Origin: Phyllobates terribilis
Taxonomy: Eukaryota
Reading direction: 5' to 3'
DNA length: 64,000 bases
Assembly: GCF_046119375.1 (NCBI RefSeq)
Contig: NW_027362761.1
Span: 1,145,512,001 to 1,145,576,000 of the forward strand
In this document: positions 1-64,000 of the stretch, one piece after another
How the letters are laid out: every line of letters begins with the position of its first letter
Numbering within the stretch: the first letter of the stretch is position 1
The notes under the pieces: model-generated
What the model was told of the DNA's origin: nothing
Seen by the model: the letters and a program-made list of their open reading frames with translations, nothing else
Databases searched by the model: none
Position numbers and translations under genes: made by a program

Positions 1-262
1 GAAAGAGAAATTCTGGAATACAGCGATGAGAAAATAGTGAAGGGGGAGAAAAAGACGCGCAGACATTGCAACTAATGACTGAGGACGGAGATCTGCAGAC
101 ACGGCTTTTATAGTGCAGGGAATTACACGAGATGTCATCTCAGCCCCGCCCACTGTCGTCTCCAGCCAATCACTGCGCATCCTCACTCTCGACTTCATAG
201 TTGACATTTCAACTCCTCTACAACCTACCTTGACTAGGTTGGCAGTATGACCTTGTCTCTTC

Positions 263-274
263 TGCGCATGCGCA
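263..274. promoter_or_regulatory. NRF1 palindrome in GRPEL1 promoter
   Basis: TGCGCATGCGCA about 110 bp upstream of the GRPEL1 ATG. NRF1 sites are typical of nuclear-encoded mitochondrial genes. CCAAT boxes lie at 166-170 and, reversed, at about 296-300. Confidence 0.65.
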
Positions 275-380
275 ACCCTATAGTCCCGCCGTCTGATTGG
301 TCGGAGTAGTAATTTGTTCGGTTGTGATACGGCTTGTCCTCTGCGTGCAGTGAGCGTGTGAGTGCTGAGAGGGGTCAGAC

Positions 381-454
381 ATGGCGTCCAGGGGCCTGCG
401 GATACTGGGGCACAACCTGAGCATCGTGCTGCGGGCACACAGGGCGCCGCTGCG
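381..454 (+). CDS. GRPEL1: GrpE-like 1 mitochondrial co-chaperone, exon 1 (Arg-rich targeting peptide MASRGLRILGHNLSIVLRAHRAPLR)
   Basis: ATG at 381 in a CpG-rich region; donor GTAAGA at 455 (phase 2) joins in frame to exon 2. Confidence 0.85.
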
Positions 455-533
455 GTAAGAAGGAAGACACATTGCCCGCTGTAGTCGTCGTGGTAACGTG
501 CTTTTCTCCATAGTGCTTGTAGCGGGAATGGAG

Positions 534-552
534 GCATGCTGGGACTTGTAGT
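534..552 (-). promoter_or_regulatory. ZNF143/THAP11-type motif ACTACAAGTCCCAGCATGC in GRPEL1 intron 1
   Basis: Matches the ACTACAnnTCCCAGCATGC consensus, 80 bp into intron 1. Confidence 0.55.
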
Positions 553-1933
553 TCTCCAGGCACCAGTCCTATGCAGTGCAGTAGAGCTGTGTGCAGGCAC
601 CTGACTTTTATATAATGTACACACATTTATTTGTCAAAAATATAAAAAAATCATAGTTCTAAGCATTAGTAAAATGTCAGAAAAAAAACAACTTTTCATT
701 TATATGGTTTTCAACTTTTTTTTGGAAGTGATCATAAAACCATGATTCTTCCTCTTCGATCTCCATCGTTTTGGCGTTCTTCATATGCCATAAATCTGAT
801 ATTTTATTACTTATGACTGCTACGTACACGGCGATACCAAATCTGATATTATTCATTACTTTATAGAGTTTATTTACATTCCAGGAAAAGGGTGATGGGA
901 ACTTCTTATAAATCTTTATTTTACCATTTCTATTGGTTCCCATAGAAGACATTAAACAGCAATCATAATGTTATACAAGACACTGTAATACTGTAAGATC
1001 CCCTGTGACGTCCAGCGATATAAGGGTACAGACATGGTGGTCTTCAGTAGGCGCCCAGCTGCAATTACAATGCGCATTGACACTACAGTCATATTGCAGA
1101 GATGCCCATAGGGGGCAGAAGAAGGGGCACGTTTAACTGTTTCCGCTTGTATGTTGCTGTCATGACTGACAGCTGCATCTAAGGCATTAAACTGTAATGG
1201 AAGCTAGACTCTGGTGCTAGCTGTGTAACACAGCCGGCACCTGTGCTGTAGGTAGTCTGCTCTGGAGTTCCAAACTTGCAGTGGTACATCTGCTGTACAT
1301 GTCCAAAATTGCAACCTGGGCAGAGAGCCCTGCATCCCCCAGCACTGGGCTACTACCTGCTATTGGCAAAGTCTAGCCTACATCAGTGGCCGCAGCTTCT
1401 GCATTACCTGACGTTCGGTGTGATGGGCGGTGTATGGTATTCGCACACATGACGGCTCACTGAGCTGCGTAGCCGCCTCCGTTCATTATGTGACCCCTCG
1501 TCCTTGGATGCTGCCAGTGTCTGGTAATAGGCTGTGCTTGTACAGGGTTGCATCATCCCTCAGTTTTGGCCGGGGAGACTAATTCTCCATGATTGCATCA
1601 GTGCTTGCTTTATGGCCAGTAAATATTTCTAAAACGCGCACACACACACGTCTCATCCTTCCTTCTGTCTGGGGTTTTGAATATAAGGCAATCTGAGAAT
1701 GTGCGCAGAATTTACCATGTATCTTATTTCCTCACCATTTTCAGGAACTCTGTTGTCCAATAATTGGGACCATTGTAGACTTAAAAGACCTAAGCAGTGC
1801 TCTGTGATCACAACTGCTCATACTCTGGCTTGATGCCCGCAATCTGCACCCATACACTGTAGCAAACTAACAGAACAAGGCAGCAATATGTGCAGCTAAA
1901 GTATGCGTCTCCTAGATGATTGCCTAGACTTAA

Positions 1934-2247
1934 AGGGGTTGTCCGGCTTTAGGGTACAATTGTGCAGTCACTCTGCAGACTTGTGAATCCTCACAGCGCA
2001 CAATGTGAGGATTTTTCAGTGCCAGTGCTGATTTGCATACTTCTGGCCACATTCCCACTAGATGTGTACTGAGCGAGGCTGCACACTTCTAGTCGGCATG
2101 TGTCCCCATGTATGCAAATTACATACTTGCGGTCAAACACCTGGCACCAGAGAATGCTCCCAGCGCGCAGTGCATGCGGTTTGAGGATTCACAAGTCTGC
2201 AGTCACATAGTGACTGCACACTTGTACCTTAAGGCCCGATCACCCTT
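1934..2247. mobile_element. TTAA-flanked palindromic MITE (T2/Kolobok type)
   Basis: TTAA-AGGGGTTGTCC... and ...ATCACCCTT-TTAA termini; internal inverted arms (gacttgtgaatcctca / tgaggattcacaagtc). Confidence 0.65.
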
Positions 2248-2386
2248 TTAACATAATGGTAACAGAATTGTCTATTCTAATGCTGCAAAATAATTTCAAG
2301 TTAAATGCATTTTTAGCAAAAATAGACTTTAACACTATAATGATAGGGTCGGGCAATAACCTAGTTTCTTGCTTTTTGTACATTAG

Positions 2387-2540
2387 GACGTGTCCACAGC
2401 TGATGTGCACAGCGGCTCAGCAGCCACATAACCCGGTACCGGAGAGCGAGGAGGAAAAGGGTAAAAAGCAAGGAGAGGAGAGCACAGAACAGCTGAGCGC
2501 AGAGAAGGCGAAGCTGGAAGATCAAGTGAAAGAGGTTACG
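2387..2540 (+). CDS. GRPEL1: GRPEL1 exon 2
   Basis: Acceptor ttAG at 2385-2386, donor GTAAGA at 2541; encodes ...LMCTAAQQ...EKAKLEDQVKEVT. Confidence 0.9.
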
Positions 2541-2826
2541 GTAAGAAAAAAACCCATCTGCAGAACACTGGTCTGGCTGCCACATCAGTGGTCCGTGGCC
2601 ACCAAACTAGAGCCATGCAAACCTCCAACTCCCTGCAAAAATCCCCGCCACCTCTTCTGATTCTTATGCCCTCTGCCACATTATGGGCGCTCCTGCTAAT
2701 CAGATGAGGCTCCAGGGATGCAGGTAGGAGAAAGTTCAGAGCTCTGGTCCGGCAGCCATGGTCCTTTTTGATCATCTTTCAGCAACCTATGGGTATCTAA
2801 TAAACTGCTTGTCTTTGTGCCTCCAG

Positions 2827-2908
2827 GATAAATACAAGCGGGCCTTAGCAGATACAGAGAACCTGAGGCAAAGGAGCCAAAAAATGATGGAAGATGCAAA
2901 ATTGTACG
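2827..2908 (+). CDS. GRPEL1: GRPEL1 exon 3
   Basis: cAG|GAT; encodes DKYKRALADTENLRQRSQKMMEDAKLY(G); donor GTGAGT at 2909. Confidence 0.95.
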
Positions 2909-3025
2909 GTGAGTAGCCAGCATCGCTTGTCGCTCACACAGCCGGCTGACTTAACAGACATTTATGGCACAGGCTATAGATGTAATGGAGACCGATTTTA
3001 TATTTTTATGTCCTTATATCTGAAG

Positions 3026-3372
3026 GAATACAAGGATTCTGCAAGGATTTACTGGAAGTGGCGGACATCTTGGAGAAAGCGACTCAGAGCGTCCCCAAGG
3101 AAGAAATCAAGGATGAGAACCCTCATCTGAAGAACCTCTACGAGGGGCTGCTGATGACCGAAGTCCAGATGCAAAAAGTTTTTAAGAAGCACGGAATAGT
3201 CCAGATCAACCCAGTGGGCGCCAAGTTTGATCCGTACGAGCACGAAGCCTTATTTCACAGCCCGGTGGAGGGCAAGGAGCCGGGCACAGTAGCCTTAGTC
3301 ACTAAAGTGGGCTACAAGCTGCATGAACGTACATTGAGGCCGGCCCTGGTAGGAGTCGTGAAAGGAACATAA
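3026..3372 (+). CDS. GRPEL1: GRPEL1 exon 4 (last coding exon)
   Basis: Encodes IQGFCKDLLEVADILEKA...FDPYEHEALFH...GYKLHERTLRPALVGVVKGT*, the GrpE signature. Spliced CDS is 657 nt (218 aa). Candidate AATAAA at 3720-3725. Confidence 0.97.
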
Positions 3373-4652
3373 GTCCGTTTTTAATATCCATGTTGTATCG
3401 ACGCTAAGAAGAGTATTTTATTAGTTCATTCCACCAATTTTAGGAATATTAACGCCCCTTCAAATTAGGCTGGAAATGATTAATGTCGCAGGAGAAAAGC
3501 TGATGACTATCATCATATACCGGAGGCCAGAACTGGGCTCTGCCAGCAGCGGCTTTTACTTAGACTTTCATTCCAATATTGTGTTCCTATCGGACAGCAG
3601 ATGATGCTGTCGGACTGAATGTTGCATATAATTATTATTCTGATGATGTCTGGTCTGTACGCTGCAGTTACAGCCTGTCTGTTCTCTTGCAGCTCGCGTT
3701 TCTGGGATATATTACCCTGAATAAATATTTTTCACAATATATCATTTATTAGTGCTATAAACAAGATGCTTTCTCTGCCGTCCTCTTCTCTAAAGTCCAA
3801 TATCTACATCATTTAAGGTGCAAATTTTGTACTGAGAAATATCCTAATCTTTATAGTGATCAGATCCAAGCACAAAGGAAGTTAAAGGCAATAGGCACAT
3901 TCAGGGGATTTTTTTTTTTACTTAAAGGAAACCTGTCACCAGGTCAAAAGTCACCTGTTTTTGCTCGTATTTTATTCTCACGCCTCTCCTGAGTATTCAG
4001 TTTATCTTCTAAAAATCCCCCATATGGTTCCAGCCTTTTAATTTAGTGCTTACTTTTATGATCTTTACAAGGGGGCGTGGCTCAGTGTAGTGATGCAGAG
4101 CAGCTGTGAGGCACGCCCCTGGGGGATCCCGTGAGGCACGCCCCTGGGGGATCCTGTGAGGCACGCCCCCTTGTAAAGACCATCCAATTTAACACTAAAT
4201 AAAAAGGATTTTTTGGAATCTGCCATATTGGTACCAGAGATTCCAAAAAAGATCAAATCAGAATATTTAAGGGAGAATAAAATAAGAATAAAAACTGGAC
4301 ACTTTTTTGGCAATGTGCTGGGTCTTCTTAAAAGGATTATTCCCACAATGGCATCTTTTTTTAAAGGCACATGAGTATGTTTAAATCCCTTCATGACTTT
4401 GCAATTTTTTTGTTTTTCCGTCAATATGGCCGTATTAGGGCTTGTTTTTTGCGGAACGACTTGTACTTTTGATTGACACAATTGATTTTACCATATAGTG
4501 TACTGGAAAATAAAATTCCAAGTCTGTTGAAATTGCAAAAAAGTGCAACTCCACAATTGTTTTTTTTTTTTTTTTTTTACCATGTTCACCATATGGTAAA
4601 ACTGACCTGGCAATATTCTCCATGTCAGTACAAGTACACCGATAAACATATA

Positions 4653-6195
4653 CACTGTGTGCAGAATTATTAGGAAAGTTGTATTTTAGAGGATTATTTT
4701 TATTACTGATCAACAACTATGTTCTCAATCAACCCAAAAGACTCCTAAATATCCAAGCTTAATATTTTTGGAAGTTGGAGTGGGTTTTTTTTAGATTTGG
4801 CTATCTTAGGAGGATATCTGTTTGTGCGGGTAACTATTACTGTGCAGAATTATTAGGCAACTTTAATAAAAACCAAATATAATCCCATCTCACTTGTTTA
4901 TTTTCACCAGGTAAACCAACATCAGTGCACAAAATTTAGAAATAAACATTTCTGACATGCAAAAACAAAAACCCAAAAAATTAGTGATGAATATAGCCAC
5001 CTTTCTTTATGATGACACTCAGCAGCCTTCCATCCATAGATTCTGTCAGTTGCTTGATCTGTTTTCGATCAACATTGCATGCAGCAGCCACCACAGCCTC
5101 CCAGACTCTGTTCCGAGAGGTGTACTGTTTTCCCTCCCTGTAGATCTCACATTTTATGATGGACCACAGGTTCTCTATGGGGTTCAGATCAGGTGAACAA
5201 GGGGGCCATGTCATTATTTTTTCTTCTTTTAGACCTTTACTGGCCAGCCACGCTGTGGAGTAGTTGTATGCATGTGATGGAGCATTGTCCTGCATGAAAA
5301 TCATGTTTTTCTTGAACGATACTGACTTCTTCCTGTACCACTGCTTGAAGAAGTTGTCTTCCAGAAACTGGCAGTAGGTCTGGGAGTTGAGCTTCACTCC
5401 ATCCTCAACCCTAAAAGGGCCCACAAGTTCATCTTTGATGATACCAGCCCATACCAGTACCCCACCTCCACCTTGCTGGCGTCTGAGTCGGAGTGGAGCT
5501 CTCTGCCCTTTACTGATCCAGCCTCTGGCCCATCCATCTGGCCCATCAAGAGTCACTCTCATTTCATCAGTCCATAAAACCTTTGAAAAATCAGTCTTAA
5601 GATAAAACGTCAAGAATGGGCCAAGAAATATCTTATGTTTCTTGTTCAAAGGTGGTCGTTTCTCAGCCTTCCTTACCTTGGCCATGTCCCTGAGTATCGC
5701 ACACCTTGTGCTTTTTGATACTCCAGTAACGTTGCAGCTCTGAAATATGGCAAAACTGGTGGCGAATGGCATCTTGGCAGCTTCACGCTTGATTTTCCTC
5801 AATTCATGGGCAGTTATTTTGCGCCTTTTTTGGCCAACATGCTTCTTGCGACCCTGTTGGCTATTTGCCATGAAATGCTTGAAAAGTTTGGAAATTTCAA
5901 GACTGCTGCATCCCTCTGCAAGACATCTCACAATTTTGGACTTTTCAGAGCCCGTCAAATCTCTCTTCTGACCCATTTTGCCAAAGGAAAGGAAGTTGCC
6001 TAATAATTAAGCACACCTTATATATGGTGTTGATGTCATTAGTCAACACCCCTCCTCATTACAGAGACGCACATCACCAGATTTACTTAATTGGTAGTTG
6101 GCTCTCAAGCCTATGCAGCTTGGAGTAGGACAATATGTATAAAAAGTATCAAAGTGATCAAAATACGCATTTGCCTAATAATTTTGCACACAGTG
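4653..6195 (-). mobile_element. Tc1/mariner DNA transposon, DD37E (TRT-like), 1543 bp
   Basis: TA target duplication at 4651-52 and 6196-97; TIR CACTGTGTGCA(G/A)AATTATTAGG; inner repeats at about 4839-4860 and 5996-6016; transposase ORF 4981-5976. Confidence 0.92.
4981..5976 (-). CDS. Tc1-family transposase, 331 aa, open frame but probably defective
   Basis: Motifs WTDE, QDNAPSH and SPDLNPIEN, with 37 residues between the second D and E. Contains an in-frame 24-bp inversion (5605-5628) and an apparent short deletion in the N-terminal HTH. Confidence 0.85.
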   Translation of the reverse strand: MGQKRDLTGSEKSKIVRCLAEGCSSLEISKLFKHFMANSQQGRKKHVGQKRRKITAHELRKIKREAAKMPFATSFAIFQSCNVTGVSKSTRCAILRDMAKVRKAEKRPPLNKKHKIFLGPFLTFYLKTDFSKVLWTDEMRVTLDGPDGWARGWISKGQRAPLRLRRQQGGGGVLVWAGIIKDELVGPFRVEDGVKLNSQTYCQFLEDNFFKQWYRKKSVSFKKNMIFMQDNAPSHAYNYSTAWLASKGLKEEKIMTWPPCSPDLNPIENLWSIIKCEIYREGKQYTSRNRVWEAVVAAACNVDRKQIKQLTESMDGRLLSVIIKKGGYIHH

Positions 6196-9100
6196 TAGTG
6201 TTTTTATTTTAAAAAAAAATCTAGAAATTTGAAGGAAACATTTTTTTTTTGCTTTTGTAGTTTTTTTTTCAAGACTTGTAACATTTTTTATTTTTTGGGG
6301 CAGATAAGATGTTTTGATGTCCTCCTTATTGCATTTTCAAAAAATAATATTGTAAAAAAATCTAATCTTTATTAATCCATCAGGAGACTATTAAAATCAT
6401 TCAGACCCCACTAGAAATCCGTGAGACACAGACCGACACGTTTCATTAGAATGTTTTAATCGTGAATTTTATTGCGATTTTGTGGCAGACAAAATAACGT
6501 AATTCTGGCGTTTTGATTTTTTTTTTCTTACACTGTTTACTGATCTGATTAATTTACTTTATTGTACTTTAACTAGCACAGCGCTACCAAATAGGTGCAT
6601 TTTTATTTATTTTTTTAAAAGAGTGGTGATTTGAACTTGGTTTTTATTTATTTAATATTTCTAAAAGGGGGAACTTGCGTCACAGGCACCCCGATGGGAG
6701 CGTAGAATGACGCCCCTGCCTGCCGATGTGTGTTAAATGCCGTTATCCGAGACGGACAGCAGGATTTAACAAGTTAATAGTCTCTGCTCCACCCGTAGCT
6801 GCTAAAGGCACATGATGGCTGATTAAATCATTTGCCGGGAAAGATGCGACCTTGGCATGTGAGCCATATGTCATGAAGGGGTTAAACAGGATTTCACACC
6901 CCAACCGTATGCATATGGTAGCTCTTTCAATGACAAGTCCAGCAATACCTTTACATGGCCAGTCCGGGCCTTTTATTATGGAGAATTCAGCTTTTGAATT
7001 GATATGAAAGATCCTCAACCTCATGTGCATATCAATTATAACACTAATTTCTCAGGAACGGATCGGCCATATAAAGGTATTGCTGGCCTTTTGTTTTCTT
7101 TTTAAGAGCTACATGCACATGTAAATAGTTTGGAGGATGAATCTTGCTGATTGTGTTTGTCTTATACCATATATTAAAAGGGAATCAATGTGTCTTACAC
7201 TGCTAAAACCACACTTGGCGCAGCGCTCTGCTTCTCCTCAGTGCTGCAGGCCCCCGCCCTCTGCTCTTCTGTGGTTACTGATAGATGGATCTGAGCAGGG
7301 GCAATTTTTATTTCTATGGATGAAGGGATCATTGATTTGTTTTGAATGTAGTAACTGTGATTAAATATTTAACAAATATTCATCACTATTTGCAACTTCA
7401 CATTTTATTTGGGTCCTTCGGAGCATGATCCTGTTCTCTTCTGCTTCCATAGCAGAGCTAAGCTTTACTGCAATGCAGCTGTCAGAGCAATGCAAATGCA
7501 GATAAATGGTGTAGGGTCATTAGGTGCATCTGAGCGTGCTCAACTTACAGCATTAGAATTACTGGAGATCGGATCCACTGGCAATGAAGGGTAAAGAGAG
7601 CCATGGAGGGCCATTATTGGGAGTTGTTTCACTTGATAATATTTTTGGTCCAAATGCTGTACATAAAAAAAACCAAAACGGACTGCACTCGGATCAATGT
7701 TATTCAATGTGGTGGTGCAGACATTAAAAATCCTTCCATTCTTGAGAACAGGATTTTTAATAGGAAGTAATTTGTATAGTTGCTTGTTTTTACTTTCTGT
7801 CGCCAAGTTTTTGCTACTCAATCTGAAACCCTGATTCCAGCGATGTCACTTACTGGGGGCTGCAGTTTTGATTAAAGAAAAAAAAAAACCAAAACCTTTA
7901 TCTGCATCAGATCTATCAGTTCTCTGAAGGCTGAGCCCTGTATAACTCCACCCACATCACTAATTGTGTGGGCGGAGTTATAGGCAAAGTGTACACAAAG
8001 CTGCCAATCAGTGATTGGGGCGTGGCTGGACTACCTGGCAGCAGATTTACTAGTCCTCTAGTGATAATCTCCTGCTGATTTAAAACACTGATTTTTATAA
8101 AAACTACACCAAGCAGCCCAGGAAGTGACACATTACTGGAGACAATGTCTCTGTCCCTACATCATGCTGCTCTCAGGTTTTGTCTTTAGAAACAAAATGA
8201 ACATATACCTGCCTATAAGGAAGTAAAAACAATAGTACCCTGCTACGTATATGCACTTAGGTAAGACTGGTTTGGATAAATTAAAAAAAGTGTAAAAGCC
8301 ACCCCACCAGCGCCCTGCTGTACCCAATCTGGACATTTGCTTCCCATTGCTGGGTGTTCATAGTCAGGCCCAGGTCCTGCTCGGCCCTTATTCACATTGA
8401 GGTAGGTTTTTGATACATGGTAAGGTTTTAATATTAGGTTAGGACTGTCCTACTGGGTACACCTTGGCACTGGTGGGAGGGCTTTTATACTTTTTTTTTT
8501 CTATTAAAAAGGGTTTACTAAGTCCCCTTTGTTATTTAAATGCACTATTGTTTATTACTTACAGGGTATATGTTCATTTTGTTTCTATCTTAGGTTTTCT
8601 CTGTTTAGTGCTCAGTGTGAACATGCTTCTACACATTGCATGTATACCAACTTATACTGCAGTTCATTTCTTTCGGCTTGCTCTTGGATTAGGTAGCACA
8701 TTCCCTTTAAAACAACCCCCTTTGGAAAATGTTGCCCCATTTCAGTTCTGTCCCCCTACTTATTGCTGACTGTGAAGTGAGGATACGGACAATCCATCAT
8801 TGAGCTCGTTCTGATAGTTTGCATCTTTTATATGACTTTTTGACTACGTTCCCACGATGAGCGTTTGCTGCGTTTTTGGCTCTAATTTTTCTGTGTCAAA
8901 AACTCAGCGTCTTACAGCTGCAGCAGAGGATGGGATTGTACATGCTAAGCTGGCAACCTCTTAATGATAGATGAAGATCTGAATAAAATGTAAGGTGGTT
9001 TTTTTTCTAAGTCCTCATCTCCATTGCAGATATCCAGTTGTAAAGTTTATAGACCAATTTCCACTAGAACAAAGAGGGGTGGTAGTAGACATTTGTCTCT

Positions 9101-10079
9101 GGGGGCTGTTACTTTTTTCTCCTGCATGATGTTGCCCAATCCTAAGCTGGAGACATCATGCAGAAGGGAGGAAAAAAAATGCTTTTTCCCAGAGAATGTC
9201 AAACCCGGCTTTCTCTGGATGATATGGTCTACTACTTACTTACAGCCAAAGCTATTGGACAATTCTCTATACTCCTCCTTCTAGACCTGTCCTCTGCCTT
9301 TGACACAGTTGACCACTGCCTCCGACTACAGATCCTCTCTTCCTTTGGCATCAAAGACCTTGCCCTATCCTGGATCTCCTCATACTTTTCCAACTGTGTC
9401 CCCACTCCCACACTACCTCCTCATCCCGCCCTCTCTCTGTTGGAGTCGCTTAAGGCTCTGTCCTAGGACCCCTACTCTTCTCCAGCTATACCCTTGGCCT
9501 GGGGCAACTCAAAGTCCCATGGCTTCCAGTACCATCTGCACACTGATAACACTCACATCTACCTCTATGGCCCAGACGTCACCTCTCTGCTGTCCAGAAT
9601 CCCAGCATGTCCATCAGCCATAACCACCTTCTCCTCTCGCTTCCTCAAGCTCAATGTGGACAAATCTCAACTCATCATCTTTCCTCCATCTCGCGCATCT
9701 TCCCCATCTGATCTATCACAGTAAACATCACGCTTTCCCTTGTACCAGAAATCCACTGCCTTGGTGTAGCCCCTTGACTCTGCCCTGTCCTTCAAACCGC
9801 ACATCCAAGCTCTCACCACCTCCTGTTGCCTCCAGCTCAAAAATATTTCCAGAATCCGTCCTTTCCTCAATCTACTAAACTGCTTGTGCATGCCCTCATC
9901 ATCTCCCGCCTCGACTACTGCAACATCCTCCTCTGTGGCCTCCCTGCTAACACTTTCGCACCTGTCCAGTCCATCCTTAACGCTGCTGCTGGACTAGTTC
10001 ATCTCTCTCCTCCTCTGCTCCCCCCCTTTACAAATCCTTTCACTGACTCCTAATTACCCAGCCTATCCAGTTCAAACTA

Positions 10080-10485
10080 TGCAAATTGTCTCTTCAGAGA
10101 GGAAGAGAACTAGAACTCTAGCGCCACCTACAGGAAGTAGCAATCCTAAAAGTCAATATTGACCCTTTAACATGACTTAGGATAAAAGCCAAGACCAGAA
10201 ACTCAATTTGCAGACACTGTTTCGGGGTACTGCCCCTCATCAGTGCAAAGTGTGAGATCTGGTTTGGCTGGGTGAAAGGCGTCAGACCGGTATCTAAACA
10301 GTAACGTTTCTTCTTGCGGAGAGCAACATGCTAAGCACGTCAAGGTGAGGAGACTGAGCCACAATGCTCCTCTGAGAAATATGAAAATTGTCTCTTCAGA
10401 GAGGAAGAGGCCTAGAACTCTAGTGCCACCTATTGGAAGTAGCGATCCTAAAAGTCAATACTGACCCTTTAACGAGTTTGAGCCC
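10080..10485 (-). mobile_element. Hammerhead-containing, terminally redundant non-coding retroelement (retrozyme / Penelope pLTR-like), copy 1
   Basis: 302-bp period (10080 repeated at 10382, about 95 bp redundant); probable target duplication gttcaaacta (10070-79) / gtttaaacta (10486-95); no ORF; hammerhead at 10207-10249. Confidence 0.75.
10207..10249 (-). ncRNA. Minimal type I hammerhead ribozyme
   Basis: Minus strand reads UUUGCA-CUGAUGA-GGGG(CAGUA)CCCC-GAA-ACAGUGU-C-UGCAAA. The complete core, 6-bp stem I, 4-bp stem II, palindromic short stem III and GUC cleavage triplet are all present. Confidence 0.88.
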
Positions 10486-12987
10486 GTTTAAACTACTAAA
10501 CACTAACCTACAAAACCATCCATAACCTTTGTCCTCCGTACATCTGTGAACTAATCTCTCCTTCTTTCCTCCACACTTATTGGCTCCTCACCCAATCGCC
10601 TCCAAGATTTCTCCCGAATATCCCCCGTCCTATAGAATTCTGTGCCTCAACACGTCCGATTATCCGCCACATTTGGATCCTTCAGACAGAACCTGAAAAC
10701 CCATCTCTTCAAGAAAGCTTACAACCTGGAATGACCCCGCTGCCACCTCACCACCACCAAAGCTGCTGCAACCCCCCAACCTACTGTCTCCTTCCCCATC
10801 ATGTAGAATGTAAGCCCGCATGGGCAGGGTCCTCTTCCCTCTGTACAAGTCTATCATTGTTAGTTTGTTTACTGTAAGTGATATCTGTATTTTGTAAGAA
10901 ATTCCTGTCTCATGTACAGCACCATGGAATCAATGGTGCTATATACTGTAAATAATAATACGGTAAGACTGATGTTTCTACCCAGGTCACACTGAGATCT
11001 CACTCCCGCCATTTACTGTTATTACTGGTGCAGGGGGTAAGACAGTTGTGCGGCAATAACATTAAATATTCTGCTATGCATCTATTCCAGACACTGGAGA
11101 ATAATGCCCTGCTACTTAGAATAGATGCAGAATAGTGTGTATAACACACTGCAGCTCTCATCTCACAGCACTGACAGTATTGGGGGAGGAGAGCAGTGCT
11201 GTGTGTCATTACATACAGCAAGCTGTATCTATCCCAGAAACACAGCTCTGCTCTCCTCCTGGATCTAGGACTCACAGATAATGCAGAGCGCTGTAATAAC
11301 GCACAGCTCTGCTCTCCTTCCTCACACTATCAGTGCTGTGAGATCAGAGCTGCAGCGCGTCATATACAGTATATCACTCTGGATTTGTGCCAGCTGTTAC
11401 AGCAGTATTCCACGATGCCTGTGATGGATGCATAGTGGTATACGTAATGACACAGTTCTGCTCTCCACCTGGCACTTGAAATCATAATAGTTGCTGGCAG
11501 TAAGATGAGTGAACTGGAGAGGAAAGCAGAGCTGTGTGTCATTGTCTTACTAGATCACTGAGAAAAACCTTTTCTGGGGGCATTTTCTTTTTCTCCCGCA
11601 TGACGTCTCCTGCTCATGATTGGGCACCATTAAACAGGGGGGAAAGTAACCACCCCCATCTCTGCTAATACCTCCTTGGTTATAACAGAAATTAGCTTGT
11701 AAAGGTTAGCATGTAATCTCTTTGCAACCAAGATGAGAAATAAAATTAAAAACTACGTTTTGTTCAGATCTTCAACAATTTTATCACAATGTGGTTAGCA
11801 TGTAAAAACGCAACTATGTGGCTGATAGGAATGACTTTTATTTTTTTTTTCTTTAAAAAAAAAAAAAAGCAGCGCTCTGCAGGCCCTTAAGGAATGAAGA
11901 ATGACTGTCGAGTATGCACACTGCTGCCCAATTCTTGCAGGAATAAAAGCTCAGCGGTACAATGTGGGTCCAAGTGATCAGACCTCCACCGATCAACAAT
12001 TTATTGCCTATCCTGATGGAATCAGTTGCAAAGAAGGCAGTGTCCAGTTATAAGGCAGCCAAATAATGCTTCCAAGGGTGAAAAAAAAAAAAAAAAAGCG
12101 TGAACATAGCCCAAGATATATATAAAAAAAAAAACACAACAACCATAAATACTTAAGAATATCTGTGGATTTGGAGATCCTAATCATATGAGAGAAGTTC
12201 AACCACACAGACAGAAGTCAGTTTCACAGAAACATTTAATGTCATACAAAAATGGAAATAATGTCTTGTGTACAGAGACTGGATTTATGTCAGCTGCCGA
12301 ACAAAACGAGGCCGGTGCGTCCGGAGGACGCGGCTCCACCGAACATCATTAGACCTCTGCGCTCCAGGGACGCCCTTCTAGAAAACACGGCAATATCCCA
12401 AACAATTGTGTAAACATTAATGTACAAAAGTGATACAAAACCAGCACAAGAATGAAAAAGAGAACCACACAAAGACAGCGAGGTACGCCGAGGAAGATCC
12501 AATCTGCCGGTGTCTTGGACTTGTTTTTGGTGGGGGGGTCACGATTACGGCACTTAAAAGCCCGGCATATTTCATGGTCCGTATATGACCAATAAGTCTG
12601 TGGTGACCCGAACTTATAGTCTTTGATGTGTCTCCAAGGCTACAATTTCGGGTCATTGTGGTTCGTATACGTACAATATGGCTCGTGTGAACCCAGCCTA
12701 AGAAGCCATTTCTCCTGACGCTCTCCCTACCGCCTCCAGCATCATGAAATCTCTGGTATCGTACTGGGGTTTTTGTTTGGCGCTTCTGTCGAGTTGCACT
12801 GTAATTTGGCACATCTGGGGGAGGTGGGGGGATCAGCACTGTAAGGGTGTATACAATTGGGTTTTGAATGATGAGATTTGTTCATTGAGGCTCAGGTAGA
12901 AAACATTTGGGGAAACCTTGCCCTACAAGTCAACATAATATGACCTTGCATCTCTGAGCAAAAGTAACCAAATACACCAATGACTTA

Positions 12988-13387
12988 GGGGTATTCCCAT
13001 CTCCAAGATCCCATCCCAATATGTAGTAGGGGAACTAATAAGATTAGCAAATACCTCCAATTAGAAATGTAGTATAGTTCTTCTGATTCACTTTGTTGCT
13101 TACCCCATGTGCAGGTCATCCATGGTTATGACCACTAACAACTAATTAGCACTATATGAGTGGTCGTAACCCATGTACAGGGCATTGCAGTAGCTTAGGT
13201 ATCGCTCATATAGTGACAATTACTTGTTAGTGGTCATAACCATGGATACCTAACCTACTGCAATACCCTGTACATCAGGTAAGTGACATAGCAAATCAGA
13301 AGAACTATACTACATTTCTAATTTGAGGTAATTACTAATTTTATTATACCTACTACATATTGAGATAGGAGGAGATGGGAATACCTC
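12988..13387. mobile_element. Palindromic T2/Kolobok-type MITE
   Basis: GGGGTATTCCCATCTCC ... GGAGATGGGAATACCTC termini flanked by TTA; long internal inverted arms. Confidence 0.7.
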
Positions 13388-16300
13388 TTACGTGCACATC
13401 TAAAGATTCAGGATTGTACTTGCCCTTACTGAAGTGTGAAATTTAGTTTTAAGCATGAAAGAAGAAACCAATCAGGTCCCGAATACCCCATATTAAAATA
13501 ATTGATCCCAAAAGAGTTAAAACATCAAACCGAAATAGCTTAAATTCCCATGTGCACTTTTTAGACACTCTAGACATACTACATTGAGGGAAAACTCAAT
13601 CATAACCTGGGACACATCTAATTCACCATACCCAAAGACAAACCAAATGAAAGACAAGAACATGGTGGCTGTGACGAGGAGAAATATAGTAGAAAAAAAA
13701 AAGGGGGGGGGGGGGGGAGGTGGCGATTGTGGACGGCCACATGGACATGGTTGAAGGCGACCAAAACCCAATGCTGAATCCTGGCATTAAAGAGGGCAAG
13801 CAACAGTGTAAATAGTTCCTCAAATCAATAGTAAATTTATTAAACCAAAATATTAAAAAAAAAAAAGTTTAAAAATCCCTTAAATTGAAAAAAAAAAATA
13901 AAAAAAAAACTTAGCATCCAATAAAATCATTTAAAAAAATATATATATTTGAGAGTTGACAACTCCCTTAAAGTAGAAACTTTCCTTTTCTCTGGTAAAC
14001 CTTGTGAGCCAAGATGAAATCTTTGAAACAAAAAAAAAAAAAAAAAAAAAAGGACGTGTTCCTACTTATTAAGTCCCTTATGGTGAAATAACATGAATGT
14101 AAATGGATTGTGCATTTTATCTTTTCTGCCAGCTGCCCGGTGATCACTGGTGTAAACTATTGAAAGCAGCACTTTCACAAAATACAATAAAAAACTATTT
14201 GTATCCTAAACTAACTTACACTATTACATAGAGAGGAGCAGAAAACCCGACCAACAAAGGGAAAAGAATAACCCTCACAAGGACATTGAATGGAAAAAGA
14301 TGCCAAATAATCACAAATCTGCATCCTGGACCCAAGAGACTGTTTTGTCAATGACGTCCTATCACACAAATATCTCCATTAGCTTCCTGCCCACAGGAAA
14401 GGTGCACCAAGAGGCAGAAAGCCGGGTCCGTCCTTCTAAAGGGAAAGCATAATTAGAAAATCACCTATGTTTTAAAAAAAAGGTCTTTGTTTTAATTATT
14501 AAAATGTAATTTATTTATTAGACCAAAATCGTGCAATTTTCACACTGATCACTGGGACTTTAGATGACTTTGCAGAAGTCTCATTATCATCAGAGGCAGG
14601 ATTGCAATGACAGATAATGCTTCTATACACAACTGATATAAACCAATATCTACCAACCATAATAGGCGGTCTCAGCTCCATTCCCTTGCATCTAATGAGC
14701 GTGTGCAAAGGGCATTGGGCTTCAATTTAAAAGACAGCGGTTGAGTCAGTCTATTGCTGCTAATGTGCATGTAAACAACAAAGTATGGGCCTAAAATAGT
14801 GTAAAAATTCCAAGATTTTTTTTTTTTTTTTTTTTTTAAACGTAAAGAATAGAATGAAACAGTAGATCATTTTCTGATGATGCAATGTCTTTAATGAGCA
14901 CTGATGCATGGGGTAGAATATTAAGCCAAATCAAAGTCTTCTGCTAAATGAAAAGACACTTGTGCGCAGATTGCAGTTTCAGGGGTGAGAGGCCTTCTAT
15001 GGAGGTCTGAGAGGAAAAAAAGCGACATGTCCAGGATATTACGAGCAAAGATCAATGGAGATGTTGTGTCAACTTAAAAGAATCCCATATAAAACACGTC
15101 TCTAGTTCAACAAATACCAATGAAGCTCCGAAAACTCAACCCACAGGAGACAAAAAAACGGAATAAAAAAAGACAAGCTGGAATATTCACCGACCTTCTC
15201 CTATCTCTTCCAAAGAATGGATAAAATATAGTCCTCCACTTGATTTAGAAGACAAGTCAAAGCAGAAGAGCCCGAGTGTTTTAATTCAGCAAGAAACACA
15301 TCCCAAATAAGTTACAAGTGTTATTCAGTTGACCCCCCCCCCCCATCTTCATCCCACCTGAAAAAGTGTCCTTCAACATAAACCAGGCCAACACTCCATA
15401 GAGATCAAAGCAACTTTTAGAAACTTAAGAGCATGCCACATGCCAGTGGGCCACATCACAGGGGTCTCAATACTGTTTTTTTTCCCCCGAATCGGACAAA
15501 CTTTTGGATAGAAAGTAGAATTGAGTGAAATGATTAACAGGACCCCTCTAGAGAGACCACCAGACCAGAGCCTTGCAAACCTTCTCCTACTTGTGGCATC
15601 TCTTCTGACTAGTAAGTCTGGCCAACATCAAAGGGCCAGGCCTACTAATCAAAAGTGGAGCTGGGGAAGCAGGCGGTAGCAGGGCTCGGGTTCGGCAGCA
15701 CGGAGTACAGACGTGGCCGTTGGACCAGGGTCCTAGGAATCATTTTTCTCAAGTCTAAAAGAAAGTCCTGTATACCCTATTCTTCTGTCAACTGGAAAGA
15801 TGGGCACAAAGCCAGACAGGAATACGCTGGGTAAACCTTTCCAGATCCCAGCAGTACTAAGTAACAAATGACACATCCAACTTTCATGATTAACAAGTCA
15901 CCAATACATCAAAGCCAACATCTTCAAGTTGCACAAAATGACTGGTAAAAAAAAAACAAAACAAAAAAAAAAATAAATAAATAAAAAATTCTACAATTGA
16001 TTTTTCAATCATTTCCATCATTTAGAATATTAAATCAATTGTCTATAGTGGGCAAAAGATAGAATGTATCGATGCATAGTATGAGTTTCCCTTTAATTTC
16101 ACTGCCATGACATTTTGTTGCCCTATTAATATACTCCTCTTCATATTAAATAAAAAAAAAAAAATCGGAAGCGTAAGAACAAATTCTGTACATATAATTA
16201 CGAAAGAAATAGGGTACGCACTCGGTGTACATATAATCTTTAAATTTATATAAAATTTGGGGTTTTTAGAGGGACAGGTAAGAAAAAACAAAAGTAATAT

Positions 16301-18003
16301 CAAAGTGATATACAACAGGATCATAGTGGCCATTTCTAACTCCTCTCTTCAGTAAGGAGCGCACTTTATTTTATTTTAGGGTAGCGATAAGTGATGCCCT
16401 CATATGCCAATTTGTTAATCAAAAACATATGATGTTTCCAAGGTATAACCCTTCTAATATGGCCACAAAGCCAACCAGCGCCAGTACAAGTCACAAGACT
16501 GGGCCATAAAACGTCAGTGCGTGGCCAGCGTAAAGCTAGCCGCACACAAGAAAAGAAAAGCCAGACTGAGTACGTACGGAAGCCTCGCTACATTTATGGA
16601 CAGATTGGTTTTCAATATGCCGATCCCTTAGATCACGTCTGGCAGTCGCTTTCTCTCCTCTCCCCATCGAAATAAAGATGAGCCCCAAGCGCTGCCTCTT
16701 CTGCGTCATCCCATTTTCAAGATGGGGTGGGCAAAAAAAATAAAAATCAGTGGACAAGAGAAAAAAAAAAAAAAGAATATGGAAAGTATTTTGGACTAAA
16801 AAGTTTTCTAATTATCCTTAAAAGTTTTTCACCTCTTCTGCACATTGATGTAATGGAGAATCTGTCAGCGAGTTCATTATGACAAGGGACAGTTTGTATC
16901 TCTTATCTGTCTCTTGCTGAACTGCTGTAGGAGCACAACAAAGTTGAGCTGAACACTCATTGGGTCAGAAATCAACCCAAAAAAAAACAACCAGATAATA
17001 GAGTAGCAAACTCTCTGTACGGACAGATTCTCAGTTTACTTATTCTGCAGCCAAGATGAGCAAGGAAAAAAAAAAGGGCCAGTAAAAGCCAAAACAGCAA
17101 ACTTTTTTTAAGTGAAACTCAAATAATAAAAATTACTTTCTAGTAAGAAAAGGGAAAAAAAATAAATAAAAAAGTTTACACCCCTGAAGGTGTCCATGCC
17201 GTTTAAGATTTCCCCCCAAGCACCCATGTGGCAGCGTATGCTCTTGATAAAATACTTGTGTGTGCAATTAATAAAAAAAACACAACTTATATGGTAAACT
17301 TACAACAGACCTGATAACAATCTTCCCAAAAACTTTATAGAATTTTTTTTTAAAAGTAATAATTTTAAGGTTTTGTTAATCTCTAACAGTCACAGTGCAG
17401 AAGGTGGGATTCATCATGTAGAGCAGTGCAAAATACAAATAGCCACCCGTGGCCAATGAATTGTGTCTGGACGTAAAAGTGGTATACTCGGCCCACGTGC
17501 GCTCACTGGCGGGGGTCACACTGTGGACATGAAGTACCATTCGATGGCGGTATCACCATGAGGACCACCCAACCTATCCCGTCTGCATGGCCTGCCGGGT
17601 GCCACCACTGTCACAAATAATATACCCCTTGATATGTTACCATTTCCCGATCCTTCACAGCCAAAAGTTTTTTCAATAAATAAAATAGACGACACCCTAC
17701 TTAGAAACAAGTTCTTGGCACTTTTGCTCATTAATTCCTTATTCCGTAAATGCCCCAATAAAGATAAACTTCTGTTGTTTTAGAAATTAGGTAGCACCTC
17801 TTTAGTATTGGAAAAGAGACCCGTGGCTTTCATTCTAACGCGTGTGAAAAATAAATCGCTGTACAAATAAAACAAAAGTGTGTATTTAAAAAATATATAC
17901 AAGAAACGTCTCCGTCTGTACAAGGCTTTTATATATTATAGTTATTGTTTATATATATTAAAAAAAAAACAAAAAAACAACATTTGTGAAAAAAAAAACC
18001 CCT

Positions 18004-18996
18004 TCACGAAGCGTCCCGAGATATCCAGCCGCTCTCGGTCAAAAAGTTTAAAATCCTTTTTTTTAGGACTTTGTCTAAGTAGCTGGGAAGACGGCTCTTT
18101 GATGGGATCCCCTGTCTTTTCTGAAGGTGGTCCTTAATGATGATGGTTTTGACAGTCAGGTAACGGGTTGGGCTCAGATTCAAAGAACTGCACAGAACTT
18201 TCTCCCTGTCCGATAACATCTCGAAACCCTGAAGGTTTTCGATGGCAGCAAATTCTCCCTCTTTGCCGTCTTCCCTTCCTCTCTTGTTGCCTGCAGTGTT
18301 TTTATTCTCTTTCCGCTTTTCCCGCTTGTGGCGGGCGGCTTCGTACTCTGCCGACTCTTCCATCTTGGTGATGCCGTTTCGCCGATACCTCTGTAGTTCT
18401 CGAAGTTTTGCCCTCAGCATTCGCTCTTTGTGCATGTTCTCGAAGAAGTCCTCGATTTCCTTACAGGACATAAACTGATAGAGCGACCTTAGTTTTAACC
18501 GCAATTCCTTCTCTTCTTTCGAGACTTTCCTTTTGGCAGGCTTCTCTTTATCCTTTTTTTCTTTTCCCAAAAATGCTGGTACCAAGTTATAGTCCCGGGC
18601 GATGTTCTTCCTCCTTTGCCGTTCTTTCAGTTTCCGGACATACATATCCACACAAGATTCTTTAAGTTCTACTTCAACGTCGTCATCGTCGTAATTGACA
18701 GACAGGCCGCTGATCAGCGTTTCGGCATCCTGATCGTATTCGATCTCGTAGTCGTCGCGCAGCGGCATGTACCCCAGCTGCTGCTGCTCCTGCACGGTGA
18801 TGTCTAAGGGAGGTAATGGAGTGGTCAGGCTGGGGGACAGGGGACCACCTGTAGGACAGGTGTGGTCCGTTACCCTGTTAGGAATATTGTCCGGTATGCA
18901 GGCCTTGCCGAGGTTCCCATGGATGTACATGCTGACGTAGTGCTCCATCACTTCCTGCGGAGTCCGGTTCGCACCCACATGGGCAGCCATATCCTC
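18004..18996 (-). CDS. TADA2B: Transcriptional adapter 2-beta, exon 2
   Basis: Acceptor AG at 18998-18997; encodes EDMAAHVG...LGYMPLRDDYEIEY...KKRILNFLTESGWISRDAS*. With exon 1 this gives 420 aa (SANT remainder, ADA boxes, SWIRM). Confidence 0.97.
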   Translation of the reverse strand, partial: EDMAAHVGANRTPQEVMEHYVSMYIHGNLGKACIPDNIPNRVTDHTCPTGGPLSPSLTTPLPPLDITVQEQQQLGYMPLRDDYEIEYDQDAETLISGLSVNYDDDDVEVELKESCVDMYVRKLKERQRRKNIARDYNLVPAFLGKEKKDKEKPAKRKVSKEEKELRLKLRSLYQFMSCKEIEDFFENMHKERMLRAKLRELQRYRRNGITKMEESAEYEAARHKREKRKENKNTAGNKRGREDGKEGEFAAIENLQGFEMLSDREKVLCSSLNLSPTRYLTVKTIIIKDHLQKRQGIPSKSRLPSYLDKVLKKRILNFLTESGWISRDAS

Positions 18997-19399
18997 CTGA
19001 TTGGAGAGACAAAATAAAAAAAATCACATTAGCCAAGTGGTATAATATATAAGGTACATAGCTGACAACACAACCAATATCCACAGATCATGAATTGGAA
19101 CACAACCAGAAACGCCATGTTGGAGCGAGTCAAAAACATAGTTGAAGTCGCCAAGATCAAAGAGCTGCCAACAGGAAGCATGCACATAGACACACGTAAA
19201 CTGCAATCATTATCAGGATCGAGCCGGGGTGATAGATCTGCAGGTCCCAAGATAAAAGTTTGCTTCTAGGTTCTGCAGTAACTAGGTACTAAGGGTCCAT
19301 TACACACCAGATTTTGAGGTGGTAAATGACCGCTGATCGGTAATTATTTACTGATCGGTGGTTACTTAATAGTGTCTTTACACAAGTTGGCTGCTCTAA

Positions 19400-20254
19400 C
19401 GCTGTGTGGCCACGAAGAATTTTTCAAGCCTTTATGCTGCGGAATTTACACAGCATAAACGCTTGGGAAACACTTGGTAATCCGCCCCCCATGGTCCCCA
19501 ATGAGAAGCCGCAATTTCAATGCCCATGCTGCGGATTTTTCCACAGCGTTATTGATGCGCTCAAAAATACGCAGCATGTCCATTCATTTTGCGGACACGC
19601 AGCGTAATCGCCGCCATTGACTTGCATTGAAATGCATATTATCCGTGTCAGCACATTTGCACCCATGGATGATATGCACTTCTATGTGTGGATGGCACCC
19701 GGGTCTGGAGGACAGGAGACTCTCCTTCGGACCCAGGTACCATAGAACCTGTGAAAAAAAAGAATAAAATAAAAAATAAATATTATATTTACCTTCGGCT
19801 GGCCCCCACTGCGTTTGTCTTCACTTGCCGGCAGCTCGCGGTGGACTGAAGGACCTGCGCTGACGTCATAGTCATGTGATGGCAGGTCCTTCAGTGTGCT
19901 GCTAGCTGCCAGCAAGCCAGGACGGAGCGAAGCAAGACTCCGGGGGCCATCGGAAGGCAAGTATAGATTTATTTTTTTTTTACCATTCTTTAAGTTCACA
20001 CTATATAAATCCATGCAAACGGCATGGATTTATATAGTGTGACCAAGTTCACAAGCACTTTCCAAGTGATGCTAAAATCTCTTGGAAAGCGCTTGTCAAC
20101 CGGCATGCGGAAATGCATGTGAAGAAAGCTTCACATCCGCATGTCCCTGGCAGGAAAAACAGATGTACAATCCGCATGCGTTTTTTCTGCCAGGGAGATG
20201 CAGAAACGCTCAGGAAAAAATCCTAAGCGTTTCTGCATCGTGGGCACATAGCCT
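19400..20254. mobile_element. MITE family A copy (TIR GGCT(A/G)TGTGCCCAC)
   Basis: Right TIR GTGGGCACATAGCC, degenerate left TIR; colinear with 21405-22256. Confidence 0.75.
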
Positions 20255-20876
20255 AAAAAAGGCACCCTGAACAATCAGTAATAAATCACTGTGCGCATAG
20301 GCTGCCATTTTCTCCCCTGTTTAAACAACACTATGTGCTGCCGAGAACAATGAGCACAAAAGATCACTTCACCCAAAGAACAAGTGCTTTGCTCCTTCCT
20401 GTGGGGAATAAATTGCCTATTTACATTGCGAAATTAACATTACCAAGAACTCTCATTCACAATTATGTTACAGGGTAAATAGACCTCAATATTTTGAGTG
20501 GATTTCACCTCCAAGGCTGGGAGGGCATTCATGGTTCTGCCATTTCCAAAAATTACACTTCGATAAGAATATTCTCATCTGGGACATTTATGGCATATAT
20601 GTGTCCAGAAAGAAAAACACTGCCTTTCCCGTTTTAGGTCAATTAGGATTACCATGTTTAATTTGCCAAATGGCAGAATAATGAGAGAGAGAGAGCTTAG
20701 GAGCCGGTTATCACCCAGATGCAGGCTGCATATCAGCATGCTGGACCCCAGACCATGAGTCTCAACAGGGAATAGACCTCAGAGCGGGGGGTCCTCCTCT
20801 CCAATTAAGGTCTCACTTTTGGAGGACTGAGCTATATATTTTGTGCTGCGGCCCCTTCTTGTAAATCATCTGTCAT

Positions 20877-21396
20877 GAGATAGCGATAGAGAGAAGATAG
20901 CGATAGAGAGAAGATAGCGATAGAGAGAAGATAGCGATAGAGAGAAGATAGCGATAGAGAGAAGATAGCGATAGAGAGAAGATAGCGATAGAGAGAAGAT
21001 AGCGATAGAGAGAAGATAGCGATAGAGAGAAGATAGCGATAGAGAGAAGATAGCGATAGAGAGAAGATAGCGATAGAGAGAAGATAGCGATAGAGAGAAG
21101 ATAGCGATAGAGAGAAGATAGCGATAGAGAGAAGATAGCGATAGAGAGAAGATAGCGATAGAGAGAAGATAGCGATAGAGAGAAGATAGCGATAGAGAGA
21201 AGATAGCGATAGAGAGAAGATAGCGATAGAGAGAAGATAGCGATAGAGAGAAGATAGCGATAGAGAGAAGATAGCGATAGAGAGAAGATAGCGATAGAGA
21301 GAAGATAGCGATAGAGAGAAGATAGCGATAGAGAGAAGATAGCGATAGAGAGAAGATAGCGATAGAGAGAAGATAGAGATAGAGAGAAGATAGAGA
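20877..21396. repeat. 17-bp tandem array (GATAGCGATAGAGAGAA)n, about 30 near-identical copies
   Basis: Read directly; invariant units except at the last one or two. Confidence 0.95.
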
Positions 21397-21404
21397 ATGT
21401 TTAA

Positions 21405-22256
21405 GGCTGTGTGCCCACAATGCGTTTAAGCGTTTCCGCAGCGGCAAAAATGCTTAGAAAACGCATGGTAGAAGGCCTGCCATGGTCCCCAATAATAATC
21501 CGCATGTGCTGTGCATATGCTGAGGAAATTTCCGCTGCGGATTATCATTGCGGAAAAATACGCAGCATGCCCATTAATTTTGCGGACACGCAGCGTAATT
21601 GCCGCCATTGACTTGCATTGAAACGCATAATATCCGTGTCAGCATATTTGCTCACACGGATAATATGTGTTTCTATGTGCGGATGGTACCCAGGTTGTGT
21701 AGGAGAAGAGACTCTCCTCCGGACCCGGGTACCATAGAACCTGTAAAAAAAAAAAAAGAATAAAATAAAAAAATAAATATTATATTTACCTTCGGATGGC
21801 CCGCGGTGCGCTTGTCTTGGCTTGCCGACAGCGCGCTGTGGACTGAAGGACCTGCGCTGACGTCATTCAGTCATGTGACGGCAGGTCCTTCAGTGTACCG
21901 CGAGCTGCCGGCAAGCCAGGACGGAGCGAAACAAGACTCCGGGGGCCATCAGAAGGTAAGTATAGATTTATTTTTTACCATTCTTTCGGTCACACTATAT
22001 ATGCCGGTTGCATGGATTTATATAGTGTGACCAAGTTCACAAGCACTTTCCAAGTGATGCTAAAATCTCTTGGAAAGCGCTTTACAACCCGCATGCGGAA
22101 ATGCATGTGAAGAACGCTTCACATCCGCATGTCCCTGGCAGGAAAAACAGATGTACAATCCGCATGTACAATCCACATGCGTTTTTTTTCTGCCAGGGAG
22201 ATGCAGAAACGCTCAGGAAAAAATCCTGAGCATTTCTGCATCGTGGGCACATAGCC
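21405..22256. mobile_element. MITE family A copy with perfect TTAA duplication
   Basis: TTAA (21401-04) GGCTGTGTGCCCAC ... GTGGGCACATAGCC TTAA (22257-60). Confidence 0.9.
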
Positions 22257-25200
22257 TTAAGGCATTTTTATTAAAAGTTAAAAGTTTACATACATTTCAT
22301 TAGTATTTGATACCATTGCCCTTAAACTGAATGACTTGGGTCAGACGTTTGGGATACCCTTCCACAAGCTTCTCACAATAGTTGGTTGGAATTTGGGCCC
22401 ATTCCTCCTGACAAAACTGGTGTAACTGATCCAGGTTTGTAGGTCGCCGTGCTCGCAGCCTTTTCAGCTTTGCTCATACATTTTCAATAGGATTGAGATC
22501 AGGGCTTTGTGATGGCCACTCCAAAACATTGACTTTGTTATACTTTGGCCACTTTGTTACCATTTTGGCAGTATGCTTCGGGTCATTGTCCATTTGGAAG
22601 ACCCATTTCCGCCCAAGCTTTAACTTCGTGGCTGATGTCTTGAGATGTTGCTTCAGTATTGCCACATAATCTGCTCTTCTCATGATGCCATCTATTTTGT
22701 GAAGTACACCGGTCCCTCCTGCAGCAAAACAACCCCACAACTGTTGCTGCCACCCACATGTTTCACAGTTGGGATGGTGTTCTTAGGCTTCTAATCTTCT
22801 GCCTTTTTCCTCCAAACGTAACGATGGTCATTATGCCCAAAAAGTTCAATTTTAGTTTCATCAGACCACAGGACAGGTCTCCAAAAATTAAGGTCTTTGT
22901 TCCTGTGTGCATCTGCAAAAATTAATCTGGCTTTTGTAGGTTTCTTTTGGAGTAATGGCTTCTTCCTGGCAGAGTGGCCTTTCAGCCCATGTTGATACAG
23001 TACTCATTTCACTGTGGTTATTGACACAATCTTACCAGCTTCTGCCATCATCTTCACAAGGTCTTTCTTTTGTACTTGGGTTGATATGCACATGTCAGAC
23101 CAAAGCACATTCATCTCTGGGACACAGAACCCATCTCTTTCCTGAGTGGTATGATGGCTGGACATTCCCATCTTGTTTGTATTTGCGTATAATTGTTTGT
23201 ACAGATGAATGAGGCACCTTCAGGTATCCTGAAATTGTACCCAAGGATGAGCCGGACTTGTGCAAGTCCACAATTCTCTTCCTGATATCTTGGCTGATTT
23301 GTTTAGACTTTCCCATGATGCTACACAAAGAAGCAGTGTGTTTCAGGTGCGCATTAAAATACATCCACAGGTGTGTCTCTAATTAACTCAGATGTTGCCA
23401 AAAAAAAAAAAAAAAAAAACTATCAGAAGCTTCCAAACACATGACATTGTCATATGGGCAGTCGAGAATTGTTTAAAGGCATAGTAATCTTAGTGTATGT
23501 AAACTTTTGACTTTGCAGTAATAAACATTCTCTCTCTCTCATTATTCTGCCATTTGGCAAATATAAAAAATGATGGTAATCCTAACTGACCTAAAACGGG
23601 AAAAGTGTATTCTGATTTCATGTCAGAAATTGAGAAATACATGCAGATGTGTCTTTTTATATAGAGTATGGAAACTTCTGGTTTCAACTGTATATGCTGC
23701 ATTTTACAGTGACAGCAAAATAGAAATACCATCCAAGATCTCAAAACTTCATTCACACTGCGTTATTTTCCTTGCGTTTTTTTCTTTTCATTTTACCTGT
23801 TTCATTTTACCTGCTTTCTTGTTTAGTTTTTTTTTTTATTACAGCATGTCAATTCTTTACAGCAGGTTTCACCCCCATCGAAATCAAAAATGGGTTGGCA
23901 GCAAAAACTTCACCAAAAATGTATTAAAAAAAAAGAAAAAAAAAGCGCACAACTTACATTGAGGTTTTATGGACCGTAGTCTGCGTTTTTCATGCAGAGT
24001 AATTTAAAAAAAAAAGCAGTTTGTGAACATACCTTTAGGGTTCAAACTTGTCTAGCATATCATCCAGATTAGTTTGGATCACTTTTACCCTGCAATGTTC
24101 ATCAATTCCAGGCACATAAAGATACAGTTTACATCTACAGCCAATTGTTGCTCCTCTTACTGCAGATTGTAAGATGGCACCAGTGGCATAATGAAGAAAG
24201 CCGGCGTCCTTTCAATGGTTATGTGTACGAAGACGTTCTGCTATTAAGTCAATAAAAAGAAGTGAAAATCCCCAGACCTCAATCTCATCAATGGTGACTC
24301 CCCCACCCTGAGGAGGGGTCTGCCACCGATCTGTGTGGAGCCTTTGTCTTCTGAATAGAGATCTCACAAATGAGGAAAGTCTATTCAAAATGGCAAGATA
24401 CAAGGCTCTTATGGGTGATGGCGACTGGCATCAGGGCAGGTGGCTCCAACCCCCTTCAGCAAAAAAATAAAAAAGGAGACTGAAAAAAAAAAAGAAGCTT
24501 TGTGCCATAATGGACTTCTGCCAGAATCAGCTCACTGACATGGGGATACTTTATTATTTTTAATTTTGTAAAACCCCCTGTAATTTTTCTGCTAAATGTT
24601 CCCAAATCTGCATTAATATCCCATTACATTGGCTTCTATAATCAGGAAGCCGCCATATACCGACTATCAGCCGATCTCGCCGTAAAGGGAATGTGTTATC
24701 AGAAAATGACCTTTTTTTTTTTTTTTTAAATAATTTTTTTTTTTATGTTTCATGTATTTAGAAACAATTTTTGGCAATATTTTTTTCCATAACAATCTTT
24801 ATTAAAAAATAAAATCAGTAATTTTGCAATTTTGACACTGGACACTGGGGATATTTTTCAGACTCATACTTCTTGTCCTTTCAGGAAAAGTTTTCAGCAG
24901 GCTCCTTATCATAAGAGGCAGGATTACAATGACTGATAAGACCTGTATACACAGCTGACAAAGGATTCACCAATCACAATATTTGATATCACAGCTCACC
25001 TTTGCACACGCTCATTAGCTGCTTCATTACAAAACAACCTCAGAGTTTGTTCATTGCTACTAATGTACATGTGCATTTCTTGAAACAAAACTGGCTAGTG
25101 TGAAAACTGCAAGATTTATAATTTTTAATAAAGATAGCAATATGGGGAAAAAAAAAAACATTGCCAAAATGTTTTTTTAAAAAATACATTTAAATACAAA

Positions 25201-26299
25201 AAAACTTGATGTAAACACTAGGTCGTTTTCAGATTATATTCTCTTTAAAAAGAGGCTTTTTCCTTTTCAGGAAAGTTGTGTCCACAGCAAATTTTTTGTA
25301 GTTTAAAAAAAAAAAAAAAAAAAAAAGTAGTTTACCCACCATCCCTGGGTCCATTACCGCAGCAAATCGATGACCTCTGCCCCTGTAAATGCTGAGCTTA
25401 CTGATGGGATGCTGCATTGTTGATCTAACACTAGCGCTGCAGACAACAGACTGAGGGCAGAGGTGGAGATTAGACTCTGGACCTGGGGAGGATGAGTAAA
25501 GTAATTTTTTTTTTTTTTTTCAACAAACTGCCCCTGGGAACACAATATTTCTGAAAACCCCTTTAAGATTGCAAGCACATGGTCATACTTTAGTGTTCTT
25601 AAGTATGGCCATCTGCAGGTAGAGAGTTCAACTTTTCTGAATACGAGCCTCCTGTGCGATGCTGCCATAGATTATGTTACAGGTAGGAGCTCCATCAACA
25701 CCCTCCTTATATCTTATCCCCACGTAACATCAGCCTGGACAGCAGGTACGGGACAGTCCATTATTCAGTGCAGCTGTTGCCGTGACAATGGACAATTTTA
25801 TTTTGGCTGCTATTGTTTCCACTCATGTCTTTGGGATGTACAATGGACAAGCAGGGACACAGCTGACAGCAGGACTTCAGTGACCCTATATGCAACATCA
25901 GGGACTGTAGGCTGCAGTGGTGGTAATGACGGACGTCTCCATAACTGTAGACTAGTGCCACCTTGTATGGGAAATACTGGTGTAGCCTTGCGCTGATAAT
26001 GATCCAGGTCCATATTATTTCCTATTGGACAGCCAGACTATATCACCAGCGTTACAGCGGGAGGATGGGTGGAGGGGGCAAGAGGTCACCTTGATGGCAG
26101 ATCTGACCAGTAGTTGCACCTCTATTGCCATTTCCCTAGTAAAGGTAAGGGCGACCTCTGGGGTCATCACTTTGTCAGATCTATTTTGGATTAACCAGAA
26201 CTTAAGGAGTTCTCCGTTGCCGCTCACTTCCAGAACAGGAGTCTAAGGCCGTGAAAAAACAGACCATACTCCATCTGGAAGAATGAGCCTGACTGCCGT

Positions 26300-29200
26300 C
26301 TCCTCCGTCCTGCTTCATTTATGCCTATGAAGCATTTCCATCAGGTTCAAAAAGGCTTTTGGAACCAAAATTTATTTTTTTTTGCTAGGAAGTTATAAGG
26401 GTTAAAAGTTGACCAGAGGGTCATAAAGTCTTGTTTTTTGAAGACTATTCCATAGAGGTAACCAGAAAACGCAAGGCTTTCAGCCCCATTTGCACCAGAC
26501 TCCATAAAGAAAAAATCCGCTTCCAACTCCGATACCCAGCCACATTATGATTGAAAGATTCAGATGGATCCTTCCGGGAATTTATTTCACCTGACAAGGC
26601 GGAGGTCTTTGTCAACAAGCTGTTGTGCCCAAGAGACAACCTAAAACGACCCCCACAAATGGACAACAGGTCCCACTACTCACAGACCCCAGAAGGATCT
26701 ACGAACCGGGTGCGCAAAGGAGAACAGAAAAATAATAATAAGACGACAAGTAAAGTTAAATAAGAAATGATTTTCCTTCCTTGCAGACATACTGAGGTAG
26801 ACTGTCGTCTTATTTGTCATATTATTATCGGAACTTTTGCCCCCTTCATCTCCGAATTTTTGGGGCTTTGTTGACATATTGCATTTGGTGGAAGGGGGAG
26901 AGGTGAGGGTGAGGCGAAAGCATGGACAAAGGAAAGAAATACAACATAATGGAAATGACGGAATTACTAGTAGTTATATACACATGGTCGGGCAGAAGTG
27001 AAGCCCAGGAAAAAGGTCCTTCCCGGCAAGATGGAGCAAAATGTTCCCACTCTTGCTGGGACTAATATGTTGTGTTATATATGTTACTTACTGTTCAAAT
27101 TTAGTATATAAGGCTGAATTCTATGTTTGTTTTCTTGTTCGTTCTTGCTTTCTTTTATGTAATCTAACTGCATGCCATCATAGCCATATGATTGTCTCTC
27201 CAGTTATACTTACCTACTTCAACTCTGAATAGGACTATTGTGACCAGGAATGTTAAAGGACTGAGACCCCCCCAAAAACGCATGAAAATCCTTCGGCATT
27301 TAAAACGCCTAAAACCGGATATAGCCCTCCTACAGGAGACGCACCTTCCAGAAGTTGATTTCCCCAGGATGAAGAAACTATGGGTGGGTAGTGTCTATGG
27401 TTCCCCTTCAGTGGACAGAAGAGCTGGGGTCCTAATCCTCATTAATAAACATTACACACACCAAATCATTAGCCAACAGACAATGAGGGTAGACTGGCCC
27501 ACCTAATAATATCTACGCTGGAGGGGGTTTTCTCTATCTACAACATATATGCCCCCAATGCAGGGAACAACTGGAGACTAAACTCCTACTGGACTCCAAT
27601 CCTAATAAAGTAGCGGGAGGTGACTTCAACTCGGTGGCCTCAGTTCCTGAGGATAGGGAAAATATCACAGGTGCCCGTCAAACAATAACTATTCATGACA
27701 AAGAGCTTTTGCCCCTTATGTCTGCCTGTTAGCTGACGGATTCCTGGAGACTTCTCAACCCTAGTAACAGAGAATATACTCACTTTTCACAAGCAAATGA
27801 TTCATGGTCTCGGATCGACTATATACAGTACTTGTCTCCCCCTCTATGGTATCCAAATTAATTACATATTACTGACATAGTCATATCAGATCATGCCCCA
27901 GTAACTATTCAGTTATCCAAGACCTTCCCCGGGGCTCTGACTTTCTTTGGAGATTTCCTAACTACTTTTGCAAAGAGGAATCGTTCATCTTCTCTCTCAA
28001 ACTATGGTGGCAGGAGATCATCCCGGATAACTCGGTGCACCAGGATGACCCTATGCTTTTAGGGGAGACGGCGAAGGCGGTACTTCAGGGGAAAATTCTG
28101 GCATATACATTTTCCCAGAAAATAAAAAAAAAAAATGCTTAAAAAATATAGTGAACTCTCCACTGAGCTAAAACGAGCCTACACCAAATTCTTACTTGAC
28201 CCATCCCTCATAAATAAGGAACACTGGTCACAAAAAGACACAATTTAATCTCTATGCAGATTTAAGGGAAAAATTTTAATCTTTCTAAGTCAGAAACCTA
28301 CTTCTATAGATTTGGAATTCAGCCAGGACTGATGCTAGCTAATTTAGCTAAAGGAATGAAGAAACCACAAGGAATATTCCAGCTAAGAAACTCAAAAGGA
28401 GAGATTCACACCAACCCTAAAACAATAAAGGAGATCTTAGGCTCGGTTTATAAAGACCTAGAAGACCTATACAAAACCCAAAACAAACCCCCTCCGCCAC
28501 ACTTACACTCCTGGACAAGGTAAAGCTGCCCACCTTCTCAGAGGAACAAAGGTGCATGCTGAATAAACCTATATCCGCAGAGGAGGTCACCAATAAAATT
28601 AAAAACTTGAGTCTAAACAAAGCCCCCCAGCCCTGATGGCTATACGAACGAATTCCTTAAATCGCTGGTGGTAGAAATCTCCCCAATGTTGGTGCCGATC
28701 TTTAATAAAATCTCAAGTTTATCCCATTTTTCCATCCGCAAACATGGCATACAGTACAGACCAAAAGTTTGGACACACCTTCTCATTTAAAGATTTTTCT
28801 GTATTTTCATGACTATGAAAATTGTACATTCACACTGAAGGCATCAAAACTATGAATTAACACATGTGGAATTATATACTTAACAAAAAAGTGTGAAACA
28901 ACTGAAAATATGTCTTATATTCTAGGTTCTTCACAGTAGCCACCTTTTGCTTTGATGACTGCTTTGCACACTCTTAGCGGTGTCCTTTTTTTCAGAAGTG
29001 CACAAAACTGTGGCCAACCGCACTTTTATGCACGCCTAAATAAACTGACACCGTGGGATCACAGGCCAGACGGCATCCACAGTGGCCTATATCTGCCTCA
29101 TTACAGGGAATCAGTGTGAATGTACAATTTTTAAAGTCATGAAAATACAGAAAAATCTTTAAATGAGAAGGTGTGTCCAAACTTTTGGTCTGTACTGTAT

Positions 29201-29690
29201 ATTAAATTATTAAAGCCAGATAAAGACCCTGTGTCCTCCAGTTCTTATAGGCCAATCTCTCTCATTAATGCAGATATCAACATCATGTCCAAAATAATGG
29301 CAGATAGACTGGCCTCCATATTGCCCAACCTGATATCTCCTGCTCAAGCGGGTTTTATTAAGGGCCGATCAGCTACTTTGAATATAAGAAAGGTACTCTT
29401 GGTTCTAGGTAAAATCCACACCTCACCTAACTTAAAAAACTCCCCAGCAATCATCTCATTAGACGCAGAAAAGGCCTTTGATAACATAAATTGGGAATGG
29501 CTATATAAGGTACTAACAAAAATGTCATTAACAGGCCCCTTCTTTAACTACATACGTAATTTATACGCATCTCCAAAGGCTCAGGTTTACACTCCAGGCT
29601 TTTTGTCCACTCCCTTTCCCTTGGAAAAAGGAACGAGACAAGGCTGTCCATTGTCCCCCTTCCTGTTCAATTTAGCTCTGGAACCCTCAG
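26300..29690 (+). mobile_element. Decayed L1/Tx1-clade LINE, antisense within TADA2B intron 1
   Basis: ORF1 C-terminus (FFEDYSIEVTRKRKAF...RFQLRYPA); APE domain (RNVKGL..LLQETHL); RT domain (YRPISLIN, SLDAEKAFD, GTRQGCPLSP); many stops and frameshifts; cut off by a MITE at about 29690. Confidence 0.88.
28752..29197. mobile_element. Tc1-derived chimeric MITE inserted in L1 ORF2
   Basis: TA duplication; about 87-bp TIRs (CAGTACAGACCAAAAGTTTGGACACACC); the L1 reading (MAY|IKLLKPDKDP) resumes across it. Confidence 0.88.
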
Positions 29691-32496
29691 GCTATGTGCC
29701 CACGTAGCAGATTTGATGCAGAGCGTTTTTGCCTCTCTCTGGCAGAAAAAAAACCGCATGCAGATTTACATGCGTTTTTTCAAGCAGTTTTCCAACCGAT
29801 TTTGAGCATCACTTGGAAAAGTGCTTGACAAGTTGGTCACACAATATAAATCCATGCAACCGGCATGGATTTATAATGTGTGAACAACTGATGCTTTAAA
29901 TGCAGCATCTATAGTAAAAAAAAGAGAATTAAAACGTTAAAAATAAACAAAATCTGTATACTCACCTCTCCGGCGGCCCCCAGTCTGCTCCTGGCCACGT
30001 CCTCTCTCTTCGGGGTCCTGCAGTGTGCTGTCAGGACCTGCGGTGACGTCATTTAGTCAGCTGATGGTCACGCGACCATCACCTGACCGCCGCCGTCAGC
30101 GGTCGCGTGACAATCAGGTGACAAATGACGTCACCGCAGGTCCTGACAGTACACCGCGGGACGCCAAGGAGAGAGAACGTGGCCGGGAGCAGACCGGGGG
30201 CAGCCGGAGAGGTGAATGTACAGGTTTTGTTTATTTCTTTTTTTCACCGCGGGGTAGCCGGTATGAGGAGGAGTTGTAGTCTCCTCTTCATCCTGGGTAT
30301 CACACGCACCGCGATTACGCTGCAAATTCGCGGCCATTGAATTTAACTGAAATGCAGCAAATCCACATATACCTGCGGGTTTGCTGCATTTCAATGTTCC
30401 TCAATGGCCGCGAATTTGCAGCGGAATTGCGATAGAAATGGTCATGCTGCGTTTTGCGACGCAATGCGAATTAAATAAATAAAGAATTCTAACTTTTTCC
30501 ACAAAAATGATCTTTTAGCCCCAATTTTTTATTTTCACAAGGTTAAGAGGAGAAAATGGACCCCAAAAGTTGTTGTGCAACTTCTCCTGAATAAGCAGAT
30601 ACCCAATATGCGGGGAAAACCCACTGTTTGGGCGCACGGCAGGGTTCAGAAGGGAAGGTGTATAGTGCACATTTTGATGCACCAAGTAACGCGAGTGCTC
30701 AATTGACATGTTCGAGTCCCCACCCGCATGTTTCATGGTTGTTAGACATCCAAAAAAAAGATGTGGGGATTGCTCGTATATGGCAGGCAATCCCCGCTTG
30801 ATTTTCGTGTTTTTTTTTTTTTTGCTGTATAACAGCTGCGAAACATGGGGGGCCTCGAGCATGTCACTCGAGCACCAGCGATACTCTGTGCGCACCCGAT
30901 GCAAACTCAAGTAGTGAGCACTTGCTCTCAGCACTAGTCACCATATCATCATCATTTTTATTTCTTTACTTTTGAAAAAATCCCAACCACAACCCTATCC
31001 CAAGGGATCTATTCACTATAATGAGGCAGCAGAGTTACTCTGTGGTCCATCTGGCCTTTGTTTAGCGGTGTCCTTTTTTTTCAAAAGTTCACAAAACTGT
31101 AGACGACGGCACTTTTATGCACCCTTAATAAAAAAGATGGACATCGTGGGATCACAGGGCAGACAGCGTCCACGGTGTCTCCATCTGCCTCATTACAGGG
31201 AATCTTCCGCCAGGGATTCGGTCTGAATAATGTATTTCAGAGATTTACACGGAAACCCTAGTGTAAAATAATAAAGGAGTGCTCATATTACTCCCTTCCC
31301 AACACTTCCTAGGTCACCAGCCTCTGTACACTAAAGCATTTTAGCCAATAACTGGCTGCAGCAGTGACCAATATGTGACTGGTTACACCAACATTAGGAC
31401 CTACTAGGAATCACAGAAACTGGTGGGGAACCTGGGAACGGCAGGAGATTGGAACCAGTTTGTTAAAAAAAAAACACACACAACAACAACAACAACAACA
31501 CACACACACCCACTAATTTAGTTGCTGGAGAACCTCCTTAATTTATATATGTCATAATCAATATTAATAAAAAAATAAATATAAAAGACAATAGTCTGCC
31601 CTCCATACAGGGTAGGTTATACGGCAGACACCTACCTCTAACGGCATCAACCAGAGCTAGCTCCGATCACTGCTGTTTAACTAGTTAAAGGGATCGTCAG
31701 CACAGAATTACTGTTCAAACCAAGCACTGGTGCTCAGTACATCATGGCACGGCCAATCATATAACGACACCTTGCCACCTGCTTGTTTTCCCATCTATCT
31801 CCCCCTTATTTGATTGACAGCACTGGCTTCATAGAAGCAGAGATAGAAGGAAAACAAGAACTTAAATGACTGGCCACGCCACGATGCACTGAGCGCCTGT
31901 GCTTGGTTGGAACAGTCATCCTGTGCTGACAGAATCCCTTCAGGGTATGTGCACACCATCAGGAATGCTTGATGCTGCGTTCAAAGCGCTGCGCGCAGGT
32001 TAAGCCGCATGTGTTCATTGAACACATGCGGCTTCACCGCATCCTATCCATTGCACTGGTAGAATTTCTCTTGCGGAGACCAGCGACTCTGCAAGAGAAA
32101 TAGACATGCTGCGGTCTGTGAAGACGCGCCGCATGTCTGTCTCCGCGGGTGATCCGCAGGAGCACGGCAACACATAGTGGGCAGGGGATTTGTACAAATC
32201 CCATCCACTATGCTCTATCATCTGGCCGCTGCAGATTTCACTGTAAGTAAGAATCAAATCTATTACAATGTAGAATTATTTAATCCACAAGGTGAACCAT
32301 GGAAGGAGACAAAAAAAAAAAAAAAAGGGTTTTTTTGGTCACTGCACCCCTCCCTCCCAAAAAAAAACATACAAGAGACATAGATAAAAGCATTGTATTT
32401 ACCCAAAAGTGGAGCCAATAAAATCTTCAGCTCACCATGACACAAATCCTAACATAGCATCATAGACAAAAAATAAATACAATCGGTTTGTCTTGT

Positions 32497-32805
32497 NNNN
32501 NNNNNNNNNNNNNNNNNNNNNNNNNNNNNNNNNNNNNNNNNNNNNNNNNNNNNNNNNNNNNNNNNNNNNNNNNNNNNNNNNNNNNNNNNNNNNNNNNNNN
32601 NNNNNNNNNNNNNNNNNNNNNNNNNNNNNNNNNNNNNNNNNNNNNNNNNNNNNNNNNNNNNNNNNNNNNNNNNNNNNNNNNNNNNNNNNNNNNNNNNNNN
32701 NNNNNNNNNNNNNNNNNNNNNNNNNNNNNNNNNNNNNNNNNNNNNNNNNNNNNNNNNNNNNNNNNNNNNNNNNNNNNNNNNNNNNNNNNNNNNNNNNNNN
32801 NNNNN
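32497..32805. other. Assembly gap (309 N)
   Basis: N run. Confidence 1.
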
Positions 32806-33360
32806 TTTTTTATTTTAAGGTTCAGAGTTAATTAATTAATTTATTTTATTATTCATATATTTTTTTTTAAAGTTCACTTTTTTTTTTAAGCCACTACAAC
32901 ATGTGGCACGGCCATAATTGTTCTGACCTGGAGAAATATATTACTAGGCCGTTTTTACCGCACAATGAAAGCCGTGAAAAGGAAACCCCAAAAATAAAAA
33001 TCACAGTAAAATTATGCTTTTTTCCCACCACTTGGATTTTTCCCCCCTAATTTTTCACTACATTATATTAGAAAATAAACGGCGTCACTCAAAACTACAA
33101 CTTGTCCCGCAAAAAAAAAAAAAAAAAACCACACAGAAAAAGAGGAAAGAAAAAATAAGATAAAAGTTATGGCTATTGGGAAAAAAAAGCACAAATAATA
33201 AAAAATGGCTGTGGGAGGAAGGGGTTAACAATTTTATCAACTTTAAAAATGTGAAAATATATAGAAAAAGTTATATAAAATAAATTAAATACAAAAGTAA
33301 AATACAATGAATGGAGAGAAGAATAAAAAAAAAAAAAAAAAATAGAGATTTGCAGGAATG

Positions 33361-33374
33361 ATGGGAGTTGTAGT
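33361..33374 (-). promoter_or_regulatory. ZNF143-type motif ACTACAACTCCCAT in TADA2B intron 1
   Basis: Consensus match about 50 bp past the exon 1 donor, beside a bidirectional promoter. Confidence 0.5.
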
Positions 33375-33420
33375 GCTCTCGCACACCACCGCCACCTACA
33401 GGCCGCATGACACAACTTAC

Positions 33421-33690
33421 CCAGTTCCCAAAGCCGAACTGTTCGATGGCATCTAGCAGCAGCTGCTCTTCCCTGCTCGTCCAGCCTCCCTCCGCCTCGG
33501 GCCCCCATAGAGTGAAGCGCCCCCCGTCCACCAGCTGGTATCCATGCCACCGCCGGTGATTGCCAATCTCTGCCCCCGCCGAGAAGCACTCGGTGCACAG
33601 CTCGATGTCCTGGCACTCGGTGCAGCGGATGCGCAGGCTTGTCACGTCGTCCAGGCAGTAGACGCAGTACTTCTTGCCCAGGTCCGCCAT
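33421..33690 (-). CDS. TADA2B: TADA2B exon 1 (ZZ zinc finger and start of SANT)
   Basis: AAGATGGCGG start context; encodes MADLGKKYCVYC...CTECQDIELCTECF...FGFGNW; donor GTAAGT at 33420; 90 codons. Confidence 0.97.
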
Positions 33691-33995
33691 CTTGGCCGCC
33701 GAGCTGTTGTTGAGCTCAACCACTAAGGTACCCGCCTCCCACCGCTCGTTCCGCTCTACGCATGCTCCAGGAAACGTCTGCTCTCTCATAGGCTGAACGC
33801 TCAAAGCGCTCTGACGGTTGGTCGCTGGATTAGGGTTTCATGACGTCACTGTCCTTTAACCTATCAACTTCTGGTAATATAGCGAGTGATGCACCGTGGC
33901 TCCTCCCCTCAGAACGCGTCTCCATGGAAACCCACAGAAAGGTAAATACACAGGCTGTAGCCGTTTAGTCCGGGAGAAGGCAACGGCTCAGGAGC
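33691..33995. promoter_or_regulatory. TADA2B/CCDC96 bidirectional CpG promoter with CRE (33841-33848) and RFX X-box (33918-33931)
   Basis: The divergent ATGs are 305 bp apart. TGACGTCA palindrome; GTCTCCATGGAAAC fits GTYNCC-AT-GGNAAC. Confidence 0.75.
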
Positions 33996-35885
33996 ATGGA
34001 AGACGTGAGCGGCGGTGACAGACCACCTGCTGGTATTCGTCAGCCTATTATACAGCCGGGCACTGGTCAAGGGGCTGCCAGAGAGCAAGGTACCAGCCAG
34101 GCGGGGGAGAGAGAGCCGGGACCTGGTCAGGAGGGTGCCAAAGAGCCGGGCACTGGTAAAGATGGTGCCAGGGATCCGAAAACCAACCATGAGGGCACCA
34201 CAGAGACAAGTACTACTGAAGAAGGCACCAAAAAGCCAAACACCAGCCTAGAGGGTACCAGAGAGCCGAATACCAGCCTGGAGGGTACCAGAGAGCCGAA
34301 TACCAGCCCGGAGGGTGCCAATAAATCAAACAGCGGACTGGAGGGCCCCAGAGAGCCAAATACAAGCCGGGAGGGTCCCAACGAGTCAAGCAACAGACCA
34401 GAGAGCTCCATATATTCAAGTACCAGCCAAGACGGCACCAGAGACCCGAGTACCAGCCAAGAGGGCCCCAGAGACCCAAGTACCAGCCAAGAGGGCACTA
34501 GAGACCCAAGTACCAGCCAAGAGGGCACTAGAGACCCAAGTACCAGCCAAGAGGGCACTAGAGACCCAAGTACCAGCCAAGAGGTCACCAGAGACCCTGA
34601 AGCTTCTGTCGAGTCAGAGAGTGTCAGAGATCCTAGCACTGGGCACATAACGAGCTATGAGGCAATGGAAGAAGATGGCGAGATTGGCTCATCACAGCAG
34701 CAAGGTGAAGACCCGGAGGGCACCAATGATGACCCGTCACAATTCTGCAACCTAAGTGAAGAGTATGCCTCTGAGATGGATCAGGAACCCAAGGAAGACA
34801 CTCATCCTCATCTAGAAGAACACAAAGAAGATCAGGAGAATGTAGAGCAGAACCAGGACCACGAGCTGCTGGAGATGGTCCATGAGAAGCAAATTGAAGA
34901 AGAACTGATCCAGCAGTACCACGCTATGGTCCAGGAACGTGAAAAGATCCTACAGCACAATGCTCAGCTCCAGCACAAGCTCTACGAGTATTTCCGCAAG
35001 AAGAAAGGAGAAGAGACCCGTCCTGAGACTACATCAAAACGCGCAAGTGATCAGGAGCAACGCTACCTGAAGTATCTGACCAGCCTGGAGGAGATGAGGA
35101 GGAGGCACAAAGAAGAAGCCTCTTTGCATCAGGAGCAGATGGAGGAGCTGAGGGCTCAGTGCCAGGACATTGTGAGCAAGGTGGACAAGGAATGGGCGGC
35201 TTTCCAAGAACAGAAGAAGAAGATTTCCCTGTGTAGCCTGAGTAAGCAAGGAGCTGGTAAGCACGCCGCCTCCTCCCTCATCCAAGAAGTCGACTTATTA
35301 CAGTCCAGGGAAGAACGCAAGGAGAAGGAAGTCATCCAAGTCCGCCTAGAGAACATCAAGCTGAAAAATCACATCAACCGCTACGAATCCACTCTCCGCT
35401 CCAAGGAGGAGTTGGCCGAAAGTCTGCACCTTATTGATTTTGAGCAACTGAAAATAGAAAACCAAACATACAACGAGAAGATCGAGGAAAGGAACGAGGA
35501 GCTGCTGAAACTCAGGAAGAAAATTACCAACACAGTGCAAGTGCTCACTCACGTCAAGGAGAAGCTCCAGTTTGTCCAAGCGGAGAATCAAGAGCAAAAA
35601 GAGAAACTCATGGAGGTGGAGGCTCTAGTGGGCAACAAACGAGACATTTTGACAAAGACTAAACAGGCCAGAGATAGCTTGAGGATGGATAACTTGAAAC
35701 TGAAGGAAAAGTGTGGCCTTCTGGGTAACAAGGTTCTTCTCAGAGACTTTGAGGATAAGGTGGACGCCGCTGAAGAACTCAGACAGACCCTGGAGAATCT
35801 GAAGCGCCGGCATGCAGAGCTAACGCTGTCCAGTAAGGGGTTAGAGAAGAAAATCAATGAGGTCAAACTTGTGATGGACGATTGA
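33996..35885 (+). CDS. CCDC96: Coiled-coil domain-containing 96 / CFAP184, intronless, 629 aa
   Basis: C-terminal DUF4201-type coiled coil (LHLIDFEQLKIENQTYNEKIEERNEELLKLR...THVKEKL); syntenic position head-to-head with TADA2B; AATAAA at 35915-35920. Confidence 0.93.
   Translation: MEDVSGGDRPPAGIRQPIIQPGTGQGAAREQGTSQAGEREPGPGQEGAKEPGTGKDGARDPKTNHEGTTETSTTEEGTKKPNTSLEGTREPNTSLEGTREPNTSPEGANKSNSGLEGPREPNTSREGPNESSNRPESSIYSSTSQDGTRDPSTSQEGPRDPSTSQEGTRDPSTSQEGTRDPSTSQEGTRDPSTSQEVTRDPEASVESESVRDPSTGHITSYEAMEEDGEIGSSQQQGEDPEGTNDDPSQFCNLSEEYASEMDQEPKEDTHPHLEEHKEDQENVEQNQDHELLEMVHEKQIEEELIQQYHAMVQEREKILQHNAQLQHKLYEYFRKKKGEETRPETTSKRASDQEQRYLKYLTSLEEMRRRHKEEASLHQEQMEELRAQCQDIVSKVDKEWAAFQEQKKKISLCSLSKQGAGKHAASSLIQEVDLLQSREERKEKEVIQVRLENIKLKNHINRYESTLRSKEELAESLHLIDFEQLKIENQTYNEKIEERNEELLKLRKKITNTVQVLTHVKEKLQFVQAENQEQKEKLMEVEALVGNKRDILTKTKQARDSLRMDNLKLKEKCGLLGNKVLLRDFEDKVDAAEELRQTLENLKRRHAELTLSSKGLEKKINEVKLVMDD
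34052..34600 (+). repeat. 30-bp coding tandem repeat (10-aa unit, EGTRDPSTSQ-like) in CCDC96
   Basis: About 18 units, diverged at the 5' end and nearly identical at about 34420-34590. Confidence 0.9.
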
Positions 35886-35982
35886 CCTGTCCTGATTGTG
35901 TGAGCCAGAAGACTAATAAAAATAATTATAATGGAAATCTCGTGGTCACATGGTTGTGTAATGTTATACATTTTCTGGCTAC

Positions 35983-36510
35983 TAGATTTGCGGAGATGGG
36001 TCGTTAATGGGGTTGCCTGCTTATAGATTGAAGGAGAGGGGTCGTTAACGGGGTTGTCTGCTTATAGATTGGCGGAGATGGGTCCTTAATCGGGTAGGCT
36101 TCTTATAGATTGGCGGAGATGGGTCGTTAATGGGGTTGGCTGCTTATAGATTGGTGGAGATGGGTAGTTAATGGGGTTAGCTGCTTATAGATTGGCTGAG
36201 ATGGGTCGTTAATGGGGTTGGCTGTTTATAGATTGGCGGAGATGGGTCGTTAATGGGGTTGGCTGCTTATAGATTGACGGAGAGTGGTCGTTAATGCGGT
36301 TGGATGCTTATAGATTGATGGAGAGAGGGGTCGTTAATGCGGTTGGATGCTTATAGATTGATGGAGAGGGGTCGTTAATGGGGTTGGCTGCTTATAGATT
36401 GGCTGGGATGGGTCGTTAATGTAATTGGCTGCTTATTTTTGGAGAAGGGTCGTTAATGGGGTTGGCTGCTTAGAGATAAGTGGAGAAGGGTCGTTAATGG
36501 GGTTGGTTTC
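35983..36510. repeat. 41-bp minisatellite, about 13 copies
   Basis: Unit GCTGCTTATAGATTGGCGGAGATGGGTCGTTAATGGGGTTG; period checked at 36121, 36162 and 36203. Confidence 0.92.
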
Positions 36511-37114
36511 TTACAGGCTAATTTCTTACAATGCTCTATTGTTGTGACAGATCTATACAGCCATAAATACGCCCATTTCTTACCCTGAAGGCCCCCTGCA
36601 GCCTACAGATCAGAGGTGTACAAACTGGATGATGAAGCCGTGTCAATAGCAATCAAGATGGCAGTGGTCATGTGCATAATCGAATATCCCAAAAGAAGAA
36701 CTGGTTAGACATTTCCAATATACTTTCGATGAAAAGATTTCAGGATCTCTGCTTGCTGTCTTGAGATAGGAACCTTTATTGTTTACTTGTCAGGTGATGG
36801 ATGTACAAGTGGTTGGCTCTCATCTTGAGGAGGACATCTCTTCTCTGCCTGCTGCTCTCATAAGAGAGGTGCGTGATGATTGATAGTCTGTGCCGGTGGC
36901 GTGGTTGAGTCACTGGCCCAAACTGCGCACTCTGAAATGTTGCTCTCTGACTCTTCAGCATCGGAGGAACTCGGGAGCATCAAAGCTCGCTGAATTCAGC
37001 TTCAGAGCAGCGCTTGCAAGCATGCACTTCTTGCGTAGGAAACTGGCCACCTCTGATAGACTGCAGAGATGGCCGGTTACCTTACCAACAAGAGGACTGG
37101 AAAATGGAGAGGAA

Positions 37115-39108
37115 CCCTTTCATGATTTTGCATTTTAGTTTTTTGCTCCCCTTCTTCCCAGAGCCATAACTTTTTTATTTTTCCGTCAATATGGCCTTGT
37201 GAGAGCTAGTTTTTTTTGCAAGACGAGTTGTACTTTTGAATTTCACCATTGATTTTGCCATATAATGTACTGGAAAACAGGAAAAAAATTCCAAGTGCGG
37301 TGAAATTGCAAAAAAAGTGCAATTCCACAATTTTTTTTTTTACTATGTTCACTAAGGCTGCGTGCCCACTATGCATTTTTCAAGCGTTTTTGCCACGGAA
37401 TTTCTGCAGCGAAAACGCTTAAAAAACGCTTGGTAATACGCGCCCCATGGTCCCCAATGATAATCCGCAGGTGCTGTGCACATGCTGCGGAAATTTCTGC
37501 TGCGGATTATCATTGCAGAAAAATACGCAGCAATGTCCATTAATTTTGCGGACACGCAGCGTAATCGCCGCCATTGACTTGCATTGGAGCGCGTGACATC
37601 CGCATCACTGCATCTACACATGCGGATATCACACGGTTCAATGTGCGGATGGTACCCGGGTCTGGAGGAGAGGAGACTCTCATCCGGACCCGGGTACCAT
37701 AGAAACTGTAAAAAAAATAATTTAATATAAAAAATAAAGATTATACTCACCTTCCGATGTCCTCCCGGTGTTTTCTCCCCTCCGTCTGGTCTGCGGTATG
37801 GGTCGCGGTGTTACCACCGCGAGCCACCCAAGACACTGGACGCAGCAGAGAAGACATCGGAAGGTGAGTATAATCTTTATTTTTTACCATTCTTATTCTT
37901 TTTTTTTTAACTAACTTGGTCACAATACTATAAATCCATGCCGGTTGCATGGATTTATATAGTGTGAACAAGTTGTCAAGCACTTTCCAAGTGATGCTAA
38001 AATGGCTTGGAAAAGCGCTTGATAACCCGCATGCGGAAATGCATGTGAAGAACGCTTGACAAATTCTTCTACCTGGCGGGAAAGACGCATGTAAAATCCG
38101 CATGTACAATCCCCATGTAAAATCCGCATGTAAAATCCGCATGTACAACTTTGCATGTACAATCCGCATGTACCATCCGCATGTACCATCCGCATGCGTT
38201 TTTCCTGCCAGGGAGAAGCGGAAAAAATATGCAGCATTTCTGCATCGTGGGCACATAGCGTTAATGTTAAAACGGACCTGCCATTATGATTCTCCAGGTT
38301 ATTACAAGTTCACCGATACCAAACATGTATAGGTTCTTTTTTAAGTGGTGAAAAAAAATCCAAAAGTTTGTAAAAACAAAACCTGCCATTTTCCGAGTCC
38401 CTTCGCGTCTCCATTTTTCGGGATCTGGAGCTGGGTGAGGGCTTATTTTTTGCTCGCAGAGCTGACGTTTTTATTGATACCATTTTGGGGTAGATACGAT
38501 GTTTTGATTGTCCGTTATTGCATTTTATTCCAATGTTGCGGTAGCCAAAAAAATGTAATTATACGTTTTGATTTTTTTTCTCGTTACACCGTTTGCCGAT
38601 TGGATTAATTCTTTTGATATTTTGATCTGGCATTTCTGAACGCGGCGATACCAAATATGTGCATTTTTAATTGTTTTATTTTGAATGTGGCAAAAGGGGG
38701 GTGATTAGAACTTATATTTTTTTAAAACATTTTTTTTTACTTGCTTCAATAGTCTCCTTAGGAGACTTGTAGCTGCGATTGTCTGATCGCATGTGCTAAA
38801 CATATGTGTAGCAGAAATAATCATCTGCTATGAACACATGCCACGGGGCGGCGCTCATAGCAGATCTGCAGTGACAACCACAAGGGTCTTCTACAGACTC
38901 CCGGTTGTCATGCCAACCCATCGGCGCCCCCCGGTCATGTGACGGGCACGATGGATGGAGTTTGTGACGCGCTTTCGGCTCCATCGTATTAAAAGCCGCT
39001 GTCAAGAGATTGACAGCGGCATTTAACATGTTAACAGTTGCGGGTGGATCGCATCAGAGGGAGATACACAATCTATGATGTACCTATACGTCATAGGTCG
39101 TGAAGGGG
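37115..39108. mobile_element. piggyBac-type non-autonomous element hosting a MITE A copy
   Basis: CCCTTTCATGA left end and GTCGTGAAGGGG-TTAA right end; homologous to 4385-6881. Confidence 0.7.
37356..38260. mobile_element. MITE family A copy (nested)
   Basis: GGCTGCGTGCCCAC ... GTGGGCACATAGCG-TTAA. Confidence 0.85.
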
Positions 39109-39430
39109 TTAATAAGATGTAATTTGCAAAGTTGCTGTCTTTTACAAGTACATTACAATTTTACCCACTATAGAGGGTGAGACGGCTGCTATAAGAATTA
39201 AAATTGGTCAAAACTGCTGATATTGGTCTGATGATTTGAAGAGTAAGGCCACGGCCCCACTATCTGTATTTGGTCAGTATTCGGTCAGTATTTTTTATCA
39301 GGAGTGGGAGCCAAAACCAGGTGAGGAACAATCAGAGAAAAGGTATAATAGAAACAAGTCACCAATTCTGCATTTATCACCCACTCTCCATTAACAGGTG
39401 ATGTTGATGATCACTTTGTTCTTCCCATGG

Positions 39431-39855
39431 GGTCAAGTTTCTCCATGGGGAGAGTGACAGCCAGGCCTGACATGTCATAGTAAGGAGACTTATAAGCCAT
39501 GCATGCTTCTCTGGGAAATTAAATATGCAAATTGCCTCTTCAGACAGGAAGAGGACTAGAACTCTAGCGCCACCTATTGGAAGCTGTGATCCTAAAAGTC
39601 AATATCGACCCTTTAACGAGCCTTGCAATATGACTTTTGATAAAAGCCAAACCAGAATCTCAATTTGCAGACACGGCGTTTCTGGTTGTTGCCCCTCATC
39701 AGTGCAAAGTATGAGATCTGATTTGGTTAGGTGAGAGGCTTAAGACTGGGATTTAAGAGGTAAGGTTTCTTGTGGAGAGTGACATGCCAGGCCTGGAATG
39801 TAGAGTGAGGAGACTTATAAGCTATGCATACTCCTCTTGGAAATTAAATATTTTC
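39431..39855 (-). mobile_element. Hammerhead-containing terminally redundant element, copy 2 (circularly permuted)
   Basis: 325-bp period (39450 repeated at 39775); flanking cccatgg duplication (39424-30 / 39856-62); hammerhead at 39664-39708 with intact core but disrupted stem II. Confidence 0.7.
39664..39708 (-). ncRNA. Degenerate type I hammerhead ribozyme
   Basis: UUUGCA-CUGAUGA-GGGGCAACAACCA-GAA-ACGCCGUGU-C-UGCAAA; the stem II closing G-C pair is lost. Confidence 0.65.
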
Positions 39856-41122
39856 CCCATGGACACATGCACACTCGGCCGAGCCAAATTTTCACGTGTA
39901 TGGGGGAATCGGAAGGAAGAGTCGTCTGACTGTGCGCCTTCGTGTCCACCACATGACCCGGACTGATTTTTAGTCCTGAGGAGCAAACAAAGGATTCTAC
40001 AGAACGACAGCGAGCAGAACTCTTAAAAATAGTAAGGAAGTGAATATTGGAAAACTGAAACTTTACATTATACAAACTGTAATATGGGGAAAATATTTAA
40101 TGGGGATTTATCAGTAAATTCAATTCTCACCTGTGCGCAAGATAAAAGATGTATAATCGAAGGGGTCCGACTGCGGGGGGGTCCGCACAGATCACGTCAA
40201 TTCTGTCAATCATACAGAAAATGGAGTGGTGGTCATGATTGCACCTCACAGCTCCATTCACAGAGGAATCAGGGACCCCCCTGCTCTCGTGATAATTGGG
40301 GGTCTTAGTGGTCGGCCCTCCAGCAATCATACACTTATCACCTCTTATTCTGTGATCAGTTTATTCTCGGAAACAAATAAATTGAGAACCAGGTGTTACC
40401 ATTCCCCTTGTAAATGGGGTAAATCCCTACTCATTGACTAAGCAGTACTCTTCATGTACGGTCGTCAATTCATTCAGGAATAACATACGATTTAATGTGA
40501 AGTTATTGATTAACATGATTTTCTTTTTTATTTAGAAGTGGGGGAGGAAGCAAAGTGGCCATATTTTGTCAAAACTACACCCCCCTCAACAAGTATTGTG
40601 GCTATGTGCCACTCTGAGGGGCCATGGTGTTTGATGACCCCCCACAAGCAGAGTACATTTATACAGGTCGCTGCCAATAATTTATAGTTTTATAAATTCA
40701 TGCGTACAATACATACCTCAGCTGCTACAGAACCTCACTACAAAGAACAGGGCAGATTCCAGTCTACTGTTGATTTATATGACACTTTCTCATCCTTTTC
40801 AACAAGTAGAAGCATAGACCGTGTGTTATGATGTTTTGCAGCAGCTGGGGTTCATGCTGTATGATTTACTGACTGCTGTACACAGTCAGAGGAGACCGCC
40901 GCTCCATTCATCCCCTATGGAGCTGCAGAATGGAATGACAGTCCGGCATCAGACCTGCCAATCCATCCTTCCATTGCCGATTAGAGCAAGTCCCAGCAGT
41001 CGGATCTGCAAGTTATCACCTATCCTTTAAAAAGGACTCGTTACCAGTGCAAAAGTGGCCAGTGTTTGCCCTTATTTTATTCCTGCTGACTGTTCGGTTG
41101 TGTGTATTGTAATATATATATA

Positions 41123-42995
41123 CACTGCTCAAAAAAAATAAAGGGAACACTTAAACAACACAATGTAACTCCAAGTCAATAACACTTCTGTGAAATCTAC
41201 CTGTCCAGTTACGAAGCAACACTGATTGTGAATCCATTTCTCCTGCTGTTGTGCAAATGGAACAGACAACTGGTAGAAATGATTAGCAAGATACCCCCTA
41301 TAAAGGAGCGGTTCTGCAGGTGGTGACCACAGACCATTTCTCTGTTCTCATCCTTTTTGGCTGTTGTTTTGGTCCCTTTTCATTTTGCCTTTGCTCTCAC
41401 CCCTAGAGGTACAGTAGCATGAGGCGGTGTCTACAGTACAACCCACAGAAGTTGCTCAGGTAGTGCAGTTCATCCCGGATGGCACATCAGTGCGAGCTGT
41501 GGCAAGAAGGGTAGCTGTGTCTGTCAGCATATTGTCCAGAGCATGGAGCAGATACCAGGAGATGTGGAGGGAGCCATAGGAGGGGAACAACCCAGCAGCA
41601 GGACCGCTACCTCCGCCTTTGTGAATGGAGCAACAGGAGGAGCACTGCCAGAGCCCTGCAAAATGACCTCCAGCAGGCCACAAATGTGCATGTGTCTGCA
41701 CAAATGGTTAGAAACCGACTCCATGAGGGTGGTATGAGGGCCTGACGTCCACAGATGGGGGTTGTGCTCACAGCCCAACACCGTGCAGGACGCTTGGCAT
41801 TTGCCACAGAACACCAGGATTGGCAAAGTCACCACTGGCGCCCTGTGCTCTTCACAGATGAAAGCAGGTTCACACTGAGCACATGTGACAGACGTGATAG
41901 AGTCTGGACACGCCGTGGAGAGCGATCTGCTGCCTGCAACATCCTTCAGCATGACCGGTTTGGCAGTGGGTCAGTAATGGTGTGGGGTGGCATTTCTTTG
42001 GAGGGCCGCACAGCCCTCCATGTGCTCGCCAGAGGTAGCCTGACTGCCATTAGGTACCGAGATGAGATCCTCAGACCCCTTGTGAGACCATATGCTGGTG
42101 CGGTTGGCCCTGGGTTCCTCCTAATGCAGGACAATGCCAGACCTCATGTGGCTGGAGTGTGTCAGCAGTTCCTGCAAGATGAAGGCATTGAAGCTATGGA
42201 CTGGCCCGCCCGTTCCCCAGACATGAATCCGATTGAGCACATCTGGGACATCATGTCTCGCTCCATCCACCAACGTCACGTTGCACCACAGACTGTCCAG
42301 GAGTTGGCGGATGCTTTAGTTCAGGTCTGGGAGGAGATCCCACAGGAGACCATCTGCAACCTCATCAGGAGCATGGCCAGGCGTTGTAGGGAGGTCATAC
42401 AGGCATGTGGAGGCCACTCACAATACTGAGCCTCATTTTGACTTGTTTTAAGGTCATTAAAAGTGTTGAACGAGTATGTTCTGTCCGCGTATGCTCGGGC
42501 CGAGCTCCGAGTATTTATAGCTGCTCGGTGATATGGTTGAATCGCTCCCGTGTGCATGATTTGCAACTGTTTGGCAGCTTTATTACATGTGAGGAATGTG
42601 TAAGAAATAGACATTCCTCACATGTAATAAAACTGTCAAACAGTCGCAAATCATGCACACGGGAGCGATTCACGCATATCACTGAGCAGCTATAAATACT
42701 CGGAGCTCGGCCTGAGCATACTCGGCGAAAGGGTTAACAGAACATACTCTCTCAACACTAGTCATTACATCAAAGTTGGATCAGCCTGTAGTGTGTTTTT
42801 CCACTTTAATTTTGGGGGTGACTCCAAATCCAGGCCTCCATTGGTTAATAAATTTTATTTCCATTGATTATTTTTGTGTGATTTTGTTGTCAGCGCATTC
42901 AACTTTGTACAGAACAAAGTATTCAATGAGAATATTTCATTCATTCAGATCTAGGATGTGTTATTTGAGTGTTCCCTTTATTTTTTTGAGCAGTG
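41123..42995 (+). mobile_element. Tc1 DD34E transposon, full length but defective
   Basis: TA duplication; TIR CACTGCTCAAAAAAAATAAAGGGAACAC; N-terminus (ATG about 41419) frameshifted; catalytic region 41755-42429 open (TDESRF, QDNARPH-34-E). Confidence 0.9.
42461..42760. mobile_element. hAT-type palindromic MITE nested in the Tc1
   Basis: (T/A)AGTGTTGA...TCAACACTA termini; 8-bp duplication GTCATTAA / GTCATTAC. Confidence 0.8.
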
Positions 42996-45900
42996 TATAT
43001 AATTTTATTCATTTTTTTTAAATTCTAATTCTCCATACAGATCCACAGACACGGGCCTTTTTATTTAGTATGTTCATTATGCTCATTTCTGTGGTCTTTG
43101 TAAGAGGGTATTGCTCACCGGGTAATTCTACAAAGCAGCCTAAAGATTTATCCACAGATGATCCTGAGAGCCACGAAACCTCGGTAAATACCATAAAAAA
43201 TAGCATATTGGTGCACTGAAGAAAAAAAAAAAAAAAGGTCCATATCTCTGAAACCATATGGCAAATAAGAAAAAATAAAAAAAAATAGAAGACTCAGGGG
43301 CGGCAGGAGTAAAAGAAGATTTAGGCAATGTTCACATGTTCACACATTATGTTGTTTTTTTTTTTTGTTCAGGATTTTGTGCCTTGCATGTTTTTTTTGC
43401 AAAATAGAGCATGTCACTTTTTGCATGGTGGTGAAAAAACGCTTAGTGTGAACATAGCCATCAGGTTTTGCTGCGTTTTTGGTGAAAATAAGCAAGTACA
43501 ACAGTATGTGAAACTCCCTTATTTTTGTGATTTTACCATCTTGTCTTGGTCACCTGAGATGCCAGTTTGTATTAGGACAGTGTAATTAAATTAGTGAGGT
43601 GTACAATCTAAACATTGGCTGAGCTAGGTGTGAAATCGAACAATGCCTGTGCAACTCAATGGCAGACCATAGTGTGAATGTAAATAGTGTCATACAGACT
43701 CGATGCACTGCCAGTGTCTTAGGTAAACTATTCCTGAACAATTCACCTCCCTCCACTGTTGCATTTGAAATTCTGGTTAATATGGTTTCACATATGTCTT
43801 GCATTGGTGACCTGTGTTCATGCTTCTGTGGTGGAAGGAAAGCTGAACTTTGGCTATGTTCACACATCATGTTTTTTTTTTTTTTTTTGTGTATCTTGTG
43901 CCTAAACCAGAAGGAGATTTTTATTTTTCACTGAACTTTATGTACATGCACAACTGAGACAAAAAGACTTAAGAAAAACGCTGAAAAAATGCACACAAAA
44001 AATAAGCAAGAAACAGCAACAAAAATCCTCAACAACCTCCTGGCAAGAGATCAGGTTTTGCTGCAGAGAATGAACACTGAAAAATGTGTGAACATAGCCT
44101 TAAAGAACGACTTTGACCTAGCGACAGGTTCTCTTTAAAAGGCACGCACCTCCTAATAATTTGGTGGATTTTACCCCAGCATGAAATATCCCAATACTAA
44201 ATGTAGATAGTTGGGGATCCAACAACTGGGAATCCCGGGATTGGGTCTCCGAAATTCCCTGTCGGATTAGAGCAGTGGCCATCGGCTTTTTTTTTCCAGA
44301 AGTCCTGTAGACGCTGAATTGAGCGGTGGTACAGGAGTGGTCAAAGCGCTGGTTCATCTGGATAATTAAAGGGACTGTCCGCAAATAATGACTGTTCAAA
44401 CCAAAAACACAGGTGCTTCATGGCGGGGTTAAACATTTCAATACACCTTACCACCTGATTGTTTTCCTTCCATCTCCACCTTAATGAAGCCAGATCTGTA
44501 AAAGATAAGAGGGGGGGGGTGCAGATAGAGGGAAAATAAGCAGGTGGGAAGGTGTATGTGAATGACTGGCCCCGCCATGAAGCACCGAGGCCTTGTCAGC
44601 ACTAAATGACTGTTCAAAGCCAGTCTTTTTAAGAGCCCTGTTTTTGGAATTTGTGAAAATAACCATTGAAAGCCACCGACTGTCAAGTAGGCCAAAGTCT
44701 TATCTCTGGGAGAACAATGCGATTGGCAGCCCTAAATCTAACATGTCCAATCAACATTTCTCCTGACCATCAGTCAGCCGTCAAACATCTGCATTGCATC
44801 TGCCGTCAAACATTTGTCTAATGCGTATAGGGGACTTAAAGGGGTTTTCCCATGAACAAAGTATATTTTAATCAATAGTTCTTGGAATAATAATAATTTC
44901 CACAATTGGATGTGTTTAAATAAAATGTTCCTGTGCCGAGATAATCTTATAAATGTGCCCCTGCTGTGTACTGTGTAATGGCTGTGTCTGACCGTGCAGG
45001 AACATGGTCTGATCATACCACATCTCCTGGGCAGGGGAGGAAGCAAAAGAGTCTACAGACAGGACAGCCGAGGATCACAGAGTATTCTTGTGAGATAAAC
45101 CATTTCTCTGCCTGTTTTTCAACAATGTTTTACTTTAAAGTCACAGAACTGCAGACCGTCTGAATGTCTTATTTCCACAGGGAATGGAAGTAAAGAAGTT
45201 AAAACACAAAACCGGGTTGATTTTACATTAATTTATTTAATAAAATCCATATTTACACTTCAAAAAGTACAATTGTTTTATTACACCAGAGTCCCCGGAT
45301 CAGGCAATTCTACACAGCAATCTGTACATTTTACACACACAGGACTCGCATTGGTTTTTCACTTTCATATAACTACGGAGGAAAAGGATGGCTTTTTATT
45401 TATTTTTTTAATTTGCCTTGTTTCCTGTATCAAATATTTCAATTCCAGAAATGTGGTTCAGTCTAGTCGGTTCAATCATCATATAACTTTATATAAAATT
45501 TCTAAACACTGTTTTGATGTATAATCTCAATGAATGTGAAAGGTTGCATGTGTAAGCATTCTACTGAAAAGGACATGAGGGCGGAGCATTGTGAGGACCA
45601 CCCTCAGCTCTTTTCAGCCACTCAGAAAGTAGAAATCGCCCCAGTCAGTGCTGATTGGCTGACAGCAGCTGACTGACAGGTCGGTCCTCATGTCCTTTTC
45701 AGTTTGATGCAGCCATCTAATGAAAGTGACTTTTAGGATCATTTGCTTGTCCAACCCAAAATTCTGAATAGTATTTCTATAGTTCTTCTTTGGATTAAGA
45801 TTCACCCAAGCAGGGCTAACGTGCAGGTGCACTCGTTTAAGTTGGTTGTCCTCTTTCCATTTACCAACTTTATAAAAAAGTTTAAGGGATATTCCCATCT

Positions 45901-47834
45901 GACAAAGGAACGGGAAGTGATCAGTTGGGGTCTAGTCCAGCTTTGCAGAGAACTACCAACATAGCTACATTCTTCTAGGAATAGCGCCACACCTGTCCAT
46001 AGGTTGTGTCTGGTATTGCAACTCCACTCCATGGAAGCAGAATGAATGACGGAAGAAATTTTAATTCTACAAACTAGAGTGTCCCGGTTTTTTGAAAGAA
46101 GGCAGCCATGCTTTTCTTACCCCTTTTAAGGATCAGTAGACCATCTACATTCAGTCAGTGATTGCGTAGCCTCAAAACATGCCATCACTAGCTAAAGTGG
46201 AAGACTCCCTTTGTTTTGGACAGCTGAAACCTCCTTCTCAATCTTGGTTTGGACTGGAAACAGGTATCCAACAGCCTTATGAGGGTGCAGAGTTTGGGTA
46301 GGAGACCGGTGGCCGGCCTGGACATCGCGATCCAAAGTTGGACCATGAGTGTCAGACGTGTAAAAACTGCCCTTAGTGATGGTGGTTTATTCCAGTGATC
46401 TAGGTCCCACATGCTTTTTATTCTTCCCCCTACAGCGTGGTCCAATGTTGAGTGGCTTCCCCCAACAGCAGCAGAGTCTCTGCTCTGGACAACCCCTTTA
46501 AATTAGGCGCCAATATGTACAAATCTACAATCTTCGCATCGGTTCCAGCCGGAATATGTCCAAACCTTTCCATATGATCAGTATCTTATCAGGGTTACTG
46601 TTTATATATACACAAAATGACGTTTTCACAATCCCTGAATTAGTTAGCACACCCACGTTCCTCATCGGCCATCAAATAATTTGGTATAATACTAACCGGA
46701 GACACAGCGGTGTGTACAACTCAACACCACGAAGACCCTCTAAACCCCCCAATCCCACCCCATACATTGTGCAAAATGGAATATTGCATTGCTAATATAA
46801 CAGTTTCTGACGTTATACACAAATAAAGAAAAAAATATATAGGAACAAAAAAACAGCAAAAACAATTTACACACAAAAAAAGTGAAGACAGACCACCCCA
46901 CAAGGGGGATCCTGGAACAGAAGCCACAAACATTCATTTACAGACGGACAGAAGTGAAATCACAGTTTATACATAAGATGACGTGAGCTAAATTTCATGT
47001 GGCAGCAGCTTAAAAAAAAAAAAAAAGTAACGCTCAATGATCTTCGTGATAAAGTGTGCAGGTGTCAGACGAGTCCTCTACGACACCAAAGGACCTCAGA
47101 CCATTTGTGCTGGGCATCAATAAAGGAACATCACTCAAGGGGAAGAAGATTTAGTGGCCCTACATAAATCCCTATCCCAATGAGCGCAAGAGAAGACCTC
47201 ATTATAAATATTACAGTACTTTTTTGCCCCCCTTATATTATACCATTATTCTATCCCTGGTGTGGAAGCATCTGTCCCAATATAAAGGTTTGGGATGGTC
47301 CAAGAAACATGGACCATTTTGTGTTCATAAAGTGGATCCAAACATGTCTACTACATCTATTACCCATAAATTAACACTAAAAGTGCTCCAGAATTGTTCC
47401 TCTGTCCTCTTCCTGAAAATGTATGAATAAATTGACAGCTGGGTTTTACCGGATGGGGGAAGGGAACGGGTAGATCCCTACACAGTCTAAGTCTATGGAC
47501 TCAAGCTCGAAGAAGAGCAGTAAGAAGAGCTTCTACTCCTCGGTTTCAGATAAAGGTGGAGGGATCACACCATAGACTTCTACTGAACAGATCTGCTGAC
47601 ATGTCAAAAGGTTTTCTTAAAGTGCAGTAAAACTTAAAAGGTATTGTACAAAATTAGAAAAAAAAAAAAAAAAAAAACAGAACAGAACAGTATTCTTGTC
47701 CATGGGCTGTGCTAGATATTGTTTCCCCTATTCCCTTAAGGCCTCTTCCAGACGTTTGTAGCAGTGTTCCTCACAAGGACACATGCCCATTATAGAGTAT
47801 GGGGGCTGTTCACATATCTGTGTTTCTTGTGGAG

Positions 47835-48003
47835 NNNNNNNNNNNNNNNNNNNNNNNNNNNNNNNNNNNNNNNNNNNNNNNNNNNNNNNNNNNNNNNNNN
47901 NNNNNNNNNNNNNNNNNNNNNNNNNNNNNNNNNNNNNNNNNNNNNNNNNNNNNNNNNNNNNNNNNNNNNNNNNNNNNNNNNNNNNNNNNNNNNNNNNNNN
48001 NNN
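47835..48003. other. Assembly gap (169 N)
   Basis: N run. Confidence 1.
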
Positions 48004-48835
48004 AAATCATGGATTTATTTTTTCCCAAAATCAAGAAGAATGAATGCCACAATAATGGTTAAAACTGGTGGAAGATGGATGAAAAAAAAAAACTTAGCTT
48101 CTTTGGACATATGGGACATCTGAATAAGGTCTAAGAGTTTCTGCAATACCAGAAACTGCCTATGGAGGTGCTGTTTCTTTAAAAAAACAAAAAAAACAAA
48201 AAAAAACAGAACCGTTGTTTCTAAAACAGTACAGCCCTTTAAATAAGCAAAATACTACAGAAAAAAGCCTAATTTTCCTGCAGAGATTTAAAAAAGAAAA
48301 AACACCCTACAATTTCTGGATCCATGTATACTTTGCTGGAATTTGAGAATTAAAGGAATATAATGTTCATATGGAGATTTTCAGCAAAGTATTTGACTTG
48401 TCTGTGGATTACAAAAACAGCTCTGAACTTTGGTGAGATATGAATTGTGTCACAATGAATAATAAAAGAAAAAAAAAAAATCCTGGAAAAATGGAAATAA
48501 CTTCTACATAAAGTGCTTCTATCACATCCATTGTTCACACAAGCCAGCCGTGTACGCAACCAAAAAAAAAACAAAAAACAAATTGGATGTTATACTATAT
48601 ATTCTATGATATTTTGATGCTAATATTGTCCTGTTTATTCTTTTTTTTGTAATTGAAAATTATGTAACCTTTTAATAAAAATTGAATTTTGGAAAAAAAA
48701 AAAAAAATTGGTGTTGTGCAGTCCTGGCGATCAATGGATTGTCAATTCTATGAAATCCAGGATATTCTCTCTTTAATCTTTATTCTGATGAACAGGTCTT
48801 AAAAATATTCAAAAATTGGTGAAAATTCTCCTTAA

Positions 48836-49257
48836 AGGGGATGTCCACTACTAGGACAACCCCTTCTTGAACTAATGGTTTGGCCCCGATAAAATAGAAA
48901 AAACCCTATATACTTTCCTCCCATATTAGCGCCGTTCCAGCGGTGTCGGCACTCGCGTTCCCGGGGTCTCTGGTGCGGTGGAATGACACGTGTCCCCGGC
49001 GCCCAATCAGCGCTTCGTCCCTGTTCCCGCCTACGTACAGATTGAACATGAAGAGGAAGTCAGATCAGCCGCATGTTCAATCCGTACGTAGGAACAGGAA
49101 CGCAGCGGTCACGTGTCATTTCACCATACTAGAGACCCGGGACCGCGAGTGCCGACACCGCTGGAACGACGCCAGCACAGGAGGAGAGTATGGGCCTGAT
49201 CATATAAAAACGCCCAATTTGTTCAAGAAGGGGTTGTCCTAGTAGTGGACAACCCCT
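48836..49257. mobile_element. Near-perfect palindromic T2/Kolobok MITE
   Basis: TTAA-AGGGGATGTCCACTACTAGGACAACCCC ... GGGGTTGTCCTAGTAGTGGACAACCCCT-TTAA. Confidence 0.88.
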
Positions 49258-50073
49258 TTAAAAGATGCAGATTTGGTTTCACAAAGATGTGTCCTACTCC
49301 GCTGGCCCTCGCCACCTCCTTCGATGGATTCCCCTGTGTATTTCAGTACAGCGTCGAATATTAAAGAGAAAACAAGGCTATTTTCTAGCAACAGCGCCGC
49401 CACCGTTCATGGGTTGTGTCTGGTATTGCGGCTCTATAGAGCAGACTTGCAATACCACACATGAACCGTGATCAGGTGTGGCGCTATTTTATTTTGCAAG
49501 AAAGCCTTTCACAATCCCTTTAGAGCTCAAATATTTCTACACCCGTAGTCACAAAATGAGTATTGCCCACGCCGGTTACAGTGAGAGACAAAATTTGTGA
49601 CCAATCCCCTTTGCTAGGATCTAAATTACCAGGAGGCACTTATGAGGATCAGTCACAGTGGAGAGCTTCATTTATCACATGAGCCCTCCTGGTCCTACAG
49701 GCAGGAGAAATGGGCTCAAGGGTTCATTTATTGGGTGCCATGATACTACTGAAGGGACAAGGACTCTTTAACAACTGTCACCATATAACATGGCGCTGCA
49801 TGAAAAAAACAAGACATCAGAGACACTTTCCACCATGTATGCCATCTATACCAACCAGATGGGCAACTTTACTGGATAAATGCAATATGTGACTGGAGCT
49901 TTACATGTCTGATTCATATAATGCCCCATTTATCAAGTTTCCATCCCACTGTGCCAAGACAAACCCAGCAGTAATGGTGCAGAAACATCCAATTTACAGA
50001 CTTTCTACCATACCAGCGATACTTCACCCTCCCAAAAGTGCAAGTTTTCTCCCCACTATTAAACTAGTGCTCG

Positions 50074-50110
<37 letters not shown>

Positions 50111-52670
50111 GTTGTCCTCTGGGGATATATTTTTTTGCTGTTTTTTTAACTTAAAATGGGGCTAAATATAATTTTTGCAATTTTGTGTTTCATTAAAATT
50201 GTTGCACCGTTTGGCTTTTACAGGATCTACGTTTTTCCTACACACTCAACTTTCATAAAATAGACAAAAAAAAAAGGTGTTCGAACGAGCTCACTGACAG
50301 ATTTCAAGTTAACTCATTCTGCAACCAGCAATAGACAGGCTAAACACGCAAACGTTACAAAATTTATACATTATTTTTTTTAGCCAAAAATACATTTGAG
50401 AAAGAAAAAAAAAAGAAAAGAAAAAAAATGGACAATTCCTTTAACAACCAGCTTTGAAACCAGTTACCCTCTGTAGAGACTAGGGGAAAAAATACTCAAT
50501 ACAAAAAGAAAAAAAGGAAAAAAAAAAAACACAGTTTGGTGTCTCCAAGGGCTAGAATGACCTAAGTGACGCTTTCGCTTCCATACCTGTGCCATTTACA
50601 CACATGTGCATCTTTGGTAAGTGCCCGTGGATGACAATAAAAGTACCATAATTATAAATAAATATTCAGGTTTTATACAATATGATCAGTAGTTTTATAA
50701 CATTACAATGTGTCTGAACCGCCAGAAGAGTCCTTTGTCCAAAGAACTAAGACTTGTTTTTTCTTAAGGTCAGTTTCCCCGCACAATTCCTTTAGGGGGT
50801 CCAATGCAGATAATCCATATCCGCAGGGACAAGTGAAGCAAGAGGGATCTACAAAAAGCATAATAGAGTCAGATATGGCAGGGGAGGATATAAATAGGGG
50901 TTTATAATTGCGGGATCTGTGTTACTTTCCAAAAACTAGTTGTTTTTTCCTTGCCTGAAAGTTGAACTTTGAGATTTCTGGAGACCCAAATATCTGAACC
51001 GCCAGAAGATTTTTTTTTTCCTTAAAATTGTAATCTGGTGTTCAGAGATTTACTTTTTGTAGAAAAATCTGATTATTAAAGCTGTGAAAATCAGAAATCT
51101 TTAGGTAACCTCAAAAAGGGGTGTGACCTCTCTGTATAGCGCAAGCCTGTCTCCGCTCAGCACATAGAGAAGCAAGAGCAGCAGCCAGTCCGCGCAGTTA
51201 CCAGCTCAAACATTATTTATCAGATTTTTCTAAAAAGAGTCAACTTCAGAGAAGTAAAAAAAAGAACCCTAACTGCTCAGCTATACAACCAGAGAGAAAA
51301 GGTGCAGACGCGTCAGTGCTACATGAACACACAGCAATACATTTTTCTCTGAACGCAACATACCAGGGCATGCTGGAAGTTGTAGTTTTAGGACTGCTGG
51401 AGAAGCAAAAAGTTTGACCAGACTGTAGATTATGATCTACAGTCATCAGAAAAGGACCTATTTTTTGTGTTAAATGTATTTTTTTTTTATACTTTACTAA
51501 TCTTATTTCTTTTACATCACACTGTGAATTAAAAAGGCTCATACTTCTTGTTCTTAACAGAAGTCTCATTATCATCACAGACAGGATTAGTGACCGACAA
51601 CACCTCTATATACAATATATAACCCAAAATCCACCAATAAGTGATGTCACAGCTCTTCTCATCCCTTCACAATGACCATTGCACACGCTCATTAGATGCC
51701 TCAATACAAAATAAAATGGTCAGTCTTCTACAGAGGCATCTAATGAGCATGTGGAAAAAACATTGTGGAGTGAACGGTGACATTGCTTATTGTTGGATCC
51801 GGTGTCATTTACCGTATATAGGTTTTACCTGTCATTTTAAATCCTGCCTCTGATGATAATGAGCCTTTCGTAAAGAACTGGAGGTATGATTGTAGAATCG
51901 CCCCAGTGGCCAAAGTGAAAATTGCAAGACTTCAGTTTTTTTTTTTTTGGGGAAATACAGATTGTGATATTAAAACGAAAAAAACTACATTACCAATGTA
52001 AAAAAAATACATTTAACATAAAAAACTTTTTTAAACACTAAGTCACATTCACTTTAATCACTAGCATCTCACAAAATATTGGTCTGGGCTTTCTCATTAG
52101 TTTGTGACAAAAGACAATGTTCTCTTGAATAATCCCCAACGTGAATGTCCACACCAACAAGGAGAATAATAATATATTAATAATGGCTGGAACTTTTTTT
52201 TTTTTATATATATAGAGCTCTAAGTCCCCCTGCACCGAAAGCTCTATATAAAAAAAAATCTGGTTACCTGCAGCCACAAGGGGGCACTTATGGGAAGGGT
52301 CAGCGAACTGCATACAGGTTTAATATAGGGTTCAATGTCTTAACAGTATGCAGTAAGCTCAAGAGCTCCCCCTTGTGGTGGCTGCAGAAAATAAGAATTT
52401 TGTCACCTGCCGCAAACTTTCACTTGTTCTTTGCAATGGAAAAAAACTGTACAAAAAAAAAAAAAAAAATGCATTAATACACTACTGCACAGGCGGAGGC
52501 CTGGCCTCACGGATTCAAGACAATATTTGCCAAGCCTGGTCCCCGCTGATCAGCAAGTACTGGCTTAAATGTCTTAAGGCCATTTCCAGTGTTACACAAA
52601 ATCCTGAAGTAGAATTATGTTCTCTCTCTGTCGAAAACAAAATCCTTTATGTTCTGTCCTGAGTTAATAG

Positions 52671-52736
52671 TCAGCGCTTCAGAGCGGGGCTCCTGCTCTC
52701 CGTGTCGCGGGTGTCTTTCTGTAAAGCCGAAAGGAT
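52671..52736 (-). CDS. TBC1D14: TBC1 domain family member 14, last coding exon
   Basis: ttccAG|ATC; encodes ILSALQKDTRDTESRSPALKR*, matching the remembered vertebrate C-terminus (VLTALQKDSREMEKGSPSLRH). Confidence 0.82.
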   Translation of the reverse strand: MLSALQKDTRDTESRSPALKR

Positions 52737-53222
52737 CTGGAATATAAGAGACGAGGGGCGTGAATGCATTACCCCAGGTATATACAACATATGCATCTCA
52801 TAGGCAGCTTAGGAGCCGGTTATCACCCAGATGCAGGCAGCATATCAGCATGCTGGAGCCCAGACCATGAGTCTCAACAGGGAATAGACCTCAGAGCGGG
52901 GGTCCTCCTCTCCAATTAAGGTCTCACTTTGGAGGACTGAGCTATATATTCTGTGCTGCGGCCACAACGCAGGGAGTAGACCTAGCGGGACAACCCTTAC
53001 AGCATGGAAGAAGTTCCCGTCTGGGGTGCCATGAAATATTTTGCAGCCGTCACTAGGAGGCGGCGTCTACAGGGCCAAGTATTTTATTCATTTAATCTAT
53101 GAGGTTTTGCCTGAAGCCGCTCACTGGGGTAGGAGGGGCGCGGTGTAGGGTGGCTAAAATGGGATGTCCCACCTAGACCCCTTCTTGTAAATCATCTGTC
53201 ATCTCTAAACCCGGGGATCAGG

Positions 53223-53543
53223 NNNNNNNNNNNNNNNNNNNNNNNNNNNNNNNNNNNNNNNNNNNNNNNNNNNNNNNNNNNNNNNNNNNNNNNNNNNNNN
53301 NNNNNNNNNNNNNNNNNNNNNNNNNNNNNNNNNNNNNNNNNNNNNNNNNNNNNNNNNNNNNNNNNNNNNNNNNNNNNNNNNNNNNNNNNNNNNNNNNNNN
53401 NNNNNNNNNNNNNNNNNNNNNNNNNNNNNNNNNNNNNNNNNNNNNNNNNNNNNNNNNNNNNNNNNNNNNNNNNNNNNNNNNNNNNNNNNNNNNNNNNNNN
53501 NNNNNNNNNNNNNNNNNNNNNNNNNNNNNNNNNNNNNNNNNNN
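53223..53543. other. Assembly gap (321 N), probably hiding two TBC1D14 exons
   Basis: N run located between visible TBC1D14 exons. Confidence 0.95.
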
Positions 53544-53730
53544 CGAATTGTACCCGGGGGGTGAAACATCCAATTCCCCCCCTGACCATAGGTTTCAGCA
53601 TGGTACTGCAGCTCTGCTACATCACTTCAATGGGGCTCAGTTGCAATACCAGACGATACAGGTCAAGGGTAGACCTATTTCTAAAAGAAAGCAGCCATGT
53701 TTTTTTATACCCCCTGTTAGACCCTCTTAA

Positions 53731-54031
53731 GGTGCCCATACACCAGTTTGTCGACAACCATGTTTCCTGACTTCCCGACACACAAACGCTCTGCTTGGCT
53801 GTACAGAAACGTGTTTTCAATAGGTAAAGTAGAATAAGCCGCTGTCAAGACCTCAGTCTCCCGATTATCTCGCATGAGAAAATATACAACTGATCCTAAA
53901 TTTCTACTGCCCGATCCTTACCGTCCGTGGGGACATCTGTCGGGGACAGTCAGGAAGACCCCCATACACATCAGATGGGCTGGCCAGCTCCGATGAGGTC
54001 TGCACATTTGGCCAACTTAAAGGTGTATGGG
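53731..54031. mobile_element. TTAA MITE (GGTGCCCATACAC...GTGTATGGG)
   Basis: Left TIR follows TTAA; the right TIR is degenerate. Confidence 0.5.
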
Positions 54032-54107
54032 TTTGAGACAAGCAATTATATTCATGCTGAATTAGTCCAGTAATTCAGACTCCTGTGACAGCTGGTGTTC
54101 TGCGGCG

Positions 54108-54243
54108 CGGCATACGCAGCCCCGGCATACGCAGCCCCGGCATACGCAGCCCGGCATACGCAGCCCCGGCATACGCAGCCCCGGCATACGCAGCCCCGGC
54201 ATACGCAGCCCCGGCATACGCAGCCCCGGCATACGCAGCCCCC
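54108..54243. repeat. 15-bp CpG-rich minisatellite (CGGCATACGCAGCCC), about 9 copies
   Basis: Read directly. Confidence 0.9.
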
Positions 54244-54430
54244 TCTTGCGTTTATTAGCTTGGCAACGTCACGACGTAGCTGCTAATGCACACGATGACA
54301 TCGTGGGGTCTAGCAAACCAGCAGAGGCACTCCGGATGTCAGGAGCCGGAGGACTGAAGTCTGGCTGCCATGGAGGACCGGACTGTATGTTGAACTTTAG
54401 GGAAACTTGACAGCAACTTCAGGTACTTAC

Positions 54431-54560
54431 AAGGGCCATGGTCTACTCTGAAGAATGCCATCTGACAAGGTTTATTTAAGAGATTTGAGAAAGCGATGAA
54501 GGCATCCGCAGTATCTAGGTTCAGGATCAGCACGGCAGCGATAAACGACATGCCCTGTAC
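54431..54560 (-). CDS. TBC1D14: TBC1D14 exon ([42 protein letters not shown]-), 130 nt with an apparent +1 indel
   Basis: TBC 'YxQG' region; AG at 54562-61, GTAAGT at 54430. Confidence 0.92.
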
Positions 54561-54716
54561 CTAATACGGGGAGGAGAATGAGAGGTTATCAGTCCACAGG
54601 CCTGGAACAGCCAGTACCACGGGACCGTTACTGATCACACATGGCTGCACACAAACTGGAACACTCGGCGATTCCTTAATTCTGGAGCAAGTGAGTATAG
54701 CGGAGGAGACACTTAC

Positions 54717-54788
54717 ATAACCAACGTCAGGTCTGTAGCAAGTGTAGGCCCCGAGAATACTGTGCAGCATATCGTGATAGGGGCCGCC
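54717..54788 (-). CDS. TBC1D14: TBC1D14 exon ([24 protein letters not shown])
   Basis: 72 nt, phase 0/0, canonical splice sites. Confidence 0.95.
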
Positions 54789-54914
54789 CTGAAAAGATAA
54801 AGGCTGCGATTGTTATTCTGGCAGTTTCCAAATAATTGAGTGATAATCCAATTCAGTCAAAACATAACAGATTATATTTGCGGCTTTTAGATATCCAGCA
54901 GTGCCATGTCCTAC

Positions 54915-55009
54915 CTTCTGGAATATACACAGACTTGGAAATGTGCGGGGAGATATCCAACTTTATCAGCTCAGGCTGGCCTCCCTGTCCGACGCAGACA
55001 AACCCGAGT
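54915..55009 (-). CDS. TBC1D14: TBC1D14 exon ((D)SGLSASDREASL[ELIKLDIS]RTFPSLCIFQK) with compensating -1/+1 indels
   Basis: TBC 'IxxDxxR' motif region; 95 nt; as assembled it reads TGA TAA between the two indels. Confidence 0.9.
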
Positions 55010-56177
55010 CTAGAGGGAAATAGATCAGAACATCAATGAGGATACGACGCAGCCGGCACGTCCACATGCAGAATCCCAGACCATGGAGCAGGGTTTATCC
55101 ATTTACAAGGTGCACTTGGTGATTAGAGGTTTTTTTTCCTTGAGTTCAGTAACTAAAACCATTTCATCATTAAAAAGGTCTGCAACACGTCATTGAGAGA
55201 GACTCATGTGCTACAACTTTAAAAATTGAATTGCTAAAGTATGCAGCTATAAGGAACCCAAAGTCTTGGCATTTAGAGCGGTAGTGCCATTGCTAATCAA
55301 TTCCCATGACCCGATCCATCAGTCACGTAACTATTCAGGGAGTCCTGCAAACTGTCTTTCCCTGACAGTATCCGCAAATCTTTTTCTAGTTTTGATTGGC
55401 TGGCTGGCCGGCCGCGTCATCGGTTCCATGTGACGCTGCACCATGCCGGCCAATGAAAAAAAAGGATTTGCAGACGGCATCAGATAGGAGACGGTTCTCA
55501 GGGCTCCTGTCCAGTGGCCATAAGCTACTGACGTGACCACTGGATCAGGTATTGCAAATCTATTTGCTCCCGCTATACTGCCCGGGTCTGCAGGAGGCAA
55601 CCTGTTGACATTCAGACTAAAAAAGGCCTTAACTCTTTGCGGTTAGGCTAGGGTCAGAAGGCCATAAATTCTCTCATCTGAGAGAATTGGACAATTATGC
55701 AAACACCACTGTAATCAAATGATCAGCATCAGCTTAGTGTGATCAGATTCTCTCAGATAAGAGAATCAGTGCACACTGAGGAGCAGATGGAGAACAAAAT
55801 TTCTCCATCTTTGCCATAGTGTCAGTGTGTGAAAAATCAGACTGCACTCATCGGAGTGCAGTTCAATGTTTTCTTCGCACTCACTGGCTTGCATGTCTGA
55901 CAACTATCCAAATATCCAATCAAATTCTGGCATGCTGCGATGTTTTCCTTGGAACATCTCGTTCCAAGAAAAAAAAAAAAATGGACATGTGCACGGCCTC
56001 AGAATAACATTGGTCCGCGCACGATCCGACGTTTCGTTAGACGGAAAAATACTGTGGTGTGAGCTAGCCCTTACACTAAAGCAATACGACCAGAGAGCTA
56101 CTAATGTGTTTTGCTCCCAGAGCACAGCCTTGGCAACCATGTCAACTGTTCCTGCTCTCAACTAAGAAGTTGTTTAA

Positions 56178-57044
56178 GGCTATGTGCCCACAATGCAGAA
56201 ATGCTCTGGATTTTTCCTGAGAGTTTCTGCATCTCCCTGGCAGAAAAAAAACACATGCGGATTGTACATGCGGATTGTACATGCGGATTGTACATGCGTT
56301 TTTCCAGCCAGGGACATGCGGATGTGAAGCGTTCTTCACATGCATTTCCGCATGCGGGTTCACAAGCGCTTTCCAAGAGATTTTAGCATCATTTGGAAAG
56401 TGCTTGACAACTTGGTCACACTATATAAATCCACGCAAACGGCATGGATTTATATAGTGTGACCGTCAAAGAATGGTTAAAAATAAAAAAATGAATCTAT
56501 ACTTACCTTCTGATGGCCCCCGGAGTCTTCCTTCGCTCCATCCTGGCGTGTAGGCAGATCGCGGTGCATTACACCGAAGGACCTGCCGTCACATGACTGA
56601 CGTCAGCGCAGGTCCTTCAGTCCACCGCGATCTGCCAGCATGGGAGGACGAGCGCAGCGGGGGGCCATCAGAAGGTAAATATAATATTTATTTTTTTATT
56701 TTTTTTTTTACAGGTTCTGTGGTACCCAGGTCCGGAGGAGAGTCTCCTGTCCTCTAGACCCGGGTACCATCCGCACATTGAAATGCATGGAATGCGCATC
56801 AACATATCCAGTGATGCGTAATCCATGCGATTCAATGCAAGTCAATGGCGGCAAAAACGCAGCACTTCCGCAAAATTGTTAGTGCTGCGTTTTTTTCCGC
56901 AATTATAATCCGCAGCGGAAGTTTCCGCAGCATGTGCACAGCACATGCAGATTATCATTGGGGACCATGGCAGGCCTTCTACCATGCGTTTGAGCGTTTT
57001 TGCCGCTGCGGAAACGCTTAAAAACGCATGGTGGGCACACAGCA
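56178..57044. mobile_element. MITE family A copy, inverted orientation
   Basis: TTAA-GGCTATGTGCCCAC ... GTGGGCACACAGC; reverse complement of the 21405 copy. Confidence 0.85.
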
Positions 57045-57529
57045 TAAAGAGGTTTTCCCCACAAACGCAAGTCATCACCTAACCACAAGATATCTTGATG
57101 GTTGTTGTGGCTTCCCCCACTGGAACCCCCCAGTGATCAAAAAAAAATAATAAAAAAAATGGGGTCTATATTTCCCCATAGAGCGATGGTCAAACATGCA
57201 GGCAGCTACTACATTCATAGTCTTGGTCATCATCAGACAACGAGTGGATCGCCGGAGCCTCTGCCTCGGGATCAGTGGGGCTTAAAATACAGAGTGCCAG
57301 CGATTGGCGGTGTTCCAGATAGGACATAACCGGCATATATGGCACTACCCCTTTAAAAAGTTTAAAAACTGATACAATTACACCATGTTTTGTGCTTAAA
57401 ATAAGAAGCCACATTTGAATACACCCGTATAACACATTGAATAAATGTAGCTTCGTTCACAGGGGCTGCATATTGCCAGACCAAAAACAAGTGCCATCTA
57501 GTAATGTCCCAGAACAGATAAGTTCTTAC

Positions 57530-57610
57530 CCTCATTTTCTACATCGGACCCTCCCATGCTCAGCGATTTCCATCGATCCTTGGCTCGAGATAGACAGATA
57601 TCGTACAACT
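57530..57610 (-). CDS. TBC1D14: TBC1D14 exon ((E)LYDICLSRAKDRWKSLSMGGSDVENE)
   Basis: 81 nt, phase 1/1, canonical sites. Confidence 0.93.
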
Positions 57611-58484
57611 CTAGATAGAAAATAAAATGGCTTAACCGAGATCCAAGCATACATCCATCTTGTGCTGCAGTCCCTCCTTCAGTACCGTTATATTTAAAGG
57701 GATTCTCCACCTCTTATTAGTTAACAAGCACTGTAACGAGGCCATCGATTAGCGGGTGACACAATGTGCAGTGGCAGCGCAGGTTTTGGGAGATGCGCAA
57801 ACTTTTTTGGTTGTGTTTTCTTTCACCACCCAGGGCCCAATAAGAATTAACTTTTACAATAATGGATCGCCTCATTAATGAGACGTTCACTAATAATAAC
57901 AACAAGTAGGACCCATTGAAGAATATATCCCTGTTGACTCATGAGTACAAAATTGTTTAATTAGCCCTTTGATTTTTTTTTCCTCCGATTTATCTGCATA
58001 ATAGAGTCACATACAGGAACAGTAATTAGACCCCTTTATCCACTGCTTATTTAAGTGTTGACTCATCTCGGCAAACCCCTACCATCTGTCTTATTAGGTC
58101 GTCTCAGGATCCCTTTATGGTAGCCAGAGAAGAAAAAATAAATAAATTTAAAAAAAAACAAAAAAAAACACATTTTATTGGCCCAGCATGCAACACTACA
58201 TCCTGCCTAAAGAGGGCGCTGCAGGGGAAATGCTCAGCTGGAAGCAGCTTCCTTTATCTGTAGGCGGAGCTTAGTTTAAGGAGGAGTGGTCCTGATAAAC
58301 CAACCCCCTTAAAGTGACAGTGTCACAGCCCCTTCCCCGTCACTAGCATGTTCTTGTTGGAGATGGATTTTTTTGTCATACATATTTCAGTAGCTATTGG
58401 TAATGGATAGAATTACTCACTGTTACTACTATGTATCCTGATAAACAAGGACCGCTATAAAGGATATACGGTCTCCAGCCTTAC

Positions 58485-58591
58485 CGTGAGTGATATTTAA
58501 CTCATTACCGATCGCCAAACTCCAGACTTTTCCTCTTACATTGGGTGGGATCCCCTGCCACCACATCTCCCGAACTTTTCGAGAACAGCAC
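58485..58591 (-). CDS. TBC1D14: TBC1D14 exon ([35 protein letters not shown])
   Basis: 107 nt, phase 2/1; start of the TBC domain (GIP..RG.VW). Confidence 0.95.
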
Positions 58592-59470
58592 CTAATAGCA
58601 GAATGGAGGAAAACTTCTCAGCAATGGCCTAGCACGAAAACTTTTTATATATAAAACATTACTTGGGTTCCCTTTTAATATTCATAGTCTCATGGATATA
58701 GTCACCAGAATCATGCTGCGCAAACCACAGGCAGCATAAAATCGAGGCCAGGCTGCGCAATTCACAGAAGACAGATGGAGCTTGTCCCCGCCCCGCTGCA
58801 GGTGATTGACAGGTCTCTCCCCATGTACACAAATGGAAGACCCCTGTCAAATAGAGTAGTGCAGTTGGACAAGGATTAATCAGGTCTCTCCCTGTAGTCC
58901 CCGGTCAACTCTTCAAATGGTTTACAATCGCGCAGTGAGGCGATTCGGGCAGCACGAGTCTAGTGACAGGTTCCCTTTAAAAAGAAAAAGCTATAACGTT
59001 TTCTTTAACTGGTAACAAATACAACAGACTGACAGTCTTATTTTCAGCAGTGTTGTGCAGATTCGGTGGCTCTGCTGAAAATAATTAACACCACCGGATA
59101 TGTCATAAGGATTGAGTTATAGGTCTAGAGTGCTGCTGGATACTAGATAGGCAAGATTTACCCCTTTCATTTAATTGGACAGCATTGTGCACCAATCCCT
59201 ATAAGAAGAAAATGATTTCCCTCCTCTAATAGGAGGCTTATTTATTATTGCTAATTAATGCACCAGCAACCTAATTCACAGCCTACAACAGTGATGCTGG
59301 ATACTAGATAGGCAAGATTAACACTTACTGGTCTACACAGAAGATTAACAGGAATGAGTAGGCGATCTAGACAATTTCGCAGAAGAATCTTTTGTACATT
59401 TTATTTTTATTTAAAATTTTAACATTTAGGGTGTTAAATGAATAATTTCAGTGGCTCCATCTCCACTTAC

Positions 59471-59588
59471 ATGGATTCCCAGTTGGGCAGAATCTCGTTG
59501 TTCCACATCAGAGCGGCGATTCCGATACTTTCCTCCACTTTACACCTCTCCTGCAGTTGTTTTTTCTTTCTTTGGGCTTCTTTGAATT
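59471..59588 (-). CDS. TBC1D14: TBC1D14 exon ((E)FKEAQRKKKQLQERCKVEESIGIAALMWNNEILPNWES)
   Basis: 118 nt, phase 1/2. No upstream exons were found, so the gene presumably continues past 64000. Confidence 0.92.
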
Positions 59589-60090
59589 CTGAAAATACAC
59601 ATTCATGATCAAAATGCAGGATTTATGTATATAGCTGTGATGAGGGAAGCTTCTAAGCAGGAGGTAGAAAGCGGAAGATATTAAAACAGCTCGGATGAAA
59701 GGCCGCTCGCTGTGTGCTGTGGGGACTGGAGAATTCCCCCAGGAATTGCGCATTCGAGATGGGAAATCTGACAGGTTAAACAAATTTGGGCACATGTACA
59801 AAGCAGATAGAGACAGGCTGTCAAGTACATACACTAATGACTCAGCTGGCAAACGCGCGTTAGGGGTCTCAGAACTGGCTCTATCATCAGTACCATTCAT
59901 CCAACACTCACATCTGACCTACTGCAGGATTTCAGGGAAAGAATTCTACATGTAAGTGCAAAAACTCAGACATATTTCCAGTTAATTGGTAGAAATGCAT
60001 AGTTTCCAGGATCACTAGGGGTTACACAAATCAGATCTTCAGACTTTTAGCCAATATGCCATGATGGGGGAAAAAAAAAAAAACCCTTTA

Positions 60091-60468
60091 GGCTGTGTGC
60101 CCACGTAGCGTTTTTCAAGCGTTTTTGATGCGGATTTTCCGCAGCGGAAACGCTTGTAAAACGCTTGGTAACCCGCACCCCATGGTCCCCAATGGGATTC
60201 CGCAAGTTCTATGCACATGCTGCGGATTTTTCCGCAGCGTTTATGCTGCGTTCAAAAATCCACAGCATGTCAATTAATTTTGCTTTTCCGCAAGCAGAAT
60301 TGCCTTTGTCCAATGCATTAAAAAACGCAAGGCAATTCCACATGTGGAAAACGCGTGATAAACGCACGATAAACGCGTGCGGAATTCCGCATGCGTTTTT
60401 CCGGGAGAGGACTTGCAGAAATGAAGCAGAAATTTTCTGCTTCATTTATGCAACGTGGGCACATAGCC
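60091..60468. mobile_element. Short MITE family A relative
   Basis: GGCTGTGTGCCCACG ... CGTGGGCACATAGCC. Confidence 0.8.
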
Positions 60469-62016
60469 TTAGAGCTCCTCAGACCAGAATTGTAAATGAG
60501 AGGACAAATAGCATCCAGGTGGAAAGGACATGTCCTCCCTCAACCAATCAGTTCTCTCAGGCACTCTTATTGGCTGAACGCAGCTTACATGCTCTTCCCA
60601 GCATTCAGCTAAACAGGACCCCAAACTTTGGTTCTAGGAGCAGAACAACTTTATATCCATCTTTGTGTTCACGTTCTCACAATATAGGTGCTAAATACGT
60701 GTTAAGGCAATCTATAGATTAAGGAAACATTACAGTCCCTAAAAATACAAGGCCTATAGGTCCCCCACCGGTCAGATGATTAGGGCAAGGCTCGATGGGG
60801 TGAAGCATGACAAAGGTTCAAAGTGCATCAAGAAGAGAATCTTTATATGTTTTTCTGCCCCTTTAAAGAACATGAACCCAGATCATGAACACAAATATTA
60901 CATGGTCTTAAAGTTGAGATTATTTTGACAGTAATAGTTAAAAGATTATCAGATATTTTAAAAAGCCATTTCAATGGGGGAAATTGGGAGAAATAGATAA
61001 ACGTCTGAGGCCATGAAATAAGCCAGACATCTCTGGCATCGGCTCATCTTCCCAGGACACAAAGGACTGGGCATCTCAAAATCCAACATGCCTGCTCCAT
61101 GTCAGTTCTCCAATGTGGGTGAAGTCCATGCCATACACAATATAATATAATATAATATATTAGTCAGTTTAGATTAATTATAAACTTCCTATCAATTAAT
61201 TTTCAGGACAATCGAACTGTAGAGATTTTGGTTTAAATTTATTTAAAAAAAAAAAATTATATACTATAAAATTTTATTTATTTTTTTTAAATAAAATTTA
61301 AATTAAAATATCTACAGTTTGATTGTCCTGAAAATTAATAGCTAGGAAGTTTCTACTGTAATTAATACACAATAGGCAAAAGTCATCTAAACTACATTTA
61401 AAAAGTGATATATATGGTGTAGTTAGCGCCCAATTTTTAGAGGACTCCCTTCAGTTCAACCACTCCATATATAACTTCCACCGCTCCATCTTTTTAAAGC
61501 ATGTATACACTTCTCAATTTTTAGATCAGAGCAGGAAACCAATATGTTAAATGTCACATGAATGAAAAAAGTCAGCGTTTATTGCGAGTAAAACGTGTCT
61601 TAAGAGACTAATTTCAGTTCTATAAATGCTGCTTAACATTTAGTATTTTAATGATGTGTATACAGTTTGCTTTTAATCATCTGTTTTTCCTTTCTAGATC
61701 TCTTCTTGGTATTTTAACATGCAAGTTTCTTTAATATTTTATAAGAACAATCTGTACACTGTTTGAATTAACCCCCTGTCCTCGTTACTTCTGTGTTATG
61801 TTTAGTTTTGGAATCTAACGAACTATTTCTATAAACAAGTTGGTTTCTAGATGTTCTTACATCTCATTATATTCTAACCTTTTATCTAGATACTGAACTC
61901 TTCCAAAAAATGAATTATGCATGTATATAAAAAGTGAGCAGGCGCACCAGAGCAGAAGCAACAACGCACACGTGGCAGAATAAGATATGGAATCCTATAA
62001 AGATGTGATATTGAAA

Positions 62017-63049
62017 TATAGTCCGAAAAATACGGTATTTAAGACGCACTTTTTTCCTCCAAAATTTTGGAGGAAAGTGTGTAGGGGGGGGGGGGGTGTC
62101 TTATAGTCTAATATACATAAATACTGTGACTGTGGGTGGTGGGGGAAGAGACAGTGGCGGAGTAGCAGGGCACAGGAGGCAGCAGCCACCTTCTGCAGCC
62201 TACACTGTGCCCACTACTAAAGAAAATGAATATTCACTGCTCCCCACGCCCATGGTCGTGGGGAGCAGTGAATATTAACTTTCCTTAATAACCGGCACAC
62301 TGTGCCCGCAGCACGGCTCCTGTATGTATGGCACCCTTCATCCCGGTATGCATGGCACCCCTACATCCTGGTATGCTTGGCACCCTCTGATCCCCGTTAC
62401 TCTGCACAGAAAAACAAAAACAAACAATCATACTCACCTCCTCTCTCCTCCAGCGCTATGTCCAGCTCGGTGCCGGAATAGTCACTGCTCCCCACGCCGG
62501 AACTGCGTGCGGGGGGAGCAGTGACCATTCATTCTTCCTAATAGCGCGCACACTGTAGCCGCAGCGCGGCTCCTGCTGCGCTCGGCTGTCAGTGTGCCCG
62601 CTATTAAAGGCCATGAATATTCACCACTCCCATGGGCGTGGGGAGCAGTGACTATTCCGGTACAGAGCGGGACACAGTGCTAGAGGCAGCGAGTATGACT
62701 TATTTTTTTCTGTGCAGCGTGACGGGGATCATGGGGTGCCAAGCATACCAGCATGAAGGGGGCCATACATACCAGGAAGAGGGATGAAGGTGCCCTATAT
62801 ACCAGGATGGTGGATTGGGCTGCCATGCATATCAGGATGGGGATGGGGGCCACGTATAACAGGAATGAAGTGGCCATATATACCAGGATGGGGGATATTA
62901 CCCCTATAACTGTGTCAGGAGCAGACCCCCTCCCCCTTAACAGGGCATCATGACCACATTTTTTGCTTACATTTTTTTTTTCTATTTTCCTCCTCTAAAA
63001 CCTAGGTGCGTCTTATGCTCCGGTGCGTTTTACAGTCCGAAAAATACGG
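62017..63049. mobile_element. TA-type MITE (CCGTATTTTTCGGACT..AAGACGCAC ends) with internal ATACCAGGATG repeats
   Basis: Right end gtccgaaaaatacgg; subterminal AAGACGCAC / GTGCGTCTT; the left tip appears inverted. Confidence 0.7.
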
Positions 63050-64000
63050 TGCTTCCATGTTGCAATCATCCGTAACAGATGCAATTTGGGGAACATTCTA
63101 CATTAATGTGCGACATTTCACACATCAGCCTCCTGCACTTGTGTAACAATGGACAATGCAGAATGACATTTCTATTGTACCGCTGTGTACGTCAGGGACC
63201 TTTTCCCTTTCTACGTAAAGATAAGGTAAATGTCAGTAAGTATTGATGTGCTCTGGATTGCAGGGCAGTATGTGGAGTTGCCGGCAGTAGAGCGACATCA
63301 GTCCGTCATGTCCGTACACAGAGCAATGGATAAGGAGCTGAACAGTTGTGGACCAAAACTTAGCATGCAGGAAATGTACACGGATAACCTACTTCTCCGG
63401 CCATGAATAAAACATGCGAAGTGTCTACAGAGCCCTGTATTGATCGGGAGTCGGGATGAGTCTAACTGCTGGAACGTGATCCTCATTTATTGTCGGCTAC
63501 GTGTTTTCTGACGGGAAGTTAATAAATAATAGTCACTGGGGTCATTGATTAACTGGAGAAGCTCCAGATCCCTTCTCACATGACCCACTAACCTGATTTT
63601 CAGCAAAATATTTGCTGACATTAGTTTCTGGCCACTTTTAGGTTAATTGTATGAATTATAAACCTGATAATCTGCCATCACAATCTTTGAAAATATGGGC
63701 TGTCAGATTAGGGAAAATGTTAGACCTCACCCGGGGCGAGCTCTGATCGAAAGACATGGCCCGACTGGCCGGTCACCTCATCGGACGCACGTATGCATGT
63801 CCATGAGGCAGTATGCTCAGGGTAAGAGACCCAGCATTATTTCATGCTCTTGTTATCTGAGCACAGTCAGTGTGAATGAAGCTTAAAAGTGGTTTTCCCA
63901 CAAACAAAAGTTTGATTTTAATCAATAGATCTTGGAATAATAATAAGTTCCACGATTGGATGTGTTTAAATAAAATGTTCCTGTGCTGAGATAATCTTAT

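Follow-up and report, generated by a model that had tools for sequence, protein, structure and literature searches.

Two dispersed hammerhead-bearing repeats in a dendrobatoid frog are probably old copies of a ~300-bp non-LTR retrozyme family

What kind of element leaves a 406-bp insertion that lacks coding capacity, carries a hammerhead motif and interrupts a LINE in a frog genome? A preliminary description of the 64-kb stretch of DNA analyzed here (the window) had reported such an ORF-less insertion with a target-site duplication of ~10 bp, and both were recovered: the element occupies 10080–10485 (copy A; ribozyme strand minus), and its flanking duplicates, gttcaaacta at 10070–10079 and gtttaaacta at 10486–10495, are identical at 9 of 10 positions. 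The chance of a duplication of this grade was estimated at 20,000 random positions in the window: two points separated by 407 bp were taken, and a 10-mer shared between them to within ±6 nt, with no more than one mismatch allowed, was counted as a repeat. Such a repeat was present at 199 positions (1.0%). A chance origin of the copy A duplication is thus unlikely, but by itself the duplication is not overwhelming evidence.

The insertion was also said to lie in an L2 element. A LINE remnant on the plus strand does flank it, and the L2 label stays putative. The left part of the remnant (9158–10079) consists of a reverse transcriptase (RT) fragment, detected in a Pfam scan as an RVT_1 remnant at 9158–9466 (E = 3.8e-5), and a C-terminal region. 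In translation, the conserved C-terminal peptide is interrupted by copy A and resumes past the duplication, in the right part of the remnant (10496–10560). The last ~160 codons of the host LINE contain at least three in-frame stops and at least one frameshift; these figures are lower bounds from a count that was not exhaustive. The window contains no paralogous empty site, the flanks of the host LINE having no second copy there. Just to the right of the host LINE, at 11060–11470, is a group of nested long inverted repeats with arms of 33–48 nt that are 71–91% complementary. This region looks like a MITE-like hairpin, and its inverted repeats account for weak matches to miRNA models in Rfam.

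Copy A is longer than one repeat unit. The sequence at 10075–10171 recurs at 10377–10473 with a spacing of 302 bp and an identity of 88/97, which agrees with the ~1.3 copies of a 302-bp monomer proposed at the outset and gives a value of 1.34 units. From the spacing between the repeated ends, a full unit of 302 bp can be placed at 10080–10381 (minus strand), followed by a partial second unit at 10382–10485 (minus strand) that amounts to ~0.34 of the full length, has ~92 nt of clear homology and is without a hammerhead. Tandem Repeats Finder did not report this repeat because it has too few copies. The last 12 nt of the insertion (10474–10485) match neither the first unit nor, with any clarity, the second copy described below, and may represent either filler at the junction or element sequence that has diverged. 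When the copy A unit was folded as a circle, the predicted energy was -88.5 kcal/mol (z = -2.7 against shuffled sequences, i.e., moderately more stable), and the hammerhead appeared in that fold as a separate, self-contained local domain.

A descriptor scan of both strands of the window identified exactly one hammerhead, on the minus strand at 10249–10207, where a complete type I motif had been described; the expected number per window in Markov shuffles was 0.002 with the strict descriptor and 0.047 with a lax one. The motif comprises a helix I of 6 bp, the CUGAUGA box, a helix II of 4 bp closed by a 5-nt loop, GAAA, a 7-nt helix III segment (2 bp and a 3-nt loop) and GUC, with the predicted cut between C17 at 10213 and the next base at 10212. 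The three helices are arranged round the core, with helix I open-ended and helix II starting with the G10.1–C11.1 pair. The conserved core is complete, with the CUGANGA box, GAA, the A15.1–U16.1 pair and a nucleotide other than G at position 17. Beyond helix I, a 3-nt/1-nt internal loop is followed by a 4-bp CUCA/UGAG stem that extends the feature to 10202–10256 (minus strand). This extension had been suggested earlier and is predicted with pair probabilities of 0.92–0.96. The 3-nt/1-nt internal loop and the 5-nt loop 2 are possible sites of the tertiary contacts that link loops 1 and 2 in canonical metazoan motifs.

A second copy (copy B) was found by BLAST of the copy A insert against the window, and its bounds were then taken from the alignment. 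It occupies 39431–39850 (minus strand; 420 bp, ~1.29 units of ~325 bp) and is flanked by a probable target-site duplication of 12 bp, in which 39419–39430 matches 39851–39862 at 10 of 12 positions. The two copies have the same orientation and are identical at 262 of 312 positions (84%), and their flanks are unrelated. Copy B retains a degraded hammerhead at 39664–39708 (minus strand), which preserves the core boxes, GUC and helix I; of the four pairs of helix II two are gone, and the segment for helix III is longer by 2 nt. This motif fails the descriptor and gave no hammerhead match in an Rfam search, and the circular fold of the copy B unit was not more stable than shuffled sequences (z = -1.1). 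Since core boxes, GUC and helix I are common to both copies, the motif was present in their common ancestor.

The two DNA copies in this window make up the family comparison, and they differ in phase. Copy A runs from 0 to 302 of the unit and then from 0 to ~104, whereas copy B runs from ~220 to 302 and then from 0 to 302; the copies are therefore circularly permuted and have no common 3' end in either orientation, yet both inserts are ~1.3 units long despite their unequal unit lengths. The left end of copy A (10080) and the right end of copy B (39850) fall at the same unit phase, in an AT-rich stretch (p ~0.07), and at the left junction of copy A target and element agree at 5 of 6 bases. The shared phase could mark where copying preferentially starts or stops, or it could be chance.

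Both copies appear to be old. Their duplicated ends have diverged at 9/97 positions in copy A and 11/92 in copy B (~9–12%), and the target duplications differ to a similar extent (1/10 and 2/12, respectively), as expected if each pair was identical at the time of insertion. There is one hammerhead at each locus, so neither can release an RNA of unit length from the transcript it gives. As published, the working definition of an active retrozyme calls for two or more successive units whose motifs are complete, and both loci fall short of that number. With one ribozyme each and ~9–12% divergence of their ends, copies A and B are most likely inert fossils.

Further relatives were sought at the protein and nucleotide levels. 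The longest stop-to-stop frames in the elements are 83–87 aa, and searches of real protein families found no relatives of these frames apart from another repeat copy. The 83-aa minus-strand frame of copy A had no relatives in a protein search. For the 87-aa plus-strand frame of copy B, there was one true relative, the C terminus of CAJ0967168.1 from another dendrobatid, Ranitomeya imitator (46% identity over 63 aa), which is fused to a Tc1 transposase in a chimeric gene model; a further search with this C terminus returned no others. The second copy in unrelated flanks and the translated relative in the R. imitator gene model bear out the original proposal of a repeat family. Three tandem-repeat proteins also matched by the copy B frame were rejected as unrelated, and the two loci examined have neither a hammerhead nor similarity to the element. 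A 20-mer common to both hammerheads had no matches in viral contigs. Its two matches in metagenome contigs were attributed to chance, both falling in a single bacterial coding region that lacks the remaining ribozyme boxes. The best-conserved block of the unit occurs in all three repeats (10119–10134, 10421–10436 and 39565–39580) and on the minus strand is similar to the core consensus for CTCF. The similarity was not taken as evidence of a CTCF site: the block has 3–4 mismatches in 16 positions to the consensus of bioRxiv 10.1101/024620, and the window holds eight such matches against 2.5 expected, one of them in the element.

The surroundings of the two copies identify the host. TADA2B (minus strand; coding exons from 33804 down to 18004) and the single-exon CCDC96/CFAP184 gene (plus strand; 33996–35885) are arranged head to head, ~190 bp apart, and the same arrangement occurs in Ranitomeya variabilis. 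The CCDC96/CFAP184 protein encoded in the window is 78% identical to that of R. variabilis, 74% to that of Dendrobates tinctorius, 70% to that of Anomaloglossus baeobatrachus and 64% to that of Bufo bufo; the closest relatives are those of poison frogs, and the host is accordingly a dendrobatoid frog. Copy A lies ~7.5 kb downstream of the last TADA2B coding exon, on the same strand as that gene, and copy B lies ~3.5 kb downstream of CCDC96. Two ORFs, at 4981–5976 (minus strand) and 41755–42429 (plus strand), encode Tc1-like transposases in which a DDE_3 domain is present. Runs of N occur at 32497–32805, 47835–48003 and 53223–53543, and ORFs called across the last of these are artefacts.

The reading that best fits these observations, to which we assign a probability of roughly 0.7, is that copies A and B are old, dispersed, non-autonomous copies of a ~300-bp non-LTR retrozyme family in a dendrobatoid frog. 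Metazoan non-LTR retrozymes have units of 150–450 bp, no ORF, a G+C content below 50% and target duplications longer than 4 bp, and they give rise to linear and circular RNAs (PMC7229834). The two copies have units of 302 and ~325 bp, G+C contents of 0.46 and 0.43 and duplications of 10 and 12 bp. Their units thus lie within the 150–450 bp range, with no ORF, no LTR, PBS or PPT, G+C below 50% and duplications above 4 bp. With their weak helix III and amphibian host they are also like the amphibian members of the class, the likeness to published retrozyme families being one of class properties. Amphibian hammerhead repeats of ~300 bp have been known since the newt satellite and were recognized as non-LTR retrozymes in 2020 (PMC7229834), when Cervera and de la Pena described Rtz_331 and Rtz_353 from the axolotl (PMC7229834). 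A 2026 preprint by Li, Clavereau and Pollet (bioRxiv 10.64898/2026.07.22.740005) extends the class. Its main text reports non-LTR retrozymes in all seven amphibians sampled, including three Xenopus species, with a mean unit of 316 bp, and describes 57 families in Xenopus. According to that text, ~300-bp retrozyme families are already described for frogs, and the lineage of copies A and B is not named there (bioRxiv 10.64898/2026.07.22.740005). The present copies differ from tandem-array non-LTR retrozymes in being dispersed, 1.3 units long and provided with a single ribozyme. In these respects they correspond to the dispersed 'monomer' derivatives that the main text of the preprint describes in amphibians (bioRxiv 10.64898/2026.07.22.740005).

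Comparison with other hammerhead-bearing repeats separates what is general from what is particular to the two copies. Satellite 2 of newts and salamanders (PMC7229834) is likewise an amphibian repeat, ~330 bp long; it has a type I hammerhead that cannot cleave as a monomer, helix III being too short. In copy A, by comparison, helix III has two pairs and a 3-nt loop and would contain a central mismatch in a dimer, and the frog copies are dispersed. The plant LTR retrozymes (Cervera et al. 2016, PMC4918200) also form a non-autonomous, hammerhead-bearing class that spreads through circular RNA, but only the plant elements have type III motifs, LTRs, PBS and PPT, units of ~700 bp, high G+C and 4-bp duplications (PMC4918200). 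The hammerheads of axolotl and other amphibian retrozymes need dimers for higher cleavage rates (PMC7229834), and the helix III predictions for copy A match this requirement, since the helix is unstable in cis and pairs in trans. Formation in cis costs +2.8 kcal/mol, whereas a 6-bp duplex of -5.6 kcal/mol is predicted in trans; for the longer segment of copy B, an 8-bp duplex of -8.0 kcal/mol is predicted in trans. The preliminary description had called stem III of copy A too short to be stable alone and palindromic. The first part holds, and the second is only approximately correct, the segment being of odd length, with a central G–G clash, and hence near-palindromic.

Retrozymes and Penelope-like elements (PLEs) are related through their hammerheads, and copies A and B could instead be remnants of 5'-truncated PLEs, each a piece of a pLTR, without forming an independent non-autonomous family. 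Type I hammerheads occur in PLE terminal repeats, and a single terminal repeat is what 5' truncation has left of most PLE insertions (PMC4209133 and the discussion of the preprint). [quoted passage not shown] The hammerheads of pLTRs (min-HHRs; Cervera and de la Pena 2014, PMC4209133) share with copy A the type I topology, the expected action as dimers, the association with retroelements and abundance in frogs, with ~9,000 in X. tropicalis (PMC4209133). Truncated linear copies should, however, have the same 3' end, which these two lack, and both copies exceed one unit of a ~300-bp period. The helices also differ. The usual vertebrate min-HHR lacks helix III, has 7–8 bp in helix II and 4–5 bp in helix I, and leaves a base unpaired after position 9 (PMC4209133), whereas copy A has 4 bp in helix II and 6 bp in helix I, lacks the extra base and possesses a helix III segment of 7 nt. 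These are the sizes of the canonical metazoan type I motif, with helix I of 6 bp, helix II of 4 bp and helix III of 1–2 bp with a 2–4-nt loop, which is inefficient alone and active as a dimer (PMC4209133). The 'minimal' subtype first assigned to copy A does not survive this comparison.

The coding evidence for a PLE is also negative. Neither copy is adjoined by a PLE ORF or by any trace of RT or GIY-YIG coding sequence. The window contains no tandem array and, among the ORFs scanned, no Penelope-like element, and this counts against the retrozyme reading as well. A search for Penelope-like ORFs sharing the unit had been proposed together with the retrozyme assignment. Thirty ORFs of the window, among them those round both copies, were scanned with Pfam, and no GIY-YIG domain, no PLE-type RT and thus no such ORF came to light. 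The one good RT of the window (29171–29707) is L1-like, is accompanied by an APE domain and has LINE-1 ORF2 proteins as its best solved relatives. It belongs to an L1-like LINE remnant at 27192–29707 (plus strand), in which an Exo_endo_phos ORF precedes an RVT_1 ORF; this remnant is not a Penelope-like element. An origin of copies A and B as truncated PLE remnants is considered unlikely.

Another concern is that the repeat is an ordinary interspersed or minisatellite-derived sequence, in which a hammerhead-like string arose fortuitously and was never catalytic. Strict motifs are expected by chance about once per 30 Mb, which amounts to a few hundred accidental motifs in a genome of several Gb, and for this reason the motif of copy A proves nothing alone and the argument rests on its context. 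The motif of copy B is broken. An Rfam search had been suggested as a check of the hammerhead, and it was unsupportive: the whole window gave nothing at the gathering score, and permissive searches (2.5 kb, and 161–171 nt round both motifs) gave only noise-level matches. The best alignment, from the 161-nt search, was to Hammerhead_3 and reached 15.6 bits where the cut-off is 48.5 (E = 0.71), with the wrong, permuted topology. Hammerhead variants with a short helix III score poorly in Rfam models, and the Rfam result therefore lowers the hammerhead claim without excluding it.

Folding predictions qualify the claim in a similar way. The minus strand had been said to fold into the hammerhead. 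All elements of the motif are present, but it is not the fold predicted to form spontaneously: in the minimum-energy fold of the copy A monomer (-17.3 kcal/mol), part of the core is engaged in a competing helix of 4 bp, whereas the hammerhead fold has -13.1 kcal/mol without helix III and -10.3 kcal/mol with it. By thermodynamic prediction, the active monomer fold thus lies 4–7 kcal/mol above the minimum. The only experimental series on frogs also counts against the claim: according to the preprint, most predicted retrozymes did not cleave in vitro, with one of nine dimers cleaved and eight of nine uncleaved (bioRxiv 10.64898/2026.07.22.740005). Against a fortuitous string, the chance of a strict motif in a given 300-bp unit is only ~1e-5, and the helix sizes, near-palindromic helix III, unit length, G+C content, permuted longer-than-unit insertions and amphibian host all fit the class described. 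We regard a never-catalytic, accidental motif as quite improbable.

A SINE-like origin, in which an L2/CR1 or L1 LINE enzyme copied a linear transcript and template switching or a later local duplication produced the internal repeat, would suit the abundance of LINE remnants in the window (the host LINE and the L1-like element) and the 10–12-bp duplications, which fit LINE-type insertion, but it is very improbable given that there is no poly(A) or microsatellite tail, no common 3' end and no tRNA, 5S or 7SL-like head in the Rfam search, and that the longer-than-unit structure is seen in two independent copies, which a chance secondary duplication would not repeat.

The non-LTR retrozyme reading also suggests how copies A and B would have arisen. 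Following the published class model, a master locus with at least two units would have been transcribed, and two hammerheads may have cut after GUC once their helix III segments, which are short and near-palindromic, had paired. At a nicked target, an RT acting in trans, most likely a Penelope-like one, could then have copied more than one turn of the circle or of the uncut multimer. Longer-than-unit copies in arbitrary phase, each with a target duplication, would be the outcome, and copies A and B would be products and not sources. We infer self-cleavage, a circular RNA and a Penelope-like helper from the published work on this class. To our knowledge, copying round a circle has so far only been postulated for animal retrozymes. 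The ~1.3-unit, permuted structure without a shared 3' end argues against a linear element with fixed termini and fits copying of circular or multimeric RNA. Copying of such RNA beyond one unit is the step postulated by the retrozyme model (PMC7761336; PMC4209133). It is tentatively suggested that the two insertions are footprints of reverse transcription proceeding more than one turn round a circular retrozyme RNA, with their shared phase marking a preferred start or stop; we hold this closer reading to be possible but somewhat doubtful.

For the family, these results extend the non-LTR retrozyme class to a dendrobatoid frog and introduce no new principle. Their modest added value is structural: two independent insertions, permuted and longer than a unit, each with a duplication, illustrate the copying of circular or multimeric RNA that has been postulated. 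If the circular-template reading is true, the phases of the junctions could test the model by sequence alone and show where copying begins, and the huge genomes of poison frogs may offer many such junctions for a descriptive test of the circular-template model.

What the first reader, a model, noticed from the sequence alone, without database searches (positions are those of the whole stretch)
39431..39855. Second hammerhead element is a different circular permutation of the same monomer
Seen: the same blocks as 10080-10485 but with different end points. Copy 1 starts at TGCAAATTG and repeats that block at its end. Copy 2 starts about 90 bp earlier in the monomer and ends just before TGCAAATTG. 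Both are monomer plus about 90-100 bp of terminal redundancy, with short flanking duplications and one hammerhead each. Inference: this is what reverse transcription around a circular RNA, or along a tandem multimer, would leave, and it supports a circRNA intermediate. Stem II here is broken, so this copy is probably inactive.
Basis: partly seen in the sequence, partly recalled or inferred. Interest (0 to 1): 0.7.

Follow-up and report, generated by a model that had tools for sequence, protein, structure and literature searches.

The report
Permuted old frog retrozyme insertion
This is an old, decayed 421-bp copy of a very abundant frog "retrozyme", a small non-coding jumping element carrying a self-cleaving hammerhead RNA; it was pasted in as 1.3 repeat units with different end points from its sister copy, which fits the published model for this known class but cannot show that the template was a circular RNA.

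Summary
Window 39431-39851 is about 80% identical to the element at 10080-10476. Both are one repeat unit (325 and 302 bp) plus about 95 bp of in-phase redundancy. Both have flanking duplications (10/12 and 11/13 bases) and one hammerhead each, on the minus strand. Their end points on the repeat unit differ, so they are circular permutations of each other. In copy 2 two of the four stem II pairs are lost, including the conserved G10.1-C11.1 pair. Most family members in DNA runs keep them.

The layout shows that a template longer than one unit was copied and that priming was not at the ribozyme cut site. A linear multimeric transcript copied in the Penelope-like way explains this as well as a circular RNA does. 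Copy 1's first base and copy 2's last base fall on the same position of the repeat unit, inside an ATGCAAAT octamer. This hints that the ends are not random.

Non-LTR retrozymes of amphibians and production of tandem cDNA from such RNAs are already published. This scan has noted the family many times elsewhere in this frog genome, including another "circular permutation" pair. The locus is an ordinary, probably inactive member of a known kind.

The parts
39431..39851 (-). Copy 2: 421-bp retrozyme insertion of 1.3 units (RNA sense is the minus strand)
   Evidence: The right junction lies within zero-mismatch contigs of two DNA runs (39721-40150 in X1, 39772-40150 in X2).
39527..39851 (-). Copy 2, full 325-bp unit
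   Evidence: nhmmer E 9.7e-119; period 325-326.
39431..39526 (-). Copy 2, partial unit, redundant with 39756-39851
   Evidence: 81/92 identical plus 8 gap columns; nhmmer E 1.7e-15.
39648..39725 (-). Copy 2 type I hammerhead (long helix I, core 39679-39702). The cut would fall between 39670 and 39669. Helix II is broken (11.1 and 11.4 are A).
   Evidence: Family majority letters at 39683, 39686 and 39692 restore the pairs (table 3).
39419..39430 (.). Left copy of the candidate target-site duplication of copy 2 (TTCTTCCCATGG)
39851..39862 (.). Right copy of the candidate target-site duplication of copy 2 (TTTTCCCCATGG). Its first T may belong to the element.
39525..39532 (+). Octamer ATGCAAAT at the unit junction. 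Copy 2's last base and copy 1's first base both map to its T at 39526.
   Evidence: The bin containing it, 39524-39557, is the best conserved of the family (table 2).
10080..10476 (-). Copy 1: 397-bp insertion of 1.3 units (unit 302 bp, shortened by deletions)
10194..10263 (-). Copy 1 type I hammerhead (core 10220-10243). The cut would fall between 10213 and 10212. Helix II is intact and helix III has only 2 bp.
10067..10079 (.). Left copy of the candidate target-site duplication of copy 1
   Evidence: 11/13, p about 0.011
10483..10495 (.). Right copy of the candidate target-site duplication of copy 1, preceded by a 6-nt filler at 10477-10482

Best explanation
Window 39431-39851 is an old, dead insertion of a very abundant frog non-LTR retrozyme. 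This is a roughly 325-332-bp non-coding unit with a type I, weak-helix-III hammerhead, of the newt satellite-2 and axolotl kind.

Shown:
- It is 1.3 units long and flanked by a roughly 12-bp duplication.
- It is permuted relative to the sister copy at 10080-10476.
- Its ribozyme has lost two helix II pairs.

Inferred:
- It was made by target-primed reverse transcription, most likely by a Penelope-like element's enzyme.
- The template was an RNA longer than one unit. Either a linear multimeric transcript of a tandem array or a circular monomer read more than once would do.
- Priming was inside the unit and not at the ribozyme cut site.

The DNA does not say which template was used. With one ribozyme and a broken helix II, this locus cannot itself release or circularise a unit-length RNA.
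For: - Two elements only, 78-80% identical, with overlapping permuted blocks.
- In-phase redundancy of about 95 nt in each.
- Flanking duplications 11/13 and 10/12, p about 0.011 and 0.039 against random placements.
- Hammerhead core on the minus strand with a long helix I. Helix II folds in copy 1 only.
- The family is very abundant: summed contig depth is 0.3-1.0 million over 39490-39727 against 12-20 in the unique flank, in two DNA runs from different studies.
- Family majority letters restore helix II (table 3).
- GC is 43.5-45%. There is no ORF over 69 aa inside the element and no LTR.
- These features match the published class description (PMC7229834; bioRxiv 10.64898/2026.07.22.740005).
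- Partial tandems are the Penelope-like insertion signature (PMC8557442, PMC11167929).
Against: - Rfam's hammerhead models do not reach threshold.
- The flanking duplications are short and imperfect, and no empty site was available to fix the boundaries.
- No Penelope-like reverse transcriptase lies in the window, and similarity to a Penelope pLTR was not tested.
- Expression evidence is indirect: all runs were contigs.
- Only two copies could be examined. The metagenome scan gave no further copies.
Confidence: 0.78

Rival explanations
1. One reading: the template was a circular monomeric RNA, primed at an arbitrary point and read about 1.3 times (rolling-circle reverse transcription).
For: - More than one unit with in-phase redundancy and different end points in the two copies.
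- The RNA-sense 3' ends are not at the ribozyme cut site.
- There is 4-5 nt of microhomology between target and element at copy 1's priming junction (AACTA against AAATA).
- The redundant parts differ by 10-12%, no more than the flanking duplications do, which is compatible with identity at insertion.
- circRNA as a template for tandem cDNA is the published hypothesis for the class (PMC7229834, Discussion).
Against: - Every one of these features is also produced by a linear multimer.
- Copy 1's first base and copy 2's last base coincide on the unit (chance about 2-8%), which random priming on a circle does not predict.
- No read-level evidence of circles could be obtained, since only contigs were available.
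Confidence: 0.35
2. Penelope-type copying of a linear multimeric transcript: reverse transcription starts at a preferred internal site and runs into the upstream unit, leaving a partial tandem (pLTR-like) insert. No circle is needed.
For: - Copy 1 is exactly [5'-truncated unit][full unit] in RNA sense.
- Its 3' end lies at the unit junction, 133 nt downstream of the ribozyme cut and 8-10 nt past a conserved hairpin.
- A purified Penelope-like enzyme starts internally next to a stem-loop about 85-90 nt past the ribozyme cut, and ribozyme cleavage is dispensable (PMC11167929).
- Partial tandems are typical of Penelope-like elements and their non-autonomous derivatives (PMC8557442).
- Vertebrate retrozymes group with Penelope pLTRs (bioRxiv 10.64898/2026.07.22.740005).
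- Multimeric RNAs exist in axolotl (PMC7229834).
Against: - Copy 2's RNA-sense 3' end is 96 nt past that junction, so the two copies do not share a 3' terminus.
- In copy 2 it is the 5' end that sits at the junction.
- No 30-40-bp 'tail' is evident.
- Among the listed loose ends in the DNA runs none sits at 39526/39527 (table 7; the list is truncated).
Confidence: 0.4
3. Both elements are remnants of longer tandem arrays trimmed by deletions, and the flanking duplications are chance matches.
For: The duplications are short and imperfect. The family also occurs as arrays elsewhere in this genome according to earlier notes of this scan (unchecked).
Against: Both elements have a boundary-abutting repeat. 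The joint chance is about 4e-4. Homology stops sharply at both ends of both copies.
Confidence: 0.08
4. A single-unit insertion followed by a later local duplication produced the redundancy.
For: An earlier follow-up in this scan reached that reading for a 2.1-unit copy elsewhere (s1-211431; not checked here).
Against: - The redundant part sits at the far end of the unit, in phase and inside the flanking duplication (A-B-C-A). A simple tandem duplication would not produce this layout.
- The layout occurs in both copies independently.
- The redundant parts are as diverged (10-12%) as the flanking duplications.
Confidence: 0.04

Closest known systems
Metazoan non-LTR retrozymes (axolotl Rtz_331/Rtz_353; newt satellite 2), Cervera and de la Pena 2020, PMC7229834
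   Same: - A non-coding unit of about 300-330 bp and GC below 50%.
- One type I hammerhead per unit with a long helix I and a very weak helix III.
- Multi-unit copies, and flanking duplications longer than 4 bp.
- Very high copy number.
   Different: - This is a frog (anuran) family.
- This locus holds only 1.3 units with a single, damaged ribozyme.
- Circular RNA from this family was not shown here.
Penelope-like elements and their pLTR / partial-tandem insertions (PMC8557442, PMC11167929; retrozyme-pLTR link in bioRxiv 10.64898/2026.07.22.740005)
   Same: - A partial tandem layout with a 5'-truncated unit in front of a full unit (copy 1).
- A hammerhead in the repeated part.
- An insertion end some 130-140 nt downstream of the ribozyme cut, next to a hairpin.
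   Different: - There is no reverse transcriptase or GIY-YIG ORF.
- No 30-40-bp tail was recognised.
- Copy 2 does not share copy 1's 3' terminus.
- Sequence similarity to a frog Penelope pLTR was not tested.
Plant LTR retrozymes (PMC4918200)
   Same: A non-autonomous retroelement with hammerheads, thought to move through circular RNA.
   Different: Plant elements have type III ribozymes in true LTRs, PBS and PPT motifs and 4-bp duplications, and are 600-1000 nt long. None of these features is present here.

Membership tests
Hammerhead ribozyme, type I | Conserved core CUGAUGA ... GAAA with a GUC (NUH) cut site | tested here: met
   Both copies, minus strand: core 39702-39679 and 10243-10220, followed by GUC.
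Hammerhead ribozyme, type I | Helix II closed by the G10.1-C11.1 pair | tested here: not met
   Copy 2 has A at 11.1 and at 11.4 (39683 and 39686 are T on the plus strand), and helix II does not fold. Copy 1 and the family majority meet this feature (table 3).
Hammerhead ribozyme, type I | Open-ended helix I formed by the sequences 5' of the core and 3' of the cut site; helix III closed by a loop | tested here: met
   A long interrupted helix I is predicted in both copies, z -2.7 and -3.3. Helix III has 2-3 bp with a triloop (read from the sequence).
Hammerhead ribozyme, type I | Score at or above Rfam's gathering threshold | tested here: not met
   No match at gathering. Copy 1 scores 15.6 bits against 48.5 for RF00008. 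Copy 2 has no hammerhead match up to E 10.
Hammerhead ribozyme, type I | Self-cleavage | not testable with these tools
   Needs in vitro transcription of monomeric and dimeric constructs.
Metazoan non-LTR retrozyme | Non-coding unit of 150-450 bp with one type I hammerhead, low GC, and no LTR, PBS or PPT | tested here: met
   Units of 302 and 325 bp, GC 0.435-0.451, longest internal ORF 69 aa.
Metazoan non-LTR retrozyme | Head-to-tail multi-unit organisation | tested here: inconclusive
   Only 1.3 units are present at each locus. Arrays elsewhere in the genome are reported only by unchecked notes of this scan.
Metazoan non-LTR retrozyme | Target-site duplications longer than 4 bp where present | tested here: met
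   11/13 and 10/12, p about 0.011 and 0.039.
Metazoan non-LTR retrozyme | Expressed as linear and circular unit-length RNA | tested here: inconclusive
   All runs were contigs. One run guessed to be RNA (X9) over-represents a few family variants relative to DNA, as transcripts would. Circles cannot be seen in contigs.
Penelope-like-element-derived non-autonomous element | Sequence similarity to the pLTR of an autonomous Penelope-like element of the same genome | not tested
   No Penelope-like ORF lies in the window, and no access to the rest of the genome or to Repbase.
Penelope-like-element-derived non-autonomous element | Partial tandem (pLTR-like) insertion with a fixed 3' terminus, with or without a 30-40-bp tail | tested here: inconclusive
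   The partial tandem layout is present in both copies. The 3' termini differ by 96 nt, and one boundary is shared in opposite roles.

The most novel reading that the evidence does not exclude
The unit junction inside the octamer, just past a conserved hairpin, is a preferred site where retrozyme cDNA both starts and ends. It is copy 1's RNA-sense 3' end and copy 2's RNA-sense 5' end. If so, frog retrozymes are copied from linear multimers by Penelope-type internal initiation at a defined RNA signal, and circular RNA is a by-product and not the transposition intermediate.
Probability: 0.2. Interest if true: 0.5.

Novelty: new member of a known kind. Interest (0 to 1): 0.25.

Why it matters
How animal retrozymes move is still a hypothesis: circRNA-templated tandem cDNA, with Penelope-like elements as helpers. 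Permuted, duplication-flanked inserts longer than one unit are the genomic footprint that model predicts. A genome-wide map of their end points could separate random priming on circles from site-specific initiation on multimers. This one locus adds an illustration and a small hint (a shared boundary), not a test. It is an old, inactive copy of an abundant family in a class that is already described.

Tried and rejected
- Rfam at gathering threshold on the whole window found nothing. Permissive scans gave only a sub-threshold Hammerhead_3 match for copy 1 and chance matches for copy 2.
- A search for paralogous empty sites of the flanks within the window found none. The boundaries therefore rest on homology between the copies plus the flanking duplications.
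- nhmmer with a unit profile and a core-motif scan found no further copies or fragments in the window.
- Read laying was meant to give the distribution of end points across genomic copies. All runs were Logan contigs and the loose-end table is truncated (1845 rows not shown), so the distribution could not be obtained. The 'goes back' joints listed (for example 39789 to 39503) are alternative placements in the duplicated part, not back-junctions.
- The CCATGGGG inside the first partial unit resembles the target CCCATGG. Aligned to copy 1 it is the same length with 3 substitutions, so it is ordinary divergence and not a priming footprint.
- Later local duplication and trimmed-array readings were considered and given low weight (see rivals).

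Full report
**What is there**

The window holds exactly two related elements (blastn; nhmmer with a unit profile).
- Copy 1 is 10080-10476 (397 bp).
- Copy 2, the finding, is 39431-39851 (421 bp).
- They match in two overlapping blocks: 10075-10331 with 39521-39787 at 80%, and 10306-10476 with 39437-39620 at 78%. Two circular permutations of one repeat unit give exactly this pattern.

Each copy is one unit plus an in-phase partial unit.
- Copy 1 has a period of 302 bp. Positions 10080-10174 repeat at 10382-10476 with 85/95 identical.
- Copy 2 has a period of 325-326 bp. Positions 39431-39526 repeat at 39756-39851 with 81/92 identical plus 8 gap columns.
- Copy 1 begins at TGCAAATTG. Copy 2 begins 96 nt earlier on the unit and ends at ...AAATAT, immediately before that block.

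The element ends at 39851, not 39855.

**Flanks**

- Copy 1 is bracketed by 10067-10079 and 10483-10495 (11/13 identical), with a 6-nt filler at 10477-10482.
- Copy 2 is bracketed by 39419-39430 and 39851-39862 (10/12 identical, CCCATGG exact).
- Scored against 20,000 random placements in the same window, these matches have p about 0.011 and 0.039.
- No paralogous empty site exists in the window.
- The right junction of copy 2 lies within zero-mismatch contigs of two DNA runs from different studies (table 8). One of those runs may be the assembly's own sample.

**The ribozyme**

The hammerhead core lies on the minus strand in both copies.

Both copies have a long interrupted helix I (for example UUUGCA pairing with UGCAAA) and a GUC cut site.
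- Copy 1 would be cut between 10213 and 10212.
- Copy 2 would be cut between 39670 and 39669.

Helix II:
- RNAfold forms helix I and helix II (GGGG/CCCC) in copy 1.
- In copy 2 only helix I forms, because its 3' strand reads ACCA.
- Contigs of other family members in two DNA runs carry G at 39683 in about 75% of depth. At 39686 they carry C or G, and at 39692 G or C, in roughly matching proportions (table 3).
- The family majority therefore keeps a 4-bp helix II. The figures are compatible with a G-C to C-G swap at 10.4/11.4, but linkage of the two positions was not shown.

Helix III has only 2-3 bp, as in the amphibian ribozymes that cleave well only as dimers (PMC7229834).

Rfam does not call either motif. 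'Stem II broken, probably inactive' is supported. Each copy also has a single ribozyme, so neither locus could release a unit-length RNA.

**The family**

Earlier notes of this scan place the window in a poison-frog genome and report this 325-332-bp unit many times. I treat those notes as leads only.

Independent evidence comes from laying contigs of two DNA runs on 39150-40150 at 80% likeness.
- Summed contig depth is 0.3-1.0 million over 39490-39727, against 12-20 in the unique flank (table 2). The tool warns that this is not a copy number, but the family is plainly very abundant.
- The best-conserved part runs from the ribozyme to just past the octamer junction. The segment upstream of the ribozyme (39728-39851) is much less conserved.

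Evidence on expression is indirect.
- Run X9, RNA by guess only, over-represents variants that are rare in DNA. Examples are 39515 G>A at 55% against 2%, 39495 A>C at 88% against 5%, and an inserted C after 39801 at 98% against 7%. Transcripts of a few loci would give this pattern.
- Run X7 mirrors the DNA.
- Contigs cannot show RNA ends or circles, so expression is suggestive only.

**How it most likely arose**

- The elements have GC of 43.5-45%. The longest ORF inside copy 2 is 69 aa, and there are no LTRs.
- Together with the ribozyme, unit size and flanking duplications, they fit the published description of metazoan non-LTR retrozymes (PMC7229834). A 2026 preprint links vertebrate retrozymes phylogenetically to Penelope pLTRs (10.64898/2026.07.22.740005).
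- A duplication-flanked insert of 1.3 in-phase units means the copied template exceeded one unit.
- The RNA-sense 3' ends (10080 and 39431) lie 133 nt and about 238 nt downstream of the cut site. A self-cleaved linear monomer was therefore not the template.
- An A-B-C-A layout inside the flanking duplications, found twice independently, is not what a later simple tandem duplication gives.

**Circle or multimer**

The data stop here. Three published results keep the linear multimer equally open.
- The same paper shows linear multimers alongside circles in axolotl.
- Penelope-like elements and their non-autonomous derivatives typically insert as partial tandems (PMC8557442).
- A purified Penelope-like enzyme starts reverse transcription at an internal site next to a stem-loop, on multi-copy RNA, with ribozyme cleavage dispensable (PMC11167929).

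In RNA sense, copy 1 is exactly a 5'-truncated unit followed by a full unit. It ends 8-10 nt past a conserved hairpin, which fits the Penelope-type picture. Copy 2 does not share that 3' end. Its 5' end, however, falls on the same unit position, the T inside ATGCAAAT at 39526 (10080 in copy 1). I put the chance of such a coincidence at about 2-8%. It is a hint that ends are not random, but two copies cannot settle it.

The redundant parts differ by 10-12% and the flanking duplications by about 15%. Both readings are compatible with these numbers, which also mark both insertions as old.

**Verdict**

A template longer than one unit is supported; a circular RNA specifically is not shown.
- The class and its proposed mechanism are published, and the family has been noted repeatedly by this scan, including another 'circular permutation' pair (s1-224828).
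- This copy is a decayed, inactive member.
- Collecting genomic copies to map end points, the decisive test, could not be done with the tools at hand: one reads call returned contigs only with truncated tables, and the metagenome scan was unproductive.
- N runs in the window (32497-32805, 47835-48003, 53223-53543) were left untouched.

Noticed in passing
window 39244-39386: A very abundant short repeat lies 44 bp left of copy 2. Summed contig depth is about 2.5 million in both DNA runs. Loose ends with random flanks sit at 39244/39246, and fold-back ('opposite strands') joints link about 39320 with 39386. It looks like a MITE or fold-back element. Only a weak 19-nt inverted repeat is present in this copy.
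   Followed up: partly
window 10080 and 39851 (unit junction; octamer 39525-39532 and 10079-10086): Copy 1's first base and copy 2's last base map to the same unit position inside an ATGCAAAT octamer, 8-10 nt past a conserved hairpin (CUCUUC...GAAGAG in RNA sense). This may mark a preferred start or stop site for cDNA. The chance of coincidence is about 2-8%.
   Followed up: partly
window 39490-39840, run X9: In a run guessed to be RNA, a few family variants that are rare in DNA dominate the depth. One contig (depth 272.7) replaces 39682-39801, including the ribozyme core, with 23 other letters. This suggests that a subset of family members is transcribed, including a ribozyme-less derivative.
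   Followed up: no
window 33996-35885 (+) and 18004-18990 (-): An intact 629-aa ORF carries a CCDC113/CCDC96 coiled-coil domain (E 2e-44). A 328-aa ORF carries TADA2A-like and Ada2b C-terminal domains (likely the last exon of a TADA2B-like gene). Copy 2 lies about 3.5 kb downstream of the CCDC96-like ORF.
   Followed up: no
window 4981-5976 (-) and 41755-42429 (+): Two ORFs with DDE_3 transposase domains, i.e. Tc1/mariner-type remnants.
   Followed up: no
No second copy of that repeat is in the window, so no empty site could be reconstructed.
   Followed up: partly
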